A stretch of 28,456 nucleotides of DNA from a virus (lineage: Duplodnaviria; Caudoviricetes): positions 1-28,456 of IMG/VR virus record IMGVR_UViG_3300007542_000129; one strand, 5' to 3'. The notes under the pieces were generated by a model. It was not told the DNA's origin and did not search any database. It worked only from the letters and a program-made list of their open reading frames with translations. Of this stretch, positions 1 to 28,456 are shown piece by piece (position 1 is the stretch's first letter; every line of letters starts with the position of its first letter). The position numbers and the translations under genes were made by a program.

Positions 1-117
1 AAATTTTACTTTTTCTTAGGACATGAGACCGGTGAATTGATCACGTTGTGGACAAGTAGCGATGGTTTAGAATGGGCCTATCAAGGCCTTACAGATTTGA
101 GGTTCGCGTATGATTAA
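1..117 (+). CDS. 3' end of an upstream gene (partial), putative tail protein with Asp-box-like motif
   Basis: Frame 1 is open from base 1 to TAA at 115-117: KFYFFLGHETGELITLWTSSDGLEWAYQGLTDLRFAYD. Contains SxDGxxW and overlaps the next ATG (ATGATTAA). Confidence 0.65.
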   Translation, partial: KFYFFLGHETGELITLWTSSDGLEWAYQGLTDLRFAYD

Positions 118-3100
118 TGCGATCTACGTAGATGGGTTATTCGTCCATTCATGTAATTGGGGGTATGTTGAAGCCGGTCCCACAGGGACAGCTAAAGCGC
201 AATGTGCGGTAAGTAAAGACGGACTTCATTGGATTTACCTTTATGATCCGACTAAAGATGTTGGGAGCATAATTAACTATAAAGTAGGTTTACGCGACCC
301 CGTTGTTATCAAGATAGCTCCTAGCTTGTGGGCCTTTTTTTCCCATAATGAGAGTCCCGACGCTAGCGAAGCAGTGTTTTTGTACGACGGTAATGATGAA
401 GGTATTTTACAGCGCGTAAACTTGTTACCCCTCATTAATCAGGCGCTAACGGATAAATGGGGGTATGGCCCCGATTTCCTTACCGACGAGGGATGGTTTA
501 GTTTCTTTATACTATCCCATTCGTTTAATGATGGCCGATTGTGTATGCATGCATGGGTCTCAGATGATACTTATGATTTTTTTCTGGCGTGCGAAACGTC
601 AGATTTGTTTACTTCTTTTGACGTAAATAACTTTTATATAACGGATTTAAACGGGAACGCAACTCCTCCGGGGGGGCTTGACCCTAATCATATTGACAAC
701 TTCTACCCATGCTGTGTCGAGAGTGGGTCAGATGACTTCAACTCAGCTTTTGCATCATTAAAATTAGGACGTGGGTTTACGTATTTTTACCCGCTATATA
801 ACCCTGATTTTACGCCTAATGTTTATCATGCGATTATTAAAACGCCGCATATAAACCCGCCGATCTTTTTTGATGCTATTAACGATAACGTCCTTGGCAT
901 TGTCGATACCTCCGACATCTACTCAGTACGGAAGTTAAACGTCGAAACTGAATATGGTAACGGAGATCCGCTTTTTCGTTATTGGGCTGCTGAGTTTTTC
1001 TTTATAGGGTCTACAAAGACGTTTGGGGAAGATGTTATTCGCTCTTATGGGACATCCGGATATATCTACAAACCTGAGTTAAACAGAGTAGTTATACCCG
1101 GTAGTCCCGGGAAGCTTACGTCCTCTTATCATTGTGTCGATAAAACAGTGTACGTCAGGGATTATGTCCCCGGCGATCGTACGTACTTACCAGTTGAACG
1201 CGTAACGCAGACAGACCCCCTTACAGGGGAGACGAATACTTTTTATATCCCAGTAATGCCTCCGAACGTATCCGGCGTACGCTACGACAATACGGGTTAT
1301 TACACGCAAGGAAGTGCAACGGAAGTTACACGCAGGATTACGTATCGAGACTGTACTTTCTCTTCCACTTATGTCCCCCCTGTGAGAACAGTCTACGCGC
1401 CGATTACTACGAATACTTATGACGCCGGAGCGATAACTAATGAAGGTATAGGGGCAGTCGGCGCTATTCAGTTTGAGATGCCAATAAACCCTAAAGGTGT
1501 TGCTGTCGGACTGAGTGTAATCGACCGTAACCAGAGACCTGAGACGCTGTTATTCGGGTTTGAGTTTATCGTTAACCGATACAAGATATGGGAAGCGGGG
1601 GTTGTTAAGTCGCAGGGGTTCTACACCCCCGGTAAACAGGCCGCAATTGCCCGTTCGGGCAACGACATCTTCTATGTGATGGAAGACTTGTTTGGGGTTC
1701 CAACGGTTATATACCAGACGACGACATCGGTTACGCAGACGATGTTTTTAGACGTATGTTTTTATGGCGTTAATGACCGGCTTAGATGCCCCTCAGTATA
1801 TGACAGCGGGTTAGCCCCTACATCAACCGAATCCAGTGCGACTATCGCTGACGGCGGGTTCTTTTCTGCAATTGCAGTAGTACCTATTTACGAGGAGCTT
1901 GTTTCAGCAAATGCTCAGAGTACGTTTAACGTTGTCTCTCAGTTAGAGCATCACGTCGAGTTAAACGCTAACTCATCACTTAGAGTTGGTACACAACATA
2001 ACACGGGGTCAGATCTCAGTGTTACTTACGTAGTCGGTGCACGGGTTCTTGGTGCAGCGTCAATGTCTACTCAGGCATCTTTACGCGCCGCAGAAAGCGC
2101 TACTTTTGTTACTACGCTACCGGCGCTCGAAGGTTATAGCTATAACCACGCCTTTGGTCATGCAGATACCCTATTACTTGCCCTCACTGGAGACAGTAGA
2201 GCCGGGTTTTCTAATCCTGCTTTAGTGGGTTCCGAGGTATGGATGTCTCCGCTCTTAGGTGTCTCTACAATGCTTACTGGCGGTATAGACATTGACTCTT
2301 ATACCTCTAAATTACCAGCTTTAGACTCGCTCAGTTCTAACTTTGTGTATAGCGAGGGCGTATCTTCTCTCCCCGCATTAACTGTATTCTCAGGGGCTGC
2401 GTACCCGTTTGACGGTATTGTGGATGCTGAGCATCCTGCGTTTGAAGTTACTGCCTTCGTTTTAGAACAGCCTACTAACGGGTTAAATACGCATATCAGC
2501 TTTGAGTTTGATGGTCAGTTTGGGGGTAGTGCAGATATTGAGTTCCAGATGGACCTCACAGCTTCTGCTACGGTCCCCGGCATCGCCCGTGTAGATGCGT
2601 CGTTTGGGTTTGAAACGATAGCTTCTGTAGCATCTGGCGGGATCGCTACTGCTGAATTGACGATGCACGTAACGCCACGCCTAACAGCTTATTCCGGGAA
2701 TGGTGCGGCGCTTGAGTTCGCATTTAGCGTGGCATCCGAAGTTATTACTGGCGGAATCGCAGAGGTAATTGTTGATTTCGGATTCAGTATGGACGCCGAG
2801 GTCACTGCCGAGAACTATGGTCGGGCCGCAATCGTCGTTCCTGAGTTTGTTCCTCTGTCGGGCATTATGTATGCGGTCGCACCGCAGTTTACGATGCGTA
2901 TCGAGGGCGGCGAAGTTGTTGTCCGCCCAACCACCACCTATGTGACGCATTTGAGCGCCGACGCGGAAATGACCGAATATACAGGGTACGAATTCGATTG
3001 TATTGTATACTTTATGGACAAGTATTACGGCGTGAGGTCGGACGGGATGTATTTATTGGAGGGAACTTCTGACAACGGTACGAATATCGATGTTAATCTG

Positions 3101-3367
3101 TTAACGCAACATTTTGATTTCGACCGTTCAAATAAGAAGCGTCTACCTTATTTATATGCGGGAAGTGAAACCGATTTTACTGTTTCCCCGATCGTAGATG
3201 ATGCTAGTTTTGGGTCCTATACTTCTACAAAAGGAAACGAGCGGGTTTATTTGCCGCAAGGGGCAACCGGTAGATATTGGCAATTCGGTTTTCAGAATAT
3301 AGACGGTAATAAACTCGCCCTCGATAATGTGGAGGTTATTATTAATGAGTTGCGTAGGAAGGTCTAA
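110..3367 (+). CDS. Large multidomain virion tail protein
   Basis: 1085 aa, GAGG 7 nt upstream of ATG. N-terminal Asp-box-like SKDGLHW, beta-sandwich-like middle, LPAL-type repeats, and a C-terminal domain (EYTGYEF..YYG..DGMYLLEG..DF..KRLPYLY..GRYWQF) resembling podovirus tail/stabilisation proteins. Confidence 0.7.
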   Translation: MINAIYVDGLFVHSCNWGYVEAGPTGTAKAQCAVSKDGLHWIYLYDPTKDVGSIINYKVGLRDPVVIKIAPSLWAFFSHNESPDASEAVFLYDGNDEGILQRVNLLPLINQALTDKWGYGPDFLTDEGWFSFFILSHSFNDGRLCMHAWVSDDTYDFFLACETSDLFTSFDVNNFYITDLNGNATPPGGLDPNHIDNFYPCCVESGSDDFNSAFASLKLGRGFTYFYPLYNPDFTPNVYHAIIKTPHINPPIFFDAINDNVLGIVDTSDIYSVRKLNVETEYGNGDPLFRYWAAEFFFIGSTKTFGEDVIRSYGTSGYIYKPELNRVVIPGSPGKLTSSYHCVDKTVYVRDYVPGDRTYLPVERVTQTDPLTGETNTFYIPVMPPNVSGVRYDNTGYYTQGSATEVTRRITYRDCTFSSTYVPPVRTVYAPITTNTYDAGAITNEGIGAVGAIQFEMPINPKGVAVGLSVIDRNQRPETLLFGFEFIVNRYKIWEAGVVKSQGFYTPGKQAAIARSGNDIFYVMEDLFGVPTVIYQTTTSVTQTMFLDVCFYGVNDRLRCPSVYDSGLAPTSTESSATIADGGFFSAIAVVPIYEELVSANAQSTFNVVSQLEHHVELNANSSLRVGTQHNTGSDLSVTYVVGARVLGAASMSTQASLRAAESATFVTTLPALEGYSYNHAFGHADTLLLALTGDSRAGFSNPALVGSEVWMSPLLGVSTMLTGGIDIDSYTSKLPALDSLSSNFVYSEGVSSLPALTVFSGAAYPFDGIVDAEHPAFEVTAFVLEQPTNGLNTHISFEFDGQFGGSADIEFQMDLTASATVPGIARVDASFGFETIASVASGGIATAELTMHVTPRLTAYSGNGAALEFAFSVASEVITGGIAEVIVDFGFSMDAEVTAENYGRAAIVVPEFVPLSGIMYAVAPQFTMRIEGGEVVVRPTTTYVTHLSADAEMTEYTGYEFDCIVYFMDKYYGVRSDGMYLLEGTSDNGTNIDVNLLTQHFDFDRSNKKRLPYLYAGSETDFTVSPIVDDASFGSYTSTKGNERVYLPQGATGRYWQFGFQNIDGNKLALDNVEVIINELRRKV

Positions 3368-3369
3368 AA

Positions 3370-5262
3370 ATGGCGATTAGTATAGAAGATATAATTCAGA
3401 CCAGTAGAGATTATGCTGACAGCACGTACAATTTAGCGATTGACCTCTTAGATGACGCAGCCAAGGCTGCGGACGATAAGGTCGTTTATGGAATAGGATC
3501 GCTTGATTTTTCTCCGACAGTTAAAGGCACGATTGCGGCGGACCCAATCGGAGATTTTAGTGACCGGTATAACGCGCCAACTAACGATACTGAAGTTCCT
3601 GATTTCGAGCCTCTTTTTGTACCCACGATCCCTTCAGATTGGGGTACACCACCAGACTCATTAGATACGAGCGATCTATTTAAACAACCTGTACCTGTAT
3701 ATGACATTTTACCGTTTTCGGGTACTGCGCCTGAGATCGACCCTAATTTTACTATTCCGCCTACTCCGTCTATAGGTGATCCTCAGAAACCTGAACTCAC
3801 GCAAATTACGGTAGATGATGCACCAACTGTCACTATCCCGACATTTGATGAAGACTTTTTACTGAGCGATCCAGACCAGATAGAAGATTTGGCTGCGAGA
3901 TATAAAGCAGAATACGGTACAGTTCTACCGGAAATGCGTGATTTTATCGACTCAATGGTCGATGAGTGGGTAGATCGGTTTTCGCCAGAATATCGAAACG
4001 GGTTAGCGCAGTTAGAAGAGAAACTTGCCTCAGGTATGCCCGGCGGACAAGCGCTCTCTGATGAGGTAGAACAGTCAATTTATGACAAAGCCCGTGCCAG
4101 AGTACAGGCTGAACGTATCAATTCAGAAGCACAACTTCTAAATAGCATGGCAAAACGCGGTTTTGACCTACCTCCCGGTGCGGTCGCGGGGGGGTTGCAG
4201 CAGATAGCGGCTGATTCTGCCCGCAATAATGCAATGTCAGCCACCGAAACGGCCATTGAACGGGCTAAAATGGAGATCCAGCATGTCCAGTTTGTGATGC
4301 AGCAGGCCAATTATCTACGTCAGTTCATGCAGAATCTGGCGATGCAGCGTGCTCAGCAGATTGGGCAAGTAAATCAGCAAGCCATGAATTACGCTAACGA
4401 AATTGCTCAGCTTATTCTTGGGGTATATGAAGCGGAATTGAAGCGGTATTCAGCCGCAATGGAGATTTATAAAACTCACGCCAGTGTGTACGAAATCAGA
4501 ATCAAGTCCTCCCTTGCAGAATTAGAGGCTTATAAGATTGAAGTTGAGGGGAAAAAGCTACAGGGCGATTTGCAGAAGTTGCAAGTCGATATGTACGCCA
4601 CGGAGATTAACGCGGAAAAAGCAAAAATTGAGCTATTTTTGGCAGAGTTGCAGGGTGTGACTACGCAAGCACAGCTAGAAAAGGTAAAAGCAGAGATTTT
4701 TGGTGAGCAAATAAACGCTTATTTAGGCGAAGTTAAAGCTAAAACGGCAGAATTTGACGCCTATAAGTCGGCAATTTCTGGAGATTCCGCTAAAATTGAC
4801 GCTTATATTTCGCAGGTTAATGCTTATCGTACAGAAGTCGATGCAGCTAAGGCTCGTTTAAGTGGCGATGTTGCTTATGCCGAGTCTATTTCTGCTCATA
4901 ACCGTAACCTGACGGAGCAGTTTAAAGCCGAACTTTTGGGGTATACTTCTGAAATCGATGCGGAAAAGACACGGTTTGCTGCTTCCGCTGAAGCGTATAA
5001 AACCGGGCTTGAGGCGTATAAAACGGAGCTGTCTGCTGAACTCGATGTGCTTCGGTCGAAACTGGCTGAAGATGAACTTAATTTGAAAGCGTTAATGGCT
5101 AAGAAAGACGTAATGGTTAAGGATATAACACTGAAATCCGAAATGTTCCAAGAGAGGGTAAGACTGATGGCCACGACAGCAACTGAAAGTTCCAGTATTG
5201 CGAGTAATATCGCCTCTGCGGCATTAAATTCGAACAACTCTATGGTACAGGCGGTATTGTAA
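3370..5262 (+). CDS. Putative virion structural/ejection protein (Pro-rich linker plus long coiled coil)
   Basis: 630 aa. Pro/Asp-rich N-terminal part, RGFDLPPG motif, then about 350 aa of heptad-like A/E/K/Y helix. Lies between tail and internal virion genes. Confidence 0.65.
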   Translation: MAISIEDIIQTSRDYADSTYNLAIDLLDDAAKAADDKVVYGIGSLDFSPTVKGTIAADPIGDFSDRYNAPTNDTEVPDFEPLFVPTIPSDWGTPPDSLDTSDLFKQPVPVYDILPFSGTAPEIDPNFTIPPTPSIGDPQKPELTQITVDDAPTVTIPTFDEDFLLSDPDQIEDLAARYKAEYGTVLPEMRDFIDSMVDEWVDRFSPEYRNGLAQLEEKLASGMPGGQALSDEVEQSIYDKARARVQAERINSEAQLLNSMAKRGFDLPPGAVAGGLQQIAADSARNNAMSATETAIERAKMEIQHVQFVMQQANYLRQFMQNLAMQRAQQIGQVNQQAMNYANEIAQLILGVYEAELKRYSAAMEIYKTHASVYEIRIKSSLAELEAYKIEVEGKKLQGDLQKLQVDMYATEINAEKAKIELFLAELQGVTTQAQLEKVKAEIFGEQINAYLGEVKAKTAEFDAYKSAISGDSAKIDAYISQVNAYRTEVDAAKARLSGDVAYAESISAHNRNLTEQFKAELLGYTSEIDAEKTRFAASAEAYKTGLEAYKTELSAELDVLRSKLAEDELNLKALMAKKDVMVKDITLKSEMFQERVRLMATTATESSSIASNIASAALNSNNSMVQAVL

Positions 5263-5264
5263 TT

Positions 5265-5891
5265 ATGGAATATAACTCTTCAAATTGGCCCCCAAAATCT
5301 GGGTCATCTCCCTCCGGTACAATGAGTGTTGTTGGGGATAATTCATCTAGCCCTATGAAGCTCGGCCCTGAAACAGTCCGAGGCCGAAGAATGGACGGGT
5401 CATTTGCTCCTCCTGCTGGCCCTACTGGGTTTACTAGAACAGAAGGCGGATACGCACTGGGAAATAATAATGTTGGCGACAACTTTGCGGCAATGCAGGG
5501 TTTACGCGCTCAATCTAATATGCAGACCCAAGCTAATTATGCTGCGGTGCGGAAGTTGACGCCTGAGCAGGTCGTCCAGAAAAATTTTATGGACGCCTCC
5601 CGCATGGCAGGCAATTTGAGTAATTTGGGTCAAATGGCAGTGGGCCGTCAAGCCCTGCGTAACGGTATTGGCGGCGCGTATGAATCTACGATGAAAGGTC
5701 AGACTTCTAATCAACAGAGCTTACGACAGCGCCAAGCGTTGATTGACCAGAATACAGCAAATCGTCGCGCAGGTGTAAACGCATCTGATATTCCAGAAAT
5801 TACTTCCAGCGACATCCAAGTTGATACATCTCAAATGGATATGATCAACGATTGGATGAAACAATATGGAAACACATTTGGTACGAAATAA
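5265..5891 (+). CDS. Putative small internal virion (ejection) protein
   Basis: 208 aa rich in G/N/Q/M/S, low complexity, coupled to both neighbours. Function inferred from synteny. Confidence 0.55.
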   Translation: MEYNSSNWPPKSGSSPSGTMSVVGDNSSSPMKLGPETVRGRRMDGSFAPPAGPTGFTRTEGGYALGNNNVGDNFAAMQGLRAQSNMQTQANYAAVRKLTPEQVVQKNFMDASRMAGNLSNLGQMAVGRQALRNGIGGAYESTMKGQTSNQQSLRQRQALIDQNTANRRAGVNASDIPEITSSDIQVDTSQMDMINDWMKQYGNTFGTK

Positions 5892-7831
5892 TGGCACTTA
5901 CTCCTGATGATGTACAAAGAACGTTTAATGAATGGCAGGACGCAAAAAATCCGCCTGATCCTAACAAGCCAAATGATCTCCGCTCTCGTGTAAAACCTAC
6001 GTACGATAAGGCTAGATTTGCCGCTGAACAGAAAGCCAGAGAGGCCGCAGCGAAAGCCAAACCCGTCGTAGAGAAAGCATGGCAAGCTTCTCGCCCGTAT
6101 GTAAAGGGCGTACAGGGTGCAGTAACTGAGGTTACAAAGAACACATTAAGGGGCGCACTCGCTCTACCCGGCGCAGCGGCTAATGCTGCTGGTGGTGTAG
6201 CGTTGGGGTATACAGCATTTAAAGAGCCTACTAAAGAAGCTTACCCTGTGGCTACAGCCGATACTGCCGCTCGTGAAGAGCTTGTTCGCCAAAAAGGATT
6301 GACCCCACAGTCTCAGGTCAAAGGTAATTACTTTGATCAGGCAGCGGATATTATTGGTTTTGGTGGATTGAAAAATAGAGTCGCGGATACGGCTAATACG
6401 TTCCTTACTGCAACGGGCCAACAATTTGTACCGGGAATGACCAAAGTAGCGGAAGGGCTTAAATCCAGAGAAGGCAACTGGCTCGGTTATGGCGTTCAGG
6501 ATATGGTTGGCAATACTGACCGTGATCTTGGTGATCCATCTACATGGACTCAGAGTTACGGTATTCCAAAACATATTGCTGAAAGGGGTGATGTAGCGGC
6601 GGCTAAGCGGTATATATTTAACCGTAAAGTTGCTCAAGGCGTAGATCAGGCAGGTAATTTCATCGGCGCGATTGGTCGTGGTATCTTCGGCGATCAAACG
6701 GTAGATCAGATGAAACAGAACTGGAGCAACTATACTGATCCGAATATGACGTTGCCGACACAGGATGCGTATGACCAGAATACTGGGCTATTTACAGATG
6801 AGTTCGGTAACTCCTATAGAGCTATGGGTGATGGTACTAATCAATTTGTAAACACGAAGCCGATGACAGCCACGGCTGCTCCCGGAAAACCGGGGTATTA
6901 TGGCCAGTATTCCCCAGTGCAGGGTATGGAAAACCCTATGGGTGTTAGCGGATTGTCTCAGAACCCGAGGTTTTCTAAAGACCCAATTACTGGAACGATT
7001 ACCGTAAATGACGACTATGGCCTCGGTAAACGGGGTATGACGGTTGATGAAAACGCCGCCGGTATCCGTGGTGCTTATAAGATACAGGGTCCAAATGGTA
7101 CTGAGTATACTGATGCACCGGGCACTGCGCTTCAGCGTGGCTTGGGTATTAAGATGACCGCTGATGATGTGGCTAAGCTGGATGCTCAGGGTCAGTCTGA
7201 AATGAGCGCTGGTATGAAAGCTCGTGCACTGGCCCGTATGACCCCATCTGAGGCTCAGCAGTATCAGAAGAACCTCGTCGAAGCTCAACTGGATCAGATT
7301 AATCTGGCTAAACAGCTTATGGATCTCGAAGAAGCTCGCTCTGGTAAGGTATTCGGTCAATTTGATAAGGCATTTAGTATGTTGAAATCCGTAGGCGGCG
7401 AGCGTATAGCCCAGAAGTACGCCCCTATTTTGGCTAAGATGAAAGAGCCTGACCCGATGTACATCACAGCAGCGACTACCGCTGACGGCATGTCTAAAGC
7501 ACTTGATGCGTTTAAGGCATCCCCAACTGTGTGGGAATACATGGGTGAGGTCTTCACTAACGATCCAACTGGTAAATTTGGGCAATTTGTCTCGCCCGAA
7601 GCAGAAGCTAGCGCTATTCTGGACATCTTTAATGCCTTTACTCAGGATAAAGACGGTAAGATTAAAGGAAAGCTTTCCGTTGGTGGCCGTACGCTAACTA
7701 TGAGCGATATTGAAGGTGATGATGCCTCGCGCGAAGCACTTTCTGCTATTATTCAGGGAATGAATATTCCATCGGTTCGTAATCTTCTTATGGCGATGGC
7801 AGGTAAAAATGAATCATTGAAGGAAAAATAA
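5891..7831 (+). CDS. Putative internal virion (ejection) protein
   Basis: Start moved from 5852 to the in-frame ATG at 5891, which overlaps the upstream TAA (TAATG). 646 aa rich in A/G/Q, directly before the giant protein. Confidence 0.6.
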   Translation: MALTPDDVQRTFNEWQDAKNPPDPNKPNDLRSRVKPTYDKARFAAEQKAREAAAKAKPVVEKAWQASRPYVKGVQGAVTEVTKNTLRGALALPGAAANAAGGVALGYTAFKEPTKEAYPVATADTAAREELVRQKGLTPQSQVKGNYFDQAADIIGFGGLKNRVADTANTFLTATGQQFVPGMTKVAEGLKSREGNWLGYGVQDMVGNTDRDLGDPSTWTQSYGIPKHIAERGDVAAAKRYIFNRKVAQGVDQAGNFIGAIGRGIFGDQTVDQMKQNWSNYTDPNMTLPTQDAYDQNTGLFTDEFGNSYRAMGDGTNQFVNTKPMTATAAPGKPGYYGQYSPVQGMENPMGVSGLSQNPRFSKDPITGTITVNDDYGLGKRGMTVDENAAGIRGAYKIQGPNGTEYTDAPGTALQRGLGIKMTADDVAKLDAQGQSEMSAGMKARALARMTPSEAQQYQKNLVEAQLDQINLAKQLMDLEEARSGKVFGQFDKAFSMLKSVGGERIAQKYAPILAKMKEPDPMYITAATTADGMSKALDAFKASPTVWEYMGEVFTNDPTGKFGQFVSPEAEASAILDIFNAFTQDKDGKIKGKLSVGGRTLTMSDIEGDDASREALSAIIQGMNIPSVRNLLMAMAGKNESLKEK

Positions 7832-10800
7832 ATGGCCGGATTACGTGATCTGCTAAACCCTCAGATAGCAGATATAAAGGACGAGGCTCAGAGCGTACAG
7901 TCTCAATACACGCCAGTTCCAGAATTCCGGCCAGCCGCGCCTCTCCCTATGCGAGAGGCCCCTCCAATGAACCTGCGAGATGGGGGTTATACCCCCATTG
8001 CTCAGGAATACGATCCTCAGCAACCTACCGGCTTTGCCGCAGGCGTTACTGCCGGTGGTGAGGACATTGCGGGTACAGCTAACGTACTTCTCGGTAACGC
8101 CCAACTTAATATGGGTTTTACTGATTCAGCTATCGAGTCGATGAACCGTGCATCTGAATATTTCCAACGTTCGCGCGGTCGCCTACGTGGTCAGAGTATC
8201 TCTGACATGAATAGTATCGGCGATTTCTCCAACGCATTGGCTGAACAAGCCGGTCGTATGCTCCCTACTCTCGTCTCAGCCATTAGTGGCGGCGGTGCTT
8301 TTGGCGCGGCTGCACAGAACCTGCTCGGCTCAATGGCCAAGAAGGGTATGGTTAAGAAAGGGTTACAAGGTCTAGGTGCTATTGAAGGATCAATGCTAGG
8401 TGAAGGCAGCGAATACTTTGCTAACCTGACGCTTAAAGGGTCACCTGAACGTAACGCTTGGGAACAGCAGATGGGTATGAGCGTCGATGGTGATGTCGCC
8501 ACGAACGCAGAAGGGATTGCCATGACATTGAGCGAGCAGCTCGGTGCTAACATGGTAGCGGCCCATGCCTCTGGTGCACTTAACTTTATGCCTTTAGCGG
8601 GTGCTATCCGCAAGCTACCTACTAAAAACGGCCAACAGCTCTTTAATGACATCTTGCGTAGGGCAACTAACACCGCAGTCGGCGAGTCTGTGACAGAAGT
8701 AGCTCAGACCGCTATTGAACAGTCAGTAGCTCATTATATCAATACTAATCGTGATTTGATCTCCGACCAAAACGAAGAAGAGTTGCTTACCGCAGCAGCC
8801 CTCGCCTTCCCACTTGGTTTCATTGGTGGCGGTATCGGCGGCGGTGTTCGTGGTATGCAGGACATCGTTTCTCGTGAGCAGCAACAACTTATTGATGCGC
8901 AGAACGCTTTTGCTAAAGCGGGTAAAGGTCCCGGTATTCTCGATGATGGTTACGGCGGTAAAGAATTCACGTCCGAAAGTGACTATATGGATGAAGCCGG
9001 TTACATGTATACCGGTGAAGACGTGCCACAGTCAGCAATGGAAGATTTGGGGTATGTGATCGACCCTGAGACTGGTGACATTAGCTATGCAGATTCGGTT
9101 GAATATACTAACCCAATCGAGCTGAACACTGAAGGGTATCAGTTTGGCTCTTTAGAAGAGAAACAAGCTTACGAGCAGGATCTAGCGAACCGTAAATTCC
9201 GTACTGAACGGGCAATGCAGAACCTCAATATCGATCCGGCTGTATTCGGTGAAGGCGGCCCTCTTCAGGGTGTAACTGTAGGCGGTTATCCGAAAACGCT
9301 TAATAAAGAGGCTCCACTAAAACAAAACGCCATCACCGCATTAGATGCGCTGAAAAATGCTAAAGCAACCGTAGAAGAGATCAAAACTTGGGGCGAGACC
9401 CTGTATCAGAAGATGTTTGACGATACTTATGAGGGCCGTACTCAAGCTAATCGTCGTCAGCTCGAAGTTAATACACAGCAACTCGAACCTGAAATCTCTC
9501 GTATTCGTGAGATTTTCAGAGAAGCAGATCTTGGACAGGACTCAGCGTCGTTAATTCGCACACGTCAGTTACAGTCTCAGATAGCCAAGCTGAAAGAAAA
9601 AACCTTTAAAGACCCGAATAGCCACTGGGCAAAGAAGAACAGTGAGAAGATTGCTGAACTTGAAAAACAGCTAGGTAAAGAAAAGAAAGGTAACCAGATC
9701 AGTGTTAATAAAGCTCTTACGCTTTTAAACATTGAAATTGATAAGAACCTTGCTGTTGCTGAACAGCTATTAAATAACGGAACGATTACGCGCAGACAGG
9801 CAGAGGCTTCAGTTGGCGGTTTATCTGCGGACGAATTGTCCAACATTCGTGCGGCTTTCGGTGCTCAACCAGACGTTGAAACTGTAGAACTAACTGATCA
9901 GCAGAAGCAAAACCTCGTTAGAGCGATAAAGAAAGAGCGTGAACGTAAGTCTGCTTCCAAAGAAGACAAACTGACGTATGTAAAGGCGATGGTCAACAAT
10001 GACATGGCTACGATTAACAACCTTGCTAAGAACAAGAGTAAGGCGCTTCCTTTCACCAGTGATGCTGGGCGTCTGCTCTCCTCTCGTGGCGAGCTAATCC
10101 GTCGCGGACAAGCTAACGCGGCCAAGGCTAAAGAAGCTACCGGCTTACCTTCTTATGAACAGTTAGGTGGCGCTGAAGGTGTGCTTAGCTTGTTCCCGGT
10201 CGAGGCCAACTTTACCGAAGAAGCAATGGGGATAACTCCGGATACGGTTAAGCTAGATTCCGATGAGGTTTATGGAGTTCGTAAAACCGCAGGCGGTAAA
10301 CACCAGACAATGGTTGTAGGCGCAGATGAGAAGAACATCGACGAGCGTTACTACGTGCCAGCCCGTGTTCGTCAGGAAGATGGATCATTTAAACCTGCTA
10401 AAGTGAACCTTCTTACTGTTGGTCAGCTATCAGATACCAAGTTCCAAGCACAGCAAATGCAAGGGGCTACTTCCCAGAACCGTATGAAAACTGTTCTGGA
10501 CGGTATGCGCGCGGGTGTTGCGGCATTAGCAACTGATTATGGTATCCAAGTAAATCTGGAGACCGTTCTGAGAGATTTCCCAGATACTATTGTCCACAAA
10601 TCTGGTGGTCGTGATGTTACGATAAAGCAGCTCGCTGCTGTGGAAACCGCAGGAACCCCTACTCACAAGGGGACAAGCATTGGTCAGGGTAGCCGCTCTA
10701 ATGAATTCCTCGCTGGTGACCGCGAAGTATTGCAGGGCGAAGGTATTGAGCATGTAAACCGTAATGATGATGAAAAGAATACTCCGCTGTATAGAGACCG

Positions 10801-13800
10801 TTATGGATATAACTTAACTAATACAGACGGCACTAAGATTCTCATTACCCCTGATGACACGCAATATATTAATAACTACACCAATAAGAAAAAAGCCATT
10901 GAGTCAGCGAAGTATTACCGTGATCAGATGGTTAAAAACTTCGATAAGCTAATTGAAAACGCGCAAGCAAAGCTTCAGAAAGTCAAAGAAGACCACGCTG
11001 TAAACGCGAATCGAGCTGAGCGTAAACACGCAAACCTTCTTGATAAACACATGAAGGAAGAGCTTGCGATTATGAATCGCAAGATGAGTAACGCTCAAAA
11101 ACATTCAGAACATGCAATTAAAAAGGCCATGTTGTTGCTGAATATGTCAGCACAGATAGGCCACGAAGCGATGATAGATAGACGCTGGAGGTATCTTGGA
11201 GCGGCTCCAAAAGTTAGACGCAAGCAGCAGCGTAGAGCCAAGCTAGGATATTTTCAATCTATGCAGTCGTTACTCGCCCGTACTAGCGAACCGTTAGGCG
11301 CGTCTTTAAACGAGCTTACTTACTATAGAGAACGCAGGGACATAGCGGATGCTCAGGAAAAGTTGGACCAGTTACTTGCTGTAAAGAAAAAAGGTAAGCA
11401 GAAGCAATACGCTGAAAATATGTATCAACATGCTTTGGCGGCTATTGAGTATCAATTTGGAGAAGAAAATAAGTCCAATGTAAACGTGGCTCAGCAGGTT
11501 AATGACAAAATTATGGCCGCACCAGAGGCGGTTGAAACTAAACAGTTCGATGATGTGCTAAAGAGTAGCTCGCCTTCTGAAACTCAGGCGTGGATTGATG
11601 AGCAGTATCAGCGTGGGATTAAGTATGGCCCTTTAGCTTTTGTTAACACGGATAATTACTATCAGCTCTACAATGACCTTGCTTCCCGACTTATGGAGAT
11701 TAAAATTCAGCAGGAAGAAAAGGCTGCGGAGCATTATCGTAAAGTCGAACAGGATGCCAAAGCATTTCAAACTAAATTACGTCCCGGCCGCACGCACGAG
11801 AAACCTGTTGACCGTAAGAAAGTAAAAAGTACAACCCTTGAAGCCGCAGCAGCGAAAGATGCAATGCCAGAACAAGTTAAACTGCGTGCAGATTTCCAAG
11901 CTATTGCTAACAAGATTCTGGCTAATCTCGGTATCACTAGCATCAACTTAAAAGTTGTAGATTCTGCGGGTTTGATCTACGCAAGTCCTGTTTCTGAGGC
12001 CAAGATCAAGAGCGGCGCATTACAGGGTAAGGTAGCGTTTAACAAAGACGACACGTTAGCCGTTCTGTACGTAAACCCATTTATGACGAAAGCCGAACAG
12101 TATCGTTTCTTCGCACATGAGTTAGCGCACGTAATCGTAACTAAAGCTTTTGACAGTGCATCCTATAGTACCCAGAACGCAATCATCCGTGACTGGGAAC
12201 GCTGGTTAGAAATGTCTGGCGCTCCTAAAGAGCTGATTGAAGAAATAATTGCTAAACGCGAATTGGCTGATGCCGCTCACGGTGTTTACACTGGTACGTC
12301 AAAGCAAAAAATGCGTATTTACCAAGAGTATGCGCTATCTTTTGACGAGTATATGGCTGAACAGGTCGCTGACTGGTTACTTACTAACAAACGCCCGCAG
12401 TCAGTTGTAGATAAATTCTTTAAACAGATCGCTGCGGCTATCTCTTATCTGTGGCGATCTGTTGCTCAGAAGCCTACGCAAAACGTCGATGAATGGCTGA
12501 ACACCCTGTGGGATAAGCATCAGAACGCAGCATCTAAAGAAGCTGTTAAGGCTTATAGAGATGCTCGAGATGCCCGACTGAAAAAAGAAACTCTGACAAC
12601 TCGTAAGCGCAACGAGATTAAGAAACGTTATCAAGCTGCTTATGATGCGCTTGAGAAACTGGACACAGAAATTAGCCAGAATAAGCGCAATGTCCAAGAC
12701 CTTCGCAATGCGCAGATCAAGATCAACAAAATTGGCCGTACAACGATTGCTAAACTCATCAAGACAGCAAAAGAACGCGGTAAGAACGTAGCACAAGAAA
12801 TGCTTGCCGAAGAACTCGGTATTACTGACCTGAAATACATTCGTCAGCTCGCTCCATACCGTGAGATCGTTAATGCGATGGCAAGTAAGGATAGCAACAC
12901 TAAAGTTGTAGAGAAGATTGCTAGACAGTTAGTACAATATAACGCTCTGATTGAGAAAGCACGTAAAGTCGAAGAAGAGAAAGCACGTACTAAAGAAAGA
13001 CTGTACCGTGAGACAGCGCGGGCGCTCGAAGCAAAAGTTGAGTCCCATCTTGAAAAAGTCCGCACTCTACGTCGTCAGCAGATGGCACGCAAGGTACTGG
13101 CTCAACAGAACCGTAGCCATGAAGGGCAACAGACTTCAAGTAAGCCGAAGAAAACAAAGACCCCGGCTGATGTTACTGTGGCTCAAGCGGCTGAAGACAT
13201 TGGATATGATATTAAAGACATCCCTTGGATGGCTAATATCCTCAGTCAGAACGAAAAGCTACAGGCTCTCGGTTTCTTGGAAGCGTTTGATAATTTCCTT
13301 AAACCAGAAGAGCGTGAAATCATCCTGAAAGCGACTGATAGCTATTATGTTCGTCAGCAGCTAGAGCGTGCGTATAAGAATAGAAACCCACAGATTTTAC
13401 AAATTATTCGTACCGATCCACGCCGTGCAGCCGCGTATGCGTTCGTTCTTCACCGTCAAGGTAAATTAGATTTCGGACGTAAAGCAGGAAGCATTATCCA
13501 TAGAATCTTACGTTGGGTTGCTGACTTCTTCGGTATTGTTACTGTGTCTGACAATGCGGATCTGCTGTTTGCTTTTATGTCTGGGTACAATATGGATGTA
13601 CTGAACGCACGTACTGTAGATCCAGAAGTTCTGTTGTACATGCCGAAGCAGCTTGATCGTACTATGTCACAGAAAATGTTCAAAGCAGCTCGCCCAGTAT
13701 TTGAATCAGCAGGACGCTATTTAGGAAAAGTCGCGCTTCCAACAGCTATGCGGTTTAGTAAGAACCCGTATATTCAGCAGGCGCTTCGTCTCGTCTATGT

Positions 13801-15685
13801 AGATCAGTCCCGTGCATATCAACAATCTACGTTCCATGAAAATAAAGATATAGCTCTGGCCCGTTTAACAATGGGGTTAGAAAAGGCATTGGGTCCGTTA
13901 GTAGAAGACGAAGGCCGTATGCTTCAGCTTCTTCGCCACATGCAGAAAGGCACTAAATCTACCGATATGTATGTAGATGAGGGCATGCGTCGTGTACGTA
14001 AATGGCTGGATTCGATTGGTGGGTATGCAAAAACCCGTGGCGTTGATTTGAAATACCTGCATGAATACTTCCCACTGGTATTCGACGTGGGCCACATTCA
14101 GGCAAGACCTGAAGTGCTGGTTGATTTGATCGCCAAATATATGCCAGACAAGAAAATTCTGAAGGGAAAAACCAAACAGGAAACGGCCCAGATGATTGTG
14201 GATGCAATCATTATGAATGATGGTGCTACCGAGTTCGATTCAACTTCAGAACATGGAATGAAGAATCCTTACATGGATGCGTTCCACGAGCGTACATTGA
14301 AATGGTTAACTGACAACAAAGAAGCTCGCGCTAAATTAGCAGAGTTCCAGTCGGATAATTTGTTTCATGTCCTCGGAACGTACACCAGACAGGTTGTACG
14401 TAGATCTGAGTACGTTAATACCTTTGGCGAAAACGGGGCAAAATACTACGCTCTGCTCGAAAAAGCCCGTAAGAATGGCGCAACTGAGAACGAAATCCGT
14501 GAAGCGGAAGACTTTATGGATGGGATTTTGGGTCTGCGTTCTGTCGAATTCGTTAGAAAACATCCAAAATGGGCTAAAGCTATCGAGGCTATGAGCGTTT
14601 ATCAGGCAATGAGGACGCTAGGTACGGCTGTTTTTGCGTCCTTGGCAGATGTTGGAGGCCTGTACATGCGCGGCGGATTCCGTAACGCAACCGACGCAAT
14701 GATTAAAGGTCTGAGTTCTCAGGATTATCGGTACGCTGAAGACATCGGGGCGGTTGATCGTGCATTGACACAGGATCTTTTAGCCCAAGGGTTTGATACG
14801 TCCGGATTCACAGGGAAATCAGCCAAGGTAGCGGATTGGTTCTTTACGATTAACGGTATGGTGCACTGGACCAGAGCTACCCGTGCTATGGGAACTACCC
14901 TTGCTAACCGGATGTTTTACGCATGGTCTCAGGATCTCAATAACCCAGATGTACAGCGCAACATGGCTGAGATGGGGCTAAAACCAGAAGATCTGACATT
15001 CTACACTGTCGGGGAAGACCATTATCTGAGAACTCTGTCTGTACAGCGAGAAACTGAATACCGTATTAAGTTGAACGACCCGAACACGTCTGAGAAAGAC
15101 AAAGTGTGGTTAATGATTGCTTTGGAGAATAATGACCGTAGATTGTCAGCAATCAACCGGTTTGTGAACTCCTCTATTCTCCGCCCAGATTCTCCTTCCA
15201 GACCAAACTGGGCCAATGACCCTAGATACCACCTGTTTTTCCAGTTAAAGGGGTTTATGTACAAGTTTTGGGACGTTTATCATCGCCGCGTGTTCAACGA
15301 CATCATGTATTCAGACAAGTACAATTCGCTTGGCATGATGATGTTATTTGCCCCAATGTTCTTAATGTCCGAGGTTCTGAGGGATTTAGCTCAGCATTTC
15401 GGGGACGATCCACGCAAAGATAAATGGACAGCATTTGATCATGTATGGGAAGCAACAGAGCGCTCCGGTGTAATCGGACCGTTTGAATTCGCTACCCAAT
15501 TGGCAGACGACTTCAAGTATGGAAATATCCCCGGTGAGTCCCTGTCAGGGCCAACAGTTGAATGGGCGTTGGACTGGTTTAGGGCGGCTTCGGGTCAGCG
15601 CAGTGTTTCAACCCAGACATGGCGCTCTGTTCCGGGTCAATCACTGATTTATCCTGAATATAAGGCGTTATTTGGAAATGAATGA
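7832..15685 (+). CDS. Giant internal virion/ejected polyvalent protein with zincin-like metallopeptidase (HExxH) domain
   Basis: 2617 aa. Gly/Ala-rich hydrophobic N-terminal helices (GESVTEVAQ motif), coiled coils, FFAHELAHV at about 12107-12133 with downstream FDEYMAEQV..KFF, and a C-terminal RP..P.W.NDP..LFFQLKGF motif typical of large podovirus core proteins. Confidence 0.75.
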   Translation: MAGLRDLLNPQIADIKDEAQSVQSQYTPVPEFRPAAPLPMREAPPMNLRDGGYTPIAQEYDPQQPTGFAAGVTAGGEDIAGTANVLLGNAQLNMGFTDSAIESMNRASEYFQRSRGRLRGQSISDMNSIGDFSNALAEQAGRMLPTLVSAISGGGAFGAAAQNLLGSMAKKGMVKKGLQGLGAIEGSMLGEGSEYFANLTLKGSPERNAWEQQMGMSVDGDVATNAEGIAMTLSEQLGANMVAAHASGALNFMPLAGAIRKLPTKNGQQLFNDILRRATNTAVGESVTEVAQTAIEQSVAHYINTNRDLISDQNEEELLTAAALAFPLGFIGGGIGGGVRGMQDIVSREQQQLIDAQNAFAKAGKGPGILDDGYGGKEFTSESDYMDEAGYMYTGEDVPQSAMEDLGYVIDPETGDISYADSVEYTNPIELNTEGYQFGSLEEKQAYEQDLANRKFRTERAMQNLNIDPAVFGEGGPLQGVTVGGYPKTLNKEAPLKQNAITALDALKNAKATVEEIKTWGETLYQKMFDDTYEGRTQANRRQLEVNTQQLEPEISRIREIFREADLGQDSASLIRTRQLQSQIAKLKEKTFKDPNSHWAKKNSEKIAELEKQLGKEKKGNQISVNKALTLLNIEIDKNLAVAEQLLNNGTITRRQAEASVGGLSADELSNIRAAFGAQPDVETVELTDQQKQNLVRAIKKERERKSASKEDKLTYVKAMVNNDMATINNLAKNKSKALPFTSDAGRLLSSRGELIRRGQANAAKAKEATGLPSYEQLGGAEGVLSLFPVEANFTEEAMGITPDTVKLDSDEVYGVRKTAGGKHQTMVVGADEKNIDERYYVPARVRQEDGSFKPAKVNLLTVGQLSDTKFQAQQMQGATSQNRMKTVLDGMRAGVAALATDYGIQVNLETVLRDFPDTIVHKSGGRDVTIKQLAAVETAGTPTHKGTSIGQGSRSNEFLAGDREVLQGEGIEHVNRNDDEKNTPLYRDRYGYNLTNTDGTKILITPDDTQYINNYTNKKKAIESAKYYRDQMVKNFDKLIENAQAKLQKVKEDHAVNANRAERKHANLLDKHMKEELAIMNRKMSNAQKHSEHAIKKAMLLLNMSAQIGHEAMIDRRWRYLGAAPKVRRKQQRRAKLGYFQSMQSLLARTSEPLGASLNELTYYRERRDIADAQEKLDQLLAVKKKGKQKQYAENMYQHALAAIEYQFGEENKSNVNVAQQVNDKIMAAPEAVETKQFDDVLKSSSPSETQAWIDEQYQRGIKYGPLAFVNTDNYYQLYNDLASRLMEIKIQQEEKAAEHYRKVEQDAKAFQTKLRPGRTHEKPVDRKKVKSTTLEAAAAKDAMPEQVKLRADFQAIANKILANLGITSINLKVVDSAGLIYASPVSEAKIKSGALQGKVAFNKDDTLAVLYVNPFMTKAEQYRFFAHELAHVIVTKAFDSASYSTQNAIIRDWERWLEMSGAPKELIEEIIAKRELADAAHGVYTGTSKQKMRIYQEYALSFDEYMAEQVADWLLTNKRPQSVVDKFFKQIAAAISYLWRSVAQKPTQNVDEWLNTLWDKHQNAASKEAVKAYRDARDARLKKETLTTRKRNEIKKRYQAAYDALEKLDTEISQNKRNVQDLRNAQIKINKIGRTTIAKLIKTAKERGKNVAQEMLAEELGITDLKYIRQLAPYREIVNAMASKDSNTKVVEKIARQLVQYNALIEKARKVEEEKARTKERLYRETARALEAKVESHLEKVRTLRRQQMARKVLAQQNRSHEGQQTSSKPKKTKTPADVTVAQAAEDIGYDIKDIPWMANILSQNEKLQALGFLEAFDNFLKPEEREIILKATDSYYVRQQLERAYKNRNPQILQIIRTDPRRAAAYAFVLHRQGKLDFGRKAGSIIHRILRWVADFFGIVTVSDNADLLFAFMSGYNMDVLNARTVDPEVLLYMPKQLDRTMSQKMFKAARPVFESAGRYLGKVALPTAMRFSKNPYIQQALRLVYVDQSRAYQQSTFHENKDIALARLTMGLEKALGPLVEDEGRMLQLLRHMQKGTKSTDMYVDEGMRRVRKWLDSIGGYAKTRGVDLKYLHEYFPLVFDVGHIQARPEVLVDLIAKYMPDKKILKGKTKQETAQMIVDAIIMNDGATEFDSTSEHGMKNPYMDAFHERTLKWLTDNKEARAKLAEFQSDNLFHVLGTYTRQVVRRSEYVNTFGENGAKYYALLEKARKNGATENEIREAEDFMDGILGLRSVEFVRKHPKWAKAIEAMSVYQAMRTLGTAVFASLADVGGLYMRGGFRNATDAMIKGLSSQDYRYAEDIGAVDRALTQDLLAQGFDTSGFTGKSAKVADWFFTINGMVHWTRATRAMGTTLANRMFYAWSQDLNNPDVQRNMAEMGLKPEDLTFYTVGEDHYLRTLSVQRETEYRIKLNDPNTSEKDKVWLMIALENNDRRLSAINRFVNSSILRPDSPSRPNWANDPRYHLFFQLKGFMYKFWDVYHRRVFNDIMYSDKYNSLGMMMLFAPMFLMSEVLRDLAQHFGDDPRKDKWTAFDHVWEATERSGVIGPFEFATQLADDFKYGNIPGESLSGPTVEWALDWFRAASGQRSVSTQTWRSVPGQSLIYPEYKALFGNE

Positions 15686-15905
15686 CCTGCACCACAGACT
15701 GCAAAAATACCGGATTATCCCACTGATTGTCATAGCATTTATCCTGTGGATGACCTATGATTTCCATAAGTTTTATGTCGCTAACGCCTTGAAAATGGAG
15801 GACTTTCAAGTCGCCGGAGTCTTTGCTTATGCGGGGGTTCTGATCGGAGCAATTAAATTCCTTTTCGAGCACATTATCGCCAAGATTGAGAGAGATGATG
15901 ACTGA
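15678..15905 (+). CDS. Small 2-TM membrane protein, holin-like
   Basis: ATG at 15678 preferred over TTG at 15672. Hydrophobic segments IIPLIVIAFILWMTY and VAGVFAYAGVLIGAIKFLF, acidic C-terminus. First gene of the lysis region. Confidence 0.6.
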   Translation: MNDLHHRLQKYRIIPLIVIAFILWMTYDFHKFYVANALKMEDFQVAGVFAYAGVLIGAIKFLFEHIIAKIERDDD

Positions 15906-15918
15906 GGGACCCTTGTGA

Positions 15919-16287
15919 ATGTCTGATATACAGGATAATGTTAAAGTATTTGGTGTATCTAAAGGCGAATGGATAAAAGCATTCGTAGGGATAGCTTTTG
16001 CTTTTTTGACGCTCTATATCAGTCGAGAAATAGCCCCCCTGAAATACGCTATAGATGATTTACAGGAATGGCGTAAAAATGCAGACCATCGGCTTAACCA
16101 GCATGAGGTAGAGAAATCAGCGCATTTCGCCGGTGATTCTATGCAAGATCAGAAACTACGGCACATGGAACAAGATATTAAGAACCTTGTTACTAAAAGA
16201 GAAATAGAGATGCTGAAGGAGCGTATAAAGGAATATATACTTGAGTTAAAAGAGGACATTAAGGAAATTAGGAATGGTACACCTTAG
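15919..16287 (+). CDS. Single-TM coiled-coil protein (lysis region, hypothetical)
   Basis: GAGGG upstream; TM segment WIKAFVGIAFAFLTLYI followed by a charged heptad region. Confidence 0.65.
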   Translation: MSDIQDNVKVFGVSKGEWIKAFVGIAFAFLTLYISREIAPLKYAIDDLQEWRKNADHRLNQHEVEKSAHFAGDSMQDQKLRHMEQDIKNLVTKREIEMLKERIKEYILELKEDIKEIRNGTP

Positions 16288-16720
16288 TAGACACTTTTTT
16301 AGTTATTCCCCGTTCACGATTGACCCTATATGGGTTGTTGGCGGTATGACCGCCGGGATATTTCTTGGTGAGGGCCTTACTAGCATAGAAAGGCTGAGTA
16401 TGCTCACTTCGTGGTTTGTTACGATTGCCACAATATATTTTGGGTTGCGCATTATTTATTTGGCTTGGCGGTTTAGAGGGTGGGTTCTGATTTTTTCCGT
16501 CATAGCTACTTTTGTCGCCAATTTACTATTCAGCTTATCTGTTAAGCCAGAGTCAGTAGTCAATATGGTTTTTGACTTATCCACATTCCTAGCCCTATTA
16601 GCCTTAATGAAGTACGCCCAGATAGGCTACACTTTTCCATTTATAGGGAATCCAAAAATTTCTTGGTCGGATAAAACTTGTCCGACCTGTAATCAGCGTA
16701 TATTTGGGGCTGGGAAATGA
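16274..16720 (+). CDS. Hypothetical 4-TM membrane protein with C-terminal CxxC
   Basis: 148 aa, four hydrophobic stretches, CPTC near the C-terminus, AAGGA upstream. Confidence 0.6.
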   Translation: MVHLSRHFFSYSPFTIDPIWVVGGMTAGIFLGEGLTSIERLSMLTSWFVTIATIYFGLRIIYLAWRFRGWVLIFSVIATFVANLLFSLSVKPESVVNMVFDLSTFLALLALMKYAQIGYTFPFIGNPKISWSDKTCPTCNQRIFGAGK

Positions 16721-16754
16721 GGAAAAACGATGGCTTTTTGGGGGAGGGCTTTAG

Positions 16755-17282
16755 GTGGATTGGTTAGATATTCTGGGTTTGGGCGCTTCCGCTGCCTCTG
16801 GCGGTCTGTTTGGTGTGATTGGCTCAGCTTTTGGGGCATGGATGAAGCTGAAAGAACGGAAACAGAAAGCGATCGAGCAAAAGGAAGAACGGGACCACGA
16901 GTTGAAGCTGATCGAGCTTCAGATGCAGATGAAGAGTCAAGACGGCGCATGGAGCGGATTAACAACGTCCTTGCAGGCACAGGTGGAACTGGACAAGCAT
17001 CAGACAAACATGCCTTGGGTTGTAGCCATGAAAAGTCTGTTCCGCCCTTTCCTTACACTGTCTTTGTGGCTTGCCGTAATGTGGCTGACGTACCTTGTCC
17101 TCACGGGATCGCTACAGACCTATTCAGCCTTAGCATCATCGGATCAGACGATATTTACATCTGCCGAGATTGTGAGTCTTATAAAGTACGTTGTGTACTC
17201 GACCGTTTTTTCTGCGACGACTGCAACCACATGGTGGTTCGGCGAACGTGCACTCAGTTTACCGGAGATGAAAAATAGATGA
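16755..17282 (+). CDS. Putative holin (GTA-type 'holin of 3TMs'-like)
   Basis: GTG start with GGAGG at 16743-16747. Gly-rich hydrophobic N-terminus, charged linker, FRPFLT before a TM segment, and C-terminal WWFGER, matching the RP..T / WWFG.R pattern of this family. Confidence 0.7.
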   Translation: MDWLDILGLGASAASGGLFGVIGSAFGAWMKLKERKQKAIEQKEERDHELKLIELQMQMKSQDGAWSGLTTSLQAQVELDKHQTNMPWVVAMKSLFRPFLTLSLWLAVMWLTYLVLTGSLQTYSALASSDQTIFTSAEIVSLIKYVVYSTVFSATTATTWWFGERALSLPEMKNR

Positions 17283-17542
17283 GCGGGTTTACGGTAAAAG
17301 AGGCGGTAATCGGCCTTGGCGCGTTGTTTTTCGCCACTATTGCGTTTGCCTATAATTGGCAGGTTGAGCAAGATAAAGCCATGCAGACTTTTCAGTTACA
17401 GATTCAGAAACAGCAGCTTTTAAACGACCACTTACGGGAGACCCAGAGGCTTCTATCTGGGGCTGATGTCGTTACTCCAATGGCCGATAGGCATGAAGTA
17501 GAAACGACTCCGAGGATTATCGACAGTGCAGAAGATCAGTAA
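17279..17542 (+). CDS. Single-TM coiled-coil protein (i-spanin-like topology, unproven)
   Basis: ATGA overlap with the holin stop; TM segment AVIGLGALFFATIAFAY followed by a Q-rich helix. Confidence 0.55.
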   Translation: MSGFTVKEAVIGLGALFFATIAFAYNWQVEQDKAMQTFQLQIQKQQLLNDHLRETQRLLSGADVVTPMADRHEVETTPRIIDSAEDQ

Positions 17543-17747
17543 GTATTTCTGGAATGTTCTCATCTCCATCGACCAGATGGCGAATACGCTCATTGGCGGT
17601 GATCCCGATGAAACTATTAGCAGCCGTATGGGTAAGCGTGTTGATACTTGTCGCATCTGCTTTATTCTTTGCTATTGGCTCGATAAAGTGGACGATCGAC
17701 ACTGCCATAAATCGATTGAGGCCGATGAGGGATCGCGGGAGCTTTAG
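17526..17747 (+). CDS. Conserved small phage protein with Cys/His cluster
   Basis: GTG start with GAGGA upstream. YFWNVLISIDQMANTLIGGDPDETISSR..C..C..HC pattern is recognisable as a widespread phage hypothetical family. Confidence 0.7.
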   Translation: MQKISKYFWNVLISIDQMANTLIGGDPDETISSRMGKRVDTCRICFILCYWLDKVDDRHCHKSIEADEGSREL

Positions 17748-18089
17748 ATGAGTCAGTTGGATCAGGTGAATTTAGTGGCTTCTCTGAAGGACAAGGGACT
17801 CGATGACGTTGCTAGGCACACGTTCTCTGTAGTACACGACATGGATCAGCGCATTATTCGGATAATGCGCGAGCTTGAAACCCTCCGGAAAGAGATGGAT
17901 GAGGTAGCTAAAGCATTCCCAGATGCCGACATCCACGGACACCGCCTATATCACCAAAAGCTAATAAGAGAATCTTTTGCCGAAGAAAACATTAAAAGTT
18001 CGGTAAAAGCCGATATAATTACTAAAATTATACTGTTCGCAGTCGCCGCTATCGCCGCCGTGTTAGGGCTTAAAATAGGACTTGGGTAA
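17748..18089 (+). CDS. Coiled-coil protein with C-terminal TM (holin-like, hypothetical)
   Basis: AFPDADIHGHRLYH motif, C-terminal TM IILFAVAAIAAVLGL, and TAATG coupling to the endolysin. Confidence 0.6.
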   Translation: MSQLDQVNLVASLKDKGLDDVARHTFSVVHDMDQRIIRIMRELETLRKEMDEVAKAFPDADIHGHRLYHQKLIRESFAEENIKSSVKADIITKIILFAVAAIAAVLGLKIGLG

Positions 18090-18499
18090 TGACCCCAGCA
18101 GAATTTGAAATGATGCTCATCCGCCACGAGGGGATGGAGCTAAAACCTTATAAAGACACTGTTGGAAAGCTGACAATTGGCGTAGGACGAAACCTAGATG
18201 ATAGAGGAATCTCGGAGGAAGAGGCGATGTACCTTCTCCGAAACGATATTGAGATTCATGCGCGGGAGCTTGCAGATCGCTTCCCTGTTGTGCGTGATCT
18301 ATCTGGCGCTCGTTATTACGTCCTTGTTAATATGTGTTTTAATATCGGCATACACCGACTGGCCGGTTTCCAGCGCATGTGGGCGGCTATCGACCGCCAT
18401 GACTACGCTTCTGCTTCCCTAGAAATGCTCGACTCCAAGTGGGCGAAACAAGTCGGAAAACGGGCTGAAGAATTGGCTGAAATCATGCGGGTGGGCTGA
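18089..18499 (+). CDS. Endolysin, glycoside hydrolase family 24 (T4-lysozyme-like muramidase)
   Basis: HEGMELKPYKDTVGKLTIGVGRNL gives the E-X8-D-X5-T catalytic triad. Also LVNMCFNIG and EMLDSKWAKQVGKRA motifs. No signal or SAR segment. Confidence 0.93.
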   Translation: MTPAEFEMMLIRHEGMELKPYKDTVGKLTIGVGRNLDDRGISEEEAMYLLRNDIEIHARELADRFPVVRDLSGARYYVLVNMCFNIGIHRLAGFQRMWAAIDRHDYASASLEMLDSKWAKQVGKRAEELAEIMRVG

Positions 18500-19032
18500 T
18501 GTCTAAATGGAGTAATTTCGTTCAGTGTAGTTTACTGTCCAATATGTCGGTGGATGCTACATCGGCAATTGTGTCCGTTGCGCCCGCTGGATGGACAGAC
18601 GTACCGGACCCGGCAGGTGATATTGCGTACCTAACTTTATTGGATGATATAGCCGCCCCAACTAAGTTCGAGATTATTTCCTATACATCTCGTTCAGGCG
18701 TTGGTCCGTACACATTAGATGGTATTACTAGGGGTGAAGAAGGTACGACTCCGCTAGTTTGGTCCATAGGAAATGCTGTAATTCAGAACATAACAGCCAG
18801 TGCGCTAGTTGAGGCTCTTCAGTACGGGACATTAACCACCGGTAAAGGGTTAACGGGGGCTGAGACACCAGTTTCTCTCGGCGGAGATTTAAACATTTCT
18901 TTGTCTATTGAAGAGCTTGTTGCAAGTATAGTAAGTGATAGTGATTCAAACTACATCCCTATGTATACAGGCATACTCGATGATACAGTAAAGGTTCGCA
19001 TACGCGATATTGTAGACGGTGGTACATTTTAA
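18499..19032 (+). CDS. Tail fibre proximal/anchor protein (fibre A)
   Basis: N-terminal TL..EII.YT..TL..TRGEEGT..W..G..V...ITA pattern of phage fibre anchor domains. Ends in DGGTF. Confidence 0.7.
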   Translation: MSKWSNFVQCSLLSNMSVDATSAIVSVAPAGWTDVPDPAGDIAYLTLLDDIAAPTKFEIISYTSRSGVGPYTLDGITRGEEGTTPLVWSIGNAVIQNITASALVEALQYGTLTTGKGLTGAETPVSLGGDLNISLSIEELVASIVSDSDSNYIPMYTGILDDTVKVRIRDIVDGGTF

Positions 19033-19048
19033 TCTTTGGAGGTAGCCA

Positions 19049-20158
19049 ATGGCTAACAAATTGAAAATTAGGCGTTCTCAAACGAACACAGTGGCCAGTG
19101 CAGGCGCTCTTGAGTTTGGTGAACTTGTATATACAGAAGTAGATGGTAATTTCTACGTAGCAGATTCTAGCAACACTGCTGTTCAAATCGGTAAAGAAAC
19201 AAACGGAAGCACAACAGAATTCTTGCGTGGTGATGGCACTTGGGCAGCCCCAGCAGGCGCGGGTGATGTAGTCGGACCGGCTTCTTCTACTGATAACACC
19301 CTACCACGCTATGATGGCACTACTGGCAAACTAATTCAGGGTTCTGGCGTTGTTGTTGACGACTTAAACAATATGTCGGGTGTCGGTACATTGAATGGTG
19401 CAACCCTGCCATCAAGTGGCACTATCCTCACTGACAATGACATCGGTACTTCTGTTCAGGGTTATGACGCAAACAATGCGCTGACAACTGATATTACCTA
19501 CGAAACACTGAGCGCTAACGGCGACGTAGGTACCGGCTCTGCACAGGTAGCGCAGGGCAACCACCTTCATACTGGCGTGTATGAGCCGGTAGACGCCACC
19601 ATTATCCGTACATCAAATGCTGATGCCTCTGGTTTTAGTTTTGTCGTTGATGAAGACGATATGCTTTCCAACTCGGCAACGAAAGTACCAACTCAACAGT
19701 CTGTTAAAGCCTATGTTGATGCTGTTGCTGCTTCTGAGATGACTTATCGTGGAGGCTATGACGCTTCCACTAACACCCCTGATCTGGATACTGCTCCATC
19801 TGGCATTAGTGTTGGTGATATGTTCACTGTTACTGTTGCGGGTACGTTCTTCGCTACTGCTGTAGAGGCAGGTGATGTCCTTATCGCAGAACAAACTGAC
19901 CCAACAACTGAAGCTCACTGGACGATTGTAAATAAGAATCTTGACTCAGTAGCCTCAGCGGGCACTACCCTGACAGCAGGAGTCGGCCTTGCAGGTGGTG
20001 GCGATCTTTCTGCTAACCGCACATTCGATCTTGACTTCAACGAGTTGACTGCTCAAACAGACGGCCTCGGCACTAATGAGATTGCAGTTCAACTAACTGG
20101 TGGCGGTGCTTTCCGTAAAATGACAGTAGCTAACTTCCTTGATGGTGGCACATTCTAA
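19049..20158 (+). CDS. Tail fibre protein (fibre B, extender-like)
   Basis: GGAGG RBS. N-terminus MANKLKIRRS..LEFGEL; fibre motifs FLRGDGTW, GDVVGPASSTDN..DGTTGKLI, GNHLH, TQQSVKAYVD, YRGGYDASTNTP. Ends in DGGTF. Confidence 0.82.
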   Translation: MANKLKIRRSQTNTVASAGALEFGELVYTEVDGNFYVADSSNTAVQIGKETNGSTTEFLRGDGTWAAPAGAGDVVGPASSTDNTLPRYDGTTGKLIQGSGVVVDDLNNMSGVGTLNGATLPSSGTILTDNDIGTSVQGYDANNALTTDITYETLSANGDVGTGSAQVAQGNHLHTGVYEPVDATIIRTSNADASGFSFVVDEDDMLSNSATKVPTQQSVKAYVDAVAASEMTYRGGYDASTNTPDLDTAPSGISVGDMFTVTVAGTFFATAVEAGDVLIAEQTDPTTEAHWTIVNKNLDSVASAGTTLTAGVGLAGGGDLSANRTFDLDFNELTAQTDGLGTNEIAVQLTGGGAFRKMTVANFLDGGTF

Positions 20159-22714
20159 ATGGCGAATCAGATCCGCATAAAACGTGGGTTAGAAGCAAAC
20201 CGCAGCGGGGTAACCCCCGCTGAGGGTGAGCTTTTATACACAACAGATGAAAAGAAAGTCTACATTGGTGATGGATCAACTGCCGGTGGTATCTTGGTTA
20301 CTGGCTCAGGAACTGGTACTCCCGGCATAACAACTACTGCTACCGGTGAGGCAATCATTATTGATGTTAATAATGACGTAGAAATTACTGGCGATCTAAC
20401 TGTTAATGGGTTTGTTTTACAGAACAGTGCCCAGTTCGAAACAACAGCCGGGGTTACAGTTGGTACAGGTGAAGTAGCTTGGAACCCGGACGAAGGAACG
20501 CTTGATGTTGGTTTACTAAATGGTTCAGTAAATCAGCTTGGTCAAGAAGTCAGTTATATTGTAAAGAACCAGACAGGTTCTTTGATACCAAATGGCACTG
20601 CTGTAATGGTTACTGGTACTTTAGGTGCTAGTGGTAGATTGACTATTGCTCCAATGGTTGCTGATGGAACAGTAGAAGCAAAATATTTCATTGGTGTCAC
20701 CACTCACGATATTGCTGATGGTGAAGACGGGTACGTAACTCATTTTGGTAAAGTTCGTGGACTTAATTTAACATCGTTTTCAGATGGTGATGTTTTATTT
20801 GTTGATCCAGCGACTCCCGGTGGGTTTATAGCAACCGAACCCAGTGATGGGGTTTTAAAACTACCTACTGCCTTTGTAATCTATAATGGTGGCGGTAATA
20901 CTACGCAAGGTGTACTTTTTGTCCGTTCGACACAAGGTAGTTATCTAAGACACGCACATGATGTACGGCTAACAAATATTTCAACTGGAGATATTTTAGT
21001 TTGGGATAATGAGAACTCTGAGTTTATTAACGCACAAGAAACAGACCCAGTTTTCAATGCTTCTGCCGCAAGCGGTATTCTCGTTGGAGATATAACAAAC
21101 TGGAACACTGCTTACGGTTGGGGGGATCACTCAACTCAGGGGTATCTAACCGCTGAGACCGACCCTGTGTTTTCTGTGTCTGCCGCAAGCGGTATTCTCG
21201 TTGGAGATATAACAAACTGGAACACTGCTTACGGTTGGGGTGATCACTCTACTCAGGGGTATCTAACTGATATAACCGGCGAATCTATTAAAGATTTATC
21301 TGATGTTAATTCAGGTATGACTCCAACAGATACACAAGTATTGCGATATGATAATGCGAATAGTCGTTGGGATGCTTCAACATTAAATGATATTACTACT
21401 GCTGATGCGATATTAGCAGTTGCGAATGTTACTGCCGATATGACAGGGTTTCCAAACCGCACAGATACTACTATTTCATTTAACCCAACTACTAGAACAG
21501 CTACAATCGCACCAACTGGTGCGTCAGCATCATACTGGTATAGGGGTACTGAGTTTACGTTTTCCACACCAAAGACATTTCAGATAGACGATGTAACTGC
21601 TCAGAACTACATTAATATAGATCAAAACGGTAATTTATATGCGGCGGGTGCTGTTCCCGGAATTAGACATAACCTGCTTTGTATGTACGTTGTTTGGAAC
21701 GCTACAGATGGTAATGCTTTTATTTTTGGTGATGAACGACACTCATCTGAACGAGATACAGAATGGCATCATTATGAACACGAAACAGAAGGCGCACAAT
21801 GGAGAAGTGGTGGTGGTTTAACTTACACATTGAATGACGATACTGCTACTTCTATTGGTGTTGAAAACCTAATAATCTCTGATGAAGATTTAGACCACGA
21901 AATTAACCATTCAGCGACACCAACTGCTAATTATGAACAAATATTAAGTGGTGCGGCAAATCTTCCTGTTTTATACAGAAACGGCACTGAATGGTCGCAA
22001 ATAACTCCATCAACTGATCCTTGGGTTGCCGGTACTTCACTTGCTAGTTATAACGCTATTGATGGTGGTGGGTCTGGTTCACTTACAGATGCGTCAGAAG
22101 GTGATTACATTTCATATTGGATGGTTGCGACTAACGATATTTACTATCCAATAAAATTAATTCTAGGTAATAGTACATACGCTTCTAATGAAGATGCTTA
22201 TGGTGAAAGTTGGGATTCTTTCGGTGTTCCTGTTTCTGAGATTGTTCCGATGTATCAAATCATCTTACAAACAAGTGCTTCGTACACAAACAGTACAGCA
22301 AAGGTTGTTATTGCTGATGTTAGAATCATTACAGATCGTGCCTCAACTTCTTCTGGCGCGTTTACAGCAACAAGTCACGATTCCTTATCAGGTAGATCAG
22401 ACGCAAACCAACATCCGATTAGTGCTATTACTAATTTACAAACAACACTTGATGCTAAAGAACCCTCTATTACAAAATCTACTGGATATGCTACTTGGAA
22501 TGGAAGTGCTTGGTCTTTCTTGAACGAAACATACCTTCAGGACATAACCGGTGAAAACATAGACTCACTAAGTAATGTTGTTATAAGTACGCCAACAAAT
22601 GGTCAGGTACTAAAATATAACGGAAGTAATTGGGTCAATGGCACTGATGAAAGTGGTGCTGGCGGCGGTATAACTACTGGCAAAGCAATCGCAATGGCAA
22701 TAGTTTTTGGTTAA
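20159..22714 (+). CDS. Long tail fibre protein (fibre C) with Mtd_N/hyaluronidase-N-like N-terminus
   Basis: MANQIRIKRG..PAEGELLYTTDEKKVYIGDG; internal NWNTAYGWGDHS repeats; L.DV..GQVL.Y..W repeats; HPISAITNL; ends GITTGKAIAMAIVFG. Confidence 0.85.
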   Translation: MANQIRIKRGLEANRSGVTPAEGELLYTTDEKKVYIGDGSTAGGILVTGSGTGTPGITTTATGEAIIIDVNNDVEITGDLTVNGFVLQNSAQFETTAGVTVGTGEVAWNPDEGTLDVGLLNGSVNQLGQEVSYIVKNQTGSLIPNGTAVMVTGTLGASGRLTIAPMVADGTVEAKYFIGVTTHDIADGEDGYVTHFGKVRGLNLTSFSDGDVLFVDPATPGGFIATEPSDGVLKLPTAFVIYNGGGNTTQGVLFVRSTQGSYLRHAHDVRLTNISTGDILVWDNENSEFINAQETDPVFNASAASGILVGDITNWNTAYGWGDHSTQGYLTAETDPVFSVSAASGILVGDITNWNTAYGWGDHSTQGYLTDITGESIKDLSDVNSGMTPTDTQVLRYDNANSRWDASTLNDITTADAILAVANVTADMTGFPNRTDTTISFNPTTRTATIAPTGASASYWYRGTEFTFSTPKTFQIDDVTAQNYINIDQNGNLYAAGAVPGIRHNLLCMYVVWNATDGNAFIFGDERHSSERDTEWHHYEHETEGAQWRSGGGLTYTLNDDTATSIGVENLIISDEDLDHEINHSATPTANYEQILSGAANLPVLYRNGTEWSQITPSTDPWVAGTSLASYNAIDGGGSGSLTDASEGDYISYWMVATNDIYYPIKLILGNSTYASNEDAYGESWDSFGVPVSEIVPMYQIILQTSASYTNSTAKVVIADVRIITDRASTSSGAFTATSHDSLSGRSDANQHPISAITNLQTTLDAKEPSITKSTGYATWNGSAWSFLNETYLQDITGENIDSLSNVVISTPTNGQVLKYNGSNWVNGTDESGAGGGITTGKAIAMAIVFG
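21038..21268 (+). repeat. Tandem 117-nt (39-aa) duplication within fibre C
   Basis: Units start at 21038 and 21155. 21062-21123 is identical to 21179-21240 (62 nt), and there are only 2 mismatches over 21062-21150 versus 21179-21267. Confidence 0.95.
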
Positions 22715-22726
22715 GGGGATTTTTAA

Positions 22727-23086
22727 ATGGCGGCTCCAAATATAGTAGACGTAACAACAATTACAGGTAAAACTGATGTACAGTCAGTTACAACAACAGC
22801 GACAGCAATAACAACTAACTCTGCGGCATCTGGTCAAGTTTATAAAGTAAACTCACTTACAATATCAAACATTGATGGCACTAATGATGCAGATATAACT
22901 GTAGACTTATATAGAGGTGCTACAGCATATAGATTGGCTAGCACAATTACAGTACCAGCGGCAGCAACATTGGTTGTTTTGTCAAAAGATAGTGCAGTTT
23001 ATCTTGAAGAAGGCGATGCTCTGCGTTGCACAGCTTCTGCCAATGGTGATTTACAGGCAATTTGTTCTTACGAGATTATAGCTTAG
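22727..23086 (+). CDS. Small beta-rich fibre connector/adaptor protein (D)
   Basis: MAAPNIVDVTTITGKT..NIDGTN..YLEEGD..SYEII: a conserved phage family I recall directly following fibres that end in GKAIAMAIVFG. Confidence 0.7.
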   Translation: MAAPNIVDVTTITGKTDVQSVTTTATAITTNSAASGQVYKVNSLTISNIDGTNDADITVDLYRGATAYRLASTITVPAAATLVVLSKDSAVYLEEGDALRCTASANGDLQAICSYEIIA

Positions 23087-23089
23087 TCC

Positions 23090-24691
23090 ATGTTAAAAAA
23101 GACTAGAAATGGGTCAATGATTGGTTCTACATTGAATCAATTAACTACAGATTATTATCAGTGGTTTGATGAGACTCAAGCCGGTATTGCTACTATATCG
23201 CTTGTTGGTTTTACTTTCGGCGCTAATAGTGATGCCACATTACCATCTGGGTTACAACAGAATGACTTTGTAATTATTGCTACTGGATCAGATAACACAC
23301 TATCTACTGTTCCTACAGGTTGGACAGAGTTTACTCTACAGCACACTAGGACAAGTTCACGAGAAATGGCGATGTATAAAGTCATGGGTGCTACACCAGA
23401 TACGACTGCTGCTATTGGTACAGGTGTAAACTGGATTGTTACAGCATGGAGAGATGTTGATTTAATCACACCATTTGCTTATTCAACTGATGGTATTAAC
23501 GTAAATAGTAATATGCCTGACCCACCATCAGTTACTACTGTTACCGCAAATCCTAGTGTGATTGTTGCTATTGGCTGTCTTGATGATGATGAATTAGCTG
23601 AAGATAGTGTTACAGCACCAACAAATTATACAATGATTAAGCAGATTGGAACTGGTCAAACATTTGGCTCATTAATGGTTGCTTATAGAGCAGACTTTAA
23701 TGGTACAGATAACCCATCAGCTTTTGGTGGTACAGGTAACGATGCTTGGGGCGCTTACAGTATTGCTCTGAACCCTGCTGAAACAACAGGTGCTTGGGTT
23801 GATGGAAATAAAAAGAACTCTGGTGTTTGGGATATTGTTGCCTTTAATGACTCAGAGACTTTACAAAACAATGTGACACTTCCCGGACAAGTTGAGTTTA
23901 CAACAGCCGGTTCTGGTACATGGACTGTACCATCTGGTGTATCTGAAATATCTGTCGTATGTATCGGCGGCGGCGGCGGTGGTTCTGCTTCTCCGGGTAC
24001 TTCTAATGAATCCGGCGCAGGCGGCGGTGGTGGTGGATTAGGCTACGCAACATTAGCAGTAACAGCCGGTGAAGACTTAGACTATGTTGTTGGTGCTGGC
24101 GGTGCTGGTGGTGCTTCTGGAACAGCATCGGGAACTAATGGCGGCGACTCAACTTTATCAAGAGGTGCTACTGTATTGGTTTCGGGTCTTGGTGGTACTG
24201 GTGGTCAGTCATTGGGTGATGGAGCAACAACTTTTGCGGGCGGTTCTTTCACTGGTGATGGTGGTGGAAGCGGCGGAAGCGGTGGAGCATCAAACACTAA
24301 CCAAGGCGGTGGCGGTGGCGGCGGAGCCGGTGGTTACACGGGGGATGGCGGTAATGGCGGCACAACTAACTCTGGGACAGGATCAAATGGGATTGGTGGC
24401 GCAGGTGGTGGCGGCGGCGGTCAATCGACAGGTGGCGCGTACAACAACGGCGGCGGCGGTACAGGTATTTACGGTGAAGGTACAAGTGGAACAGGTGGAA
24501 ATGTAGATAGTCCGGGAACGGGTGGTTCTGGAGGAACCACAGGTAGTGCTAACGGCGGTGTATTTGGTGCTGGTGGTGGTTCTCCTGAAGATGATACAGC
24601 ACTTGGTGGGGGTAATGGTGGAGATGGTGCTATAAGAATAATATGGGGAACTGGTAGGTTCTACCCATCAACCGGAACGGCGGATGTGTAA
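23090..24691 (+). CDS. Glycine-rich tail adhesin / receptor-binding protein (E)
   Basis: 533 aa. C-terminal half FTTAGSGTWTVPSGVSEISVVCIGGGGGG...GGDGAIRIIW has many polyglycine runs (T-even gp38-like composition). Extra beta domain in the N-terminal half. Confidence 0.78.
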   Translation: MLKKTRNGSMIGSTLNQLTTDYYQWFDETQAGIATISLVGFTFGANSDATLPSGLQQNDFVIIATGSDNTLSTVPTGWTEFTLQHTRTSSREMAMYKVMGATPDTTAAIGTGVNWIVTAWRDVDLITPFAYSTDGINVNSNMPDPPSVTTVTANPSVIVAIGCLDDDELAEDSVTAPTNYTMIKQIGTGQTFGSLMVAYRADFNGTDNPSAFGGTGNDAWGAYSIALNPAETTGAWVDGNKKNSGVWDIVAFNDSETLQNNVTLPGQVEFTTAGSGTWTVPSGVSEISVVCIGGGGGGSASPGTSNESGAGGGGGGLGYATLAVTAGEDLDYVVGAGGAGGASGTASGTNGGDSTLSRGATVLVSGLGGTGGQSLGDGATTFAGGSFTGDGGGSGGSGGASNTNQGGGGGGGAGGYTGDGGNGGTTNSGTGSNGIGGAGGGGGGQSTGGAYNNGGGGTGIYGEGTSGTGGNVDSPGTGGSGGTTGSANGGVFGAGGGSPEDDTALGGGNGGDGAIRIIWGTGRFYPSTGTADV

Positions 24692-25425
24692 TGTCAGTTA
24701 AAAGTAGATTTGGCAGTTATTTTAGAGGTCGATATTTAATCCAAGGTGATTGGCTTAGAATTAAATCACCATCATCGTCTGTAAATACAGCACCAAGTAC
24801 AATTCTTGATTTCAATTATTCTGACGCTCAAGGAATTTATGATTTAACATCGACACATCAGTTTCCTAACCTTGTTGGCCCGCAATATGAGCTTGGACTT
24901 ACACCCTCTTTGTTCACAATATCAGGTGAACTTGATGCTTGGACACAAAGAGTCGTTGATATATCTGGATATGCTGGTGCTACTGTATACTTGGTTTTTG
25001 CTTACCAAAACGGTACTGCGGGTGCTAGCTCTTGGCAGGGTGACTTACAGTTAGATGCTATAAATCTAGATGGAAATCTGTACTCATTTGAAAATACTGG
25101 TGAATCATTTCAAACAAGCAGTGCGGGTGAGACAACCTATGCCTCAGTGACATGGAGCAACGTAATTGTAAATACCGCATCGAACTCGTTTGCTTGGCAG
25201 GTGGATACTGGCGGTACAGGCTCCACAGGTACAGGTAGAACAGATGCGGCTGATGGAACATATTATGTGTATACAGAGACCTCCGCGCCCGCAACGTTTG
25301 GATCGTATTTCTGGTTAAGAAGTCCGCAAATAATATTATCTGGTGCTCCAACATTATCGTTTTATGAAGCAAGATTAGGTCCGAATATAGGACAACTAGA
25401 TGTATATCTGGATGTTATAGCATAG
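24691..25425 (+). CDS. Putative adhesin with MAM-like domain (F)
   Basis: TAATG coupling. WQV..GGTGSTGTG..DGTYYVYTETS..LRSP..LSFY..G..IGQLDV and W....VDIS..GDLQLDAINL resemble MAM consensus blocks. Confidence 0.62.
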   Translation: MSVKSRFGSYFRGRYLIQGDWLRIKSPSSSVNTAPSTILDFNYSDAQGIYDLTSTHQFPNLVGPQYELGLTPSLFTISGELDAWTQRVVDISGYAGATVYLVFAYQNGTAGASSWQGDLQLDAINLDGNLYSFENTGESFQTSSAGETTYASVTWSNVIVNTASNSFAWQVDTGGTGSTGTGRTDAADGTYYVYTETSAPATFGSYFWLRSPQIILSGAPTLSFYEARLGPNIGQLDVYLDVIA

Positions 25426-25435
25426 AGGAATAAAA

Positions 25436-25876
25436 ATGGCATTATATTCATTTAACGGTGCTTACCCAACTCAGTTACCTAATAAGATTACATTGAGTGA
25501 CGGCACAACAAGAACTGATAAGGCAGCGTTTACGGCAGAAGAAATACTGGATGCTGGGTGGATAGAAGTTGCAAACCCACCCTCAGCATCTTACCCAAAT
25601 GTGTTGGAGTGGGTCAATGGTACTTGGAATGTAAGACCGCCAAACACCAGTGAAACGCTTATGAAAATACAGCAGTTAAGAGACTTATCGTTAGATAAAC
25701 TGAATCAAACTGATTACAGAGTTATTAAAGCCTATGAAACGGGTGTGGCACTAGACGCACATTGGGTTACATACAGGCAAGAACTGAGAGATTTTTATAA
25801 CAGCATTCCATCTGATCCAGACCCTTGGAATGCTACCCTCCCAACTGTAAACATAGTAGGTCAAGACGAGATCTAA
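25436..25876 (+). CDS. Tail fibre assembly chaperone-like protein
   Basis: GAGGA RBS. C-terminal LNQTDYRVIKAYETG..WVTYRQELRD..WN..P pattern of fibre assembly chaperones. Confidence 0.72.
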   Translation: MALYSFNGAYPTQLPNKITLSDGTTRTDKAAFTAEEILDAGWIEVANPPSASYPNVLEWVNGTWNVRPPNTSETLMKIQQLRDLSLDKLNQTDYRVIKAYETGVALDAHWVTYRQELRDFYNSIPSDPDPWNATLPTVNIVGQDEI

Positions 25877-25877
25877 A

Positions 25878-26174
25878 ATGTATTTTCCTGTATTCGGATT
25901 TGGTCATCTTGCGTTATCGAGGGCTTATAAAGTCGAATTCATCGACGAGAATGGCGTATGGCAGGAAATAATCAGGATAAGTAGCTACGTAAACAAAAAA
26001 GAAGAGAAGGGCATTAACCTGTGTTTCAGTGAGAATTTTGATGTCTTTATTGATGAATTGATGGAATTTGAAAGTAGCCTTATGTTCGCAAGCAACTTAG
26101 ATGCTAGAATCTATGGAAATGAGCTAATAAATAGCTATATATCAAAACAATATGCTGACGAGGTAGAACTGTAA
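25878..26174 (+). CDS. Hypothetical acidic protein
   Basis: 98 aa, exactly fills the gap between two coupled genes, with TAATG at its 3' end. No recognised motif. Confidence 0.55.
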   Translation: MYFPVFGFGHLALSRAYKVEFIDENGVWQEIIRISSYVNKKEEKGINLCFSENFDVFIDELMEFESSLMFASNLDARIYGNELINSYISKQYADEVEL

Positions 26175-26482
26175 TGGCTGCTAACGAAATTCACCTAAAT
26201 GACATAGGTACTATTTTTGAACTGACTCTGATGGATGACACTGTAGTCGTCGATGTAAGTACAGCGATTACTAAAGAGATTATCTTTGAAAAACCGGACA
26301 AGACAACCACAGTACAAACGGCTTCTTTTACAACAGATGGAACGGACGGGAAGATAAGGTACGTAGTTATCTCGGGTGATCTTGATCAGATTGGGTCGTG
26401 GAGGATTCAAGGCAAAGTAACTCTGCCTACAGGTACTTGGTCAAGCGATATTTCTAAATTCAAAGTGTACGATAATCTTTAA
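26174..26482 (+). CDS. Small Ig-like virion protein (BppU N-terminal-like)
   Basis: DIGTIF..D.S.A..I.F.KPD..TDGTDGKIRY..GDLDQ.G.W..Q..V..F.V..NL pattern. Confidence 0.65.
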   Translation: MAANEIHLNDIGTIFELTLMDDTVVVDVSTAITKEIIFEKPDKTTTVQTASFTTDGTDGKIRYVVISGDLDQIGSWRIQGKVTLPTGTWSSDISKFKVYDNL

Positions 26483-26515
26483 AACAAAAAAAAACCCGGA
26501 CTTTTGGTCCGGGTT
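26481..26515 (-). terminator. Rho-independent terminator for the minus-strand operon
   Basis: 9-bp stem AACCCGGAC (26493-26501) / GTCCGGGTT (26507-26515) with a 5-nt loop. The A-run at 26481-26494 reads as a U-tract on the minus strand. Confidence 0.85.
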
Positions 26516-26535
26516 CAAAGCAACTTATCACACAT

Positions 26536-26569
26536 CTATCATCCGCGAGGATGATAGTAGTTTATTCAA
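26536..26569 (+). terminator. Hairpin, candidate terminator or stability element for the plus-strand late transcript
   Basis: Perfect 9-bp stem CTATCATCC / GGATGATAG (26536-26557) with a GCGA (GNRA) loop, followed by a weak T-rich tail TAGTTTATT. Confidence 0.5.
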
Positions 26570-26798
26570 CTTCTTTTGGTGTGTCAATCAATAGTGGTTT
26601 AAATAATTCAAAGGGGTTGTCCCATGCGAGAATTGCGTGAGGTATGATCTGTTCACCTTGTTTGGTACAGATCGCAGCGCGTTCTTCGTCATCAGGTACA
26701 GTTTTCACAGGTAGGATAACAACTTCGGCCCCTTGGGACATGAGCTTCTGGAACAGTTTGAAGTTGTTTTGGTAGGTCGTTAGGTCGTCGAGCGTCAA
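26562..26798 (-). CDS. Hypothetical protein
   Basis: 78 aa; the TTG start overlaps the exonuclease TGA, and the ORF ends just before the hairpins. Confidence 0.6.
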   Translation of the reverse strand: MTLDDLTTYQNNFKLFQKLMSQGAEVVILPVKTVPDDEERAAICTKQGEQIIPHAILAWDNPFELFKPLLIDTPKEVE

Positions 26799-27331
26799 AG
26801 GCCTGCCCTCAGCTTATCATAAATATAACGTACACAAGTTGCTTGATGTAGCGCGTCATCGAGCGCGTTGTGATGTGTTCCCATTCGCTTTGGAAGTTCA
26901 GATTTATCAACTAAATCAAATAAGGTGCGAGTGTCACGCATATTCCAGTATTGCCAAGGCGCAGCAATATTGTATTGTTTGAACGCATTTTCCAAGATCA
27001 TAAGGTCAAAAGTTGCCCCATGTGACCAGTATTTAACCTCGCGCAGTTTTTCAGGTACGCTGTCACATATTTCTGACAATACCCACGCTTTAAAGTCAAT
27101 GAGGGCTTGTTTTAAATCAGCGTCTCCTTCTTTACCAAAAACCTCGCGTTGGGCGTCTTCGTTTTGATTCATCCACCAGCGAACCGTGCCATCATCAATG
27201 TGTCGGTCTTGAGTACCGGGCTTAATTAGTCGGTAGAACTCGCCTCCACCCCATATTTGGGAAGCCCCGATAGACAAGATATGGCAGTCGTGGTCAAGCC
27301 CCAGCGTTTCAATATCAATCATTACGTGCAT
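26795..27331 (-). CDS. DEDDh 3'-5' exonuclease (RNase T / exonuclease VIII-like phage family)
   Basis: ExoI HVMIDIETLG, ExoII WSHGATFD, RDTRT, and ExoIII HNALDDALHQA. Confidence 0.9.
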   Translation of the reverse strand: MHVMIDIETLGLDHDCHILSIGASQIWGGGEFYRLIKPGTQDRHIDDGTVRWWMNQNEDAQREVFGKEGDADLKQALIDFKAWVLSEICDSVPEKLREVKYWSHGATFDLMILENAFKQYNIAAPWQYWNMRDTRTLFDLVDKSELPKRMGTHHNALDDALHQATCVRYIYDKLRAGL

Positions 27332-27720
27332 TATAAGACTGTCTCCTTAATGTACCGAATCACGTTCTCAAACGGTTCATCCCATACTTCTATATCTATT
27401 TCCTGATCCCATACAGGCTCGTCAAGAATCACATAGGTGTCTGGGCTGCCGATAATAACCGCACAAGGTCGGTTATTGTCAAAACAACGGTTCAGCCATC
27501 TTAGTTGTAGCTTGGAGAGCTTGCGGCTCGCTACGAGATTAAATTTAAACGGTATGGAGTCATACCATTTATACTCAACCCATAGCTGGCCGCGTCTCCC
27601 TTCATAGTAGACATCGGGAGTACCATTGGTGGCAGTAATCCCCATGCCTTGATGATACACAGATCTAGGCAGCGCTCTGTGTACCTTATCTATGAACCTT
27701 GCTTCAGGCTTTTGCGCCAT
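27331..27720 (-). CDS. PD-(D/E)xK nuclease, VRR-NUC / Holliday junction resolvase-like
   Basis: Likely start ATG at 27720 (MAQKPEARF). Motifs E..F, GTPDVYY, LWVEYK and LSKLQLRWL. Confidence 0.78.
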   Translation of the reverse strand: MAQKPEARFIDKVHRALPRSVYHQGMGITATNGTPDVYYEGRRGQLWVEYKWYDSIPFKFNLVASRKLSKLQLRWLNRCFDNNRPCAVIIGSPDTYVILDEPVWDQEIDIEVWDEPFENVIRYIKETVL

Positions 27721-27976
27721 TGATCTCAGCCTGTACGCGTTCAATCCTTGATAAGCGAACTCCAACCGCCTTTTCCAGCTTGGTGATCTCTTTCAGGCGC
27801 GGTGTTACTGCTTTCATTGCCTCCCTGAGATCGGCTTTCGCTGACTTCAGGTCGGCTTTCAACTTTTTTACTTCCTCCTTATCAGCAACGATTGCATCCT
27901 GTTTCTTAGCAATCTGTGCTGCTGTCATTACTTTCGATGGTTTGCGCGAGGTTGCGACTTTCTTTTTGGTAGCCAA
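27704..27976 (-). CDS. Lys/Ala-rich basic coiled-coil protein, possibly DNA-binding
   Basis: TTG start preceded by AGGAG; 90 aa, strongly basic N-terminus followed by heptads. Confidence 0.68.
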   Translation of the reverse strand: MATKKKVATSRKPSKVMTAAQIAKKQDAIVADKEEVKKLKADLKSAKADLREAMKAVTPRLKEITKLEKAVGVRLSRIERVQAEINGAKA

Positions 27977-28175
27977 GGTATTTCTCCTGTAGGTGGACTT
28001 TGTGTTTTCTACTTGCGATAGAAATTAATTTACGTAAAACAGTCGGGCGTCTCTGTGTGCGGGCTTCTAGTTGCAAAGCCCGCGTCACCTCGTCATACGT
28101 CAACTGTTCAGCAATGTCATCCAGTTGTCGGAATGACTTCAAAGACTCCGCGACCATGTAGTCGCGGATACTCAT
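27906..28175 (-). CDS. Conserved phage hypothetical protein
   Basis: ATG at 28175 overlaps the upstream TGA. SFRQL..LT.DEV..AL.LE....RR..VL..L pattern, recalled from small phage replication-region proteins. Confidence 0.6.
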   Translation of the reverse strand: MSIRDYMVAESLKSFRQLDDIAEQLTYDEVTRALQLEARTQRRPTVLRKLISIASRKHKVHLQEKYLGYQKESRNLAQTIESNDSSTDC

Positions 28176-28456
28176 CACTCAAAACTTACTGGTTGTGCAA
28201 GCTGAGCAGCAGCCGCATCGAGTTTGGACTCCATGATAGCAATCGCTTCTTCACTGAGTGGACGTGGGTTACTAAAACCCCAAGTCTGCGCACGAGAATT
28301 AGCGGCCTGCTTCGGGAACACTTCTACTTTGAAGTAGTGCGGTTCTTTACCCGCCACTGTGGCCATCTGCGCGATGATGGTGTCAAAGCCTTTGATACCT
28401 GTTGCAGAGACATCTAGTACGTAGATGTCAGTGTCAGCAGAAGCATCAGGTGGCAA
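28175..28456 (-). CDS. C-terminal part of a putative ssDNA-binding/recombination protein (runs off the window)
   Basis: LPPDA..DIYVLDVSATGIKGFD..F..PRPL resembles the C-terminal half of OB-fold SSB-like proteins of YuA/phiJL001-type replication modules. Recalled similarity, not verified. Confidence 0.45.
   Translation of the reverse strand: MPPDASADTDIYVLDVSATGIKGFDTIIAQMATVAGKEPHYFKVEVFPKQAANSRAQTWGFSNPRPLSEEAIAIMESKLDAAAAQLAQPVSFE

Follow-up and report, generated by a model that had tools for sequence, protein, structure and literature searches.

A C-terminal peptide and an N-terminal head domain as a probable end-to-end joint between consecutive fibre proteins of an uncultured aquatic phage

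The window analysed here, the whole stretch of 28,456 nucleotides, comes from an aquatic, uncultured phage which is likely a podophage. It contains three consecutive fibre genes, A, B and C, and a short gene D. The reading frames are as the initial annotation had described them, and all motifs quoted there were found at the positions it gave. The products of gene A and gene B both end with the peptide DGGTF (here called plug), and those of gene B and gene C both begin with a head domain (here called socket). The features of the region are:

18499-19032 (+), gene A, ORF of 177 aa
18499..18813 (+), N-terminal domain of gene A (residues 1-105), which likely anchors the fibre to the tail
18826..19032 (+), C-terminal module of gene A, in which generic fibre repeats precede the plug DGGTF and the stop
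19015-19029 (+), gene A plug DGGTF, with the stop directly after it
19038..19043 (+), Shine-Dalgarno sequence GGAGGT of gene B, a strong site
19049-20158 (+), gene B, ORF of 369 aa
19049..19192 (+), gene B N-terminal socket, Mtd_N/gp37-like, under the Pfam threshold
19193..19960 (+), gene B shaft, made up of mosaic fibre repeats with a single small beta domain at about residues 232-296
19961..20158 (+), gene B C-terminal module with the plug DGGTF at its end (20141-20155)
20159-22714 (+), gene C, ORF of 851 aa
20159..20299 (+), gene C N-terminal socket, Pfam Mtd_N at residues 5-41 (E 4e-12)
20291..20459 (+), natural breakpoint at which a close relative has 167 bases replaced by 1954 bases
20300..22678 (+), gene C body, encoding the distal segment of the fibre (match to the tail-fibre family phrog_9729 at E 2e-37)
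22679..22714 (+), C-terminal motif GKAIAMAIVFG of gene C, likely a joint of a second type toward gene D
22727..23086 (+), gene D, 119 aa, also conserved in the relative, as P0143

The stop of gene B abuts the start of gene C. Tandem Repeats Finder detected nothing between 18000 and 27000. Independent assemblies contain the window's form of the locus as well as that of the relative, which excludes an artefact in either case.

Gene A has 405 relatives at E<=0.001, and the best 150 of them match almost solely the N-terminal stretch. By profile this domain matches the tail fibre in PDB 8JOV (E 3e-5), and its top Foldseek match is chain 8JOV_1 of the portal-tail complex of phage GP4 (E 6e-4, TM 0.68 by target). 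Judged from this likeness in profile and predicted fold, the domain likely fixes the fibre to the tail in a GP4-like manner. GP4 is also a podophage, and it is the resolved N-terminal part of its fibre chain that resembles the A domain. However, the GP4 chain is one protein of 439 aa, whereas the anchor encoded by gene A is a 177-aa adaptor with a plug at its end. Only 1 of 149 distant relatives of the A anchor has a plug-type end; the arrangement of anchor with plug is therefore derived.

The C-terminal modules of A and B, about 65 aa long, had been taken as paralogous. Their kinship is borne out by 24 identities in 73 columns (BLASTP E 0.003), and with DGGTF held fixed the alignment score was matched by 2 of 5000 shuffles. 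In a profile test the A module without DGGTF scored 5.5 bits, the best of 500 shuffles reaching 4.6, a signal which is weak alone. The idea that the entire module is plug had to be given up, as the first half consists of a generic fibre repeat which is present also inside the collar fibre of PDB 9D93. Among homologues of B, constancy is confined to about the last six residues.

The N-termini of B and C are related, as the initial annotation had claimed: 14 of 48 residues are identical and the score was reached by 0 of 5000 shuffles, although the match was not reported by BLASTP. The socket of gene C scores 46.2 bits against Pfam Mtd_N (PF18454), above the gathering cut-off of 26.3, whereas gene B gave nothing at E 0.1 against Pfam, Mtd_N at its gathering cut-off included. 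On the socket family profile, which has B and C among its seeds and which no reversed decoy reaches with 10 bits, the sockets of B and C score 62 and 52 bits, respectively. The 79-member socket profile that includes B matched the solved Mtd at E 7e-4, and 28 of the 79 members match Mtd_N at E 0.01. On these profile comparisons, the head of B is a diverged, distant relative of Mtd_N. The monomer model of B has low confidence (mean pLDDT 61, pTM 0.28) and gives only a weak hint; its socket appears as a compact beta domain (pLDDT 75-83 across residues 11-50). Searches with the model returned nothing at E 0.001 in Foldseek and nothing at Z 5 in VIA-align, in which the socket has weak matches to 7CHU (Z 4.1), 2C3F (Z 2.9) and 1YU0 (Z 2.6). 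The shaft of B has PHROG matches to tail and tail-fibre families, and the B family profile matches the P-SCSP1u fibre gp28 (8I4M, E 1.5e-18).

If plug and socket were partners, one should follow the other in many genomes, and a profile survey of this kind had been proposed. Measured with the socket profile, which is blind to canonical Mtd-type heads, the head domain lies in the next gene after 71 of 119 DGGTF ends, compared with 40 of 393 for the remaining ORFs on the same strand; many of these remaining ORFs have a variant of the tail motif at their end. About 40% of the DGGTF ends have no adjoining socket by this profile. Where loci were picked through the B shaft and not through the tail motif, a DGGxF-type end was followed by the head in 22 of 25 cases, against 8 of 1531 for other ORFs. 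The coupling of tail and following head holds across unrelated phages. This argues against the reading in which the motifs are independent end caps, serving trimerisation or folding of separate fibres, and are adjacent through shared gene-boundary ancestry. The head fold does resemble, in weak matches, the trimerisation domain of collagen XV/XVIII, and some proteins ending with DGGTF precede unrelated genes. However, a tail-anchor domain was found in neither B nor C by the searches run, and in the relative described below the head domain was retained behind the upstream gene and parted from its own body. Separate capped fibres are thus very improbable. A sequence search of the PDB gave no solved chain pair displaying the joint; among solved structures the socket profile matched only isolated Mtd and hyaluronidase chains.

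The rearranged relative retains A and B and has gained an extra gene, X. Its gene A product (P0122) is 76% identical to that of the window overall and identical in the last 16 residues; its B product (P0137) is identical in the first 50 and the last 22 residues. At the breakpoint, the 1954-base replacement encodes the X body up to its stop and then gives the C body another start. The head of X (P0126) has 40 of its first 47 residues identical to C. The C body (P0139, 696 of 782 columns identical) is now without a socket and carries another N-terminus instead. All four ends, the plugs of A and B and the sockets of B and C, are thus invariant or nearly so, and the C-type head stays downstream of B, on the unrelated body of X. 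The gene order rests on the joint read in runs X10-X14 (4 studies) and on the protein lengths, which fit a joint with 44 intergenic bases. P0122 gave no match in a search of viral sequences, and the metagenome search returned only the source phage. In this pair of phages the number of segments changed through DNA rearrangement, the head domain moves together with the tail peptide upstream of it rather than with its own body, and the additional segment was added via a different joint type. The relative is a natural experiment in which the body was swapped right behind the head, and it marks where such fibres recombine.

The initial annotation had gone further and suggested that B, which carries both ends, docks with its tail on its own head, so that A-C, A-B-C or A-Bn-C could form according to subunit supply. 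B does have both ends, the plugs of A and B are both DGGTF, and proteins with two ends are a large family, a strict pattern picking out 20 of the 120 B homologues. Furthermore, the strongest ribosome-binding site among the window's fibre genes belongs to B (duplex energy -10.6, compared with -6.4 for A and -4.9 for C), and it is apparently unchanged in the relative, where no substitution is listed from 19017 to 19060, a span covering the B Shine-Dalgarno sequence. An architecture of this kind exists in the neck fibre of phage A-1(L), with about 14 gp81 trimers (accessible text of PMC10966104). However, the heads of B and C have only the 14 residues in common, and the residues preceding DGGTF differ between A and B and yet are each invariant in the relative. 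Relatives which lack or duplicate B had been named as a further check; in the sole close relative comparable B is kept, and the only length change seen is the gene insertion. The A-1(L) proteins, in addition, are without the motifs of the window. Nor do genes with two ends have a general expression advantage as judged by the ribosome-binding site. The site of the two-ended gene is stronger than that of the terminal gene in 20 and weaker in 17 of 38 comparisons, and its strength was discarded as a general sign of a polymerising gene. Codons ending with C are more frequent in B than in C (46/91 vs 75/230, p 0.003), but the share in B equals that of the lysozyme gene (18/34) and is near that of the 2617-aa gene (0.46), so the bias may merely reflect origin. 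The same lean is shared by two-ended genes in 21 of 33 chains (p 0.04), which are not independent of each other.

Across 44 complete chains from anchor to terminal gene, one two-ended gene is the norm (37 chains), with none in 6 and two in 1; the sample over-represents DGGTF and B-like genes, and the locus edge clips some of the 6 spacerless chains. One two-ended gene per chain is also the expectation for a polymer. In the T4-like loci L040, L041, L055, L078, L088 and L105, two-ended genes lie upstream of the neck genes and have no head gene beside them. Of 71 plug pairs from the same chain, only 7 are identical, and the window is among the few chains with such a pair. The two sockets of a chain have a mean identity of 33% and a maximum of 52.5% (42 pairs), and first and second sockets are separable across families (AUC 0.91, permutation maximum 0.83). 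The position classifier puts the socket of B in the terminal class and that of C in the first class, and the window phage is thus an exception to the general positional signal. The ends of the A-1(L) proteins are themselves poorly alike in sequence, and a polymer of the A-1(L) type may therefore have diverged ends as well. Given the single spacer of most chains and the retention of B, a repeating or optional B is unlikely. The same holds for the wider claim that B polymerises by itself on a T4-type joint and reaches several lengths through high expression, together with an orthogonal code of at least three joint types that would give the assembly order from sequence; this combination, too, is doubtful.

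A real joint might also be other than linear and 1:1, if one trimer recruited more than one downstream trimer or if A bound B and C in parallel. In the monomer model the final six residues of B are flexible (pLDDT under 50), and two Mtd trimers per fibre are reported for phage BPP-1 (PMC2408619), whose bbp9 has a related end. However, the joint of T4 is linear and 3:3 (PMC9603124, in part), and most chains keep the gene order of tail and then head, so that a branched fibre seems quite improbable.

The locus is probably best explained by a fixed chain A-B-C of trimers joined end to end in gene order, a reading drawn from the genes themselves. The plug-and-socket part of the original interpretation has been strengthened by the neighbour statistics, the T4 precedent and the relative, while the extender found no direct support. 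The products of A, B and C would form one trimer each, consecutive and linked in gene order, with A held on the tail by its GP4-like N-terminal domain. The three C-terminal DGGTF peptides of one trimer are predicted to dock on the Mtd_N-type head of the next. B would then be a constitutive spacer, and diverged partner surfaces or the order of assembly may enforce a 1:1:1 stoichiometry. C would continue via a second joint type to gene D and the distal proteins. Ends of the GKAIAMAIVFG type precede a gene of 106-122 aa in 10 of 12 distinct cases with a readable next gene (the window's own copy counted), and gene D likely encodes the adaptor to the distal proteins, whose genes lie at 23090-25425. 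Length and tip of the fibre would vary mainly through recombination immediately after the head domain, by which the joint is preserved.

If the pairing is true, the ends of the genes reveal the order of fibre assembly in many uncultured phages, and a function can be assigned to Mtd_N. The connection of T4 gp36 and gp37 is already known as an assembly fact. In the literature covered, which lay mostly outside subscription papers, no account of a portable pair of tail peptide and head domain was found; 'Mtd' is absent from the accessible text of PMC12143355 and of bioRxiv 10.64898/2026.05.12.724579.

Several known fibres can be compared with this arrangement. In A1002 the chain-like fibres consist of dimers strung along a rope protein (PMC13730344, accessible part), a different mechanism. 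In the Anabaena phage A-1(L), the neck fibre consists of gp82, about 14 gp81 trimers and gp80, and its length follows from subunit stoichiometry (PMC10966104). This measured anchor-repeat-cap fibre is a working model for a repeating B, the gene identities being inferred from sizes and order, but it is built of globular 168-aa beads and belongs to the neck, whereas the window encodes a tail fibre. As a homologue it was rejected, its proteins having neither a DGG tail nor an Mtd_N head. The cultured Escherichia phage Minorna has the same three-gene layout in genes 011-010-009, known here from the genes alone: the anchor ends with DLGEL, the middle protein has an Mtd_N head and ends with DLGVIT, and the terminal gene has Mtd_N. 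Its segments are far shorter than A, B and C, and the plug variants differ. In BPP-1, the gene immediately before mtd is bbp9, which ends with DLGGIA, and the head of C is, like that of Mtd, Mtd_N. Mtd is located at the fibre ends (PMC2408619), where two Mtd trimers per fibre are reported from unpublished microscopy cited in that paper. Mtd is terminal in BPP-1, whereas B and C lead into further segments, and a scan of 22 window proteins revealed no reverse transcriptase. A precedent is the long tail fibre of T4, whose motifs the initial annotation had given correctly: gp36 ends with QDFGYY, and the N-terminus of gp37 scores 42.5 bits on the socket profile, of which it is not a seed. The C-terminus of gp36 binds the N-terminus of gp37 (PMC9603124), and a D-x-G-x-aromatic tail is followed by a gene with the same head domain, as in A, B and C. 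A, B and C did not match the Pfam families Phage_T4_gp36, Collar and Gp34_trimer, which gp36 and gp37 do match, and the second joint type after C is unlike T4. T4 has one such joint, whereas the window, likely from a podophage, has two in tandem around a two-ended spacer.

The window is an entire contig of 28,456 bases. Its uncultured phage, detected in freshwater, estuary and marine metagenomes, is likely a podophage. Besides large virion genes and a lysozyme gene, the window contains a fibre cassette with three consecutive genes:

18499-19032, fibre gene A, downstream of the lysozyme gene
19049-20158, fibre gene B, between A and C
20159-22714, fibre gene C, after B

All motifs quoted for A, B and C in the initial annotation are present in the sequence. 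It had proposed that A and B end in a shared module whose DGGTF acts as a plug, and that B and C begin with a related module, the head, acting as its socket. Both kinships stand: the tails share 24 identities in 73 columns (a score reached by 2 of 5000 shuffles with DGGTF kept) and the heads 14 of 48 residues (0 of 5000 shuffles). The whole C-terminal module as plug does not stand. It is composite, its first half being a common fibre repeat, and in B homologues constancy is limited to about six terminal residues; the plug is therefore a short peptide, perhaps plus 16–22 residues invariant in a rearranged relative. The head of C is Pfam Mtd_N. That of B lies below Pfam's reach, the Pfam search giving no Mtd_N assignment, and belongs to the same wider family, with a 79-member profile matching solved Mtd chains (E 7e-4). 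The shaft of B is matched by fibre repeats in gp28 of cyanophage P-SCSP1u, and C finds its match in a PHROG family of tail fibres. Within C, a stretch of 39 aa is duplicated in tandem almost exactly (about 21040-21270; ETDPVF...STQGYLT twice); this duplication is present also in the relative and was not picked up by Tandem Repeats Finder.

The anticipated association of the tail motif with a head in the next gene was found across phage genomes. Two of the 64 parts of the viral collection yielded 123 stretches of DNA coding for a hydrophobic residue and DGGTF-stop; for the whole collection the estimate is about 5000. The 121 loci analysed hold 127 distinct ends, 119 with enough flank; a head follows within 250 bases in 71 of these 119. 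The corresponding count for 393 other ORFs on the same strand is 40, and many of these ORFs have a motif variant at their end, e.g. DGGNF or DAGSF. In loci obtained through the shaft of B, a head lies within 120 bases after 22/25 strict ends versus 8/1531 other ORFs, taken from either strand whether coding or not, and downstream of 3/10 looser ends. All head counts are lower bounds because the profile misses canonical Mtd-type heads. Motifs and coupling are established, and that the motifs are independent caps is highly improbable. The pentapeptide by itself is not diagnostic, since some proteins end in DGGTF without fibre context (L063, L084, L094, L139, L146, L079, L131); the next gene there starts MSRPKP or is recombinase-like. 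In phages MQM1 and CHOED, fibre genes end EGD(V/I)-aromatic-(I/L)-x-x (L241:3756-5558, L242:1262-5753), apparently a further tail variant, which in MQM1 precedes an Mtd_N gene with that same kind of ending.

The probable architecture is a fixed linear A-B-C chain of trimers, continuing from C to D (the 119-aa protein encoded after C) and distal proteins; we infer its oligomeric state, binding and selectivity. By analogy with 8JOV and its 18 chains, the tail would carry six A trimers. Each of them would offer three DGGTF tails to the head of one B trimer, whose own tails would in turn dock on the head of a single C trimer; another joint would lead from C to D and the distal proteins. Residues 1-105 of A form a confident domain in the predicted structure (pLDDT above 90), resembling the anchored portion of the tail fibre of GP4 (PDB 8JOV) and recurring as N-terminal domain of 118–1186-aa proteins (405 representatives, best 150 listed). 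As just 1 of 149 distant relatives of A has a plug end, this anchor appears usually to head a single-chain fibre and to have been converted to an adaptor here.

B, which carries both head and plug, had been regarded as a possible optional or self-polymerising extender. Among 84 chains, 44 run without a break from an anchor plug to a terminal gene, the other 40 being cut off, without anchor plug or ending in an unpaired plug. One two-ended gene is present in 37 of the 44, including the window phage, none in six and two in one, in a sample that favours two-ended genes and in which some chains with none are truncated. The one close relative keeps B. A repeating or optional B is unlikely. In its favour, no other fibre gene has a ribosome-binding site as strong as that of B, which appears to be unchanged in the relative, and B has more codons ending in C than gene C (p 0.003); moreover, anchor-repeat-cap fibres of the stoichiometric kind are known, such as the neck fibre of A-1(L) with about 14 gp81 trimers (PMC10966104). 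However, 38 chains show no trend to stronger ribosome-binding sites in two-ended genes, the codon trend is weak (21/33), and the A-1(L) proteins lack the DGG-type tail and head motifs. Both plugs of a chain are identical in 7 of 71 pairs, and its two heads, compared in 42 pairs, share 33% identity on average and 52.5% at most. Grouped cross-validation on 95 heads, which form 17 groups with 59 heads in a single one, tells first from second heads with an AUC of 0.91 against a permutation maximum of 0.83, with both B and C of the window misassigned. In T4-like phages (loci L040, L041, L055, L078, L088, L105) the only genes between a two-ended fibre gene and the neck-type genes, which we take to be gp13-like, are coiled-coil-like and 58-83 aa long, one per locus, and no head-domain gene was found in the 1.5–4 kb downstream; these unpaired plugs appear better self-chaining candidates than B.

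Contigs from five runs of four studies, probably one strain, run alongside the window over the 3' half of A, the entire B gene and the first 44 codons of C; 1954 other bases then replace 167, and the sequence resumes inside C. This rearrangement is established. The joint is accounted for by five proteins whose longest contig has the same length, 70,755 bases: A' (76% identical to A), B' (345/369 matching B), X, C' and the 119-aa D', downstream of C'. X (627 aa) has the Mtd_N head of C (40/47 identical) on an unrelated body without DGG tail, and C' (801 aa) has the body of C (696/782) behind a different N-terminus without Mtd_N; the head thus stayed with the upstream plug. B was retained, and DNA rearrangement added or removed one fibre segment. 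Protein lengths agree with the joint given 44 intergenic bases, and together with the read joint they suggest the order A'-B'-X-C'-D'. Variation also affects a second region, the distal cassette: the relative has 956 other bases for 947 at 25561-26509 (chaperone-like gene end through a 102-aa gene) and is diverged at 24776-25093. GC3 of genes C to F (20159-25425) is 0.20–0.27 versus 0.35–0.56 in the other genes scored, which suggests separate acquisition of the distal cassette.

Two further joint types are likely. C ends GKAIAMAIVFG before the 119-aa gene starting MAAPNIV (22679-23086), and such ends precede a 106-122-aa gene in 10 of 12 cases with readable next gene. The X-to-C' boundary, found again in locus L069, combines a C-terminal module some 75 aa long with a gene starting MANDKKF-x-x-KNGL (P0126 and P0139, i.e. 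X and C', in the relative) and would place the domain on the upstream partner.

A literature search, with coverage excluding most subscription journals, found no account of the tail-motif/head-domain pair. A three-gene chain with two-ended middle gene, as in the window, is also seen in Minorna. In BPP-1, bbp9 ends DLGGIA upstream of Mtd; two Mtd trimers per fibre, as reported in PMC2408619, would favour a branched joint, in itself a quite improbable reading. The linear chain has a parallel in T4, where gp36 ends QDFGYY and gp37 starts with a head domain. The C-terminal end of gp36 binds the N-terminal end of gp37 3:3, as stated in a review (PMC9603124). Both sequence features of this joint recur in the A/B/C joints, and the cassette is not a member of the T4 long-tail-fibre family. 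The A/B/C joint probably works like that of gp36-gp37; new from this locus are a relative with a rearranged cassette and the occurrence of several joint types within one fibre.
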